A stretch of 64,000 nt of DNA from an uncultured candidate division Zixibacteria bacterium (GTDB lineage: Bacteria; Zixibacteria; MSB-5A5; UBA10806). Shown in pieces: positions 1 through 64,000 of the stretch (within the stretch, counting starts at the first letter, position 1; each line of letters begins with the position of its first letter). The translations under genes were made by a program, and so were the position numbers. The notes below the pieces were generated by a model, which saw nothing but the letters and a program-made list of their open reading frames with translations, was not told where the DNA came from and did no database searches. Location of the stretch: assembly GCA_963801605.1 (NCBI GenBank), contig CAWDFP010000009.1, forward strand, positions 7,694-71,693, given 5' to 3'.

Positions 1-665
1 GACGTAGCCGTAAAAAAGTGGCAGTCGCGCGATATTCTCGATGATTTTGGCGCTGGAAAATATCAAATTCTACTCGGCACCCAGATGGTCGCCAAGGGGC
101 ATCATTTTCCCGAATGTCAGCCTGGTCGGAGTAATCAACGCCGATATTGGTTTGTCACTGCCGGATTTCAGAGCCTCAGAGCGTGTCGAACAGCTTGCTG
201 ACTCAGGCCGCCGGACGGGCTGGGCAGATCCTCGAAAAAGGGAGACCCGGGACACGTAATTATTCAGTCGTTTGCGCCTGATAATCCTCTTTTCGAATAT
301 CTGAAGGGCAATAATTACCTCGGTTTTCTGGAAGATGAACTAAAGGTCCGTCAAGCCTCGATTATCCGCCGTATAAGAGGCTGGTGCTTTTGGTGGCGCG
401 TCACCTTATGCTCACCGGGCTGTCGATGGCGCCGAACGTCTGAAAGATGAAATCCTCTTACTGAATCGCCGATAAGAATATTGGTATCCTGGGACCGGCG
501 GAATCCCCCATTTTTAAGAGAGGCAAGCTGTATAGATATCAATTACTTCTAAAACTCCCGCCGGATCAAGAACCGGCGGAACTTCTTTGGGGCTTAAATG
601 ATTTTATGAGACGGTCCAAGGGATTGTACATCAGAATAGATATCGATCCGGTCTCATTCATGTAA
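1..665 (+). CDS. priA: Primosomal protein N' (PriA), 3' part, frameshifted
   Basis: Across frames reads [39 protein letters not shown] ... YPPY ... ILGPAESPI ... RYQLLLK ... IDIDPVSFM*, the PriA helicase motifs and C-terminal domain; truncated by the window start. Confidence 0.92.
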
Positions 666-669
666 AGCC

Positions 670-698
670 TTGACTTGAATACGGAGGATGATTAAATT
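670..698 (+). promoter_or_regulatory. sigma70-type promoter for the HD/purM/gpmI operon
   Basis: TTGACT(670-675)-17 bp-TAAATT(693-698); with GAGGA RBS at 732-736 it supports a start at 742 rather than 688. Confidence 0.5.
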
Positions 699-741
699 TC
701 AAGTCTGTTTTTTTCAAATTAATAAGTCAATGAGGACAATT

Positions 742-1401
742 ATGATAACAATCGATGATGTAAAGAAAAATAAAACCGTTCACAAATTAGTAGAAAAGGC
801 CGACCAGGTGCTGGGCGTTATCGGGTATACCGAACATGGCTTTCGGCACTGTTCACTGGCAGCAAATATTGCCTATAATATTATGATCAGACTCGGCAAG
901 GGAGAAAAGCGGGCCCAATTAGCCGCTATAGCCGGGTACATGCACGATATCGGAAATGTTATAAATCGGGATTATCACGCCCAGACAGCGTCCGTTATGG
1001 CCTTCTCAGTCTTACAAGAGATGGAAATGGATATGGCCGATATACTCGATGTTATTGCCGCTATAGGTAACCATGATGAGCATGACGGATCGCCTGTATC
1101 CGATATCGGCGCCGCCGTGATTTTGGCCGATAAATCCGATGTACATCGTTCCCGCGTACGCAATACCGATATGATCAAGACCGATATTCACGACCGGGTC
1201 AACTATGCTGCCAAATCATCATTTTTAAGGATCGATGAGGCCAGTAAAAAAGCTTCGCTGGAAATTACAATCGATACCTCCATTTCGCAGGTCATGGAGT
1301 ATTTCGAAATATTCCTGTCTCGAATGGTAGTCTGTCGTCGGGCTGCTCAATATCTGGATTTGCAGTTTGAATTGGAAATCAACGGCTATAAATTATTATA
1401 G
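742..1401 (+). CDS. HD-domain metal-dependent phosphohydrolase (COG3294-like)
   Basis: Intact ORF; GYTEHG..H, MHDIGN, GNHDE, LADKSDVHRSRVR motifs. Confidence 0.85.
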   Translation: MITIDDVKKNKTVHKLVEKADQVLGVIGYTEHGFRHCSLAANIAYNIMIRLGKGEKRAQLAAIAGYMHDIGNVINRDYHAQTASVMAFSVLQEMEMDMADILDVIAAIGNHDEHDGSPVSDIGAAVILADKSDVHRSRVRNTDMIKTDIHDRVNYAAKSSFLRIDEASKKASLEITIDTSISQVMEYFEIFLSRMVVCRRAAQYLDLQFELEINGYKLL

Positions 1402-1406
1402 GGTTT

Positions 1407-2440
1407 ATGGGAAAGAGCAAATACAGCCGGGCCGGAGTCGATATCGATTCGGCCGACCGCGTCAAGAACCGTCTGGCGGCCCTGGTGCGGGAGACGTTCA
1501 CTGAAAATGTAATTGGAGATTTCGGAGGATTCGGATCGGCGTTTTCGACCAGGGGATATGGGACGAAATACTGTGCTGGTCTCGTCTGCCGATGGTGTCG
1601 GAACCAAGCTCAAGCTGGCTTTCATGTCCGGACGGCATGAGTCTGTAGGTCACGATCTGGTCAACCATCTTACCAACGATATACTCTGCATGGGCGCCAA
1701 GCCGCTATTCTTCCTCGACTATATTGGCCTTGGCAAAATGAATGGCGATACGGTTACAGCTATTGTTAAGGGCATCAGCGATGGCTGCAAGGAGAATGGT
1801 TGCGCCTTACTCGGCGGCGAGACGGCCGAGATGCCGGGGTTTTACGCGGATGGAGAATATGATCTGGCAGGTTTTATGGTCGGTATAGCCGAAAAGAAAG
1901 CGATGCCTGATAAAAGCTCGTTCCAGGCCGGCGATTTTTTGATAGGGTTTTCGTCCAGCGGACTTCATACCAACGGATATTCTCTCGCCAGACATGCACT
2001 TTTCGACGTCGCCAAACATGCCCCTCAATTACATTTTGCCGGAGACCGGGACCCCTCTTGTCGATGAGCTTTTAACGGTTCACAGGTCCTACTTAAAAAC
2101 AGTTTATCCCTATCTCGAAAAGAAGCTATTTAAGGCTGTAGCGCATATCACAGGAGGCGGTTTCGAGGGTAATATCAATCGCATTCTACCCTCGCATCTC
2201 GATGCCGTAGTCGATACAAATCTCTGGATTCCTCCGGCTATTTTTCGAGCCATCCAAAAAGCCGCCGATGTCGATTCGCGTGAGATGTACAGAGTATTTA
2301 ATATGGGAATAGGCATGGTCGCAGTTGTTGCCGAAAAAGATCTACCATATCTTAAGAAAGTTATGAGAGTCCCGGAATGCGAAGTAGTACCTGTCGGAGC
2401 GTTAATAAAGGGAACTGGTAAAGTAGAAGTCAGAATATGA
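1407..2440 (+). CDS. purM: Phosphoribosylformylglycinamidine cyclo-ligase (AIR synthase), frameshifted
   Basis: [63 protein letters not shown] over three overlapping ORFs. Confidence 0.95.
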
Positions 2441-3975
2441 ACAATATCCCCCGGCCGGTTACCTTTATAATCATGGATGGGTTCGGTCTCAACCCCGATA
2501 CAAAAGGCAATGCTATCGCCGCCGCTCATAAGCCCAATTATGATAGGCTATCTCAGCAATATCCTTTTGCTACTCTCGGCTCTTCTGGGCTGTCGGTTGG
2601 TCTTCCCGAGGGACAGATGGGGAATTCCGAGGTCGGGCATCTCAATTTCGGCGCCGGACGAGTAGTCTATCAGGAGGTATCGAGGATAGACAAGCTTATT
2701 CGCGAGGGTGATTTTTTTAAAAATCATGTGTTTATAGAGGAGATAAAGGCGGCCCAGGCCCGAGGTGGTAAGATTCATATCATGGGGCTGGCATCCGATG
2801 GTTTAGTCCATTCCTCGCTTGAGCATCTTTATGCCCTGTTGCTGCTCTGTAAAAATCTCGATATGCACGATGTTGTAATTCACGCATTCCTCGATGGCCG
2901 CGACACCTCGCCAACAAGCGGGGCTCGATTATTTAGAAGGGATTTATGCCAGGACAAAGGAGATAGGTGTCGGCAGATTAGGTACTGTGATTGGACGCTA
3001 TTTCGCGATGGATCGCGATAAGAGATGGTCGCGCATCAAGCAGGCTTATGATCTCTTGGTTTTTGGCAGAGGATTCGAAACTCCCGATCCTGTACTGGTA
3101 GTCAAGGATTCATACTCGCGTGGCATCGACCGATGAGTTTATGGAGCCTATTTCGATTGCTGGATTCGACCATCGAATTGGCGTCGACGATGCTGCTATC
3201 TTTTTTAATTTTCGGGCGGATCGCGCCAGACAGATATGCTATACCCTGTGCGATCCCAAATTCGATGGTTTCGACAGGGAGGACGGCCCCATTATTCCGG
3301 TGGCTGGAATGACTCTCTATGATATCAATCTTCCCGCGCAAGTCGCATTTGACCAGCAATTACTGAATGATATTTTTGTAGAGGTCACAAGCGCGGCCGG
3401 AATAAGGCAATTGCGGACCGCTGAGACCGAGAAATATCCTCATGTGACATTCTTCTTTAACGGTGGCGTGGAAAAGGCATACCCGGGAGAGGATCGCATA
3501 CTTATCCATTCGCCAAAAGTCGCGACTTATGATCTCAAGCCGGAAATGTCAGCATTACGAGTTGACCGATTCTACTTTGGCTAAAATCGGAGAAAACATT
3601 TACGATGTCATCATCATGAACTACGCCAATTGCGATATGGTAGGGCATACAGGTGTTTTCGATGCCGCCCGCAAGGCAGTGGAAACAGTCGACGAGTGCG
3701 TAGGTAAAATTGTAAAGGCTGTCACTCGGGCCGGCGGCGTATCGCTGGTGACCGCTGATCACGGCAATGCGGAGAAAATGATCGCCGAGGATGGCGGGCC
3801 GTTTACCGCGCATACTACTTTTAGGGTTCCATTTATACTTATCGACGATAATTTTAAAGGGTCACTCCGTCAGGATGGCATTCTGGCTGATATTGCTCCT
3901 ACAATACTCGAATATCTGAAGATTCAAAAACCGGCAGCCATGACCGGCCAAAGCCTCCTTATAAAGAATCGATAA
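2437..3975 (+). CDS. gpmI: 2,3-bisphosphoglycerate-independent phosphoglycerate mutase, frameshifted
   Basis: IMDGFG, GLPEGQMGNSEVGH, DGRDT, GRYFAMDRDKRW, FNFRADRARQ, AETEKYPHVTFF, NCDMVGHTG, TADHGNAE over four ORFs. Confidence 0.95.
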
Positions 3976-4017
3976 TTTCTCTTTATCAAGAGAACTCGCT
4001 TTTGCTATATTAATAGG

Positions 4018-5534
4018 ATGAAGGAAATTAGGCCGTATTTAGTAATATTTTCCGCAATATTATCCATTTTCGCCTATCCGCCATTTCCGCTTGGAATACT
4101 GATATTCATATCTCTGGCATGTTTGGTATATGCAGTGGAAAATATATCGCCCTGGCGGGCATTTAAGTTTGGATATCTCTGGGGATTGGTTTATAACCTG
4201 GGGCTTTTATATTATATAGCCTGGGTCACTGTGCCTGGAATGATCGCTACGGTTATGATTCTAGCGCTTATTCCCGCATCCGGTCTTTGGATTTTCACCC
4301 GCTTGATCGAAAAAAATCGCGCTTTAGCCATAATTTCATTTCCATCGTTTATCTTAATGTGGAATTGGCTTCTGACTAAGTCAGACCTAAATTATCCCTG
4401 GACCGATTTAGGATATGCTCTCAGTTATTACACGACTTTGATCCAGGCTGCCGATATTGCGGGAATCTATCTTGTCTCGTTGTTCATTCTGGCTGTCAAT
4501 ATGCTGATTTATTTGTCAATATCGGACAGATTCGCGTATGAAAATCGTAAACGCTCGAGATTCATTTTTATTTCTCTTATACTAATCTTAGCATTTTACA
4601 TTTACGGCGATGTAAGATTATCTCAATTGAAAAACGATCCCAAGGATGCCCTGACTGTCGGCCTGATACAGGGTAATATTACCAAGGATGTCAAATGGGC
4701 CCCCGGTAATTTGAATTACAGTTTCGATACTTATCACGAACTTTCCAGACAGGCTGTACTGGACGGGGCGGAACTGGTAATCTGGCCGGAAACCGCCATA
4801 CCGACCTATCTGCTGCAGGAACCACCGAGTATGGCTCATATGAGACGAATAGTTTCCGATTTAAAAATTCCGGTTTTGACCGGCACTGTCTTTTACGAAA
4901 CCGCCGGCCCGCAGTGAGTACATTTATTTCAATTCCGCTATTCTATTGGAGCCGGAGAGTGAGGATTATCAGATTTATTCGAAAATTCATCTTGTACCGG
5001 TGAGCGAGAGAATTCCGTTTTCGGAACGTTATAAGATTTTACGCGATATTCACTTGGGGCAAGCCGACTTTTCGAGCGGTCGGCAGCAGACTGTTTTTAC
5101 CCTCGATGGCGAAAGATTTGGCACCTTAATCTGTTTTGAATCAGCTTTTCCGGGTTTTACCAACGACTATGCCAGAATGGGCGCGACATTTCTGGTTATT
5201 ATCACGAATGATATGTGGTTTGGAAGGACATCGCTATTTGAGCAGCATGCCATGATGGCGGTTTTCAGGGCCATCGAAAATCGAATACCCGTCTTACGCG
5301 CCGGAAATACTGGAATTTCGCTGGCAGTCGATAAACGCGGCAAATTGCTGACGAAATCGGACGATATTCGAAAAAGAGTATATCGTGACAAAAATACATC
5401 CCGAAAGGTCCACAAGCGCGTATAACAAGATTGGCGACATGATGCCGCAATCCGCCACCCTGATCTCAATGATTGCATTGGTGGTTGCCATTTGGAAACG
5501 CAAAGGATATATTGAGAGGCAATATGATGAATAA
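4018..5534 (+). CDS. lnt: Apolipoprotein N-acyltransferase, frameshifted
   Basis: N-terminal TM helices, YPW..LGY, QGNI, IWPETA, KIHLVPVSERIP, LICFES, TNDMWFG, RAIENR, GNTGIS. Confidence 0.92.
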
Positions 5535-7755
5535 AAACATCATCGCTATTGGTCCTGCTGTTGATTTTTGCAGTCTTACATCCGCTGCTACCTGGACAAG
5601 CTTTACCAATACCGATGCTGTCAGGCAGGTCATTTTCGGTAATGACCGTATCTGGGGCGCTACATCCGGCGGAGTTGTTCAATCGATGTTACATCGGGGG
5701 CAATCCACAGGATATACCAATACCGACGGGATCGGCGGTATTGATTATAGGTGCGTTGAAGTCGATACCTCCCAAAATCTTTGGTTTGGTACTGGCGATG
5801 GCTGGTTGAGCCGAATTTCGGTCGATGGCAATATCCGGAATTTCGCTTTCAGAGACAGTTCCGGCATTATCGCCAGACCTTTGACTCTGTATGATCTTAA
5901 GCGCGATGGCGACATACTCTGGGTCGCCAGTGATCTCGGTATAAGCAAATTTTTGATCTACTCCAATGGCGGTGAAATCCGTGATACCGGACGACAACTT
6001 GGAAATCTGCAATCGGGCGAGGATGCTATCTGTGTCGATGTCATCGGAGAAAATCTATGGGTCGGTACAGCGCAAGGGATAGCATTTATAGATAAAAATA
6101 ATCCCAATATCCAATTCTTGGTAATTGGCGTTCATATTCAGCCGGATCTAATGGTCTGGGCAGCGGGGATATTAGAACCATAGTCTCATATCATGATACG
6201 GTCTTTATTGGTACGGCCTCGGGCGCCTATAAATTTGTGACCTCGCCGGATACCGCTTGGGTATCTTATAGGCCTTGGCAGGAATCGCAGGTTCATAAAT
6301 TCTTCATGAATGGTTCGAATTTGATTGCCTCTACAAGCGCCGGCTTATTCCAATATGATCGATGCTGAATGGATTGCGTTTTACGCCAGCTCCACCAGAT
6401 GTTGTCAGAGATTTTACGGTAGATTCCAATGGAGCTTTGTGGGCGGGTACCAATTCGATGGGAATTGCGAAACTCACGAATGACGCCTGGGTGTTAAATG
6501 TCATTCCCGGACCGGCCCAAAATTTTATTAAGCGAATATCATTGGATTCCACCGGCGGTGTTTGGATGACCCATGATGCTAAAGGCCTGAGCCGTTTTCA
6601 CGATGGCCAATGGCAGCTTTACAATACACAGAACAGCGATCCCGATGGCTCCGGGCCTCTTAGGGGATTATTAGACGACGGAGTAATGACTGTATCTGTT
6701 GCTCGCGATGGCAATGTCTGGGTAGGCAGCTATGGAGGCGGATTATATAAATACGATTGGACCTCGTGGTTTCATTGGGACAATACCAATAGTCCTATGT
6801 ATGGAGTATTCAATAATCATTCATACTGGGTTGCCGCGGGTTTAAGCGCCGATCAAAACGGTAATATTTGGGTTGGCGCATATGCCTCAGATTCATTATT
6901 GCTTATGGGAGTATATAACCCTAACTCTCCCGATTCTACCTGGTTGACATTCAAGGCCGCGGATATAGGATTATTTTCAAATTACGTCTGGGTATTGAGA
7001 TCGACTGGCAACATTGTCTGGGTTGGACGCGGCGATGGTTTCGACAGGCTCGATAACGGAGGGACCCCATTCGATCCCTCCGATGATCAATGGAAGATAA
7101 GAATTAATACCGAAAATATAGCCGATATTGTAGTCGATGACGAAGGTTTTCCCTGGGTGGCCGCCGCAACCGGCCTCTACTTCGTTCCGGCATCGAATGA
7201 CACTTCCCTTGCAATAGATTTACCGCCATCGATTTCCGGAGCGGTATGAGTTTATCATAGATGGGGTCGGAAATATATGGGTGGGTACTGTTGCCGGGCT
7301 CGGCGTGTTAAAACCCAATAGGGAACAGCCACAGCAATCGAGTTGGCAGGCGCTGTATACTACATCCAATAGCCCAATTCTCGATAATAATGTTAATTGC
7401 CTGGCAGTAATAAGGCGACTGGAATAGTATATATCGGCACCAATAACGGCTTGTCTGTTTTTGAGTCGGGATCCTACCGCCTACCTGCCGATCTGTCGGA
7501 TATGGATGCTTACCCTAATCCCGTAATTATTAAAGATGGCGATGAATCGTGCAATTCAAGAGGGTGCCCTCGAATGGGTACGCTAAGCTATCTATACTTC
7601 TTCCGGTGAGATAGTTGATCGCTTCGACTTGGCGGAGCGAAGCTTCATGGAATCTTAGAAACTCAGAGGGAAAACGAGTGGCCGGTGGAGTATATGTATT
7701 CCATGTGAAATCCGGCGATGCCTCGGGCACCGGCAAATTTGTGGTCATCAAATAA
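5524..7755 (+). CDS. PorZ-like secreted beta-propeller protein with C-terminal Ig/sorting-type domain, frameshifted
   Basis: Signal peptide; repeated D..GNLW(F/V/I)G(T/S) propeller blades; C-terminus AYPNPV...WNLRNSEGKRVAGGVYVFHVKSG...GKFVVIK*. Confidence 0.65.
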
Positions 7756-8685
7756 AATATCAATTTCGGAGCGCACTATCGAAAGCACTCATCTCTCGCA
7801 TTCATGGGGAGGAGTTTTTTATCACCCCGCGTTTATCCGTTCCGCCGCTAAAGCGCTAAATCTTAAAGATGATCCCCATTACTATCGAGTCCGATAATGA
7901 ACCGATCACAGTCGCCAATTTAATGCGTCATCGCCCAAGGCTTTTCCATTCTGCTACCATACCGCTCCTTTTTCAGTATTATGGTTCACTGCCCTTAGCG
8001 GATCAGACAAATGAACTCCCCCGGGAGTTCGAGCAATACCTTTCAAATCATTTTGATTTTGTTTATTTGAGTCTGCCTCCGAAAGTGAAAATCAATCAAT
8101 TATCAAAAAACTGGAAAGTTTTGCCGCAAAAAACTCCTGCAGTTTTATCCGACAGCCTTAAATCCTGGGGCAATAAATTCAGAGATGATGTTAAGAATAA
8201 AATACATAAGGCTCGACGAGAAAATATTGAGATAGTCCCGGGGAATACGTTTCCGTCAGCCCTCTGGCAACTAACTTTTCAACGTCGCGGAATGTCGCCT
8301 CCAATATCACCGGAAGCATTAAAGCTATGGTGCGATGAGCTAATAAAAGAATCGCTGCTTAGAATTTATCTGGCAAAGCTTCGCGACCAAACGGTGGCTT
8401 TTCGCTGCGAACTGGTATTTGGCGCTTTCGCGTACGATTGGCTGGCCGGATCTGATCCCCAGTATCATGCTACTGGCGCTAATCAATTACTTATGGCCGA
8501 AACCGGACAAGAACTTGGAGCATTGAATCTTGATGCCTGGGATCTGGTTGGCGGGCAGGTCAATGCTGTCGATGATTTTAAAGAGATCTTTCGGCGCCCA
8601 GGATATTGGCTATTTCCACATTCTCCGAGCTTTTAACTTGAAAGGTCGGATATTTGAATCATTAAGGAAATTTCGTCATGCCTGA
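7739..8685 (+). CDS. GNAT/FemAB-like acyltransferase of a polysaccharide locus, frameshifted
   Basis: VKNKIHKARRENI, AYDWLAGSDPQYHATGANQLLM, WDLVG...FKRSFGA pattern; start uncertain. Confidence 0.65.
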
Positions 8686-9896
8686 TTCGCGTATTAAGAT
8701 ATCATACCACTATAATAGCCGGAAATATTCGCAAGAAGTCATTGGCCATGTTTTTCGATATATTTCCGCGCTGACGGGATCAATATTTTACCCCGATGAA
8801 CAAGCTCCCGCAATTAGTAATATTGAAAACGTTAACAATAAGCTTTTTATTAATACTGTAAATGATGCCATTGCCGAAATTGCATCCCGACTAACTCTTT
8901 CGATAAAGATAGGGCCCTATTCCAACGATCGCCATAAGCCATTTAATGGCCCCCTTCTTAGCGAAATAGTTAGCGGATTTGTCGATGATTTGCATGAGGC
9001 GGGATTGATTCCCAAACAAAAATCGACCATTTCACTTTGGCCGTCAACTCGCCGCTTCGGTTTGGTTGTGACTCATGATGTGGATATCATTCGCCGTACT
9101 GTCTTAGGGGGTCTGCGCTTTGGGCTAACGGCCACCTTCCCGGAGGTTGGGGCGCCGTGAACGATTCTCTGAAGTGGCGTCTGGGTTTCGGCAAAAATCC
9201 GTATAATCGTCTCGGTGATTGGCAAAAGCTCGAAGAAGAGATAGGGCTAGGTCCACTTACTTCATCTTTTCCGGTCGACGGCAGCATAATTTTGATCCGA
9301 CCTACAGGCTTTCTCGGTTGCCATTCGATACAATCCCCGAATCGTTCGATTGCCTTGCATAGCAGTATCGGCTGCTATATAGGGCAGGGCCTATGCGAGA
9401 CCCAGAGACGAACTCGAATTGACCGGATATAAAGTATTGGGTATCAGGCCCCATTATTTATCGGCCTATCTTCCTGAGTTTTGGCAGGCGGCAGCCGATA
9501 TTGACTTTGAATACTCATCGACACTGGGATTCGATGATGCTATCGGCTATGTACGAGGGATCGATTTGCCGTTCTATCCGTTCGATACCACCAACGAACG
9601 TCCCTTGCCGATTCTCGAAATTCCAATCGCGATTATGGATTGCGGGCTAATCGGTAGTTCGGATGCCAATTCGCCAGAGATTTTCTCGATGGGCGTCAAG
9701 CTGATTGATCGTGTCGCCGAAGGCGGCGGTCTGATTGTACTGGACTGGCATCAAAGGACACTCTATAATCGGGATTATCCGGGTTGGGGTGAGTTATTTA
9801 GAAAATTGATAGAGAAGCCCATGATAAAAATGCTCATTTTACTACGGTCGAGGAAATCAGTTCTCGTATGAAGTTCAGGATTGGGTCAAGATTTGA
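8678..9896 (+). CDS. Polysaccharide deacetylase-like protein, frameshifted
   Basis: VVTHDVD, IALHS, GIRPHYL, YSSTLGF...GIDLPFYPF, LEIPIAIMD, LDWH motifs over three or more ORFs. Confidence 0.7.
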
Positions 9897-11021
9897 AAAT
9901 TGCTTACTTCATTCTCAACAATTTCGATTTCGATACGAGGGCCGGCTTGAGGTAGCAGTATCTCAAACTACTAAAGTATCAGGTGGATATTATCGCCACG
10001 GTCGGGGCCGAGTCTCATACCTATCTCGGCTTCCCGATTCATCGTCTGCCGCAATGGCCGGGACCAACCAGGAAGTTTAGGTTTCGTGCAATATAATTTT
10101 CTGGCCGCTCGTTTGGCCCGAAGACTCAAGCCAGATATCTGCCACGCAGTCGATTTGGATACGTTGCAGGCCGCTGTTTGGGCTGCTGGCAGTTCCGACG
10201 CAAAACTAATTTATGAGGCTCGTGAGCTTTATACCGAACTCGAGGCTGTTGCCGGTACGACCTCGCGTACAGACTATTTGGCGGAATCTAGAGACCCGGC
10301 TTATCGGCAGAGCCGATAAGGTGTCTTACGATCAATAATTCAATCGCGGATGAGCTTGCCGGTCGATATGGTATTGAGAAACCTCCGGTTCTTAGAAATG
10401 TCGCTCCCTTGACCGAAATCCTAAAGCCTAGTAGACCTGCCTGCGCTTCTGGATATCCCCCGAAAACTATAAGATTCTGATTTACCAGGGCGTCTTGCGT
10501 CGCGGACAGGGGTTATTGGCATTACTCGAAATATTGTTCCGTCTTCCCAGAAACATCGGTCTAGTGATAGTTGGCGCCGGGCCTTTGAATGATGAGTTGA
10601 AAGCGCTTTCAGAAAAACTGGGAATTATCAACAGGGTGAAATTTATCGGACAGGTAACGCCATCAGATCTACCGAATTACACTGCTGGAGCCGATGCCGG
10701 CCTGCTTCTCATGGAAGATGTCGCCTTGAATAACCGTCTCGCGCTGCCGCAAAAGCTCTTTCAGTATCTGGTCGCCGGTATTCCCCAGATTGTTTCTCCA
10801 ATGCCGGAGATCGCCGGCTTTGTCGAGGCAGAGCAGACGGGTTTGATTATTGAACCATCCCAAAAGGATGAGGCGGCTGAAAAGATTAAATCATTGATGA
10901 ATGACAGCGAAAGACTGAATAGAATTAAAAAACATTGTCTTGACGTTGCGGAGCGGCATAATTGGGATATGGAATCGCGAATTCTGGAGATATTTACCGC
11001 GGCCTGGAGAACGTTTCGTGA
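9893..11021 (+). CDS. Glycosyltransferase family 4, frameshifted
   Basis: MKIAYFILNNFDFDTRAR start, CHAVDLDTL, LIYEARELY, YQG...G, LALPQKLFQYLVAGIP, HNWDME. Confidence 0.8.
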
Positions 11022-11955
11022 TTAGCTACTCCATAGTCATCTGTACATATAATCAAAAGGAAAATCTCCAATCCGCCCTTGAGAGTCTTCGGCGGCAGAT
11101 CAGAAATCCCAAAATTTACGAGATCGTTATTACGGATGACGGCTCCAGCGATGGCACCGAGAATTTTGTCAAGAAGGCAACGATATCCGATTTTCTTGAA
11201 GTATATCCGCTCCGAGTCATCTCTGGGTCGGGCAGCAAATCGCAACCGGGGTTTCCAGCGAGCCAGCGGCCAATGGATTATCTTTATAGATGGCGATATG
11301 ATACCATCGCCGGAATTCATAGAGACCTATCATAGGGCCTGGGACCAGTTTCCTGATGCTGTTTGTATAGGATCGTGGAGACCGCCAGCCCAATTGGAGA
11401 AGATACCATATTTGCGTTATCTCGGCACCCGGGGCCGCCTGACAATGAAACGGGGCCAACGAGTACCGGGCAAATATTTCACCAGCAGCAATTTTTCAAT
11501 TCGTAAGGAAATGTTCGAAAAGCTGAAGGGGTTCGATATTACCTATAAAGGGTGGGGTGGGGAAGATACGGATTTCGGTTTTAAGCTTGAAGCTGAAATT
11601 GTTCCCATTATTTATATCCCTGAGGCAGCCTGTGATCATCTGCATTGGCGAACATTAGATGAGGTTATTTCTGAGTATTTAAGATTCGGCCAGAGCGGTT
11701 ATCCTCTGCTGGTTGAGAAATTTTCCGACAAAAATATCTTTGATAATGGCTGGCTTCTGGGGCTTCCCTGGCCGAGATCAATCGATACTAAAAGGAGCTA
11801 TTTCCTGCGCGCTTTGGCCGCTTCGCTCAACCCCAGTTTTGGAAATCCTCCGGCGTCTGGCAAAAATACGACAGGGTAGCCTTTTTACTGATACTATGTT
11901 TGATTGGCTCTTCTACGGCCATCTCGCCAAAGGGTATAGAGGTCGACACAAATGA
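11018..11955 (+). CDS. Glycosyltransferase family 2, frameshifted
   Basis: SIVICTYN, DDGSSDGT, RNRG, FIDGDM, GFD...GWGGEDTDFG. Confidence 0.85.
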
Positions 11956-13478
11956 AAACTATCATTCACGTCATCATCTTGATCGTCTTATTTGCATTTA
12001 CGGCGATTTATTGCTCGTATTATTTCGGCGGATATGAGGGGAGTGGCGATGGCAATGATTACGCCGCCTTAGCCAGGAATATCGTCTCCGGAAGAGGTTT
12101 TTCTTTGGGGCATGTTTATCCGCTGGGGTTGACATTCAATGCGCAGATTCCGCAGCCCAATAATATGTGGGCGCCCGGTTATCCGCTTTACTTATCGCTC
12201 TGGTTTTCGGTGATAGGCATTGGAGACAAAGCTGCGCTCTACGCTTCCATTGTGGCGCTCTGGCTTATGATACTATCGGGTTATCTGCTTGGCCGACGTA
12301 TTGGCGGCGATATGATCGCTATCCTTTCCGCTATGCTGATAGGGTTAAGCCAGGTAGTGCTCTATGCCGCTGTCGAGGGTACCCCGGAGATATTAACCGG
12401 CGCCTTGATTGCATTTTCTGTTTACTTTCTCTTGTCCCCTCAGAAGAGCGTTAATCTGATTTTATCCGGATTCCTTCTGGGGCTGGCATTCTTAACCAGA
12501 TATCAAATTGCCATTATCGGAATCCCCATTGCCATAATGTTTATGGATAATTACAGGCGAAACTTGTTTATCTGGATTGCGGTAATTCTTATCACCATCT
12601 CGCCCTGGCTGATACGAAACTGGATAGTTTTGGGGAATCCGCTTTTCACTCTCCAATCTTATGGCGAATTCGCCAAGGGGATGAGACGATTCGGCGATCC
12701 TCTATTTCATCGTATCGTTCTTTTACTCCGATGTCGCTCTGGTATACTATCGTCCATTTCCCGTTCGATATGGCCAGAAAATTCGTATCAGGACTCCTAT
12801 TCTTTGCCATATCGTTTCCAATGCGCTTCAATTACCTTGGCATAGTCCCTTTCTTTTTTGGATTGTTTAAAATTAACAATTATCATGGTATTCAGCGAAA
12901 ATGCATCCTTTTCACATTTATCTCAGCGATTCTGGTTATAATCCTTTCATCCTTGATGGCCATCACGACCGCCATCTGGTGCCGCTACAGCCGTTTTTTG
13001 TCCGTCTCGACTCTCCTGGGCGGTGTAGCACTTGCGCGAGCTATGGGATTTTATCGATATAAAATCGCGGTTGCAATCGCGACAATATTCTTGTTTATCC
13101 CGGCCCGCTATCCTTTTCAGGAGTACGGCCTGAAGCTGATCGCCGAAAAATCGCAGATCTGACCGGCAGGCTTATAAGGAAATATCGAGAATTGTCGGGC
13201 CGGATGAGGTTGTAGTCTCCGATGCCTCCGATGCCGTCTGGTGGTATGCCAATCGCAAGTCGATCTGGATACCGGTTAATTATGATGATTTCAAAACCCT
13301 GATGAAACGTCAGGATTGTCATTATGTATATTTTACCGATCCCATCACTTTTATGAATAATCGTCGCCGATCGAGGATTTGGCCGATTTTGGCGTACTCA
13401 TTTAAGAGCGTCGAAAGTTTTAATGGCCCCGGACGGTTGTATATTTTATATAAAGAATCGTCGTCAGTCATAATGTAG
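11952..13478 (+). CDS. GT-C (ArnT/PMT-like) membrane glycosyltransferase, frameshifted
   Basis: Multi-TM; DGNDYAALARNIVSGRG, PGYPLYLS, GLAFLTR, PWLIRNWIVLGNP; end approximate. Confidence 0.7.
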
Positions 13479-13486
13479 AGATCATC

Positions 13487-14660
13487 GTGAATAATAGAGA
13501 AGAAAAAAATCCTGATAGTTTCGACCAGCTTTCCTAAGAGCCAGGGGCGATAGTCTCTCTCCATTTATGTGGGAATTTTGCCTCAATTTATCTCGGCTCA
13601 ATTGGGATATTACCGTGCTGGTTCCGCATCACAAGGATTTACCGGAATACGAAAATTGGGATGGAATCAGATCCGGCGATTTCGCTATTTACCGGAATGA
13701 TTTGAGGATGTTGGCTATTCCGGCGGCATCATGCCCAATATCAAAAGCAAACCCTGGAAAATACTCAAATTACCTTTTTATATTATCGCAATGTACCGGG
13801 AAGCGCTCAGGCTTGCTATCGATGAGAATTTGATCTTGTCAATTTTCACTGGTTCTTTCCGGCGTCATTCTGGCTTCGGCAATTTTCTCGAAGTTCCGGC
13901 TTGCCCATTGTCCTTACCGGACATGGTACAGATATTTTATGGCCTCCGGTGGCATCTTTAAGAAAATCGCAGATTACGCTTTCCCTGCCGCCGCAGCAGT
14001 GACGGTAAACAGCGAATATATGAAAAGCCGTCTGGCTCATAATAATCTCCCATCTAAAACCGAGGCCATATTTGTCGGAGTCGATAACGTCAAATTCAAA
14101 CCGTCGAATATCACACCGTCGCAATCCCGGACGGTCCTTTACGTGGGACGGCTTATCAGGCAAAAGGGGATAGATCTGTTGATCGAAGCATTTATCGATC
14201 TGAAGAAACAGTTTCCCGATGCCAAGCTTCAGATAATCGGTTATGGCGCCGAAAAGGAAAATATTCAAAAGATTATAAGACAGGGCAGTTTCGAAAACGC
14301 GGTATCAATGATAGATGCAGTGCCTCATGACTCATTACCCGATATTTATCGCAAGGCCAAAGTGCTGGTGTTGCCGTCACTGATCCCAGAGGGATTGGGG
14401 ATGACCCCGGCCGAGGCCGGGCTGTGCGGAGTACCGTGCATTACTTTTGGCCTGGGAGGCACTTCCGAAATCGTTGTCGATGGCAAAACTGGATTGATTG
14501 TGGGGCCATCGAATGATGAACTGGCATCAGCGCTGATACGCCTTTTCAAGGATGATGAATTTACCGATGATCTTGGTCGCAACGCCGAAGTCATCTCGAG
14601 CAAATAATTTCCTGGCCCAATATCGCCGGCCGATATGATGCTCTCTTTGAGGGACGGTGA
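13487..14660 (+). CDS. Glycosyltransferase family 4, frameshifted
   Basis: ILIVSTSFP, YVGRLIRQKG, PEGLGMTPAEAGLCG, GGTSEIVVDGKTG. Confidence 0.85.
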
Positions 14661-14800
14661 TTGAGTCGAATCAATATCGGCAAAGAGCAGGTTATCCAGA
14701 TCGGCGACCGTTATTAATTAGTTTTTTAATTGCGCTTATTACGTCGGCTATTTCATAAAACTGTTCTATGATAGATTCGAAAGGCTTATGAGTCTTTTGG

Positions 14801-16656
14801 ATGATAGGCAATATTCTAATTCCAATAATCTGGGCAGGCGGCTTGTTGAGTCTGGCGATGCTATGGCTCGAACCGAAAAAGCAAGACCGGAGCTGTTTTT
14901 CCCGGCGGCCGGTTTCCTGGGCCTGGCAATCTATGGCCTGGGGTCTAATAACGCCTTATCTCCCGGTATTTTTATGGGCATTACTTATGCTGTTTGCGGT
15001 ATCATCTGTCTGGTATATTTATAAAGCGCATGTGATTCATAGGCTTATATCCGTCGTCAAGATTCATCCGCTTATCACCGTAATTATTACCTTTTTACTG
15101 TTTTGGTTTTCGCTGGCTGCGCTATCCTATCCCGGTCACTATCGATTCGCTCTATTTTCACCTGGGATTGTCGAAGCATTATGCAAAGGCCGGCGAGATA
15201 TTTTTTACCGAGGGGAATCTTTTTTCGGCCGCGCCTAGAACAATGGAAATGATTATTACTGCTTTTTATTCTATGGGACTGGAGCGCGCCGGGCAGTTTT
15301 TCGTGATGCTCATAGCCGCTATTTTCATCTGGGCTGTCTGGCAGCGAGCCCGCTCGTTTGGCGGCGATGGTAAAATCTCTGCCCTGATGATTCTAACTGT
15401 CCCGATATTCACAGCTCAAGCTATTTGCTCCAAGAATGATTTCCTGCTCTGGGGTTTGTGTTTTTTCGCGATTTGTAAGTCTTGGGATTTCATGCAAAAT
15501 AGCAAAATAAGTGATCTCGTCTGGGCTGGAATAGGTGCCGGGATGGCAGCCGGAACCAAGGCTATCGGTTTGGCGCTTTACGCTCCCTTGGCACTTCTAA
15601 TATTGTATAATATTATTTTGGGGAAATATCGTATTCGCCATTTCGCTTATTTTTCCGTTGCTTTTCTTTTGCTTTGCTCCCCCTGGTATCTATACTCCTG
15701 GATAATTACGGCAAATCCATTCTATCCGTTTTTTAACAGCATTTTTCACTCGCCATACTTCCCCGCGGCCTATGAAAGTTTCAATAATGAGATTGCCATT
15801 AAGACTGTAGAGAAAAGTATTTTGAGCATTTTCAGCTCTCCCTTTAAACTGATCTTCTAGCCCGATCTATATGATGGACGCCTCGGATTCGCCATTATTC
15901 TCTTTCCGGCCTTGCTATTGTTTGTGCGCAAAATACCATCGGGCATCAAGACCCTGGGATGGAATTTCTTTTATGTTTTATCCAATCTGGTTTTTCGGTT
16001 TTGCTTATGCCCGCTTCCTCCTGCCGATCTATCGGCCCTATCTATCGCCGGCTCATTTCTGGTTCTTGCAATATGCAGGGAAAACAAGCTCCTAAAAATT
16101 ACAATATTGGCATCGCTAATCATCGCCCTTTTACTGCCATTGCCTGCGCTCGTTCGCGACATGTCTCCCAGGATAAAATCTGTTATTTATGGTGAGTCAA
16201 AGTATGAATTTCTTTCTCGTTTGGAGACTATGAATACCTATCAAACTCACAGCGCAATCACATACAAACAATTCCTGTATCTCGATGCCTGGAAATACCT
16301 CAATCAAAACTCTCCTTCTGATTCCAGAATAGGCATCCTGACATCGTTTGGAACCAGAGCCGATGGCTACTATCTTGATCGTAATTTTATCTATCTCAAT
16401 CCCTCGGAACAACTCGAGTACAATTTTGCAAAATTGCGGGATTCGGCTGAGATAGCGGAAACACTTAAGGCTTTAAAAATTAACTATATCGTGATCGATT
16501 CGTACGGTGGCTAAAGGAGTTTTCCGAAACGTTCCGATTGGTCGCACTATCCTAATTTTGAGCTATTTGGCGATGGCGTCAAAGCACTATTAATTTTTGC
16601 AATTCCCGTAGCAGCCCGTCTTTTCAGATTCTCGCTACAAAATCTACAAAATATAA
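14801..16656 (+). CDS. Polytopic membrane protein, GT-C-like, frameshifted
   Basis: Many TM segments, DSLYFHL(x)LSK-like loop, KND, GMAAGTK, PWYLYSWIITANPFYPF; ends KIYKI* at 16656. Confidence 0.55.
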
Positions 16657-16688
16657 ACCCATCCCCCGCGCCGCAGTTAGGGGATGGG
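16648..16688 (-). terminator. Rho-independent terminator with minus-strand polarity
   Basis: 9-bp stem CCCATCCCC/GGGGATGGG (16658-16688); minus strand continues UUUAUAUUUU, plus strand has no U-tract. Confidence 0.7.
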
Positions 16689-16803
16689 TCCCAGGAGGAA
16701 GGTACGTCACCGTATCTCATTGCCTTATCTCGGCTTATCATCATCGGCTGTTCGGGCCGGGAAGCTATTCGAAGGCTCTTTCGAGTCCTCTACCTTTTCC
16801 AGA
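16650..16803 (-). ncRNA. Candidate structured small RNA (~150 nt), no family recognised
   Basis: Bounded by a sigma54-like promoter and a terminator whose U-tract is on the minus strand; contains a GAAA-tetraloop hairpin, a GCC/GGC hairpin and 5'/3' closing complementarity; no RBS-led ORF inside. Confidence 0.5.
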
Positions 16804-16813
16804 ACTATAATAA

Positions 16814-16829
16814 AGCAGTTGGTGTGCCA
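16814..16829 (-). promoter_or_regulatory. sigma54 (-24/-12) promoter
   Basis: Minus strand TGGCACACCAACTGCT: GG-N10-GC, close to consensus TGGCACG-N4-TTGCW; predicted +1 near 16803. Confidence 0.6.
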
Positions 16830-16928
16830 TCCTCGTTAAAATAGACTGGACTTTGAGAATACATGTAATCTCCATGTTTTCAATGAGATATAAGCGTTGG
16901 TAGTTTTCAGGCCCCTTTGCTTGCCCGA

Positions 16929-16937
16929 TGTGGATAA
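16929..16937 (-). promoter_or_regulatory. Perfect DnaA box upstream of the dcw promoter
   Basis: TGTGGATAA, i.e. TTATCCACA on the minus strand, intergenic. Confidence 0.55.
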
Positions 16938-17019
16938 CTCGAAATTATGGGAATCTTCCCCCAATGTATAGCCCTATGACAATATAGTGTAATGATCTAC
17001 GTCAATAACTAAATTTTTC

Positions 17020-17072
17020 TTGACTCCAATGGTAAAAAGTGGCACTATATGGGAAAATGTGGGTGAAGAGGG
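17020..17072 (+). promoter_or_regulatory. dcw promoter overlapped by MraZ-binding direct repeats
   Basis: TTGACT(17020-25)-17-CACTAT(17043-48); RTGG repeats at exact 10-bp spacing at 17029, 17039, 17049, 17059, plus AGGG at 17069. Confidence 0.8.
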
Positions 17073-17077
17073 TTTAA

Positions 17078-17521
17078 TTGTTCACGTTCAAAGGTACTTA
17101 CAACTATTCAATCGACCATAAGGGTCGTCTAAGCGTACCGTTAAATTCAGGGATAAGACCGATATCGCCAGCCGGTGAGCATTACGTAATCGCGCGAGGC
17201 TTTGAGGGTTGTCTCTATGTTTATCCGCGCGAGGCCTGGACGCAGGTGGAGGAGAAATTGTCGGCCCTGAAGACCATTTCCGATCCGCATGCGCGCTTTT
17301 TCGTAAGAACCCTTCTCTCCAATGCCGCCGATCCAAAGATCGATAAGTTGGGCAGGATTATGATTCCCCAGAATCTGCTCGATCTGGCAGGTATTAAAAA
17401 GGACGTAGTTGTACGAGGAGTATTGGAAAAGATCGAAATCTGGGATCCGGAAATTCTCAAGAAGTATGAAGAGAGCCAGCCGGATTCCTATGAAGATGTG
17501 GCGAAGCAGCTTCTGATTTAG
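17078..17521 (+). CDS. mraZ: Division/cell wall cluster transcriptional repressor MraZ
   Basis: FKGTYNYSIDHKGRLSVP, IDKLGRIMIP, KIEIWD. Confidence 0.95.
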   Translation: MFTFKGTYNYSIDHKGRLSVPLNSGIRPISPAGEHYVIARGFEGCLYVYPREAWTQVEEKLSALKTISDPHARFFVRTLLSNAADPKIDKLGRIMIPQNLLDLAGIKKDVVVRGVLEKIEIWDPEILKKYEESQPDSYEDVAKQLLI

Positions 17522-17522
17522 C

Positions 17523-18828
<1,306 letters not shown>

Positions 18829-18832
<4 letters not shown>

Positions 18833-20793
18833 TAAGCAAGCAATCGATAAATAAGAACGGCCAGATTGTTATTGGCTTTGTCGCCTTTTTCTGGGTGATA
18901 TTTTTTCCTGCGTGCTATCCAGGTTCAGGTAGTCCAGAGCAAGCAGTTTAAAGATTATGCCAATTCTCAGCAGCAATCGACTATGCAACTTGGCGGCCCG
19001 ACGTGGCACTATCTACGATTGCAAAGGGTCGTCCGCTGGCCTGCGACGTCGAAGCCAAATCGTATTCGGTCAGTCCCAAACATATGAAAAAACCATCGGA
19101 TGGCTGCCGCCAAGCTAGCGGAGATTACCGGGACAATCAAAAGCCTATTGGATGCAGCAATTTACCAAGCGACCCGGATATCTGATGGTCGGGACGTCGG
19201 GTCTCTCAGGAGATAGCGTACAAATTCGACAATTCCGGTATAGAGACTCTAGCCGCTCGTAGCGAAACCCGGCGTATCTATCCTTATGGATTGTTGGCTT
19301 CCGAGGTTATCGGTCGCACCGATACCGATAATAAAGGAGTCTCAGGTCTGGAACTACAGTATAATGACATTCTCTCCGGCCTCAGGATGGGGAATCGATT
19401 TATCTAAAAGATGCCTACGGACGGGAAGTGACATCGTGGGAGCAGACTCTGCAGCCGCCTGTCAATGGCTCTGATATCTATCTGGCTCTCGATCTCGATA
19501 TGCAGGAGATTGTTGAAAACGAATTGCAGGCCAAGCTTGATTCCTGCGGCGCCAAATGGGGAACTGGCAATTTTTCTCGATGTCGAGACCGGCGGTATTT
19601 TGTCTTGTGCCACGCTCGAAGCGGATAAATCGCTATTCCGTCGCTGCCGCGCTATTGCGGATATGAATGAACCCGGATCAACCGCCAAAATTATTCCATT
19701 GGTGACAGCCTTTCAAAATAATATTTATGAACCGGATGACATTATTAACGTAGAAGATGGCAGGTTCACTTTAGGTCAGCATGTCATAAAAGATGATCAT
19801 CCGCATGGTCTTCTGCGTTGTAGCCGAGGTTGGAGTATATTCATCCAACGTGGGCGCCGCCAAGATCGGATTGAAGGCCGGGCCTGATCTGATTTATAAG
19901 ACTTTGGTACAATTCGGTTTTGGCGTCAAGACCGGAATCGATTTTCCCGGCGAATCACCCGGCGCTCTTCGTAAGCCTGAATCCTGGTCGCGACATGAGT
20001 TGGCTATCATCTGTTTCGGCTACGGTATGTCGGCCAGCTCCCTGCAGATTGTAAATGCCTATGGCGTTATCGCCGGCGGCGGAGACTTCTTAAAACCATT
20101 TTTCGCCGCAAAAATGGTTACAGCAGATAGTGTCGAAAGGGTCCTCAATACCAGGACTGTCGTAAGACAAGCCACCGATGAACGCACCGTGAGAATTATG
20201 AACGGCATATTTGAGGAGGTAGTGCAAACCGGTACCGCCAAAAAGGCAATCGATGATATTTGTATGATCGCCGGTAAAACCGGGACTGCCCTCAGAGCAC
20301 AAAAGGGCGGCGGCTATATCAAAGGCAAAGCGCTGGCATCATTCACCGGATATTTCCCGGCCGATGATCCGAAAATTGTCGGCATCATCATGTACGATGA
20401 GCCCAAGACAGGAGTCTATGGCGGCGATATTTCGGCCCCAGTGTTCAAGAATATCGCCAAACGTTATAGTACGCTTCCGGGTAATAATATGCTGGTTAAT
20501 GCCAGACGCAGAAAGCCCAAAGAGCAGAACGGGCAATTCACATCGGCGGCGAGGCTAAAATCATGCGAAGCTCGGAAAAACGGTTTATCAATGAAACCGC
20601 CAAGAAGAAACCGGTCATTGGAGGCTTTCGCGATTTCACCGGTATGACGATCCGAGACGCTATTCGCGCCGCCAAAGAAGCCGGGTTGAACTTTAAAATA
20701 TCAGGATCAGGAGTAGTCGTATCGCAAAACCCACCCGCGGGAATGGATACGACGGGAGTTCAAATCGTTGAGTTAATCGGTGAGACGCGATGA
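18829..20793 (+). CDS. ftsI: Class B penicillin-binding protein (FtsI/PBP3) with C-terminal PASTA domain, heavily frameshifted
   Basis: RGTIYD, RRIYPYG, EPGSTAK (SxxK), YSSNVG (SxN), AGKTGTA (KTG); PASTA DFTGMTIRDA...GSGVVVSQNP. Confidence 0.9.
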
Positions 20794-22302
20794 ACTTTAT
20801 TTTGATGAACGAAAAGACAAAATCGAAATATGCCACTACGCTGGGCGAGCTCTTTAGGGGGCTCGATGTGCAAATGCCGTCGGGCTGCGCCGATGTGGAA
20901 ATCAACGGTTTGGCCGATGATTCTCGTCGGGTGAACCTGGGCGATCTCTTTGTCGCGGTTCCCGGCACCTCTATCGATGGCAGGAAATTTGTTGGCGAAG
21001 CGACATCGCTGGGCGCTGTTGCTATCCTGACAGCGCCCGGCCAGGAGATTAAAACAAGTGTGCCGGTTATTCTGGCACGCAATTTTAGATCGATTGTGGC
21101 CGCCGTAGCCGACCGTTTCTATTGGAATCCAACATCGAAGCTAACTGTAGCTGGGGTTACCGGCACTAATGGCAAAGACGACAGTCACATATCTTGATTT
21201 CCGCCATTTTTGATTCTATCGGCCAGAAGTGGGGACGTATCGGGACTACCGGTTATGATCTTGGCGGCCAGATTCTGCCATCGAGTAATACCACGCCCGG
21301 CGCTATCGATTTGCAGAGATATTTTGCCACTATGATCGAGCGAAGCTTGAGCGGCTGCGCCATGGAGGTTTCATCTCATGCTCTGCATCAGGGACGGTGC
21401 GAATCGGTGCGGTTTGCCTCGGCTACATTCACCAATCTCAGCCAGGACCATCTCGATTATCATAAGGATATGGACTCCTATTTCGAGGCCAAAGCTATTC
21501 TTTTCGAACCGCGCGCCGATTTCTATTATCGATATCGACGATGCCCACGGCCGTATTCTGGCCGGGCGCATCAAGGGGAAACTGCTCACATTCTCATCTG
21601 GAGCGCGATGCCGATCTGCAGTACCGCGTGCTCAACGCCGACCTGCACGGCTCGACTCTGGAATTCCGCTATCAGGGACATTCGGTACAATTTGAATTTC
21701 CGCTTTCAGGATGGTTCAATCATCAGAATGCGGCGGCTGCGGCGGCCACCGCAATAGGATTGGGATTGTCGCTTGAGATTGCCGCCGAGGGCCTTTCCAA
21801 TGCTCCCGCCGTGCCGGGACGGTTACAGGCGGTCAAGGCTGGTCAACCATTTGGAGTTTATATCGATTACGCACATACTCCCGATGCTCTCGAAAAGCTC
21901 TTGATGAGCCTGAGGGAATTCGAGCCAAAAAACCTGCGAGTCGTATTTGGATGCGGGGGCGACCGCGACAAGACCAAGCGCCCGATAATGGGAGGAGTTG
22001 CCTCAAAGTTGGCGGATATAGTTTATATAACGTCGGATAATCCCCGTAGCGAAGAGCCGGCGGCCATTATTAAAGATATTAGTGAAAGGCGTTGATAGAC
22101 AAGAAACGCTGTCATGTTTTCGAGGATAGGGCGCAGGCTATCAAGACCGCACTCTCTAATGCTATCGATGGCGATATAGTCGTCATTGCCGGCAAGGGGC
22201 ACGAGGATTATCAGGTTATCGGTTCTGTTCAGAAAATATTTCTCTGATTTCGAGGTAGCAAAATCGGCGTTAGCCAAGATGGGTTATGCAGCTAATGACT
22301 GA
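20790..22302 (+). CDS. murE: UDP-MurNAc-dipeptide--meso-DAP ligase, frameshifted
   Basis: DDSRRV, GVTGTNGK, TTP, MEVSSHAL, TNLSQDHLDYH, DYAHTPDAL, GCGGDRD, SDNPR (DAP-specific motif), AGKGHE. Confidence 0.95.
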
Positions 22303-23676
22303 AGAGAAAGTCTCGCTATTTAGTTTAGGCGAGATTGGTGAAATCCTGGGGTCAATTACGGAGGGGGATCCCGGATTTCACCATCGCCGAATATTTGGCA
22401 TAAGCACCGATACCCGCACTGTCGGCAGGGGAGAGTTGTTCATCGCTATTAAGGGCGAGAAGCATGATGCCCATGATTTTCTGGATATCGCCTTTCGCCG
22501 AAGGGGCAGAGGCGGCTATTGTTGAAAAGCCTGAGGCCGACAAGCGCGGACTTAGTCCGGCCACAAATATTTCATAGTCGACAATACTCTCATTCGGCCC
22601 TGGGGAAGTTGGCAGCGGCATACCGTCGCAAGATGCCGGCAAAAATTATCGGAGTTACTGGCTCAAATGGCAAGACAACAGTAAAGAATATAATATATAG
22701 TATTATATCCAATCAGGGTCCGGCCCTGAAATCGTATGGTAATTATAATAATTTAATCGGGCTGCCGATTTCCATCTTCAAGCTGCGCGAGGAACATCGC
22801 CTGGCGGTATTTGAGCTGGGGATGAGCGCCCGCGGCGAAATTTCGAGGTTGGGCGAGATCGCCAACCCCGATCTGGCTGTAATTACCAATGTCGGTCCGG
22901 TTCACCTCGAATTTTTGAAGACTATCGAGGAAGTGGCATTGGCCAAGCTGGAAATTCTCGAGCATTTAAATCCATCTGGCGTGCTCGATACTTAATGGCG
23001 ATGACAACTTGCTGACCTCGAAGATGAAACCGATAAAACAGCGAATCATTAAATTTGGCCTGGAAGCCGGAAAACGATATCAGGCCTATAACCCTGGAAT
23101 TCGATAGCGCCCAGATGCCACATTTCAAGATTGACAATCACGATGTTACTCCGCATATTCCAGGCATCCACAATGTCTACAATATTCTGGCGGCATACGC
23201 GGTGGCTCAGGCGCTCGGCATCGATTCCGCCAACGCGGTTGCGGCCATCAACGGTTTTCAGCCGGAGGGGATGCGTTCCGAGGTACTTCACAAAAACGGC
23301 CTGACCCTGCTTGTCGATTGCTACAATGCCAATCCGGCATCAACCCGGATAGCGCTTGAGACTCTGGCTCGGATTAAAGGCGATGGCCGCAGAATCGCGG
23401 TCTTGGGCGATATGTTGGAATTGGGTGATAATGCCTCGACACTATCATAAGCAAATCGGAGAGTTGGCCGGAAAATTGGGGATCGATTATGTTTTCGCAA
23501 TCGGGCCGCTATCGAAACATATTGCTGAATGTTTGGAAACAACGGTTTCCATTTCGATACCAATGATGAGTTGACAAAGAGTTTAGTCAGAATTTGTAAC
23601 AAAGGGAGACCTTATCCTTTTCAAAGGATCAAGGGGAATGGCGCTTGAAGAAGTAGTGAATGTGTTGATGAACTAA
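22286..23676 (+). CDS. murF: UDP-MurNAc-tripeptide--D-Ala-D-Ala ligase, frameshifted
   Basis: STDTRT, VTGSNGKTTVK, NNLIGLP, ELGMS, DCYNANP, LGDMLELG, KGSRGM. Confidence 0.93.
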
Positions 23677-23678
23677 AA

Positions 23679-24766
23679 ATGCTCTACCATCTTATTGTAC
23701 CCACTCAGCAAATATATTTCAGGATTCAATCTCTTTAAGTACATCACTTTTCGGATGGCATATGCCACCGTGACAGCTATGCTGATCAGTTTCCTGTTTG
23801 GAACTCTGTTTATCGAAATGCTCAGACGATTCCAGGTGAAAGAGAATATTCGCGCCGATGGCCCCAAAACACATCTGGCTAAAGAAGGTACCCCGACTAT
23901 GGGTGGCTTGTTGATCCTGATGGCGATAGTTATTCCCACAATATTCTGGGCCGATCTCTCCAATCGTTATATCCAGCTTATCCTGCTGGTGACCATCTGG
24001 ATGGGCGGTATCGGCTTTATGGATGATTATCTCAAGGCCAAGCGCAGAGAAAGAAAAGGGCTTGTTGCCAGGAAGAAATTCCTCGGGCAGGTTGCAATAG
24101 GGCTAATTCTCGGTACTATTCTTTATCTCTATCCTCCTGATCCCGAATTTCACGACATCGACCGATCTGCCGTTTTTCAAAAATTACTATCTCGATTTCG
24201 GTATCTTCTATATCCCCTTCGTGGTGCTGGTTCTGACAGGCGCCTCTAATGCCGTCAATCTCACCGATGGTCTCGATGGTTTGGCGATCGGGCTTTCCGG
24301 TATCTGTGCCCTGACATTCGCCGGTCTCTGCTATATCACCGGGCGAATCGATTTCAGTAATTATCTCAATATTCAATATCTGCATGGGGCCGGAGAGCTG
24401 ACAGTCTTTTGCGGCGCGATGCTTGGGGCCTGCCTCGGCTTTCTCTGGTTTAACGCCAATCCTGCCAAGGTCTTCATGGGCGATACCGGTGCGCTGGCGC
24501 TTGGCGGGGCGTTGGGGGCATTGGCGCTCTTAGTGAAAAAAGAAATTCTGCTCGTGATAATCGGCGGTGTCTTCGTGATGGAGGCCACCTCCGTTATCAT
24601 TCAGGTTCTTTATTATAAATTGACCAAGAAGAGAGTCTTCAAGATGGCGCCGTTGCATCACCATTTTGAACTATCGGGTTGGAAAGAACAGCAAGTGGTG
24701 GTTCGGTTTTGGATTTTAGGAGTTATCTGCGCGCTGATTACACTAAGTACGCTGAAAATAAGATAA
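23679..24766 (+). CDS. mraY: Phospho-N-acetylmuramoyl-pentapeptide transferase, frameshifted
   Basis: [47 protein letters not shown]. Confidence 0.96.
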
Positions 24767-24767
24767 G

Positions 24768-26120
24768 ATGGATTTAAAGTATAAAAAATTCAGTATTATT
24801 GGAGCCGCCCGCAGCGGTGTGGCCGCCGCCGAGATTATTCTAAATCGCGGGGGCTTACCTGTTTGTCAGCGATAGCGGGCAGATCAAGGATGCATCGTTA
24901 CTTCAAAAGCTACAATCGCTTGGTATCGAACATGAGATCGGCGGACATAGCGACAGGATATATGATTGCGAATTCATGATCGTCAGCCCGGCTGTACCCT
25001 CGGATTCGGAAATCATCTTTAGCGCTAAGGCTCGCGGGGTTATAGTCTGGCCTGAAATCGAATTGGCTTATCATCTTTGCAAAGGGAAGATAATCGGCAT
25101 AACCGGTTCCAATGGCAAAACTACAACCACCGCTTTAGTCGGCAAGATTCTCGAGGAAGCCGGACTGAAAACCTTCGTTTGCGGTAATATCGGGTCACCA
25201 TTCATTGGAATCGCCGAGCAGGTGCCCCATGATGGTTGGGCCGTGATTGAAGCTCTCGAGTTTTCAATTGGAGCAAATTGAATCATTCCGTCCCAATATC
25301 GCGGTCTTTTTAAATCTAACTCCTGATCATCTCGATCGTCATAAAAACATTGAAAATTACGCCGCCGCCAAGATGCGGATATTCGAAAATCAGGGCGACA
25401 ATGATATGGCAGTTGTCAATCACGATGACGAGCTTTTGCATACACTATCCAATCAGATACCATCCTATATCAATTGGTTTTCGACTCGCCAGAATCTCGA
25501 TAGCGGTGTCTGGGGAATCCCCGGCGAAGGCGTCTATGTCGGTCAGCGCGAGATAATGAAGGCCGAGGAGATTAAAGATCAAGGGTGAACACAATCTCTC
25601 CAATTCCTGCGCCGCCATAGCGGCCGCGCTTGGCGCCGGAGTACCGGAGGAAAATATAATAGAAACTTTAAAATCCTTTGCCGGGGTGGAGCATCGACTC
25701 GAGCCTGTGAGGCTCATCGGAGGGGTGAGCTTCATAAACGATTCCAAAGGCACGAATGTCGATTCTGTCTATTGGGCGCTCAAGGCGGTTTCCGCCCCGG
25801 TAATACTTATCGCTGGAGGCAAAGATAAGGATGGCGATTTCAGCGCCCTAAATGACATGATCTCGAAGAAAACCAAGCTGGTGATCCTGATTGGCAAGGC
25901 CTCGGATAAAATAGAGGCTACCTGGAAGGATTTGGTACGTTGTGTCAGGGCCGCCACCATGGATGACGCGGTCAGAACATCATTCAAAGAAGCCAAACCG
26001 GGCGATACTGTTTTGCTCTCTCCCGGCTGTGCCTCCTTTGATATGTTCGATAATTATGAGCATCGGGGACGGGTTTTCAAGCAGGCGGTTAATGAATTAG
26101 CCGAAGGAGCATCGGAATGA
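24768..26120 (+). CDS. murD: UDP-MurNAc-L-Ala--D-Glu ligase, frameshifted
   Basis: GAARSG, ITGSNGKTTT, GNIG, SSFQLE, NLTPDHLDRH, EHRLE, NDSKGTN, SPGCASFDMF. Confidence 0.95.
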
Positions 26121-27250
26121 CAGCGCTAATGAGTCAGACATCCTGAAAAGGTGCTGTTTTTCGCGGCTATTTCGCTGATGCTGGTCGGGATTGTGGTTAT
26201 CTATTCGGCCTCGGGACCATATTGCCAGTTTCTCACTCCTCCCCGTCCTACCTGGCATTATCTGATACGTCAAGCTTCTGGGCGGCCGTGGCGCTAATTG
26301 CTATGTTTTTCATGTACCGTCTCAATTATCATGTTATAGTCAAATTGTCTCCAATATTTCTGGTGCTTTCGATAGTGGGGCTGGCGGCAGTGTTGATAGT
26401 CTTCCAAAGGTGAAATCAAGCGATGGATTTATATCGCCGGGTTCACCTTCCAGCCATCGGAATTTTTTAAGATTGCCTATGTCGCCTTTATGGCAAAGAT
26501 GGCGGCAAAAAATGCGCACCGAGCGAGTTCAGCTATAAAAAATACGCTACAGTTCTAATCGCAATGGTTTAGGTGCGGCATTCATTATCAAGGAACCAGA
26601 TCTCGGCGACAACTGCTTGGTTGTCTGCTGGCCGTGGCATTACTCTTTTTGGCGGGTTTCCCCAAAAAGGTAATTGTTATCACCAGTCTATCATTGCGGT
26701 TGGTTGCCTGTATTCCTCGTTTTCGGTCTAAAATATGAGATTGATCGCATTGATCAATATGCCGTTACCCTTACAGACCCATTTAATCCCGGTGCCAGCT
26801 ACCAGACTCGTCAGGCGCTGGTTAGCTCTTGGCTCGGGTGGAGTTTTTGGTAAAGGTCTCGGAAATGGCGGGCAGAAGCATCTCTTTTTACCAGCCCGTC
26901 ATACCGATTTTATTCTGGCAGCTGCCGCCGAGGAGGGTGGATTCCTGATTGTTACAGGTATTCTGGCACTTTTCTGTCTCATGGGATGGTCCGGTTATCG
27001 AATTGCCAAGTCGGCCATGGATATCGAGGGTCAATTTTTCGCCTGGGGTATCATGCTCTTTCTTATCCTTCAGGCGACTGTAAATATCGGGGTAGCTATG
27101 GGAGTTTTTCCCATTACCGGGATAACGCTGCCCTTTTTAAGCTACGGCGGTTCATCATTATTGGTATGCTCTGTAGGCGTAGGCATGATCGCTTCAGTCG
27201 CCAGGCAGTCCAAATCGCCGCAGCATTATTTCCTGCGCTCCAAGAGATGA
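26117..27250 (+). CDS. ftsW: SEDS peptidoglycan polymerase FtsW, heavily frameshifted
   Basis: IYSAS, RW...FQPSEFFK, EPDLG, GSGGVFGKG, HTDFI...EEGG, GITLPFLSYGGSS. Confidence 0.9.
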
Positions 27251-28366
27251 ATGGGCGAGGGGAAGCGACATAGGGTCCTCTTTGCGGGAGGAGGCACGGG
27301 CGGACATCTGATGCCGGCAATTAATATTGCGCTGGCATTGAGAGAACTCGATATGGAAATTGGCTTACTCTTTGTCGGTAAAAAAGATGGCATGGAAAAG
27401 GCCATTGTTACGCGCTTCGGTTTTCCTATCAGTGAAATCGAAGTTACTCCTATGAAGCGGAGTCTCAAAGGAATTCTTAATTTTGTTTGGAATTGGAATA
27501 AGGGATTGAAACAGGCTACGAGTACAATCAATGAATTTGCTCCCCAGGTTGTAGTCGGGACAGGCGGCTATGTTTCCGCGCCTGTAGTGCGCATGGCGCA
27601 TAAGATGAAAATCCCGATTTTTATGCAGGAGCAAAACAGCCTGCCTGGTCTGGCCTCCAGAACTCTGGGCCAGATGGCGGAAGCTATATTTATCGCCTAC
27701 GAGGGAGCGACTAAGATATCTGCCATCGCAGAAATGTCGTCTCGTGGGAAATCCTGTTCGTCCCGATCTCCTGAATTCCAATCGCGAGATTGCCATCACC
27801 GAATTCTCGCTCGATAACTCCCGAAAAACTTTACTTGTATTGGGCGGAAGCTCGGGCGCACGCGGTATTAATAATGCCATTACAGAGATAGTAAAGTTGA
27901 GCATGATTCCTGAAGAATTGGCAAATTTTATGGCAGGTTGGGCAAAAAGATTTTTCCGAGGTAGCTGCCGCTATTCCGGATAAATTTCGCGGTAAATATT
28001 TACCGTTTATTCATAATATGCCAGCCGCTTACGCCGCCGCTGACTTGATAATTTCTCGCGCCGGTGCTATGGCATTGGCCGAGATAGCGGTCTGGGGATT
28101 GCCTGCGATACTGATTCCCTATCCGCATGCAACAGGTGATCATCAGACTCTGAATGCCAGGGAATTTGCGGAAAGCGGCGCTGCTATAGTTATTCCCGAA
28201 GGCGCAATACCAGACGAGGCTCGCGAAGACCCTATCTGATTTGATGAAGGATACGGAAAGACGAAATGTCATGGCCAAGGCGGCCCAAATGCTGGCCAGG
28301 CCCGATGCCGCCAATAAAATTGCTAAAGTAATTTTGGAAAAAATAAATGAAGTTCAAAAGAATTAA
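27251..28366 (+). CDS. murG: Lipid I GlcNAc transferase, frameshifted
   Basis: [48 protein letters not shown]. Confidence 0.95.
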
Positions 28367-29720
28367 AAGCCTTCATCTCATTGGAATCGGGGGTACCGGC
28401 ATGTGTGGAATCGCGGAGGTTCTGCATAATGCCGGATATAAGAGTTTCCGGTTCCGATATGAAGAAAACCGAGACCACCGAATTTCTCGAGAATCTCGGA
28501 ATCGATATTAAGTACTCGCATGAAGGCTCGAATGTAGGCGCCGTTGACGTTGTCGTCATATCATCGGCCGTGGCGATGACAATCCCGAGGTTATCGAGGC
28601 AAAGATTCAAAAGATACCGGTTATCCGACGCGCCGAAATGCTGGCCGAACTGATGAGGATGAAATTCTCGATCGCGATCGCGGGTACTCATGGCAAGACG
28701 ACCACCACCTCGCTGGTAGGGCATATCTTCGCGAAGGCGGCCTCGATCCTACCGTAATTGTTGGCGGCAGGGTTCTTGGTGTCGGGTCTAATGCATATAT
28801 CGGCAAAGGAGATTACCTGGTAGCCGAGGCCGATGAGTTCGATCGTTCGATAACCCGGTTTTATCCTATAATGGCGATTATCACCAATATCGAAGCCGAG
28901 CACATGGAATGTTATCGCGATCTCGATGACCTTTATGATTGCTTTACCGAGTTTGCCAATCGCGTACCATTCTTTGGAACTGTTATTCTATGTGCCGATG
29001 ATCCCGGCGTCCTCAAGATTGAGCCGCGTATTACGCGACCCCAAAATCACATATGGTCTGGGAACTCAGGCCGATTTCAGGGCCACTGATATTTCATTTG
29101 AAAACGGAAATATTAATTTTACGCTCCTTTTCAGAGGCAACGAAATCGGAAAGGTGTCATCACCTCTTCTTGGATATCATAATGTAAGAAATATCCTGGC
29201 TTGCATGGCTGTGGCTTACGATCTTGAAATTCCTTTCGATTGCGCTATTAAGGCAGTCAAGAATTTCACGGGAGTCGAACGCCGTCTGGAGTTAGCCGGT
29301 GCAGTCGGTGATATTCGTTTCTACGATGACTACGGTCATCATCCAACCGAGATAAAATCCACTTTGCAGGGTCTTCGGGCTATCTACAACGGCCGAATCG
29401 TGGCGGTTTTACAGCCCCATCTATATAGCCGCACTGTCAGATTTCTCAAGGAATTTGGCGAAGCCTTTTTCGATGCCGACCAATTGGTTGTACTCGATGT
29501 TTTCCCGTCGCGCGAAAAGCCGATTGCGGGTGTTTCGGGAAAATTGATTGTGGATTCAGCCCGAAAACAAGGGCACCAGAATGTCAGCTATGTCGAGGAT
29601 AAAACTACATTGCCGGATGTCATGAAAGAAATACTCAAGCCGGGCGATCTCGTTGTCCTGTTTGGCGCCGGCGATATTAACAGGTGGACACAAAAAATCA
29701 TAGCGAGATTGAAAGAATAA
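28347..29720 (+). CDS. murC: UDP-MurNAc--L-alanine ligase, frameshifted
   Basis: [62 protein letters not shown]. Confidence 0.95.
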
Positions 29721-30445
29721 TGTTGAAAAATTTCGCAAAGCTGGTACTATTGATTCTCGCAGTGGCGGGCGGACGTCTGGCCTATGAAAAAGGTCTCGAT
29801 ATTCCGCCATTCGCGTTGAGCAAAATAGTAGTTACGGGCAATTGGAAAGCAACCGAGGCATCGGTATTGGCGATTACAGGACTTGAAAAAGGAAAATCGA
29901 TTTACAAACAGGATCTTGATTTCGCCGCCAATAATATCATGAAGCAGCCTGGCGTGGTAGAATGCACGATAGAGCGCAAACCGCTTTCCACGGTCGCTAT
30001 CCATGTCGATGTTGCCGAACCAGCTCTGCTCGTCAATAGCGGAGAGCTTAACACTATTTCGCGCGAAGGCATGGTACTTCCCATGAGCGCCGAGATGCCG
30101 ATCTTGCCGCTGGTCTCGGGCTATAAATTTTCATCAGTCAAATGCTACGAGCACATAAGCGATCCTGATATCGCCTACGCGCTTGAAGCCTACGATGCCC
30201 TGTTGGCCGCGTCGCCGAATCTCTGCTCGCGTCTCTCAGAGATCAGCTTCAGGGGCGATGACGCTGTCAGGCTTTTCTTTTCGCCTGCCGGTACCCAGGT
30301 ACTTATTACAAAGCAGGATATTAAAAACAGCATTAAGAGACTGGCTGTTCTCGATCAAAAGGGTATGACTCAGGATACGGCAGTCTTCGATCTCCGGTTC
30401 GGTCCGGTGATGATAGAATCTTCTGTTGGTGAGGCAATATTGTGA
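29720..30445 (+). CDS. ftsQ: Cell division protein FtsQ/DivIB
   Basis: One TM helix, POTRA-like segment, C-terminal FDLRF; lies between murC and ftsA. Confidence 0.8.
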   Translation: MLKNFAKLVLLILAVAGGRLAYEKGLDIPPFALSKIVVTGNWKATEASVLAITGLEKGKSIYKQDLDFAANNIMKQPGVVECTIERKPLSTVAIHVDVAEPALLVNSGELNTISREGMVLPMSAEMPILPLVSGYKFSSVKCYEHISDPDIAYALEAYDALLAASPNLCSRLSEISFRGDDAVRLFFSPAGTQVLITKQDIKNSIKRLAVLDQKGMTQDTAVFDLRFGPVMIESSVGEAIL

Positions 30446-31671
30446 GGAATAACGGAATCATAACCGGTCTCGATATCGGTACATCGAAAATAGGAGTAAT
30501 TGTTGCGGAGATTACCGATTCCGGATCGTTTAAGATTCTGGGAATCGGTCAAGCGCCGTCGGAGGGTCTTAAAAAAGGGGTCGTAGTTAATCTCGAGAAA
30601 ACTGTCGATTCTATCAGGATGGCGCTCGATGACGCCGAGTCTGTATCAGGTCAGAAAATCGAATCCGCCTATATTGGGATTTCCGGCGAGCATATTAAAA
30701 GTATCAACAGCCGCGGCGTTGTGGCAATCGGCAAATCAGGCGCCGAAATTATCGCAGCCGATGTCGACCGCGCGCTCGAGGCCGCCAAAGATATCACGAT
30801 CCCGGCAGATCGCGAGATCATTCATATCCTGCCACAGACATATACTGTCGATGAACAGAGCGGGATTAAAGACCCGATAGGCTTTACCGGATCGCGTCTG
30901 GAGGTCGATGTTCACGTCGTCACCGGTTCAGTCAGCGCCGTGCAGAATATTTTAAAGTGTATCGATAAATGCAGTATCCAGATCGATGAACTGGTGCTCC
31001 AGGCGCTGGCCTCGAGTTATGCCGTAGTTACGCGTGATGAGATGGAGCTTGGCTGTGTCGTCATCGATATGGGCGGCTTATCGACGGACCTGACCGTTTT
31101 CCACGAAGGCGCGGTTCGTCATACGGCGGTCGTCAGTCTCGGTGGCAAAAATGTCACGAGCGATCTGGCGATAGGCTTACGCACGCCGCAGGATCAGGCC
31201 GAGGTCATCAAATGCAAATATGGCTCGGCATTAGCCTCGCTGGTCGATCCGGGTGAAATGGTGACCGTGCCCGGTGTTGCGGGACGCGAATCCAAAGAAG
31301 TCTCCAAATCGGTGTTGGCATCGATAATCGAGCCGCGTATGGAGGAAATTTATTCTCTGGTGGCGCGCGAAATGAAAAAAGGACATTTCGCGGGTACGCT
31401 CGCGGCCGGTGTCATTCTCACGGGAGGCGCCTCGCAGATTCATGGCGCGGCCGAGCTCGCAGAGCAGATTTTCGATCTGCCGGTGAAACTCGGGACGCCG
31501 TTTAACTTTGAAAATTATTCCGATATCAATCCCGGCCCAGCCAATGCGACTGGCGTGGGACTGATTCATTTTTCGCTATTATCTCGCCCCGAAACAGGAT
31601 CGAAACTAAAAGGGAAGGGGCTTACAAGAACAGTTGAGAAATTTAAAAGGTGGCTTAACGAATATTTCTAA
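30442..31671 (+). CDS. ftsA: Cell division protein FtsA
   Basis: Intact; GLDIGTSKI, GLKKGVVVN, DMGG, IIEPRMEEI, LTGGAS, amphipathic C-terminal helix. Confidence 0.97.
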   Translation: MRNNGIITGLDIGTSKIGVIVAEITDSGSFKILGIGQAPSEGLKKGVVVNLEKTVDSIRMALDDAESVSGQKIESAYIGISGEHIKSINSRGVVAIGKSGAEIIAADVDRALEAAKDITIPADREIIHILPQTYTVDEQSGIKDPIGFTGSRLEVDVHVVTGSVSAVQNILKCIDKCSIQIDELVLQALASSYAVVTRDEMELGCVVIDMGGLSTDLTVFHEGAVRHTAVVSLGGKNVTSDLAIGLRTPQDQAEVIKCKYGSALASLVDPGEMVTVPGVAGRESKEVSKSVLASIIEPRMEEIYSLVAREMKKGHFAGTLAAGVILTGGASQIHGAAELAEQIFDLPVKLGTPFNFENYSDINPGPANATGVGLIHFSLLSRPETGSKLKGKGLTRTVEKFKRWLNEYF

Positions 31672-31713
31672 GATTTCCGGCCTTTCGCTGGAGGGGAAAA
31701 AGGAAGGAGCACT

Positions 31714-32866
31714 ATGGTCTTTGAATACGATTTCAATGACGGTACCAGATCGAAGATGAAAGTAGTTGGGGTTGGAGGAGCCGGCGGTAACGCAATCAAC
31801 CGCATGGTCAATTCCGGCTTCTCTGGTGTCGAGTTTATATCTATTAACACCGATGCTCAGGCTCTGGAGCATTCACGCGCAGATATTAAGATTCAAATTG
31901 GAAGAAAGCTGACCCGTGGCCTCGGAGCCGGCGCCGATCCCGAAGTCGGACGTAAAGCTTTCGAGGAAGACCCCAGCTTAATCGAAGAGGCGTTAGGCGA
32001 GGCCAATATCGTCTTCATTACCTGCGGTATGGGCGGCGGCACTGGAACCGGGGCGTCGCCAATGGTTGCCAAGATGGCCAAAGAGATGGGAGCCCTGACA
32101 GTTGGTATCGTAACCAAGCCGTTCTTGTTCGAGGGTCACCGTAGAATAGCGCAAGCCAATGTTGGGATACGCTCCATCAAGGAATCTGTCGATACGCTGA
32201 TAATTATCCCCAATCAACGCCTCTTGTCGGTTGTGGATAAAAATACTTTGTTGACTGATTCTTTCATGAAAGCCGATGAAGTCCTGCTTGCGGCTACCAA
32301 AGGAATTTCAGATCTCATCACCGTGCCGGGACTGGTAAACGTTGATTTCGCCGATGTTAGGACTATCATGCTAAACGCCGGCGAGGCTCTTATGGGCACC
32401 GGTATCGCTACGGGCGAAAACGCGGGAGAGATAGCCGCCAAGATGGCATTGCATTCTCCTATGCTCGAGGAAATTACTATCGAGGGCGCACGCGGAGTGC
32501 TCATCAATATTACCGGCGGCAACGATATGACAATCGAGGATATCCAGATGGCTACCGAGACTGTTTATGAGGCTGCTGGAAGTCAGGCCAACATCATCTT
32601 CGGCGCTGTTATCGATGAGGTCATGGCCAACAAGCTGTTTGTGACAGTTATCGCGGCCGGATTCGATAAAAGGGCAGAGGACGTCATCGAGGTAGTCGAG
32701 GATGTCGATTTATTCGGCGAGCGAGCGGTTCTTACAAAAGGCAAAAAACTTCGTCCCAAACGTCAGATTCTGGAAAAGGTAATTGCCGATAATTATGTTC
32801 CGGGTGATATTGAAAATCCCGACCTTTATTCGCAATCAGGCTGAAGCGACGATTCAGCAAAATTAA
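31714..32866 (+). CDS. ftsZ: Cell division protein FtsZ (one extra base near the 3' end)
   Basis: [27 protein letters not shown]; removing one A near 32815 restores the conserved tail [11 protein letters not shown]...* ending at 32866. Confidence 0.97.
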
Positions 32867-32883
32867 CATATACGCATCCAGCG

Positions 32884-32914
32884 GCAGGCAGGGACTCAGT
32901 GAGTCCCTGTTTGT
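32884..32914. terminator. Terminator between convergent ftsZ and ompA-like gene
   Basis: GCAGGCAGGGACTC-AGT-GAGTCCCTGTTTGT stem-loop. Confidence 0.75.
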
Positions 32915-32934
32915 GTTAGTAGAATTTGCGAGGC

Positions 32935-34455
32935 TTACTCAGTGCCCACCGAAATAATCTCCACTCGCCTGTTTTTCTGACGGCCCTCCGGTGTCTTGTT
33001 ATCGGCAATAGAAAATTCCGGATCTTCACCGAAACCCTCGGCTTTCATCCGCGACGGGTCGATCCCCTTGGATTTCAGATAGGCCATCACGGCATCTGCC
33101 CGTTTCTGCGATAGCTCTTTGTTTGCTTCATTCGTGCCGACATCGTCAGTAAATCCGCCTATTTCAATTTTCATGGCGATATAAGCTGACATAGTCTGAA
33201 CCAGTTCATTGAGAATTTTCTTCGAAGCCGCGTCCGGCTCGTAGGAACCTGACTTGTATATGATATTAAGAGTAATCTTTTTCGATGGCGGCTTTACATC
33301 GACCGGGCAGCCGACGCTATCAACCTTGACTCCCGGCGGAGTCGTGGGGCACTTATCTATGCCATCGTAAACGCCATCACCATCGCTATCAATCCCTACA
33401 CCATTCTCGTCGACTTGGGCCCCCTTAGGAGTATTCGGTTCCTTATCTTTGAAATCGGGGACTCCATCGCCGTCGCTATCGAGCGGGCACCCGAGCTTAT
33501 CGACCGTGACCCCCTTGGGAGTGTTGGGGCATTTATCTATGCCGTCATATACCCCATCCTGATCCGAATCGAGCGGGCAGCCGGTGATATCTACCAGCGC
33601 GCCTTTTGGCGTATCGGGGCAAAGATCGAGACCGTCGAAAACGCCATCGCCGTCAAAATCAAGCGGACAGCCATATTTGTCCACCAGCGCGCCCAATGGC
33701 GTATTATCGCAAACATCGAATTTGTCTTTGACTCCGTCGTGATCAGCATCGGAACTGACACCGAAAAAGTATGTCAGGCCGATTGTCGGCTCAAAATACT
33801 TTGTAAAAGGTCGATCTTTCCATTCCGATGCTTTCCCATAGATTAGCGGACTGCTAGAAGTACTTAGATTCTTAATTCCCCAATTATATCTTCCCTGGAG
33901 GTCGAGTGTCAGACAATTACTTATCCAATAGTTTACTCCCAAGCCGAGCTTGAAATTAAGGTCTCGGAAACTGTATTCGTCACCTTTTATAGCGCTTCCA
34001 TATTGAGGTAGCGTTTCCAGAACTTTCATCTTCCAGAAATCAAGCCCAACTCCGAATAGAACATAAGGCTGTGTCTTTTGCGATTGCCTGAAATAGTATT
34101 GGCCCGTGAAGCTTGATAGTATTCCCGTTAATTTCGTATAAGCATTATCCTTGCTGCGGAATTTAAATGACTTACTGCCGCTTCCGCTGGTATCGTCGTA
34201 TGAGGTGGTTATCCCCAATGTAAAATCGAGAGCAAAGCTTTTGGTTACACCCCGCTTAATGTCTACCACTCCGTTTAATCCCATCATAAACGGCTCATCG
34301 ACTCCAAATGCTCTATAATTATTGCCGGGGCCAAGCGGAATGAAGAATGGTCCTCGGATTCCGACCGCGTACTTATTGGCCCAATCGGCCGCCCAGGCTG
34401 AGCCGGAAATTAGTATCAACATTATCAATATTCCTGATATCATGCAGCTTTTCAC
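32935..34455 (-). CDS. OmpA-family outer membrane protein: beta-barrel, thrombospondin type 3 repeats, OmpA_C domain
   Basis: Signal peptide, barrel ending TYFF, five D.D.DGV.D..D.(C/E)P.TP.G..VD..G(C/V) repeats, GFTDDVG..N..LSQKRA..V, NRRVEI; AAAGGAG RBS before GTG. Confidence 0.92.
   Translation of the reverse strand: MKSCMISGILIMLILISGSAWAADWANKYAVGIRGPFFIPLGPGNNYRAFGVDEPFMMGLNGVVDIKRGVTKSFALDFTLGITTSYDDTSGSGSKSFKFRSKDNAYTKLTGILSSFTGQYYFRQSQKTQPYVLFGVGLDFWKMKVLETLPQYGSAIKGDEYSFRDLNFKLGLGVNYWISNCLTLDLQGRYNWGIKNLSTSSSPLIYGKASEWKDRPFTKYFEPTIGLTYFFGVSSDADHDGVKDKFDVCDNTPLGALVDKYGCPLDFDGDGVFDGLDLCPDTPKGALVDITGCPLDSDQDGVYDGIDKCPNTPKGVTVDKLGCPLDSDGDGVPDFKDKEPNTPKGAQVDENGVGIDSDGDGVYDGIDKCPTTPPGVKVDSVGCPVDVKPPSKKITLNIIYKSGSYEPDAASKKILNELVQTMSAYIAMKIEIGGFTDDVGTNEANKELSQKRADAVMAYLKSKGIDPSRMKAEGFGEDPEFSIADNKTPEGRQKNRRVEIISVGTE
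33300..33752 (-). repeat. Five tandem ~29-aa TSP3 Ca-binding repeats inside the OmpA gene
   Basis: DADHDGVKDKFDVC, DFDGDGVFDGLDLC, DSDQDGVYDGIDKC, DSDGDGVPDFKDKE, DSDGDGVYDGIDKC. Confidence 0.85.
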
Positions 34456-34505
34456 TGGAAACTCCTTTTATACGGTATTTTCATGAGCTTTTATACGAAA
34501 GTAAA

Positions 34506-35282
34506 TTATTCCCGTTTCCTGAAGTTTTCTTCAAATGCGGCAATATCCTGCTGGTATCTCCTGGTAATTTCCGCCAATATCGAATTGGTAAATACCTCGG
34601 GCTGTGGGTTTTTAATAAGTTCTACCATCACGCGTGCCACATCTTCTGCCGTTTGAGGTTGAGCCAACCTTATCCCTGCCGGCATTTGAAGCGTTCCGCC
34701 CAGGGCGTTCTTTGAAAAATCAGTCATCACGGGTCCCGGCATGAGAGTTGATATCTTGATATCGGGATAATCGGTCGCCAAGTCCATTCGCAGATTCGAT
34801 GTCATGCTATTCAATGCCGCTTTCGAGGCGCTGTAAATCGATCTAAATGTCACGAATGGCACCTTACCCAGGAATGATGAGACATTGATCAGGTGCCCCT
34901 TCTTGCGTTCCTGAAAATAGGGGATAATTACTTGCATGCCATATAATGCCGATTTGAGATTAACAGTGATTATCTCATCGAATTCCGAATCGCTTAATTC
35001 CAGTACGCTGCGCCCGATACCTCGTCCGGCATTGTTAACCCAGACATCGATTACGCCGAATCTTTCGAGCGCTTTCGTTTTCAGGTTTTCGATATCAGCG
35101 CGTCTGGTGACATCGCAAACAATCGCTAACGCGTCATTTCCCAGACTCTTAACAATACTTTGGAGTTCAGGACCCCGTCTGGCCGCCAAAACCAGTTTAT
35201 GCCCCTCGGCTGAGAGCTGCCTTGCCGACTCCGCTCCAATTCCGGAACTGGCTCCCGTGATGATAATTACTTTGGTTTCCAT
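34506..35282 (-). CDS. Short-chain dehydrogenase/reductase
   Basis: TGASSGIG, NNAG, YSASK; start taken at METKV after GAGGG. Confidence 0.92.
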   Translation of the reverse strand: METKVIIITGASSGIGAESARQLSAEGHKLVLAARRGPELQSIVKSLGNDALAIVCDVTRRADIENLKTKALERFGVIDVWVNNAGRGIGRSVLELSDSEFDEIITVNLKSALYGMQVIIPYFQERKKGHLINVSSFLGKVPFVTFRSIYSASKAALNSMTSNLRMDLATDYPDIKISTLMPGPVMTDFSKNALGGTLQMPAGIRLAQPQTAEDVARVMVELIKNPQPEVFTNSILAEITRRYQQDIAAFEENFRKRE

Positions 35283-35382
35283 ATTTCCCTCTGATTGCTT
35301 AGCAATAAAATATTTCGAGCGATGGCGCAATAATGCAATTAGACTTAATTAAGAATACAGCGTTGATGATTGTGATTTCAAG

Positions 35383-35417
35383 AAAAAACCGCGGCCGGAA
35401 ATAACCAGGCCGCAGTT
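35383..35417 (-). terminator. Terminator after pntB
   Basis: Minus strand ACTGCGGCCTGG...CCGGCCGCGGTTTTTT. Confidence 0.65.
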
Positions 35418-35424
35418 TGGCTTT

Positions 35425-36831
35425 TTACTGCCCGGCGCCGGTAAGTTGCTTGACCAGATCGCCGACAACAGCCTTAGCATCCCCAAACAGCATAAAGGTG
35501 TTGTTGTTGAAATAAAGCTCGTTATCGATACCGGCAAAACCGGGATTCTTGCTCCGTTTGATTGCCAGGACCATCTTGGCCTTATCGGCATCGATAATCG
35601 GCATGCCGTAAATAGGAGTCGATTTATCGGTGCGAGCAGCGGGGTTTACGACATCATTGGCGCCTATTACCAACGCCACATCGCATTCCGGCATATCAGG
35701 ATTAATATCATCCATCTCGGCCAGATCGGCATAGGGGATATCGGCTTCGGCCAGAAGCACATTCATATGGCCGGGCATTCTCCCCGCCACCGGGTGAATG
35801 GCAAATTTAACTTTGATACCACGTTTGGTGAGTTGGTCGTATAGCTCGCGCACCCGATGTTGCGCCTGTGCTACCGCCATTCCATATCCGGGAATTATCA
35901 CTACAAAATTGGCCTGCTCCAAATATTTGCGCGGCCCCCTCGATACTCTCCTGTTTATAAACCTTCTCCTCGCCAGTTGCCTTTGCCGCCTGTACTTTTC
36001 CAAATGCCCCGAAAAGAACATTGGCGAACGAACGATTCATGGCTTTGCACATGATGATTGAGAGTATCAAACCGCTGGAACCATCGAGAGCGCCGGCTAC
36101 AATCAGTAGCTTATTATCGAGCACAAATCCCATCGCGACCGCCGAAAGTCCGGCATAGGAATTCAGGATCGAGATCACAGTCGGCATATCGGCCCCGCCA
36201 ATCGGAATAATGAAGAGCACGCCGAAAACAAGCGCCAATCCTACAATAGTCAGGAATATCGCCGCCGACCAGGGCGCGGCCGGGTTGACTATCAGTACAA
36301 TACCCAATGTCGCCGCCACTACCAGCAGACCGATATTAATCACATTCTGCAGAGGATAAGTCACTGGCCTTTGGGGAATCCACTTGACCTCTTGGCAGCT
36401 TTCCGGCCGCTAAAAGGCTGCCGGTGAAGGTCAGGAATCCGAGAATGATCTCGGCTATAATAGCTATCATCCGAAATGGCGTAAGATTTTCGGGACCCTC
36501 GCCCAGCCAGAGGAAATACTTGGCCGTGCCTACCAAGACCCGCCGCGATACCACCGAACGCGTGGGAAAGCGCTGTCCGTTGCGGCACCGCTGTTAACGG
36601 TACCCGCGAGAGCGGTACACCCACTACGAACCCGGCGGCTATGGCCAGAATTATCCAGCCGTGATGTATTATCAGGGGCTGGAACCAGGTTGCCAGAACG
36701 GCTATCAACATCGCGCCGACACCCGCGAATACTCCTCGACGGGCTGTCTTGGGATCGTTCATCCAGTGGAGCGAGAAGATGAACAGTATCGATGAAAGGA
36801 GATACGAGATTTGTTCTATACTGTATATCAT
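35425..36831 (-). CDS. pntB: NAD(P) transhydrogenase beta subunit, frameshifted
   Basis: VPQRTALSHAFGG, LTFTGS, IGGADMP, NSYAG, MCKAMNRS, PGYGMAVAQAQH, IHPVAGRMPGHMNVLLAEA, GANDVVNP, FGDAK. Confidence 0.95.
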
Positions 36832-37277
36832 TGTTTCTTGAACATTTTAAGCATTCTATCGGTTATCAGAAAACCGCTCACGATATTCGTCATCGAGGCG
36901 AACAGAGCGATTCCTCCAAGCAGTCGGACATAGGGGGGATAGTCGGAGCCTGTTACGACAATCGAACCAACCACGGCAATCGCCGATATGGCGTTGGTTA
37001 GGGACATCAGGGGGGTATGCAGCAGCCGCGACACCCGACGGATAACCCCCAATCCTATAAATGTCGCCAGCGCCAGCACGAACAGCATCGACCAGTAATC
37101 TACCGGTTGCGCCGTGTGAGCCACCGGCTGGACAGCGTGAACTGCCGTTTGCGCGGAATCCGCGAACGGTTCGGCTACCGGATTCGCGAGAGCCGCGCTG
37201 GCTAACACCAGTACGGATACCAGGACAATTCTAATCAGGCGCCAGTCCCGTCTACGCGGGATTTCTGGAGGCATCAA
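36828..37277 (-). CDS. pntA: NAD(P) transhydrogenase alpha subunit part 2 (membrane) with N-terminal signal-like extension
   Basis: LHTPLMSLTNAIS and NIVSGFLITDRMLKMF; AAAGGAG RBS; ~55 extra N-terminal residues. Confidence 0.9.
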   Translation of the reverse strand: MMPPEIPRRRDWRLIRIVLVSVLVLASAALANPVAEPFADSAQTAVHAVQPVAHTAQPVDYWSMLFVLALATFIGLGVIRRVSRLLHTPLMSLTNAISAIAVVGSIVVTGSDYPPYVRLLGGIALFASMTNIVSGFLITDRMLKMFKKQ

Positions 37278-37362
37278 ATGCTCCTTTCAATAAAATTTCA
37301 ATAAAGCCCCAAACATTTCAAAAACTCCAGATTAGGGGCGGATTGTTCCGGGGGGAAAATCC

Positions 37363-37409
37363 TTGACAGTAGCCCGCTGGGGTGTTACTTTTTTTCAAGG
37401 AGGTAACAT
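37363..37409 (+). promoter_or_regulatory. nikR promoter with NikR operator
   Basis: TTGACA(37363)-17-TACTTT(37386); palindrome GTGTTA-N16-TAACAT (37382-37409) covering the -10 box and AGGAGG RBS. Confidence 0.75.
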
Positions 37410-37410
37410 T

Positions 37411-37836
37411 ATGGCGAGTTCACTTGAAAGATTCAGCGTTTCAATGAAGGATGATATCCTCTACCAGCTCGATAATCTGGTCAAGGCTAAGGGGTATGCC
37501 AACCGCTCTCATGCAATTTCAGAAATGGTCAAAGACAATATTGTTGAATATCAAGGTCAGCAAAACGAGCGAGAGATTGCGGGCTCTATCACGCTTATAT
37601 ATGATCACCACAAACGTAATATCCAGTCGCTTTTGACCAAAATTCAGCATGATCACGGTGCTCAGATTATCGCTGCCCTGCATGCCCATCTCGATCACAA
37701 TAATTGTATGGAGGTATTGGCTGTGCGGGGAAATGCCAAAGAAGTCAGGAAGCTTGCCGATAGACTCCTTGCAGCTAAGGGAGTAAAGCATGGGAAGTTT
37801 ACATTGACAGCCACAGGCAAAGAATTTCCTAAATAA
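37411..37836 (+). CDS. nikR: Nickel-responsive regulator NikR
   Basis: RFSVS ribbon, YANRS, YDHH, QH, HAHLDHNNCMEV, KGVKHG. Confidence 0.93.
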   Translation: MASSLERFSVSMKDDILYQLDNLVKAKGYANRSHAISEMVKDNIVEYQGQQNEREIAGSITLIYDHHKRNIQSLLTKIQHDHGAQIIAALHAHLDHNNCMEVLAVRGNAKEVRKLADRLLAAKGVKHGKFTLTATGKEFPK

Positions 37837-37837
37837 T

Positions 37838-38797
37838 ATGCATATACCCGATGGATTCTTAGATACAAAAACAGTCGTTGCCTCGGCTGGGATGGCCGCG
37901 GTAGGTTTAGGTTATGCTCTCAGGCATGTCAAACAATCAAATACTGCTCGCAAGGTGCCGCTAATTGGCTTAACCTCCGCTTTTGTTTTCGCTGCTCAAA
38001 TGCTGAATTTTCCGGTGGCCGGTGGAACGTCCGGGCATCTTATTGGCGCGACTCTGGCAGTTGTACTCCTGGGACCGGCTGCTGCCGTACTATCGATGAC
38101 CTCGGTTATCATTTTGCAATGTTTAATGTTCGCCGATGGTGGCCTGACTGCTTTGGGAGCTAATATTTTCAACATGGCTTTGATCGCTCCGCTGGCCGCC
38201 TACGTCATATATAAATCGGTTATCGGCTTGCTTGGAGACTCCCATCGCTCCCAACTTACCGCCACTGCATTCGCAGCCTGGTGCTCGACAGTGGTTACCT
38301 CAGTTGCCTGTGCTGGTGAACTGGCAATTTCCGGTACTATCGGATGGCGGCTTGCTTTTCCCGCTATGGCCGGTATACACGCCCTTATCGGAATAGGCGA
38401 GGCTCTTATCACTACACTTGTCGTTGCGGCAATTGCCCGGCTCCGCCCAGAGATGATTGCATATCAGAATCGCCCGCAGACGAGATACCGGCAGATTCTC
38501 ATATTTGGTCTCATTATCTCCTGCGGATTGATAATCTTCATAGCGCCTTTCGCATCGAGTTGGCCCGATGGCCTGGAGCGAGTAGCCGAAAATTTAGGAT
38601 TCGCCCAGAAAGCATCGGAAACAGCAATATTAAAATCACCTATACCCGATTATCAAACACCCGGGATCGGATCAGCAACTATTTCTACAATTTTGGCCGG
38701 CTTAATAGGAGTGTTGATTATATTCGGGCTCTCGTATATCCTGGCCAGAATCCTGACTCAATCGAAAAAGTCAATCCAGCCGCGGGTGCAAGATTAA
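37838..38797 (+). CDS. ECF Ni/Co transporter substrate component fused to a PDGLE domain (NikMN/CbiMN)
   Basis: MHIPDGFL N-terminus, GTSGHLIG, FADGG..ALGAN, PDGLE...PDY. Confidence 0.92.
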   Translation: MHIPDGFLDTKTVVASAGMAAVGLGYALRHVKQSNTARKVPLIGLTSAFVFAAQMLNFPVAGGTSGHLIGATLAVVLLGPAAAVLSMTSVIILQCLMFADGGLTALGANIFNMALIAPLAAYVIYKSVIGLLGDSHRSQLTATAFAAWCSTVVTSVACAGELAISGTIGWRLAFPAMAGIHALIGIGEALITTLVVAAIARLRPEMIAYQNRPQTRYRQILIFGLIISCGLIIFIAPFASSWPDGLERVAENLGFAQKASETAILKSPIPDYQTPGIGSATISTILAGLIGVLIIFGLSYILARILTQSKKSIQPRVQD

Positions 38798-38800
38798 GCT

Positions 38801-39409
38801 ATGAGAATACATGATCCCTATATTGAAGGCGATAGTGTTATGCATAGAATGCCCGCGGGGGTAAAACTGCTTTCCGCCTTCATATTAATTCTGACGGCGG
38901 TGATATTACCCAGTGCCTTCTGGATAGGCTATATGGCAATTGGCGCGGTTATAGTCATGGCTGCTTTGGTATCAAAATTGCCATATCTAAAAATTTTCAA
39001 ACGATTGATATTGCTCGAGCCCTTTGTCCTTATTGTATCCGTCTTGTCAATATTTCAGCCAAATGGCGATACGATCTTTGCCTCATTAATTGCCAGGGGA
39101 AGCCTGAGTCTTTGTGTTATGATACTATTCGTCGCTACCACACGCTTCTCCGATATCATAAGCGTCCTTTGGAAGGCGCGTATCCCTGCTGCGCTCGTTA
39201 CAACGCTCTCCCTGATGTACCGTTATCTATTCCTGATCGTCTCAGAAGCGGATCGGATGTCAAGAGCCAGGGCGGGACGGACCTTCATTTCGAATCGCCC
39301 GTTTCTTTGGCGTAATTTCGGCGATATTATCGGATATCTCTTTGTGCGGACATCTGAACGGGCCGAGCGGATTTACGCCGCCATGTGCGCCCGAGGTTGG
39401 AAAGTATGA
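38801..39409 (+). CDS. ECF transporter T component (NikQ/CbiQ)
   Basis: MYRYL..I..E..RM..AR..R and ERAERIYAAMCARGW. Confidence 0.9.
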   Translation: MRIHDPYIEGDSVMHRMPAGVKLLSAFILILTAVILPSAFWIGYMAIGAVIVMAALVSKLPYLKIFKRLILLEPFVLIVSVLSIFQPNGDTIFASLIARGSLSLCVMILFVATTRFSDIISVLWKARIPAALVTTLSLMYRYLFLIVSEADRMSRARAGRTFISNRPFLWRNFGDIIGYLFVRTSERAERIYAAMCARGWKV

Positions 39410-40152
39410 ACGCCATCGAAATCGATAGCCTCAGCTACCGTTTCCAAGATGGTTCCCGGGCCCTGAATGAAATATCGTTCACAGTGGCGCCGGGGGAGAA
39501 GGTCGGCGTCATCGGCCCCAACGGAGCCGGGAAATCCACCTTGCTCTGGCATCTCAACGGCCTCTTGCCCGATAAGCCTGGCGATAATTCGCCCGTCACA
39601 ATTCTCGGCTTACCCGTAATTCATAGAAATCTACCGGCGATCCGCGCTCGTGTCGGACTGCTTTTTCAGAATCCTGATGACCAGCTCTTCTGTCCTACTG
39701 TTTGGGAGGACGTCGCCTTTGGACCCCGACAGCTTGGCAAAAAGGAGCCGGAGTTGACCGCGATCGTGCACGAGGCTCTGGCGAAGGTTGGCTTGGTTGA
39801 TTTCGAAAACCGCAATACTCAGCATCTGAGCCAGGGGGAGAAGCATCGGGCTTGCCTGGCCGGAGTGCTGGCATGCGAAGCCGAAATTCTGGCGCTCGAT
39901 GAGCCTACCAGTGATCTCGATCCCCGCGGACGGCGCGAACTGCGCGAGCTTCTGCGCCAGTTGCCGGTTACACAGATTATCGCTACTCATGATCTGGAGT
40001 TGGTGGTGGAACTATGCCCACGCGTGATTGTGATGGATGGCGGCCGCATTATCGCCGATGGCCCCACCTCGGAACTCCTCGATAACGAGCCTCTCATGCT
40101 CGCCCATGGCCTCGAACGCCCGCATATATTAAGACATAGGCACCCGCATTAA
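39406..40152 (+). CDS. ECF transporter ATPase (NikO/CbiO)
   Basis: GPNGAGKST, FQNPDDQLF, LSQGEK, LDEPT, ATHD; C-terminal RHRHPH. Confidence 0.92.
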   Translation: MNAIEIDSLSYRFQDGSRALNEISFTVAPGEKVGVIGPNGAGKSTLLWHLNGLLPDKPGDNSPVTILGLPVIHRNLPAIRARVGLLFQNPDDQLFCPTVWEDVAFGPRQLGKKEPELTAIVHEALAKVGLVDFENRNTQHLSQGEKHRACLAGVLACEAEILALDEPTSDLDPRGRRELRELLRQLPVTQIIATHDLELVVELCPRVIVMDGGRIIADGPTSELLDNEPLMLAHGLERPHILRHRHPH

Positions 40153-40391
40153 AAAGAAAGCTGTGCTATTTGCGCCGATTTATAGGCAATTATGTAACAA
40201 TAAAAAAGAGGCCTAGCGTTTTCACTGAGCCCCTACAAACCAAACCTGCATAACGACCTATTCCAATACGTGGATATTCTTCTTGGCGCAAATATCTTTC
40301 AACTACTTCGGCTTAAACCCTCCCGCCAACGTGCGGGTAAAATGCCTCCCCATGAGCGATTTCAGTAGCCGCCCCAAATCCGAAAAAGTGC

Positions 40392-40420
40392 TTGCAATTA
40401 AAGTCATGCAGCCCTACAAT
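40392..40420 (+). promoter_or_regulatory. sigma70-type promoter
   Basis: TTGCAA-17 bp-TACAAT upstream of 40457. Confidence 0.55.
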
Positions 40421-40456
40421 GAAGCGTAAATCAATTTACCTAACCGGGAAGGGATT

Positions 40457-41689
40457 ATGGGGAAATTGGTGTATTTCAGTATGTCGTGCGTAATCTGCGC
40501 CTTAGTATTAGTAGTCTGTTCCAAACCGTCATCAAACGGTGAAAACACCGATGATAGTACTCCTCCAAATACCATTACAGATCTTTCTGTAGTCAATGTC
40601 ACATCAAATTCCATTACTCTGCAATGGACCGCGCCCGGAGATGACGATACTTTAGGGTATGCGACCGAATATGATCTGAGAGTTTCCTTTGATTCTATAA
40701 CAACGGTAAATTTTTCGCAAGCATATCGCATTACCGGCGAACTTAACCCGGCTCCTGCCCGTTTTATCCAGCAGCATATAGTCGATATGCTGGAACCAGA
40801 CAGCACCTATTATTTCGCTATCAAAGCCAGGGATGACGCTGATAACTGGAGTGGTCTTTCAAACTGCACGCACGGGCACTGCCCTGCAATCGCTACTGTC
40901 GCCTTTCCCGATTCCGCGCTGGAAAGAGTTATCCGTCAGTATATTCATAAACCAACAGGCCCCATTTTATCCAGCGATGTCGATACTGTCACTCAGGTAG
41001 ATGCGCCAGGTCAGGGAATAGGAGATATTACGGGGCTTGAATATTTTACGTCATTACGCATCCTTATGATACCGAGCAATAATATTAACGACATCTCACC
41101 TCTATCATATTTACATCAGCTTGGCGAATTGGATATAACCTTCAATCATATCAGCGATTTAACGCCGCTAACGGGACATGAGAGTATTTACCTGCTGCAT
41201 ATAGGCGAAAATCCCATAAACAATATCAGCGCCCTATCGAGTATTACCGCCCTGCGGCAATTCTGGCTTTATGAGACGCAAGTTACTGATTTTTCGCCAC
41301 TTTACAACTTGCCGCATCTCGAGGATATCCATTTTGCCAGCTGCAATCTAAGCGATCTCGGATTTATGGCTCATTTGACTCATGTGAAAATAGCCCAGCT
41401 TTCCAGCAACCATTTTACGTCAGTCGCTCCATTGGCCGGCGACACGGCCTTAGTGGGACTGGGATTGGATTTCAGCGATATCAGCGATTTGACACCGTTA
41501 ACGGGGCTCCACAATCTCAACAGCCTCTCTCTTCACTCTAACAACGTAAGCGATATCCAGCCGCTTGTAGATAACCCCGGCATTGCCTCAGGGGATATTA
41601 TCTACCTTAACAATAACCCTCTATCTCAGGTATCGATAGATTCGCTGATTCCGGCTCTCGAGGCCAGAGGAGTGACCGTAATACGATAA
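40457..41689 (+). CDS. Probable surface lipoprotein: FN3 domain plus internalin-like leucine-rich repeats
   Basis: Hydrophobic leader ending VVC; WTAPGDD...YYFAIKARD..NWS FN3; FPDSALE cap; 22-aa N.ISDLTPL repeats. Confidence 0.8.
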   Translation: MGKLVYFSMSCVICALVLVVCSKPSSNGENTDDSTPPNTITDLSVVNVTSNSITLQWTAPGDDDTLGYATEYDLRVSFDSITTVNFSQAYRITGELNPAPARFIQQHIVDMLEPDSTYYFAIKARDDADNWSGLSNCTHGHCPAIATVAFPDSALERVIRQYIHKPTGPILSSDVDTVTQVDAPGQGIGDITGLEYFTSLRILMIPSNNINDISPLSYLHQLGELDITFNHISDLTPLTGHESIYLLHIGENPINNISALSSITALRQFWLYETQVTDFSPLYNLPHLEDIHFASCNLSDLGFMAHLTHVKIAQLSSNHFTSVAPLAGDTALVGLGLDFSDISDLTPLTGLHNLNSLSLHSNNVSDIQPLVDNPGIASGDIIYLNNNPLSQVSIDSLIPALEARGVTVIR

Positions 41690-41795
41690 TCCTGACAGAT
41701 TTCTATCTTTAGCGTACCATACCGCGAACTTTAGCTTCTTGAATACGGTTATTATGACTCGCAAGCGATGCGAGTCTTTTTTTTAGGAGCGATAA

Positions 41796-42371
41796 ATGAG
41801 CAAAAATCGTATGGAAGCCTTCAGCGACGGTGTAGTAGCAATCCTCATCACGATTATGGTGCTGGAACTGCACACCCCGCACGAATTTTCACTATATGCT
41901 TTAATCCCATTGTTTCCAGTATTTATAAGCTACACCCTCAGTTTCATTTTCCTCGGTATTTATTGGAATAACCATCATCACTTGCTTCAGGCCATCAAAC
42001 ATGTCAATGGGGCAACGCTTTGGGCCAACCTGCATTTGCTTTTCTGGCTTTCACTAATCCCATTTGCCACCAGTTGGATGGGATCCAGCCATTTTCAGGG
42101 ATGGCCGGTGGCCCTATATGGCGTTGTCTTATTGTTGGCCGCAGTAGCGTACTTTATTCTCGTCAGGGTATTGCTTGCGATTCACGGACCGGAGTCATTG
42201 CTTAAAATCGCTATCGGCAGTGATTTTAAGGGGAAAATATCTGTTGTTATCTATTTAGCGGGCATTTCCGTGGCCTTTGTTAGCACCTTACTTTCGTGTT
42301 TGCTTTATTTATCGGTAGCAATAATATGGCTGGTACCGGATCGACGTATCGAAAAGGTAATAGAGCGGTAA
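41796..42371 (+). CDS. TMEM175-family potassium channel
   Basis: RMEAFSDGVVAILITIMVL signature, YWNNHHH, LVPDRRIE; 6 TM. Confidence 0.9.
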   Translation: MSKNRMEAFSDGVVAILITIMVLELHTPHEFSLYALIPLFPVFISYTLSFIFLGIYWNNHHHLLQAIKHVNGATLWANLHLLFWLSLIPFATSWMGSSHFQGWPVALYGVVLLLAAVAYFILVRVLLAIHGPESLLKIAIGSDFKGKISVVIYLAGISVAFVSTLLSCLLYLSVAIIWLVPDRRIEKVIER

Positions 42372-42562
42372 CGGCGATTCGCTAAATGACTGCTCGTATT
42401 CCCGGATAATTATCTACATGATTTTTCCTATAATTAAAGCATTGTAAAGATCTTATTATTTAATTCGTTTTTCTCCCTCCCATTTTGGAGACGGGAACCT
42501 ATTCACGGCATTTTTGTGTTTTAAGGCCATATTGAGATCAAAAATATCGAAGGGGCCACACT

Positions 42563-43492
42563 ATGAGAAATATTATATTGGTAATATTAATTTCGCTGGG
42601 ATTGGTCAGTATATCGAAGACCCCGGTAAGAGCTTGTTCCGTTTGCCGCTGTGGCGATAATGGCTGCCAATTCTCCGAGCAAACCCTGACACCATCGAGC
42701 GATAGGGCCGATAGGCGATTTAGGCTAGGGCTTAGCAATTCCTATTCAGCTAAATCCAACGCTCTCAGTCCCGAAGAGGGGATGGGCAATGAAAAGCAAC
42801 GAGAAATGCGGCCATCGCTTAAGGCGTCATATAGAATGCTAAGTCAGCTCAATCTCTCAGCGGAATTCCCCATAAGTTTTAAGAGGCTGGAGGCCGTTTC
42901 GAGCGATGGGAAAGAAATAAATAAATCATCTGGTTTGGGCGATGCCGAATTAACCGGCTCATGGATGTCGAATATCTTTTCGGGATTGAGTTCAACCTAC
43001 TCTGTTGGTCTCAGCGCCGCGTTGAAAGTACCATCAGGGCAGAATGACCTGCAATTTAATGGCGAACGTCGGGATGAGCATCTGCAGGCCGGAACCGGCA
43101 GTTATGACTACACGGTCGGCGGCGGGTTGGTCATGACTACATTCGAAAACAGAATGTTTACCAGTTTTTATTATCGCCACAATGGCACCAATAAATTTGA
43201 TTATCATTATGGTCACGCTACCTTGTTTAATCTCGGCCTGCAACGCGGTTTATATTCCTGGCTCGATGGTCTCTTGCAGCTTAACGCCAGATATGCCCGG
43301 GCCGATATCGATAATCATGAGATTGTCGATAATACCGGCGGTTGGGTAGGGTATCTTACGCCGGGTGTTCGTTTCTCGCTTGGGAATGTCGGCAGTTTTT
43401 CGGCCTCGGTTCAAATCCCGATCTGGCAGGATTTGAACGGCGATCAGACTGAGAAAGCGGTGCTGTTGTCGGGCTTTACCGTAGGGATTTGA
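42563..43492 (+). CDS. Putative outer-membrane beta-barrel 'transporter' with N-terminal CxxCxC
   Basis: Signal peptide ending VRA, mature start CSVCRCGDNGC; GLGD, KVPSG, QAGTGSYD, TGG...YLTPG amphipathic strands. Confidence 0.65.
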   Translation: MRNIILVILISLGLVSISKTPVRACSVCRCGDNGCQFSEQTLTPSSDRADRRFRLGLSNSYSAKSNALSPEEGMGNEKQREMRPSLKASYRMLSQLNLSAEFPISFKRLEAVSSDGKEINKSSGLGDAELTGSWMSNIFSGLSSTYSVGLSAALKVPSGQNDLQFNGERRDEHLQAGTGSYDYTVGGGLVMTTFENRMFTSFYYRHNGTNKFDYHYGHATLFNLGLQRGLYSWLDGLLQLNARYARADIDNHEIVDNTGGWVGYLTPGVRFSLGNVGSFSASVQIPIWQDLNGDQTEKAVLLSGFTVGI

Positions 43493-43517
43493 CTTAATCA
43501 AATAGAGTTGTAAATTC

Positions 43518-43562
43518 AAACGCCGGCAGAGTGATAGTCACAATATTATCCGCCGGCGTTTT
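43518..43562. terminator. Bidirectional terminator
   Basis: AAACGCCGGC...GCCGGCGTTTT between convergent genes. Confidence 0.75.
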
Positions 43563-43597
43563 ATTTTTGCTAAAATGGAATTAGCCCTGCTATTTCG

Positions 43598-45845
43598 TTA
43601 GTTTGCTTTTGAACGACCTTTCCCTTTTTCCGGAATCAAGGAATGCCCGGTCGCCAGACCGAATATAAACAGGACTATCGTTAAAATACCGATTGCAAAA
43701 ACGATATCGCCCGGGTGCTCGCAGCCATTTGAAGATTGTGACAGTCGGCGAATATAGAAAATCGCTGCTGCGGGCGAACCAGTAACCATGTTCTACCGAG
43801 GCCCAGGTCTGCAAAAAGCCGACCGGCAGAAGACTGAGCAATACCATCAATCCTAATCCTCCGTTGATAGCCCAAAATGCGAATTTTATGATATTATCTT
43901 TCCAATCTCGGGTCACATAAAGTACGCGAAGGCAAAACAGCATCAGACCCAAACCCAGAATACCGTAGACCCCAAACAGCGCGGTATGGGCATGAACTGG
44001 AGTCGTATTAAGCCCCTGCATGTAGTAAAGCGCTATCGGGGGATTAATCATGAATCCGAATAATCCGGCCCCAACCATGTTCCAGAAAGCCACCGCGATG
44101 AAGAAGTAAATTGGCCACTTATATTTTTGCGCCCATTGAGTAGAGCGTATCAAACGTATATTATCCCAGGCCTCGAAACCGACTATCGTAAGTGGCACCA
44201 CCTCAAGTGCGCTGAATACTGCTCCCATCGCCATTACCACTATCGGAGTCCCCGAAAAATACAAATGATGTAGTGTCCCGATAATACCGCCGGTCAGAAA
44301 TATTGTCGTCGAAAAAAGTACGGCGGCATTTGCGGTTTTTACTCTGATCAGTCCCAGGCGCGCGAATAAAAATGCGATTATAACTGTCGCAAAGACCTCA
44401 AAGAATCCTTCCACCCAGAGATGTACCACCCACCAGCGCCAATATTCTATAACCGAAAGATGAGTATTCTTCCCCCACATCAAGCCTGCCATATAAAAGC
44501 CGCCTATGGCGACAGCGGAAATCAGGAACATTATCATCAATGGCTTCTGATCGTTATTTTTTCTTATACCGATTAAGACATTCCTGCCGACAAGATAAAC
44601 CCAGAGCGCCAGCCCAATAAATAATGCTATCTGCCAAATCCTTCCCAGATCGACATACTCAAGACCCTGATGTCCGAACCAGTACCAACTGTTGCCGCCC
44701 AGGTAACCCTTAACGCTTAGCCATTCGCCGGCTAAGGAGCCTAAGACTACCGTCACAAGGGCCACAAAAAGCACATTAACACCGAACCGTTGCCCTTTTA
44801 GCTCCACACCGCTGACTGTCGGGCCAATGAATAATCCGGCAGCAAGCCAGGCCGTAGCTATCCAGAATATCCCAAGCTGTGTATGCCAGGTCCGGGAAAC
44901 TGCAAAAGGAATCCATTTGGCTATCGGGATACCATAAAAACCAGCTCCTTCTACACCATAATGCGCCGATATCACCCCCATGAACATCTGTATTAAAAAT
45001 AAGCCCGATACAGCCCAGAAATATTTAATTATCGCTTTCTGCGATGGCGTAGGCTGAAATCCTAACAGGGGATCAGCCGCTGGAATATGATCTGCCGTCA
45101 TATTTTTGGTCTGAGATGCATGATACCAGACCATGGAGCTTATTCCTGCCAGAAGCATGATGATGCTGAAGCCGGTCCATATGATGGCGTCGCTGGTTGG
45201 ATTATTGTCAATAAGAGTCTCATGCGGCCAGTTGCTGGTATAAGTCATGCTTTGGCCGGGACGATCAGTAGATGCAGCCCAGGATGTCCAGAAAAAGAAT
45301 GAGGCTAGCTTTCTGATTTTGTTATCGTCTGTCAACGTATTTTGCGGAATAGCGTAACGCGGCTCGCCGCCCTTAAACAATTTTTGATAATAAACTACAT
45401 TATTCTCGAATGCCTCCGCTCGAACAGGGTCAACGATTATCTGTCCCGTTTGTGAGTTATAGCTGTTTTTCCGCATTAAATTTTTAAGGCGTTCTCTTAG
45501 GGCTGCCCGTTGTTCATCGCCTATTTTATCGTATATCTGACCATAATCGGTGACGGCCCATTTATCGAGAATAAATACGCATTCGCGATGCAGATAATCG
45601 GCGGTCCAATCAGGCGCTACATAACTGCCATGCCCCCAAATGGAGCCTAATTCCATGCCGCCCATACCCTGCCAAACCTCCTGGCCAGCTTCAATCTGCC
45701 CAGCCGGCAGAACAACTTCTCCGGTAGTAGTGACAACGCTTGATGGTAAGGGAGGCTTTTCATGATAGATTCTGAAGCCGGCCCATCCTAAAACCGCAAA
45801 TGAAATAATTATTACCAATGCAAAAGAAATCCAGAGACGTCTCAT
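43598..45845 (-). CDS. norB: Quinol-dependent nitric oxide reductase (qNor), one indel near the 3' end
   Basis: GSIWGHGSYVAPDWTADYLH, RTWHTQL, EYVDLGR, WWVVHLWVEGFFE, GTLHHLY, HAHTALFGVYG, LRAPGD after frame correction. Confidence 0.95.
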
Positions 45846-46029
45846 ATTGCCCAATCCTTTCTGCTGATGTACAGGTATTTAAACCAATATATTTCGTAAA
45901 AGGAGCCCAAATCAATAATAATTAGCCTATTAATTATCCCAACTCCGCTACGCGGGATATCTTTAAAAAGTAATATCGTATAGTATAATCGCATGTACAT
46001 ATCCAAATAGGTGATAAAAAAATATCCTA

Positions 46030-46431
46030 TTACCTTTTCGACACCAGCTCGGCGACAGTTGTGCTTTCAAGAAACCTTAAATATTCGTCTCGTATTTTTG
46101 ACCATCGATTATGAACTGCACAAGGGGAGCTGCTGGAGCATTTGTTTCGCCCCAAAAAACAGCCATTCCATTTGCTGACTTTTTCGATCGGCCCTAAAAT
46201 ATCCAGAAGCGTAATTTTACTTGCCGGAATTGCCAGTCTGAAACCGCCGCCAAACCCCTTTTGAGATTCTAAAATTCCCTTTTCGGCCAGCTGTTTAAGC
46301 ATTTTACCGAGATAGTTTGCAGGCGCGCCTACTGCCCCGGCTATCTGCGATGCGCCGGAGTATTCTCCTGGCTTAAGTTGAGCCAGTAAGGTAAGGGCGA
46401 GAGTAGCGTGTATTCCTGTTTTTGAAATCAT
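46030..46431 (-). CDS. Rrf2-family Fe-S transcriptional regulator
   Basis: YLGKMLKQL..GILESQKG.GGGFRLA; C-x6-C-x5-C (CFLGRNKCSSSSPC). Confidence 0.9.
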   Translation of the reverse strand: MISKTGIHATLALTLLAQLKPGEYSGASQIAGAVGAPANYLGKMLKQLAEKGILESQKGFGGGFRLAIPASKITLLDILGPIEKVSKWNGCFLGRNKCSSSSPCAVHNRWSKIRDEYLRFLESTTVAELVSKR

Positions 46432-46440
46432 AATATTACC

Positions 46441-46480
46441 TAATCACATGTCAATATGTGATTACTAAACGTAAGTGTCA
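46441..46480 (-). promoter_or_regulatory. Rrf2 promoter with palindromic operator
   Basis: TAATCACAT-N6-ATGTGATTA (46441-46464) overlapping TTGACA-17-CATATT on the minus strand. Confidence 0.6.
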
Positions 46481-46594
46481 AGTAATTTGTTTCGGGAATT
46501 TGCACCTTTGCGCAACTCAGCCAGGCCGAAAGCTATTTATTTACCGAATTTGAGCTAGCTTTCAGGATGTATAAAAATATTATATAGGTTTTAA

Positions 46595-47530
46595 CTAAAA
46601 CAGTATTATGCTTATAATCGCGGTTAACAGGAGCGCCACTATTACTGAAATAGTATGCAGGGCCCCGATTAAAATCGTCTTTAAAATAGTCATAAGGCGG
46701 GATTGGCCATAAACGCTTCTCAATCCACAATAACAGTAGACGCCCAGAACTATCGGTACTACCAGATACAGAAAGTCCCAGTTAAGTAATAAACGAATGA
46801 TTATAATGAGCGTCAAAAGCAGATAAATAAAGCTATGAAAATGTACCGAAAAAACCAGGCAATCGATGTAATACTCTGTCTGCTTTCTATACAGAAGATA
46901 CATATACAGGGCGAAAATGGGCATCAGGACGAATGTCATATAGGATACGGCGCCACGCAGTTTATGTTTGAATTCGGCTTTTCCATCGGTTTCAATGCGT
47001 GAGAGTTGCCGAGCCATGAATTTGTTGATTACTGTCTTCTCGATATGTTGTGCATCAAAGACCGAATCTATTTGGTTTTCGTTCAGGCCTTTCAGAAGTT
47101 TTGATTGAATATTGAAAAGGGTAAGATTTAGCCCAATTGATTCGCCGCCTTCAACTGATGTCGAGTCCTGCAATGCTCCATCATTAGGTGGTTCTACCCC
47201 AATATGTCTTTTCCCCCCTGATAAGGACAATATGAGAAAGAAGATAAAGCTCAAGAAAATATACATCCTAATCGGCGGCACATAACTGACCCGCCGCCCG
47301 GCTTTAAATTCGTTTGTTAATAACCCCGGCTTGAATAGAAGCAATCCGATTGTACGGAATGACTTGCTATCGAAATGAAATATGCCCTCTAATAGTTCGA
47401 GAATTAAATGATTGAAAGGTATCCTTAAATCATGATTAGGCTGGCCGCATTGCCGACAAAACCTATCGCTTGCCTGAAGCATTTGGCCGCAATTGGGGCA
47501 TACCGCTGATATCTGACGTTTGTGAGCCAT
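46595..47530 (-). CDS. DUF3667-family membrane protein with zinc ribbon
   Basis: CPNCG...FCRQCGQ, FHFDSK, PGLLT.EF..GRR.SY.PP.R.YIF. Confidence 0.85.
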   Translation of the reverse strand: MAHKRQISAVCPNCGQMLQASDRFCRQCGQPNHDLRIPFNHLILELLEGIFHFDSKSFRTIGLLLFKPGLLTNEFKAGRRVSYVPPIRMYIFLSFIFFLILSLSGGKRHIGVEPPNDGALQDSTSVEGGESIGLNLTLFNIQSKLLKGLNENQIDSVFDAQHIEKTVINKFMARQLSRIETDGKAEFKHKLRGAVSYMTFVLMPIFALYMYLLYRKQTEYYIDCLVFSVHFHSFIYLLLTLIIIIRLLLNWDFLYLVVPIVLGVYCYCGLRSVYGQSRLMTILKTILIGALHTISVIVALLLTAIISIILF

Positions 47531-47646
47531 AGATGATAGTATATCAAAGCGCGGTATTTATGACAATAGCATAATGCTTGATCAACTGTGCATGTCGGTT
47601 CCCACGGAGAATTATATATGATTTCATTCCTCTTACAGGAATTCCG

Positions 47647-48159
47647 CTACAACCAGAGCATCATTTCTTCATCATCAATATATCGACCATCCGGGAGTTT
47701 GAAGCCATGTAGAATCAGCCCGGTTGTGAAAAAGCCTAATGATGTATATAAAGTACGTGCCTCGGTCTGAGTCACAGATACTACCAGGGTTAGCATCTCC
47801 AATCCCTCAATCCTGCGCGCTTCTTCGATGAGGTGCTTCATTAGGGCTTTTGCTATGCCCTTGCCTCGCCCCTCGGGACGGGTATATACCGACCAGATCC
47901 AACCCCTGTGACGTTCCTTCAGCGAGTCTTCGCGCTTAAACGCTGCAGTCCCCATAATTCGCTCGCCATCGTAGGCTGCCAATACAAAGCTTTCCGGGAA
48001 AGTGTCGCGCGGTGACATCCACTCCAGAAGCTTTTCATCGGACATTCCTGCCACTTCTTCGGGCGTCTGACTGAATGCTTCCGGATGATTACGGCACATT
48101 TCGGTACGGATCTCCCGAAATGCGGTCATATCGAGCGGGGTAAGTTTTCGCATGTTCAT
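47647..48159 (-). CDS. GNAT-family N-acetyltransferase
   Basis: HPEAF, SVYTRPEGRGKGIA, ARTLYTSLGF, DDEEM. Confidence 0.88.
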   Translation of the reverse strand: MNMRKLTPLDMTAFREIRTEMCRNHPEAFSQTPEEVAGMSDEKLLEWMSPRDTFPESFVLAAYDGERIMGTAAFKREDSLKERHRGWIWSVYTRPEGRGKGIAKALMKHLIEEARRIEGLEMLTLVVSVTQTEARTLYTSLGFFTTGLILHGFKLPDGRYIDDEEMMLWL

Positions 48160-48291
48160 TTTAATATTCTTCTCCCAATCGTCTTCTTCAGCGGATAAGC
48201 AATTATGCGGAATCATGTTATAGCAAAATCAAAATTGGCTTTTCGAAAATATAATGACAATCGGTAAAAGAAGATCCTTTTGCGCCATTGC

Positions 48292-49599
48292 CTAATATTT
48301 CCGAATTAGATAAACTCCCTTTGCTTTGGAAACAACCTGCCACCCTGGATTCAGTTTCAAGGTGTATCCCTCGCCCATAATTGGGTTTCCTTCGAGCTTT
48401 TCCGGCGCGGCCAGCATGAAATAAGTCCAATTATTCTCCCGGATTATCCCATTCGTGACATCGAGGACACCAAAGTCACCGGAGAGCTTGATTGTCTTAT
48501 AAATTACGCCTATCGTATCGTACGGGACAAGCCTTTCCTGGGGGTTGAATGTCAGTTGCAGGTTATTATTGGGGATAATTAACTTCCCGTACTTGTCTAT
48601 TCGATTCTGAATATCTTTGGCAAGCTGTCCAGAATTTTGGGTCAAGATTACAGTTCTTAGCGCTTCGACATCGTATTTGCCACCTATAGCGTTAAAGGCA
48701 ATTTTCTGTTGCGCTTCTCCTTCAGGCGTGTGCCAGTTGATAGCGGCTGCCAATAACCCGGGCAGATCGGCGCCATTTTTCACTTTCTCCCGCCAATCGC
48801 CGCCAAATCGGTCAAGCAATAAGCCAATGGCCGGCCCTGTATAGTAGGCAAACGAATTAGCCAGTCCCTCGATGCTCTCACCTGACCGGAGTTTTCTGAC
48901 AACAACTTTCCCAAGAAGGGAATCGGGCGCGCCGCATAGCTTCATGCCTGTGTACTCGGCAATTCCCTCGGAGCGCTCAAATGCGTTTTCGTTATTAGCG
49001 GGGAATTGAGATTGACGGTATTTCCGCAATGTCAGTGCATCGGAAATAGCGTCTGCTCGTTCTCTACTGTTTGTAGCTTGAATCGCCCGGCCAAGGGCGC
49101 GGAATTCAAGTAAAATTAATAATCTTCCCTCGTTCTCATCGAGATGCACATTCGATGTCACCGTCTCTTGTATGCCAAGTTCGTTCTGAATCCTATGCCA
49201 GCTCTCGTGAATCAGGAGCATCGTTCGCTCAATCGGGCCAGTGTTGGAAAGAGCATCCCAACGGACCATAGTCCAATGAGTCCCCGACCAATCGATAGCG
49301 GTATTGGCCATGCCAACCTCGGGATCGATTTTTCCGATAAATACCCCGTTATCTTCGGTCAATTTTTTATTACGATCCGCTTGATTCGCGACCAACTCAA
49401 ACGTCTGAGGATCGACAATCATGGTCGGACCATATAATTGTACTCCCCAAAGCTTTCCACCGTCGGCATCGCAAGCCTTTTTCAACTCGGCATAGTATTG
49501 TCGAGCCAATGTCAGATCAATTATACCGGCCGCGGACGAAGCTGTGCCCGGCAATAATGACCACAGCCCGATTAGCAAAATGAAAAATATCTTTCTCAC
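48292..49599 (-). CDS. Secreted hypothetical protein with HExxH, possible gluzincin-like peptidase
   Basis: Signal peptide; LIHESWHRIQ and downstream EGIAEY. Confidence 0.55.
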   Translation of the reverse strand: MRKIFFILLIGLWSLLPGTASSAAGIIDLTLARQYYAELKKACDADGGKLWGVQLYGPTMIVDPQTFELVANQADRNKKLTEDNGVFIGKIDPEVGMANTAIDWSGTHWTMVRWDALSNTGPIERTMLLIHESWHRIQNELGIQETVTSNVHLDENEGRLLILLEFRALGRAIQATNSRERADAISDALTLRKYRQSQFPANNENAFERSEGIAEYTGMKLCGAPDSLLGKVVVRKLRSGESIEGLANSFAYYTGPAIGLLLDRFGGDWREKVKNGADLPGLLAAAINWHTPEGEAQQKIAFNAIGGKYDVEALRTVILTQNSGQLAKDIQNRIDKYGKLIIPNNNLQLTFNPQERLVPYDTIGVIYKTIKLSGDFGVLDVTNGIIRENNWTYFMLAAPEKLEGNPIMGEGYTLKLNPGWQVVSKAKGVYLIRKY

Positions 49600-49838
49600 G
49601 TTTTTCCCTCGATTACCCTGTTACATCGGTTTTTAGAATATTTCAATTTACGAATTCCCGGCAAAATATTAAGTTCCCTGATAAGTATATTACCTCGTTT
49701 AAAAAGCACTGGGTAAGAACTTTTCAGTTCTTACGCAGGTTATTTATAATAGAATACGAAGAACAAAGATAAAATGTTCTCCTTTTAATATGTGAATATT
49801 GATCTATTGCTAATCGAAGCTTTTCAAGGGAAGGGTAT

Positions 49839-50399
49839 ATGAGGAAATTAATTGTACAGATGATGGTGTCCATCGATGGCTATTTCGAGGGAACTCGCGG
49901 GGAACTTGACTGGCATGTAGTGGATAGCGAATTCAATGATTTCGCTATAGAAAATCTGAAAAAGATTGATACTCTTGTATTTGGACGGCTTACCTACCAG
50001 CTAATGGCCGGTTACTGGCCATCCAAAGATGCGCTCGCCGACGATCCCATTGTAGCCGGATTTATGAACAGAATGGCCAAGGTAGTGTTTTCGGAATCGC
50101 TCGATAAAGTCGAATGGAGCAATTCGAGACTGGTAAAGAGCGACCCGGCTGCGGAGATAAAAAGACTCAAAAAATTGCCAGGTAACGAAATTGCCATCTT
50201 CGGGAGTTCCCTGCTGACCGCGGGATTAATAGACCAGAACCTCATAGATGAATATCGCATAATGGTCAATCCCGTGCTATTGGGCGACGGTAACTCTCTT
50301 TTCAAAGGGATAAAAATCAGGCTAAAATTAAAATTGGTAAATACACAAATTTTCAAATCGGGTAATGTGCTTTTATGCTATCATCCGATAGATAGTTAA
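49839..50399 (+). CDS. Dihydrofolate reductase-like (RibD C-terminal domain) protein
   Basis: SIDGY, FGRLTY, KVVFS, FGSSLL, LIDEYRIMVNPVLLGDG. Confidence 0.88.
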   Translation: MRKLIVQMMVSIDGYFEGTRGELDWHVVDSEFNDFAIENLKKIDTLVFGRLTYQLMAGYWPSKDALADDPIVAGFMNRMAKVVFSESLDKVEWSNSRLVKSDPAAEIKRLKKLPGNEIAIFGSSLLTAGLIDQNLIDEYRIMVNPVLLGDGNSLFKGIKIRLKLKLVNTQIFKSGNVLLCYHPIDS

Positions 50400-50528
50400 G
50401 TGATTTCTGGCTATTACGTCTTATCTAAAATACTCGATTGCCTAAAAGGAGAATTACAATTCTGTGAAATTATATATTCAGTTCGTACGTAATTGATATA
50501 CGGCAGTTTCAATTCTGTTTGGCATATA

Positions 50529-51221
50529 TTACTCTCTAAGGGCAAAATCCACAGCGGCCCGGCAATGGATTTCAAGCGTATCAAGAAGGGGCAAATCCGT
50601 ATCCTTGGGTTTAATTAGAAGCGGAATTTCGGTGCAACCAAGAATTATAGCCTGGGCTCCCTTTGCTCTGAGGCCCTCCATAATCTCAAGAAATCGTGAT
50701 TTTGATTTTTCCAATATTACGTTCTTGAGTAGTTCTTGGATTATGGTTGCATGAATGAATTCGATGTCATTTTTCTCGGGCACAAGGACATCAATATTCT
50801 TTTGTCGAAGCTTCTCTTTATAGAATTCTTGCTCCATGGTAATCCTGGTACCTAGAAGACCGACCCTTGTAAATTGTCGAGCGTTAATTTCTTTGGCGGT
50901 AGCCTCGGCTACGTGAACCAACGGCAGTTTCGTTTTCGTTGATAATTCATCAGCGAATTGATGCAGCGTATTGGCGCATAGAAGCAGGCACTCGGCGCCG
51001 GCGGATTCAAGCTTACCTGCTGCATCGAGTACCATATTATAAACACCTCTGGCGTCGCCGCGCCTGTTAAAGGCGTCAATTTCGGAATAATTAAACGAAT
51101 AGAGCACGCACTTGGCGAAATTAAGCCCGCCAAGCTTTTCGTTGGTCATTTCATTTATATTTTTATAATATTCGAGAGTCGATATCCAGCCGGTCCCGCC
51201 AATTAATCCGATTATTTTCAT
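50529..51221 (-). CDS. Aspartate/glutamate racemase family (YgeA/RacX-like)
   Basis: IGLIGGTGWIST.EYY, CANTLH, GLLGT, LGCTEIPL (both catalytic Cys present). Confidence 0.9.
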   Translation of the reverse strand: MKIIGLIGGTGWISTLEYYKNINEMTNEKLGGLNFAKCVLYSFNYSEIDAFNRRGDARGVYNMVLDAAGKLESAGAECLLLCANTLHQFADELSTKTKLPLVHVAEATAKEINARQFTRVGLLGTRITMEQEFYKEKLRQKNIDVLVPEKNDIEFIHATIIQELLKNVILEKSKSRFLEIMEGLRAKGAQAIILGCTEIPLLIKPKDTDLPLLDTLEIHCRAAVDFALRE

Positions 51222-51287
51222 GTCGATTACTCACTTTTCCCGATATATCCCATATTTTAATAGAGTTCATTTACCTCAAGCTATGAT

Positions 51288-51866
51288 TTAATTTCGCATT
51301 CGTGGTTTGAAATATTGAACTTCCGTATACTTTGTGAGCATCATCTTACGCATGAATAGGCTTGACGCCTTACTCCGCTTTTTAAATTTCGGAAAAAGCC
51401 ATACAGAGTATACCACGATCAAAAGAGCTATATCAATAGTCAGGATTATCGGGTTATCCCAGCCGATCCCATTGACTTTGAAATTTGATATCGGCCAGAT
51501 GAAAGGCGTCGGAAATAGTGCCAGAGAATGTGTCGGGATATCGATCAGAATATGCAGTCCCCAGGCGGCGATAACCCATACCGGTTTTTTAGCTACAATC
51601 CAGATTACAGAGAAGACCAAGACGAAAATGATCAAGCTGTGAGTAATATTATATAGATTTTGGGCAAACAAAGGGTAATCAGTGATATTGGGATGACCAT
51701 GTTCCCAACCCGGCATTCCGCCTATTCCTAAAAGATAAAGAGCGCCAAAGAGCCCCTCCGTGAGTATGTCGGGTAATATAGAAATGACCGCGGCCAGCAG
51801 AAAAAGCTTTTTGCTCCTTCTTCCGAAAGAGACACCGCCCCAAAGAGCATGCGACACGAAATCCAT
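51288..51866 (-). CDS. Membrane-bound metal-dependent hydrolase (YdjM-like)
   Basis: MDFVSHALW, LPD, THSL, HILIDIPTH, P..WP. Confidence 0.75.
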   Translation of the reverse strand: MDFVSHALWGGVSFGRRSKKLFLLAAVISILPDILTEGLFGALYLLGIGGMPGWEHGHPNITDYPLFAQNLYNITHSLIIFVLVFSVIWIVAKKPVWVIAAWGLHILIDIPTHSLALFPTPFIWPISNFKVNGIGWDNPIILTIDIALLIVVYSVWLFPKFKKRSKASSLFMRKMMLTKYTEVQYFKPRMRN

Positions 51867-51970
51867 AAGCTCATTTTATATCAACTGAATAATTTGAGCA
51901 ACAATTATTAAATCATAACCCATGACGATAAATTAGAATTTCAATAAGCTACAGATTTCCTGTGAATTTA

Positions 51971-52013
51971 AAATTATCCCCCGGTAGGATCATAACCCGT
52001 CCGGGGGTAATTT
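51971..52013 (-). terminator. Stem-loop terminator after the Sel1 gene
   Basis: AAATTATCCCCCGG...CCGGGGGTAATTT. Confidence 0.6.
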
Positions 52014-52064
52014 GGTTTGTGAGTGAGATTCATCCCACCAGGAATCTTATTTAAATGATAGCGG

Positions 52065-52885
52065 CTATTTCCGTTTGGCAATCCATTCCTGAGCCAGTTT
52101 CTTTGCCTGTGTCAACTGTTCTGGGTTAATTCACTTCCGATCTTATCACGCGCTTCTCCCATCCCTTTTTTCTGCTCTGGGTTTTCGCACCCTTCGACAG
52201 CCGCCGAAATCAGGGCATACGCCTCAACATTATCCTTGTTTACGCCAATTCCCTTATTATAGAAATTTCCCAACATCCATTGAGCGTCCACACTGCCGAG
52301 ATCGGCGCCTTTTCGAAACAATTTTTCGGCTTCAACCGAATCAGCCTTGACTCCATTTCCCCATAAATATAACTGGGCCAGATGAAACATAGCCTCAGTA
52401 TGATTCTGCTCGGCTGCCATACGATACCATTTCGCTGCTTCCGCCGGATCGGCCTTGACACCGCCCGGGATTCTTTCGCCGGCCTGGTAGAACATCCCCA
52501 GGCTTGTCTGGCAGTCAGAATTCCCCTTCTCGGCGCCACTGCGGAAATAGCTCATCGCCTTGGTCATATCCAATGTGACACCCATCCCATTAGAATACGC
52601 CACTCCCAAATCATACCAGGCGCTTGTCTTGCCGACATCGGCGGCCTTCTGAATCCATTGCAGGCCTTCGACTGCGTTGGTGTCTACTCCCTGCCCCTGA
52701 ACCAGCCGTTCACCATACTCCAGCATAGCATCGGCATTACCCTTCATGGCGAGTGTCTTCAATTCGTCGATAGGAGTAGTTGAGTCGATCTTCTGCGGTT
52801 CCCCAAATGCCAAGGCGGCCCATAGCATTAAGGCGGCGATCGTCAATTGCGCGAAACTCCGCCCGAACTGTTTCCTGAGTTGCAT
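52065..52885 (-). CDS. Secreted Sel1-like repeat protein (one missing base near the 3' end)
   Basis: Signal peptide, five A...LG..Y..G.GV..D..EA..W..AA Sel1 repeats; frame correction gives LTPEQLTQAKKLAQEWIAKRK*. Confidence 0.88.
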
Positions 52886-52977
52886 GATTGATTCCTTTGT
52901 TTGTTGTGGCTTATATCTGGGTTTCTAATATTCTGTCAAACCAATTTGAACTTCAAGGTCAGCTTTGAAGGAACATA

Positions 52978-53666
52978 CTACCTATCGATTCCAGGCTCAA
53001 TATCGGTATCACTTTTATCACCTCGATATAGATAGATTCCCGCAAGTAATAACGGGACCCCTATAACTATTGCCGTAACAAGTTGTCCCCAATTATTTCT
53101 TAATCTGACGATAAAAATCATCGATGCAATAGCTACTATAATGATAATTGCTCCGGCTAATCTCGGGAATTTTCTCGATAATAATCCTATACCGGCAATA
53201 ATCAATCCCGGAATTATAGACATTATAGATTCCTACAAAGGATCCGGCGTCGAACGATGAAAACAAGCGCCACTAACAAACCAACCGAGATGATAATTTT
53301 GGGTGTAGTTTCGCGAAAATTCCTGGTAAGGATCACGTTGAATAAGGCTTTGGCCGTGAGCCCTACAATAATCGTCGTAATAAACATCTCGAAATCGTGG
53401 TTGTTTTCGGCGCTAAGCTTAATTGCGAAAATTACGCAGACTATTATCATCACGGCAAAACCGATATTACTTGAACGGTAATGGATGGTTAATTGACGCT
53501 CATCGACGTAGCGCTTGGCGACCCCCAGAGATGCCAGCGTTGGACGAAGCAGATATGACCCGATCATCAATGCCAGCCAAAATTGGTTCTGTGTCGCCGC
53601 AAAAAGCCCGAGAGCCAATATGAAAATGCCACTGGCCCACCAAAATATGGGATCTTTCTTAAACAC
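52978..53666 (-). CDS. Membrane protein (DUF2178-like N-terminus), probably one CDS split by an indel
   Basis: VDERQLTIHYRSS motif; two abutting hydrophobic ORFs (53223-53666, 52978-53223); overlaps the HTH gene stop. Confidence 0.55.
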
Positions 53667-53868
53667 GGTCTTTTTCCTCCAGGTAGAATAGTTGATCGAC
53701 TGTTGTTCCTAATTTTTCTGCCAGGAGCAGTGCCAGCTTCACTGATGGCGCATAATCGCCATGCTCTATCGATACGATAGTCTGCCGCGATACTCCTACC
53801 ATATCTGCCAATTGCTGCTGACTTAGCTCGCCGCGATCGAATCTAAACCTTCTAAGATTTGTCTTCAT
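53659..53868 (-). CDS. XRE/Cro-family HTH transcriptional regulator
   Basis: LSQQQLADMVGVSRQTIVSIEHGDYAPSVKLAL...VDQLF. Confidence 0.92.
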   Translation of the reverse strand: MKTNLRRFRFDRGELSQQQLADMVGVSRQTIVSIEHGDYAPSVKLALLLAEKLGTTVDQLFYLEEKDRV

Positions 53869-53914
53869 AACTTCCTACACCTCAATCCTCACCATTGAAT
53901 TCGGCATTATATAC

Positions 53915-53943
53915 ATTATTCTTGACATATTGTCAAGAATAAT
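53915..53943. promoter_or_regulatory. Perfect 13-bp inverted repeat upstream of the XRE gene, likely operator
   Basis: ATTATTCTTGACA-TAT-TGTCAAGAATAAT. Confidence 0.6.
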
Positions 53944-54243
53944 ACACATCATGACAAACATAATTGTCATTATTTATAAGCTATTAGGTTGCTTCACGAT
54001 ACGCGCATTGAGCCCAGCCGATTTTATTCGCGTCCCTTACCGGACACCATGTTTCGGTTTAAGTTGTACTATGTTGAAATTTTATGTAGTGATTTTTGAT
54101 AGAATCTTTAATCCCATTGTTGCACTATTGTTTTAACATCCTGCTATGACGTCGATAAAGCGTTAGGAGAGGGTTCACTTATCTTTCTCCGATAACAAGG
54201 GCTTAGAATCGGGAAATGTAAAATTAATTAAAGGAATTTACCG

Positions 54244-55383
54244 ATGAAGATTAAGCAGACGATATGGCAAAGGGACAAAGGCTGGGATCAGGAAGCTCTG
54301 GGCGGCCTTGATGAAGATCCGCAGCTTGTCTTAGTGTTTGGCGGTAATTCGGCGCTGGCAGATCCGAATGTTTTGGGTGAAGTTCAGGATGCTTATCATG
54401 GCGCTAATGTATTTGGATGCTCAACGGCCGGGGAAATTCGTGGAACGCGTGTATTTGATGATTCGCTGGTGGTAACTGCTGTCCACTTTGAGCATTCTGA
54501 GGTAAGAGGGGCTCGAACGAAGGTCCTTGATAGCACCTGCAGCTATGATGCCGGCAGATATCTTGCTGAAAATATCGAAAAAGCCGGATTAAAGCACGCA
54601 TTCGTACTATCAGATGGGCTCAATGTAAACGGCAGTGAATTAGTTAAGGGCCTGATGGACAATCTTCCGAGCGATGTTTCGCTAACCGGGGGTCTCTCGG
54701 GCGATGGCGCCAGTTTCCAGCGAACTCATGTCATCTGGGATGGCGTACCTGAGCGGGATACGGTTGCTATCCTTGGTTTCTATGGCGAGAGGTTAAAAGT
54801 TGGATATGGTTCTAAAGGAGGATGGGATTCTTTCGGTCCTGAGAGAGTTGTCACTCGATCCAAGGGAAATGTTCTCTATGAGCTGGATGGCCGGTCAGCA
54901 CTTGACCTTTATAAACAATATCTTGGGGAACACGCTGCTGGTTTACCGGCGACAGGTCTGCTTTTCCCTCTGAGTCTTCGAAGCGAGGAAGGCCGAACCG
55001 GAGTCGTACGGACCGTTTTGGCGATTAACGAGGATCAACAGAGTATGACATATGCAGGGGATTTACCCGAAGGTTCATATGCCCGATTGATGAAAGCAAA
55101 TTTCGATCGTTTGATTGATGGTGCCGGAGGGGCGGCAAGTGTATGCCGTCAGGGAATCAGTCCATCATCATCTGAGCTGGCCATCCTCATAAGTTGTGTT
55201 GGCAGGAAGATGGTTCTCAAGCAGAGAATTGAGGAAGAAGTGGAAAGCGTACAGGAAGTCCTGGGCTCGCAATCGATTCTCACGGGTTTCTATTCGTATG
55301 GAGAAATATCTCCGTTTACTCAAAGCGCAAAACCCGAATTACATAACCAGACAATGACAATCACTGCCTTATCGGAGAAATAA
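54244..55383 (+). CDS. FIST N+C domain sensor protein (NosP-type family)
   Basis: FGCSTAGEI, DGLNVNGS, GGLSGD, GW..FG...VTRS.GN...ELDG, SCVGRK, GFYSYGEI, LHNQTMT. Confidence 0.92.
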   Translation: MKIKQTIWQRDKGWDQEALGGLDEDPQLVLVFGGNSALADPNVLGEVQDAYHGANVFGCSTAGEIRGTRVFDDSLVVTAVHFEHSEVRGARTKVLDSTCSYDAGRYLAENIEKAGLKHAFVLSDGLNVNGSELVKGLMDNLPSDVSLTGGLSGDGASFQRTHVIWDGVPERDTVAILGFYGERLKVGYGSKGGWDSFGPERVVTRSKGNVLYELDGRSALDLYKQYLGEHAAGLPATGLLFPLSLRSEEGRTGVVRTVLAINEDQQSMTYAGDLPEGSYARLMKANFDRLIDGAGGAASVCRQGISPSSSELAILISCVGRKMVLKQRIEEEVESVQEVLGSQSILTGFYSYGEISPFTQSAKPELHNQTMTITALSEK

Positions 55384-55388
55384 GTAGA

Positions 55389-58034
55389 TTGTTAGCAAAA
55401 GTTCACAGTTTGCTTCGCCGGCAGCTTGCTCGATTTTTCGGCCAGGCCGAAAATGTCCCCAGGGATTTACTGGGCTTTGTCACGGCTGTAAATGACGCTT
55501 ATTGCCAGTTCGATGAAGATCGGGCAATGCTTGAACGGTCTTTGGATATGAGTTCGCAAGAATTGTTGCAGGCAAATTCTGATATGCGCGCTATTTTTCA
55601 AGTCCTTCCAGATTTATTTTTCAGACTCGATAGCGAGGGAACAATACTCGATTACAAAGCCGGCAGCGAAACAGATTTCTATGCCGATCCCAAATATTTG
55701 ATAGGCAGGCGTATTCAGGATATTCCGGTTCCGTCGGCCAGTTTGATATTTGACCAGGCGGTTCAAAAAATAAAAAAATCAAAATCGCAGGTTAGTGCCG
55801 AGTATTCTTTGAAAGTCCAGAATCGCGTAGTTTTCTATGAGGCCAGATTCCTGCCGTTACCCGGAAATGAGATAATAACCATAATTCGCGATATTACGGA
55901 GCACAAAAAGGCCGAAAAAGAACAGCGCGACAGAGAAGAATTGTTTAGTGCTACACTTGAATCGACCGCAGATGGCATTCTGGTCGTCGATGAAAATGGT
56001 GTTGTCACGCATACGAATGCTCGCTTCGCTGATATTTGGCATGTTAAGCGAGAGCATGTAGAAAAGTGTAGTAGTAAAGCACTGCTCAAACACATGCTTA
56101 TCCAGCTAAAGGAGCGACGGGCATTTATAACCAGAGTTCGCGAACTCTACCGGCAACCCGATGTAATATTCGATACGCTTTTCTTGAAGGATGGACGGGT
56201 TTTTGAACTGGCTGCCTATCCTCTAAATAAGGAAGGAGTGATGGCGGGTCGAGTATGGAGTTTTCATGACGTGACGGAGCGAAAGGTAGCTGAGGGACGA
56301 GTTGCATGTTTGAATCTATTAAAGGAGAAATTGCTTGGGCCAGGGGATCTAAGCGATAAACTTCACAAAATTACGGATACAGTGGTTGATGCCTTAAATG
56401 CCGATTTCGCCCGCATCTGGGTCGTTAAGCAAGGGGACCTGTGTGATTCAGGTTGTTATCATGCCACCATAAAAAACGGCCCGCATATTTGTCGCTCTCG
56501 AAAACTCTGTCTGCATCTCAAAGCCAGTTCAGGACGGTACACCCATCTCGATGGCAAATTACATCGAAGAGTGCCATTTGGGTGTTATAAAATAGGCCGT
56601 ATCGCATCAGGAGACGAACCGGAATTTCTTACAAACGATGTTACCAATGATATTCGCGTGCATGATCGCGATTGGGCATCGCAACTTGGTTTGGTATCTT
56701 TCGCGGGGCAACGAGTTCTCTCTGCAGATGGTAAGCCAATAGGGGTTTTGGCCTTTTTTGGAAAGAACACTATTTCTCAGGATGAGTTTGCTTTCGGTGA
56801 AGCACTCGCCAGCACCGCATCTCAAGTTATTCAGACAGCTATGGCCGAGGATCAACGACTGGAACTGCAGGAAAAACTCGACCGTGCTGAGCGCATGGAG
56901 TCGTTAGGTATCCTTGCAGGAGGCGTTGCCCATGACCTTAACAACATGCTTGGACCCTTAGTCGGCTACCCCGAACTTATTTTAATGAAACTGCCTAAAG
57001 ACAGTCCAGTTCGCAAACAAATCGAGCGGGTAGGAAACGCGGCCCGGGATGCAGCAGATGTGATTCAGGATCTTCTTACGTTGGCAAGGCGCGGACGCTA
57101 CGAAATGGAACCCATCAATTTAAACGAGGTTGTACAGACCTACCTTGAATCGCCGGGTTTTGCCCAAATATGTGAACGGCATCGGGGTGTTTCAGTTAAT
57201 ACTGCCTTAAGCGAGTCACTTCCTTGTATTTCCGGATCTTCTGCGCACTTGTCCAAGGTTGTAATGAATCTTATTGTCAACGCCTTCGATGCCATGCCGC
57301 ACGGCGGTACGCTAAATGTGGAAACATCTACAAAGCTGCTAAGCCGCCTGCAAAACGGCTATGATCACATCATCCCTGACGAATATGTACTCCTAAGTGT
57401 CCGCGATTCGGGAATAGGCATCGCCGAAGAAGATATGGCCAAAATATTTGAACCTTATTACTCTAAGAAACGCATGGGCACTAGCGGAAGCGGGCTGGGT
57501 TTGTCGGTGGTTTATGGCGTTGTTAAGGACCATCATGGATATTATGATGTCATATCGGAGGTAAATAAAGGTACGCAATTCATAGTATATTTCCCTGTTT
57601 GTAAAGACGCGCAATCGAAAACGGGGCCCGATTCGAATGTCGTAGGAGGTACCGAGAGTATTCTCGTGATCGATGATTCGACCGAGCAGCGTGAGTTCGC
57701 AGTTGATGTCTTATCCAGTCTCGGATACGATGTTAGAACGGCGGAAAACGGAACCGAAGGAGTGCGCTACCTTAAAGAGGACAGGATTAATTTGGTTCTG
57801 CTGGATATGATTATGGAACCTGGTTTTGACGGGTTAGACACTTACCGTGAGATAATCAAGTTACATCCCGATCAAAAGGTGATAATTGCAAGCGGATTCG
57901 CAGCAACCGATCGAGTTGAACTAGCGCAAAAACTTGGCGCTGGTGCCTATGTTAAAAAACCGTATACGAGACAAATAATTGCAAGGGCAGTGCGTCAAGA
58001 GCTTGATAAAATACCTTCGGCTATTATAAGTTGA
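55389..58034 (+). CDS. Hybrid sensor histidine kinase (PAS-PAS-GAF-HisKA-HATPase-REC)
   Basis: HSLLRRQL N-terminus, two PAS domains, Cys-rich GAF, LAGGVAHDLNNML, NAFDAM, DSGIGI, GSGLGLS, receiver LLDMIM...KP. Confidence 0.93.
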   Translation: MLAKVHSLLRRQLARFFGQAENVPRDLLGFVTAVNDAYCQFDEDRAMLERSLDMSSQELLQANSDMRAIFQVLPDLFFRLDSEGTILDYKAGSETDFYADPKYLIGRRIQDIPVPSASLIFDQAVQKIKKSKSQVSAEYSLKVQNRVVFYEARFLPLPGNEIITIIRDITEHKKAEKEQRDREELFSATLESTADGILVVDENGVVTHTNARFADIWHVKREHVEKCSSKALLKHMLIQLKERRAFITRVRELYRQPDVIFDTLFLKDGRVFELAAYPLNKEGVMAGRVWSFHDVTERKVAEGRVACLNLLKEKLLGPGDLSDKLHKITDTVVDALNADFARIWVVKQGDLCDSGCYHATIKNGPHICRSRKLCLHLKASSGRYTHLDGKLHRRVPFGCYKIGRIASGDEPEFLTNDVTNDIRVHDRDWASQLGLVSFAGQRVLSADGKPIGVLAFFGKNTISQDEFAFGEALASTASQVIQTAMAEDQRLELQEKLDRAERMESLGILAGGVAHDLNNMLGPLVGYPELILMKLPKDSPVRKQIERVGNAARDAADVIQDLLTLARRGRYEMEPINLNEVVQTYLESPGFAQICERHRGVSVNTALSESLPCISGSSAHLSKVVMNLIVNAFDAMPHGGTLNVETSTKLLSRLQNGYDHIIPDEYVLLSVRDSGIGIAEEDMAKIFEPYYSKKRMGTSGSGLGLSVVYGVVKDHHGYYDVISEVNKGTQFIVYFPVCKDAQSKTGPDSNVVGGTESILVIDDSTEQREFAVDVLSSLGYDVRTAENGTEGVRYLKEDRINLVLLDMIMEPGFDGLDTYREIIKLHPDQKVIIASGFAATDRVELAQKLGAGAYVKKPYTRQIIARAVRQELDKIPSAIIS

Positions 58035-58219
58035 ATGGATTAATACTTCCTTTAATAAAATAATGCATTTTCTATACTGAATTTTTATATAGATACCGCA
58101 TTCATATTGATTACTTCCCGATTCTCAAATAATTGACTGATATTTATATCAAATACTTGTACTCGGTCTTGCTCATTACTATATCGATTTTATTACTTTG
58201 AGACAATAAATCGATTTAA

Positions 58220-59770
58220 TTATTCAAAATTCTTAAAATCTGCCCAGTCATCTTTTAAGGGAGTGTGCCGATTTTTGCAAATCCAGATTGTCTGATTATT
58301 TTCATAGGGCATGCAATAGCTATTTGAAAATACTCCTGCCGGAATAACCTCAACATATGCCTGCCTTATGTCGCCTTCCGATCCCCCTAGACGAATGACT
58401 ACCTCGCCCTTGGAATTTTGGCATCCCCAAAGCCAATAATTATTATGCCCGCTGATTGTCTTAGGCAGATTGTATTTCGTTCCATAATAGTCGATAGCCC
58501 CGGCCTCTCCATAGTTATTGCATAAAATGACGCATTTTGATTGTTCTTCCGGCGTCAGCATGGCATAAGCTTTTGCGATATAAGCGGTCATTGTTTCCCA
58601 GCCAAACATGTCTGCATAATATTGAGGGAGTTTGCTAAGTTCCTTTTTCTCAGGCGTCGATGGCGCAATTCCAAGTTTTTGAGAATACTCGATAAAGGTA
58701 TCGACCGGTAAAACAGGCAGGGCTAACGGCAGCAGGATAATGCCTCCCAACACTATGATTGCGAGGACTGTCGGTTTAAGCCAACCCCAGTTAATCCAGA
58801 TAATGAATATTTCTACCGTATATGCGCCAAGAGCGAAAAGCATCGGAAACATCGGTCCCAGGTATTCCGACTTGCTGTTCTTATTGATCACAAGGATAAA
58901 AAATACGGTAAGAAAGATTATCGGTAATATTCGAAACTGTCTAACTGACTTTGAAAATAGGAAATATAGTAGTCCCGGAATCCAAATTATCACTGAAACC
59001 GGATTCATATTGGTGATTTGCTGGAGAGCCAATTCTATGGGCGAGATCGTTGCATACTTATTTGCCAGAGCGTTTTTCATGAACTCTAAAGTCGCGAAAT
59101 TATTTGCTATTTGCCAAATGATATATGGCAAAAACAAACCAAAGGCAATTAGTGCGGCATACCAAAATCTGCGGGCTATCAATAATGCGCGGTACTGGGT
59201 CGCGAGCAGCCCAACCGTAAATCCGAAACCTAACCACAAAACACTGATTTTATTCATTAATCCCAGGCCAAGTATAACCCCAAGCAATATCCATTGACGT
59301 CCGGTATCGCGTTTAGATATCAGGATGATTATATAGAAGGCAAGTGTCCAGAATAGGAGATCGAAAGAATTCATCGAAAAATATGATGTGAAAAAAAGTG
59401 GTAGAGGCGCAAACAATGTGCAGCACGCTGCCAGCACCTGTGAATACCTGCCGCCGCCGAGTTCTCGTGTTATCAGGCCTGCCATAAATACAACTACCGC
59501 ACCTGTTATCGCCGGCAGAAGGCGAATGGCGAAGAGAGAATCACCAAAAATTATACTGTTTAACCATAGTACGGCTATCGATAGTGGCGGCTGGTCCACA
59601 TAGCCCCATGCCATATGATTACTACAGGCTATATAGTAAAATTCGTCGCGGAATATCCCGTAGCCGCCCGTGATATTGACTCCCAGATGAATGAACAGAT
59701 TTACATACGCGATAGATAAAAGGATTAAATTGTCGCCGCGAAAATATTTATTGATTGAATATTGTCTCAT
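58220..59770 (-). CDS. GT-C (ArnT/GT39-like) membrane glycosyltransferase
   Basis: FRDEFYY...WGYVDQPP, GLGLMNK, PYIIWQ, NYGEAGAI, ISGHNNYWLWG; start may be 59770 or 59788. Confidence 0.8.
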   Translation of the reverse strand: MRQYSINKYFRGDNLILLSIAYVNLFIHLGVNITGGYGIFRDEFYYIACSNHMAWGYVDQPPLSIAVLWLNSIIFGDSLFAIRLLPAITGAVVVFMAGLITRELGGGRYSQVLAACCTLFAPLPLFFTSYFSMNSFDLLFWTLAFYIIILISKRDTGRQWILLGVILGLGLMNKISVLWLGFGFTVGLLATQYRALLIARRFWYAALIAFGLFLPYIIWQIANNFATLEFMKNALANKYATISPIELALQQITNMNPVSVIIWIPGLLYFLFSKSVRQFRILPIIFLTVFFILVINKNSKSEYLGPMFPMLFALGAYTVEIFIIWINWGWLKPTVLAIIVLGGIILLPLALPVLPVDTFIEYSQKLGIAPSTPEKKELSKLPQYYADMFGWETMTAYIAKAYAMLTPEEQSKCVILCNNYGEAGAIDYYGTKYNLPKTISGHNNYWLWGCQNSKGEVVIRLGGSEGDIRQAYVEVIPAGVFSNSYCMPYENNQTIWICKNRHTPLKDDWADFKNFE

Positions 59771-59920
59771 AGAATCAATTATACTCATACCGCTGACGCG
59801 TACTTGCAAGTATCTTTGCCCGGCATGATCCCACTCTCGTGCAACAGAATAGGCCGAGTTCTAAAACTAAATTACTAACCGTATTTAATATTCCGGAGAT
59901 CTCCTATCAGCAGATTGTCC

Positions 59921-60523
59921 TTATTTGCCAAGACCGATTTGATCCATATATGTTTTGTTGTCCCAAAATAGCGATTCCTCTATCATGACGCCGTTTTTCC
60001 AGTGCCCGACTGTGCACATCGGCATTTTGAATGCTTTCCCTGTCGGCTGAATGAATTTTCCTCCGCCAATTGGCATTGGCTTGGTGAAAGTCCCTTCAAA
60101 AACGCCGGTGACACAGGTCCATTCCCCATTTGCGTCGCCAAAGCGGATTGGATGCTGTTTGATTCGCGTATCGGGCGCATAAACGAATAAAGCCTTAAGG
60201 TCTTCGATATGTTTTTCCAGTCCAGACGTCTGGTGTCCATCCGGCCAGTTGACTTTGATGTCTTGTGCGTGACTCTCGTGAAAACGAATCCATTCCTGAT
60301 TGCTGAACACCTCGAAATCCAAGGTATCGAATGTCTGAAGGTTTTTCTCTAAGGTGGCCTTACCCGATGTCATATCTTTCAAGACGACCTGCATGGAATC
60401 TATTTTGGCCTGCATTTCTGCTGAGAATCGAGCCTTTTCACCTGAACAGCCGCTCGTGATTATGGCCGCCGCGGTCATCAAAAGAGCAGCCAGCAACACC
60501 GATTTCCCAAATGTCATTTTCAT
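59921..60523 (-). CDS. SnoaL-like ester cyclase family lipoprotein
   Basis: Lipobox TSGC; FDTLDFEVFSNQEW..FHESH...WPDG, APDTRIKQHP, GTFTKPM, EESLFWDN. Confidence 0.8.
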   Translation of the reverse strand: MKMTFGKSVLLAALLMTAAAIITSGCSGEKARFSAEMQAKIDSMQVVLKDMTSGKATLEKNLQTFDTLDFEVFSNQEWIRFHESHAQDIKVNWPDGHQTSGLEKHIEDLKALFVYAPDTRIKQHPIRFGDANGEWTCVTGVFEGTFTKPMPIGGGKFIQPTGKAFKMPMCTVGHWKNGVMIEESLFWDNKTYMDQIGLGK

Positions 60524-60983
60524 AATTACACCTTCCCCCTGATAATTTTATGATTTTATTCGCGTTCGCTTGTCAATATTACAATATTTAATGATTTAAT
60601 ATTTTATACCTCCGTTTAGGATATTTGTCAAGAGTATTTATTATCTATAAAGCGGTAAGGAGAATAATGGCTTACGATTCTCAATGAGCGCGTTCTTCGA
60701 TATTTGTCAAAGGCAGGTAGATCCAATTAAATTTAAAATAAAGAGGTACGCCTCGGATTTTGCCAGAGTAGACAATTCGCATTATATGTGCCTATAGAGC
60801 CCGTCTCTTTCACGCAATCGGGATGATTGTCCTGGGATCAATCCTTGGACTATCTATGGGATCCAGGTATCAGCCTTCGACAGGCATAACCTTTTGTCAC
60901 TAACAATAAAAATAAATACCGGTTGAATAGTCCTGTCCATCCAAAGCTGCGATATGAAGCCCGCCCGACAGATTCAATTTATA

Positions 60984-61781
60984 TTAATGGCTTTCTGTCG
61001 CGGCTCTGTGCGGCAATATAAATATACAAGACATAATAAAAAATAGAAGTATTGCAGATGCCGTATACCTGCTAAATGCGAGCCCGCCCGATGAAATTGG
61101 CTTATCCAAAAAATCTCCAACAACAGCACCCAGTGGCCGCGTTAATACAAATGCTGCCCAGAAAAGCGCCGTACGGGATATTTTAGACCAGAAGTAGGCT
61201 GCAACCACCAGCGCCAGCATACTGCTAAATACAAACGCGCCGCCAAGATAACCAAGGCCGGCAGTATCTGCTGTCCAATCGCCGAGAGCGGTTCCAAGCG
61301 TCTGGGAGAACATTATCGTTACCCAATAGAATGTTTCTGAACGGGGAGAGCTTACACTTTCAACCGAAATTGAACCTAATGAAAAATACCATACTAATAA
61401 GGATCCCAAAAGAAGAGTGAACAGAAGGGCGGTACCTCCAGCATATCCGATACCAAGTGATCGATCCGCGAAATCAGCCAAGGTTGTTCCCACTGTAGTC
61501 GATGCGATAATGGTAATCCAGTATGTGAGAGGATGAAAGCGTTTCGCCGATATTTGGGCTATTACGGTTCCTATAAAAATCGCGGCAAATATTCCTGTGC
61601 CGATTAAATAACCCAAATTCATCGACATTGAAACTGCGTCACCACCCGTCTCTCCCAAAGTCGTCGCGGCAATCTTAATAATCCAGAAGATTATTGTAAT
61701 TTGCGGTACTTTGCTCGGACCTTCGAATTCTATACGCTTCAAGAATATTCCTTTGTTAAGTAATGATCGTGAATTTCCCAA
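60984..61781 (-). CDS. COG4705/DUF347-repeat membrane protein
   Basis: SKVPQITIIFWIIKIAATTLGETGGD, QTLGTALGD, LTRPLGA..GD; start uncertain. Confidence 0.85.
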   Translation of the reverse strand: MGNSRSLLNKGIFLKRIEFEGPSKVPQITIIFWIIKIAATTLGETGGDAVSMSMNLGYLIGTGIFAAIFIGTVIAQISAKRFHPLTYWITIIASTTVGTTLADFADRSLGIGYAGGTALLFTLLLGSLLVWYFSLGSISVESVSSPRSETFYWVTIMFSQTLGTALGDWTADTAGLGYLGGAFVFSSMLALVVAAYFWSKISRTALFWAAFVLTRPLGAVVGDFLDKPISSGGLAFSRYTASAILLFFIMSCIFILPHRAATESH

Positions 61782-61819
61782 AACTAACTTTTCGCCAATA
61801 TTATTTTGACAAATGATTA

Positions 61820-62365
61820 TTAATCATTGTCTTCAGTGTCAGTTACTTTTTCGGTGTTGATTAGTATTCCGGCGGAATCGAATACCGCCTCGATATTTTT
61901 CTTGCCGTTTTCTATTTTGACCTCATAGCTCGTTATTCCACCCTTTGTGACCTTTTCCGCACCTTCTAAATCACCCTTAGGATAATCCCTGGCGATAACC
62001 GCCCGGGCGGTATCAGGAAGTTGTTTGGCCGAGATAACTTCTTCGATCTCAGCTAAATTGCCATCGGCTGAATACAAGACGGTACGCTTCGATTTTCCGT
62101 CGATGCTTTCAATTTCGTAAAATGTTGTGTTATCCGCGTCTTCTTTCCCAACTTCTTTGATACTTGCTGTTGGATATTGCTTTTGAAAAGCCGTCATGAC
62201 TGCGGCCGGCAAATCCTTTTTGGAAAGATGCTGTTCCTTATGAGTACGCTTCTCTTCATGTTTCGATTTCATTTCATCTTGAGCATTGACCCGAGATACT
62301 AACCCCAATAATAATCCAACCGCGAAAATCAGAGAAAACCTGAATGCACCCTTGATTTTAGCCAT
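61820..62365 (-). CDS. Secreted PepSY-like domain protein
   Basis: Signal peptide; two LP.AV..AF...YP...KE......YE(I/V) repeats. Confidence 0.8.
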   Translation of the reverse strand: MAKIKGAFRFSLIFAVGLLLGLVSRVNAQDEMKSKHEEKRTHKEQHLSKKDLPAAVMTAFQKQYPTASIKEVGKEDADNTTFYEIESIDGKSKRTVLYSADGNLAEIEEVISAKQLPDTARAVIARDYPKGDLEGAEKVTKGGITSYEVKIENGKKNIEAVFDSAGILINTEKVTDTEDND

Positions 62366-62451
62366 TTTAACTTCCTTCATGAACAAAATTTGACAATCAA
62401 ATAGCGGATCGCTTTGCGATCGTAAATACTATTTACATTAACGTCATGAAT

Positions 62452-62470
62452 ATGAAAATAAGATGAAAAT
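62452..62470 (-). promoter_or_regulatory. OmpR-family-type direct repeat operator
   Basis: ATTTTCAT-N3-ATTTTCAT (11-bp period) between the kinase 3' end and the PepSY gene. Confidence 0.55.
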
Positions 62471-62499
62471 GGGAGGTGTTTTTATCGTTTTAAATAATA

Positions 62500-62589
62500 T
62501 CACTTGTTAACAGGCAATATTATAGTCACTTCGGTTCCCTTGGCGGTCTCGCTTTTTACCTCGATTCTGCCACCTAAAATGGAACACCT
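62500..62589 (-). CDS. C-terminal fragment of a sensor histidine kinase, cut at the GC junction
   Basis: Minus strand reads CSILGGRIEVKSETAKGTEVTIILPVNK*, the end of a HATPase_c domain. Confidence 0.75.
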   Translation of the reverse strand, partial: RCSILGGRIEVKSETAKGTEVTIILPVNK

Positions 62590-63145
62590 TGCGGCCTCAC
62601 CGCCGGAAGAACGTACCGTCCACCGCCACCGTGATCGCCTCGCCGCCGGGGAGCAGGTACCTCACCACCAGGCCGGCGACCGCCAGGCCGAGGTCGTCAG
62701 CGTCCCAGACCGCGCCGGCGAAGAACCAGCACGCCCGCCGGAACTGCTCCGCCATCCCCGCCGCCGCAGCCATCGCCACCACCGTGCGCCGCCCGGCCAG
62801 GACCATCCCGCACGCCAGCGCCATGAACAGCCGGTGCGTCGACCGGCGCCGGAACGCCGGCCCCAGCTCCTCCAGCAGGTTCCCCAGGTAGCAGGCATCG
62901 GTAGGCTCGCAGGCGGCAGCATCGGCGGACACTCCGGTCATCCGGCGGTGTAGAAGCACCGCCGATGCTGCCCTCAACGATCACTAACGGCAAACCGGCA
63001 CCAAGCCGCCATCTCGCGTCGACGCCACCAGGAGCACGGGCCACCCGCCCGGTAGCACGGGCACCTCCCGACCAACCGGAACTCGGAAACACGAGAAGGG
63101 TGCCGGCGCCGTCAGCACGGCTGTCAATCATGCGCTGCCCAGCCA
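62581..63145 (-). mobile_element. IS701-like element, left end plus N-terminal transposase fragment (high GC)
   Basis: AFRRRSTHRLF...RRTV...FFAGAVWDADDL...VAVDGTFFRR*GRKVF resembles an IS701/DDE_5 N-terminus; its 5' end interrupts a gene at RPLS (~63145). Confidence 0.7.
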
Positions 63146-63415
63146 ACGAGAGCGGGCGTTCGAACCGGCGCGTGCCCGACTGGCCGGGAGGGACCTGTTC
63201 CGCGCCCGAGGTGTCGCAGGTGGCGGTGAGGGTTATGGCGACCGCTCGCGGGCCCGCGCGGTCCGAGTCGAGCCAGAGCCGGGCCTTCCCGCTGGAGATG
63301 TCCGCGCCGCCCGCCTGCCAGCCGGGGGGCAGCGCCGCGATGCAGGGCAGCAGGGCGGCGGTCGGGACGGCCTGAGCGGTGAGGATCATCGAGCTGCCCG
63401 GCGCTGGCCGGTGCC
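63146..63415 (-). pseudogene. Partial duplicate of the upstream gene's C-terminal domain, interrupted by the IS
   Basis: MILTAQAVPTAALLPCIAALPPGW...WLDSDRAG...TCDTSGA...RRFERPLS parallels 63640-63890. Confidence 0.65.
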
Positions 63416-63425
63416 GTCTCCCGGC

Positions 63426-64000
63426 TCATCCGGGGCATGCGGCACCGCGCCCGCACAGGGTGAGGCCCTCGGTGCGCCGGATGAACTCGACGAGCGCTGA
63501 CCGGGGCTGGAAGGACAGCGCGCTGCCGGCGGCGCCGGCCAGGATCGGGGATGCGCCGGGACGAAGCTGAACCGGTAGGTGACGCAGCCGCCGGGGAAGG
63601 TGTAGAAGCGAAGGTCGGAGAACCGCGGCACCAGGCTCAGCGGGTGCTCGAACCGCCGCGTGCCGGGCTGGTCGGAGGGGATCTGGTGGGCGCCGGAGGT
63701 GTCGCAGGTCGCGGTCAGGGTGACGGTGATGGCCCGCGGTCCGGCCCGGTCGGAGTCCAGCCAGAAGCTGGACCTTCCCGCTGGCGATGTCCGCGCCGCC
63801 GATGCTCCAGCCCGAGGGGAGCGCGGCGATGCAGGGCAGCAGGGCCGCCGACGGGACTGCCTGGGCGCTGAGGATCATCGAGTGGCCGGTGCCGCAGGTG
63901 GGGGCGGAGGCGCCCAGATTCCGGGCCGCCGGGAAGAAGGCGTCCCCGACTCGGAACACGGCGGCGGCGGTGACGGCGAGCATCGCGGCGGCCAGGGCGA
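63426..64000 (-). CDS. Actinobacterial-style hypothetical membrane-anchored protein, 3' part, frameshifted
   Basis: Very high GC3; TM helix, then MILSAQAVPSAALLPC...WLDSDRAG...YTFPGGCVTYRF...LCGRGAACPG*. Confidence 0.6.
   Translation of the reverse strand, partial: ALAAAMLAVTAAAVFRVGDAFFPAARNLGASAPTCGTGHSMILSAQAVPSAALLPCIAALPSGWSIGGADIASGKVQLLAGLRPGRTAGHHRHPDRDLRHLRRPPDPLRPARHAAVRAPAEPGAAVLRPSLLHLPRRLRHLPVQLRPGASPILAGAAGSALSFQPRSALVEFIRRTEGLTLCGRGAACPG

Follow-up and report, generated by a model that had tools for sequence, protein, structure and literature searches.

A candidate small RNA gene at an orphaned sigma-54 promoter divergent from mraZ in Zixibacteria

Introduction

What is produced from a sigma-54-type promoter that points away from mraZ when the next gene in its path is convergent? 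This question is raised by a locus in the 64-kb stretch of Zixibacteria DNA analyzed here (the window), where a first-pass annotation, made by inspection of the sequence, had proposed an undescribed small RNA (sRNA) encoded on the minus strand between a promoter and an intrinsic terminator. The locus was compared with its counterparts in related genomes and metagenome contigs, and the promoter, the terminator and the intervening sequence were assessed separately.

Results

A sigma-54 promoter module shared across the family

The putative sigma-54 promoter reads TGGCACACCAACTGCT on the minus strand at 16829-16814, as was noted by sequence inspection. The element (TGGCAC-N5-CTGCT, 16814..16829, minus strand, with GG at -25/-24 and GC at -13/-12) matches the consensus TGGCAC-N5-TTGCW, including the fixed spacing of the GG and GC dinucleotides, with a single deviation, C for T at -15, and predicts a transcription start (+1) near 16803. 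The pattern TGGCAC-N5-YTGCW has only this match in the whole 64 kb, compared with 0.07 expected, and at least one match was obtained in 7 of 100 shuffled sequences. Approximately 115 to 135 nt upstream of the promoter lies an imperfect palindrome, TTGGGGGAAGATTCCCATA (16946..16964, no strand assigned), a candidate site for a bacterial enhancer-binding protein. Farther along, mraZ itself (17078-17521, plus strand; identified as MraZ by homology across 14/14 family genomes) is preceded by an ultra-conserved leader and promoter region (17018..17077, plus strand, 98 to 100% pairwise identity).

Outside this genus, each of the 11 family genomes possesses a sigma-54 promoter together with a TATGGGA-N6-TCCCATA palindrome, divergent from mraZ. 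Inverted repeats of this kind are equally far from the promoter in the 11 family loci and also in two further loci, L033 and L034. The promoter is located ~279 nt from mraZ in the window and in seven of the 11 family loci, and ~462 nt away in the four loci of genus g4, where the palindrome shifts together with the promoter, independent of the position of mraZ. Judging from these comparisons, the promoter is genuine and old, and orthologous to the promoter-plus-palindrome module of the family, which bears out the promoter assignment of the first-pass annotation. The palindrome, in turn, would be bound by an enhancer-binding protein and would function as its activation site.

A second case of a palindrome combined with such a promoter was found in the genome assembly that contains the window, G000 (C7:114430/114571), in front of a gene for a 370-aa lipoprotein without a Pfam hit. 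Because the architecture search of G000 yielded just this one further case, the regulon is not definable. Other good sigma-54 motifs in this organism stand before signal-peptide genes.

The gene for sigma-54 itself, rpoN (TIGR02395, PF04552), was not found in G000, an assembly that is 86.9% complete. The first-pass annotation had named such an absence as evidence against its proposal; this absence is outweighed by the presence of rpoN in 40/40 relatives, including both same-genus genomes, and by the 14 strong Sigma54_activat loci (enhancer-binding proteins) in G000.

The ancestral peptidase gene and its loss

In the family genomes, a ribosome-binding site and then a signal-peptide ORF come 45 to 60 nt downstream of the promoter (11/11). 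The one ORF of these 11 that was scanned, that of L021, matches Peptidase_C25 and Propeptide_C25. The promoter therefore appears, by homology, to have originally served a gene for a secreted peptidase of the C25 (gingipain) type that was lost in this lineage. Searching G000 by tblastn with 12 N-terminal fragments revealed no peptidase-C25 orthologue, only paralogues elsewhere that are 19 to 25% identical, and both the palindrome and the promoter are retained in G000 although the peptidase gene is gone. Genome G001, from the same genus, has kept the gene, and a 312-N run, probably a scaffold gap, falls exactly between this gene and the mraZ region. In the G002 lineage (L018 and L037), the promoter is gone and no such palindrome was seen in the sequence inspected, so that the module can disappear after gene loss.

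Two syntenic metagenome contigs, L029 and L030, encode MraZ proteins 88 to 91% identical and share the new synteny of the window. Their promoters keep the GGCA and TGCT cores within diverged flanks (three-way identity around the core, 27 to 43%). At -15, the three orphan promoters have C or A, compared with T in 13/13 gene-linked ones (the 11 family loci, L033 and L034), a change that could represent early decay.

The terminator and the convergent gene

Transcription from this promoter would be expected to stop at an intrinsic terminator (16648..16690, minus strand, -22.9 kcal/mol) that consists of a 12-pair stem, with 10 Watson-Crick pairs and flanking G.U pairs, an 11-nt loop region and then UAUAUUUU. 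The terminator is thus stronger than the 9-bp stem described in the first-pass annotation, and the U-tract is, as stated there, confined to the minus strand. The organism uses canonical intrinsic terminators: strong hairpins before T-tracts (≤ -18 kcal/mol) number 41 in the genome, whereas shuffles have 6 and the downstream control has 14. L029 and L030 show no change in either stem or loop; the differences listed for X1, a contig from another sequencing run, include a loop change at 16673 and a G.U-to-G-C replacement at 16656.

From the other side, a PMT_2-type glycosyltransferase gene converges on the site, and its stop codon, TAA at 16654..16656 (plus strand), is located in the A-tract opposite the U-tract of the predicted RNA. 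The gene copy in the window is frame-broken, with PMT_2 matched by the piece at 15168-15860, and the stop is identified by homology with the intact frames of L029 and L030, in which ...RYKIY(Q/K)I* is the C-terminal sequence at the equivalent position; a plus-strand gene does, as had been proposed, stop right beside the terminator.

An invariant 3' domain and a drifting 5' body

The strongest conservation in the predicted RNA is found in its 3' domain (16645..16718, minus strand), a block of 74 nt that encompasses a GNRA hairpin, the pyrimidine stretch CCUUCCUCCU and the terminator. Pairwise comparison of the window, L029 and L030 gives 72/74 identical positions (97%) in all three cases, compared with 54 to 64% at mraZ third codon positions, taken as neutral, and 74 to 78% at the adjacent coding 3' end. 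The sequencing runs listed for the locus comprised 20 DNA runs, with small shares only, and no RNA run; four of the DNA runs were used, and contigs from three (X1, X2 and X6) align through the block. These identities indicate very strong purifying selection; because they come from three full sequences, which show no covariation, and the run contigs, the constraint may sit at the RNA or at the DNA level. The block is single copy in G000 and was found neither in 23 other genomes of the order (DNA search; best E 0.0019, 35 nt, 83%) nor in 150 genomes of the class (covariance model R1), and therefore does not appear to be a repeat or the end of a mobile element. Both of its flanks have diverged to neutral levels, which argues against a recent insertion boundary. 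A scan of genome contigs with a 20-nt core produced two matches, in a Phenylobacterium MAG and in Actinomyces denticolens, which were dismissed as chance occurrences of a GC-rich 20-mer.

Conversely, the 5' body (16719..16803, minus strand), which contains a GNRA hairpin, a GCC hairpin and two GAUAAG motifs, is only 42 to 65% identical between pairs, versus the 54 to 64% at mraZ third codon positions. These 85 nt thus seem to evolve at the neutral rate, so that about half of the RNA appears dispensable. The length from promoter to terminator is nevertheless kept at 156 to 159 nt among the window, L029 and L030. Contigs X2 and X6 stop aligning at 16717 and 16749, respectively, beyond which the unlike stretches are of near-equal length (290 versus 293 and 175 versus 176). 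The window assembly contains many 1-nt indels, so that single bases of the RNA are possibly wrong; at 16740, for example, one base is missing from the X1 contig.

The first-pass annotation had described a structured RNA of ~150 nt, with two hairpins, a 3' segment able to pair back with the 5' end, and three GAUA(A/C)G motifs. All of these are present in the letters of the minus strand: GAGGACUC-GAAA-GAGCCUUC (16790-16771), GCC-GAGAUAA-GGC (16734-16722), UACCUUCCUCC (16704-16694) and the three motifs. However, neither the fold nor the pairing between the ends is better than chance. The fold of 16805-16645 has a z-score of -0.66, with 51/200 shuffles equally or more stable, and the pairing of the 5' and 3' ends is not above that of random genome 40-mers with the same 16-mer (background fractions 0.29, 0.16 and 0.10). 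RNAalifold on the three homologues found compensatory change in 0/32 pairs; a compensatory pair at 16789/16772 in the X1 contig is the sole structural hint in the 5' body. The description as a structured RNA accordingly fails for the 5' 85 nt, GNRA and GCC hairpins included. The first two GAUA(A/C)G motifs are altered in L029, L030, X1 and X6, and the third, AGAUACG, is the only one invariant among relatives. The suggestion that the RNA titrates a protein through these repeats does not survive, because the 5' body, with two of the three motifs, drifts at the neutral rate.

Within the 3' domain, RNAalifold and the fold of the domain alone both predict a four-pair hairpin with a GNRA loop, UACG-GUGA-CGUA (16703..16714, minus strand), in which a G-C pair is replaced by G.U in L030; in the full-length folds of L029 and L030, this hairpin is outcompeted (pair probability 0.02 to 0.04). 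Next to it is CCUUCCUCCU (16693..16702, minus strand), which is invariant in the three sequences and complementary to Shine-Dalgarno sequences, and could act as the seed of a base-pairing RNA. For the most part, the stretch is predicted to pair with the RNA's own purine-rich 5' end (probability 0.6 to 0.99), a pairing not above the genome background. A genome-wide target scan with RNAduplex, a crude method, yielded a continuous range of candidates without an outlier. In sequence, the purine-rich 5' end (GTTCTGGA...) is similar to the ribosome-binding region of the ancestral gene, for example, GTTCTGGAGGGG in L033.

Coding potential and RNA class

Neither strand has a start-led ORF that is conserved between the window, L029 and L030. 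A 65-aa minus-strand ORF (16744-16547) was rejected, given that it has no conserved start and that L029 and L030 have no in-frame start, and a plus-strand ORF from 16684 was rejected because its start is not conserved and its ends are unequal. The view that no ORF led by a ribosome-binding site lies within the RNA is thereby upheld. Likewise, no known RNA family fits, as the first reading had supposed: the Rfam covariance models gave no match in the window at the gathering score and, at E up to 10, only four spurious matches, all far below the cut-offs. GlmY, GlmZ, Qrr, CrcZ, Pxr, RsaE, 6S and other known Rfam sRNA families were set aside for lack of a covariance-model match. A cis-regulatory leader, attenuator or riboswitch was rejected as well, considering that the next gene is convergent and the body is 42 to 65% identical and shows no covariation. 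The locus possesses several of the features expected of a base-pairing sRNA, namely, a predicted promoter of its own, an intrinsic terminator, a conserved candidate seed region and no conserved ORF.

Discussion

The explanation that we favor, and to which we would give about an even chance, is that an RNA of ~155 nt (minus strand, ~16803 to ~16648) is made from the orphaned promoter as a lineage-restricted, sigma-54-dependent and probably Hfq-independent sRNA. In the ancestral state, the enhancer palindrome and the sigma-54 promoter, divergent from mraZ, would have driven the secreted peptidase-C25 gene. In a lineage below the genus level, this gene is gone, with a glycosyltransferase gene now converging on the site; the palindrome and the promoter core have been kept, and transcription would now be stopped by the strong intrinsic terminator. 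The function of the RNA would reside in the invariant 3' 74 nt, most likely through base pairing of the CU-rich CCUUCCUCCU, independent of Hfq (a search for which found none), with the Shine-Dalgarno regions of target mRNAs acted upon in trans. Synthesis of the RNA would depend on the signal, whatever its nature, to which the ancestral enhancer-binding protein responds, and the seed may be masked in part by the RNA's purine-rich 5' end.

The alternative that survives best, although we consider it unlikely, is that the promoter is a relic whose transcript is idle and that the conserved block is maintained as the terminator of the glycosyltransferase transcript, as a barrier to antisense or mraZ read-through, or as both. 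The loss of the ancestral job of the promoter, the position of the plus-strand stop codon inside the A-tract of the terminator, the neutral 5' body with its unremarkable fold, the drift at -15 in 3/3 orphan promoters and a target scan without an outlier are all compatible with such an idle transcript. However, a terminator requires neither an invariant loop nor the promoter-proximal 28 nt, both of which are 100% kept, and the U-tract is restricted to the minus strand. Furthermore, decay would be expected of a promoter that faces a gene and has no use, as indeed happened in the G002 lineage, whereas here the GG/GC core and the palindrome survive among neutral sites that are only 42 to 65% identical. 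It is improbable, in our estimate, that the RNA is instead a conditional antisense regulator, with a leaky or regulated terminator, sigma-54-driven read-through antisense to the glycosyltransferase operon and the 3' block acting as the gate. The convergent layout, in which nothing separates the terminator from the stop codon of the plus-strand gene, would suit such a device, and the predicted pairing of the purine-rich 5' with the CU-rich 3' sequence could compete with other folds, but the terminator is very stable, none of the three homologues is predicted to form an anti-terminator by pairing with the terminator arms, and conservation is lacking in the 5' body, the putative sensor. A DNA-level or plus-strand element unrelated to the promoter (a protein-binding or recombination site, or a 3'-UTR structure with an AGGAGG for a small ORF) is very improbable: conservation extends to every base, the loop included, beyond the needs of a plain terminator, and could stem from selection on the opposite strand or on the DNA itself, and a perfect AGGAGGAAGG follows the hairpin on the plus strand, but no ATG, GTG or TTG occurs within 15 nt past the AGGAGG, the downstream frames from an internal ATG are 51, 19 and 22 aa, and the stop-to-stop frames are unequal.

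If the locus does encode an sRNA, its closest analogs are found among sigma-54-dependent RNAs, such as Pxr, Qrr and CrcZ. It resembles them as a predicted stand-alone noncoding gene that combines a -24/-12 promoter and upstream activator site with an intrinsic terminator, to which the conserved part adjoins. GlmY/GlmZ of Enterobacteriaceae are described as sigma-54-dependent sRNAs (PMC3045617), an RpoN-dependent flagellar sRNA is described in Campylobacter jejuni (PMC11187230) and Pxr is described as an sRNA of Myxococcus (PMC5568312). Unlike these, the Zixibacteria element is predicted from sequence, has no Rfam match in sequence or structure, belongs to a different phylum, has no Hfq found alongside it and has a promoter demonstrably inherited from a protein-coding gene.

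With respect to the mode of action, RsaE and RoxS exemplify the C- or CU-rich anti-Shine-Dalgarno sRNAs of Hfq-independent systems. The candidate shares with them a pyrimidine stretch, invariant here, that is complementary to ribosome-binding sites and lies between hairpins when the 3' domain is folded alone. It differs in having one CU stretch instead of several C-rich loops, in the lack of an Rfam match and in that this stretch is mostly paired with the 5' end of the same RNA in full-length folds. CsrB/RsmZ and CrcZ are protein-sponge RNAs with repeated motifs in far more than three copies. The three GAUA(A/C)G motifs of this one sequence recall such sponges, but the copies are far fewer and the repeats are not kept in relatives.

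The emergence of sRNAs from decayed genes or orphaned regulatory regions is a general idea in the literature on enterobacterial sRNA evolution. Here, too, a regulatory module outlives its gene and is now predicted to give a short, terminated transcript; what differs is that the donor module, a sigma-54 promoter with an enhancer site, is traceable across a whole family and that the new 3' domain is under tighter constraint than the neighboring proteins. Tentatively, and at a little less than an even chance, the locus may thus record a datable birth of an sRNA, in which the sigma-54 module of a protease was captured for a new 155-nt RNA whose 3' domain is constrained more tightly than the proteins nearby, putting mRNA translation under the old protease signal in a phylum without Hfq or known sRNAs. 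If the RNA is indeed made, it would be the first regulatory RNA candidate to be traced in Zixibacteria and an unusually clean natural case of the origin of an sRNA gene, with the donor traced, the lost gene named and the functional part delimited by selection. In practical terms its use is limited: the organism has not been cultured, the element occurs in only part of a single genus and the RNA is a prediction.

Two of these observations go beyond the first-pass annotation, namely, the ancestral peptidase-C25 gene of the promoter and the location of the constrained part in the 3' domain, 16718-16645. Those hairpins and repeats that first caught the eye turned out to be neutral, and the plain stretch before the terminator turned out to be constrained.

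A sigma-54-type promoter inherited from a peptidase gene

The sigma-54-type promoter that had been proposed divergent from mraZ (17078-17521, plus strand) is real. The element TGGCACACCAACTGCT (16829-16814, minus strand), with GC at -13/-12, is the single match to the pattern TGGCAC-N5-YTGCW in the 64-kb window, compared with 0.07 expected, and at least one match occurred in 7 of 100 shuffles. Counting from the GC at -13/-12, the RNA is predicted to start near 16803. The gene for sigma-54 itself, rpoN (TIGR02395, PF04552), was not found in G000, the window's own assembly (3.06 Mb, 14 contigs, 86.9% complete), but it is present in all 40 relatives searched, both same-genus genomes among them, and G000 carries 14 strong Sigma54_activat (enhancer-binding protein) loci (E values of 1e-39 to 1e-73; one split by a frameshift). 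The missing rpoN is probably an assembly gap. A relaxed sigma-54 pattern gave 42 matches across G000, several of them 20 to 60 nt ahead of ORFs that have a ribosome-binding site and encode a signal peptide.

To trace this promoter, mraZ with 1.5-kb flanks was taken from each of the family's 14 genomes, and the strand divergent from mraZ was read. All 11 family genomes from genera other than that of the window have a (T/C)GGCA(C/T)-N5-TTGC(A/T) element there. Its distance to the mraZ start region is ∼279 nt in seven of them, exactly that of the window, and ∼462 nt in the four genomes of genus g4. Each of the 11 promoters is followed, 45 to 60 nt downstream, by a G-rich ribosome-binding site and a signal-peptide ORF. 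The one ORF of the 11 that was scanned, from locus L021, matches Peptidase_C25 (1e-9) and Propeptide_C25 (7.6e-9), and homology of the remaining ORFs to it is visible in the translations. Upstream of every family promoter, by ∼115 to 135 nt, lies an inverted repeat of the TATGGGA-N6-TCCCATA type. Because in g4 this repeat has shifted together with the promoter and independently of mraZ, it is most likely the enhancer site of a cognate activator. The window retains its counterpart, the palindrome TTGGGGGAAGATTCCCATA (16964-16946), as a candidate enhancer site. On sequence grounds, the window promoter is orthologous to the gene promoter of the relatives.

The peptidase gene, however, was not found in G000 by tblastn with 12 N-terminal fragments, which recovered only 19 to 25% identical paralogues on other contigs. 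In the window, a plus-strand gene convergent with the RNA fills the space past the terminator, and a piece of it matches PMT_2. This gene is intact in two syntenic metagenome contigs, L029 and L030 (C-terminal end ...RYKIY(Q/K)I*), and its TAA (corresponding to 16654-16656 of the window) lies inside the A-tract opposite the U-tract of the RNA. The region upstream of mraZ in G002, one of the two other genomes of the genus, has neither the promoter nor the peptidase gene, and no such palindrome was seen in the upstream sequence read; an unrelated gene adjoins mraZ, and L037, of the same lineage, is similar.

The other one, G001, retains the peptidase gene, separated from the mraZ region by a 312-N run that is presumably a scaffold gap. 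In this sole same-genus genome with the gene, the run covers just the place expected for a homologue of the RNA, which there would form a long leader; provided that the length of the gap is real, the gene starts ∼245 nt farther from mraZ than in other genera. A 25-N run also lies within the peptidase-C25 gene (G001:C99; L016/L002).

Conservation of the 3' block among close relatives

A metagenome scan with MraZ yielded 15 loci, of which L029 (MraZ 91% identical) and L030 (88%) have the window's new synteny. In the three pairwise comparisons of window, L029 and L030, identity was 54 to 64% at mraZ third codon positions, 74 to 78% over the 3' end of the plus-strand gene (16520-16644), 42 to 65% over the RNA 5' body (16719-16803, minus strand) and 97% over the 3' block (16645-16718, minus strand; 72 of 74 positions in every pair). 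The GGCA and TGCT of the promoter are kept in all three (TGGCAC...CTGCT in the window, TGGCAC...ATGCT in L030, GGGCAT...ATGCT in L029), within surroundings of 27 to 43% three-way identity, and promoter and terminator are separated by 159, 156 and 159 nt.

Contigs of four public sequencing runs were also aligned to the window at 80% likeness. One contig, of run X1, covers the whole stretch with 113 differences and 15 gaps over 1,200 nt; two of the differences listed fall in the 3' block, at loop base 16673 and at 16656, where G.U becomes G-C at the base of the stem. The X2 contig aligned over 16539-16717, followed by 290 unlike letters (293 in the window), and that of X6 over 16536-16749, followed by 175 (176 in the window); X5 gave only small pieces over mraZ. 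The 3' block is single copy in G000 and was not found in 23 other genomes of the order or, with its covariance model, in 150 genomes of the class; two 20-mer matches outside the group are presumably due to chance. Judged from these alignments, the first 85 nt of the RNA are constrained in length but otherwise evolve like neutral sequence. Strong purifying selection acts on the 74-nt 3' block and on the promoter core, in a lineage without the promoter's former gene. The first-pass annotation was right about the promoter and the terminator but looked to the wrong half of the RNA, focusing on the 5' part rather than the 3' block.

Two further stretches nearby are conserved. One is the mraZ leader (17018-17077, plus strand, 60 nt; 98 to 100% pairwise identity), the second ultraconserved block between the genes. 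It contains TTGACT as well as three direct repeats of the GTGG(C/G)/ATGGG type, spaced by ∼10 nt, which we take to resemble the MraZ operator repeats of E. coli. The other is the 9-nt GTCTATTTT (16840-16848, minus strand), located 11 nt upstream of the -24 element. The window, L029 and L030 share it without change, whereas the gene-linked promoters of other genera do not keep it, and it may serve the orphan promoter specifically, as a bend or IHF-type site.

Many 1-nt indel errors appear to be present in the assembly, and its completeness estimate is probably lowered by them as well. In the window, rsmH (17523-18457) and the PMT_2-type gene (14801-16656) are split over several frames, MraZ residues 22 to 30 (17139-17163) read LNSGIRPIS compared with VKFRDK(T/S)DS in L029 and L030, and the run contigs differ by 1-nt indels at 16502, 16517, 16531, 17139 and 17163.

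Structure and coding potential of the RNA

The terminator also held up: the hairpin at 16690-16656 (minus strand; 10 Watson-Crick pairs and flanking G.U pairs) has a predicted energy of -22.9 kcal/mol, and its tail, UAUAUUUU, is T-rich on the minus strand only. It is preceded by UACCUUCCUCC (16704-16694, minus strand), which lies ∼110 nt past the promoter element. Hairpins of -18 kcal/mol or lower before T-tracts are enriched in G000 (41, compared with 6 after shuffling and 14 in a downstream control), so that the terminator reading is reasonable. Folded alone, the 3' block forms a hairpin of four pairs capped by a GNRA loop, GUGA (16714-16703; one G-C becomes G.U in L030), followed by the stretch CCUUCCUCCU (16702-16693) and the terminator, all on the minus strand. 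In full-length folds, this CU-rich stretch is predicted to pair chiefly with the purine-rich 5' end, with probabilities of about 0.6, 0.98 and 0.93 in the three homologues. The pairing between the RNA ends suggested earlier is thus predicted in all three folds, but the complementarity is no better than that of random G000 40-mers against the same 16-mer (fractions of 0.29, 0.16 and 0.10). Nor is the whole fold more stable than shuffles (-49.5 compared with -46.95 ± 3.87 kcal/mol; z = -0.66; 51 of 200 shuffles at least equal), and RNAalifold found none of 32 pairs to be compensatory.

The previously noted GNRA hairpin (16790-16771) and GCC hairpin (16734-16722) are present, but both lie in the neutral 5' body, and just one of the three GAUA(A/C)G motifs, AGAUACG within the 3' block, is invariant. 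Within the 5' body, structure is hinted at in X1 alone, where 16789 and 16772 change jointly from A-U to G-C in the GNRA hairpin and, by a change at 16788, a G.U pair has become A-U. No conserved ORF was found on either strand: the minus-strand frame through the 3' block lacks an in-frame start in both L029 and L030, and a conserved plus-strand ORF was rejected because the frames stop at differing places.

What the RNA may be

We favor, at about even confidence, the simplest interpretation, in which the product is now the transcript as such, a predicted sigma-54-dependent, lineage-restricted sRNA. The promoter of the lost peptidase gene would now yield a short RNA whose working part would be the CU-rich stretch and perhaps also the invariant terminator loop. 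Relatives have an ancestral ribosome-binding region, such as GTTCTGGAGGGG in L033, to which the purine-rich 5' end of the RNA, GTTCTGGA..., bears some resemblance; this hints that the end may be a remnant of the old leader. The main rival, possible but doubtful, is a functionless relic promoter with a block kept because it terminates transcription or insulates the convergent units from each other; this explains poorly the invariant loop and the invariant 28 nt beyond the stem, as well as the undecayed promoter and palindrome, neither of which persists in the G002 lineage. A gated antisense regulator is improbable, and a DNA-level or plus-strand element slightly more so.

Sigma-54-dependent sRNAs are well known as a class; Qrr, CrcZ and Pxr belong to it. 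GlmY/GlmZ (PMC3045617) and a Campylobacter sRNA (PMC11187230) are likewise described as sigma-54 dependent, and the abstract of a report on Pxr (PMC5568312) does not mention sigma-54. The RNA has no covariance-model match to any of these families and would therefore be a new one among the sigma-54-dependent sRNAs, with the added interest that it can be traced back to an orphaned promoter module. The Rfam search gave no gathering-score match in the whole window and, at E values up to 10, only four spurious matches in 16400-17150, all far under the cutoffs. Hfq was not found in the incomplete G000 genome.

A second case of the palindrome-promoter architecture was identified in G000 (C7:114430-115738; locus L065, 327-1439), where 140 nt separate the palindrome ATGGGCATGTCCCCAT from the promoter element CGGCATAATGGTTGCA downstream of it. 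Next come a ribosome-binding site and the gene for a 370-aa lipoprotein that has no Pfam match and is possibly under the same activator as the RNA.
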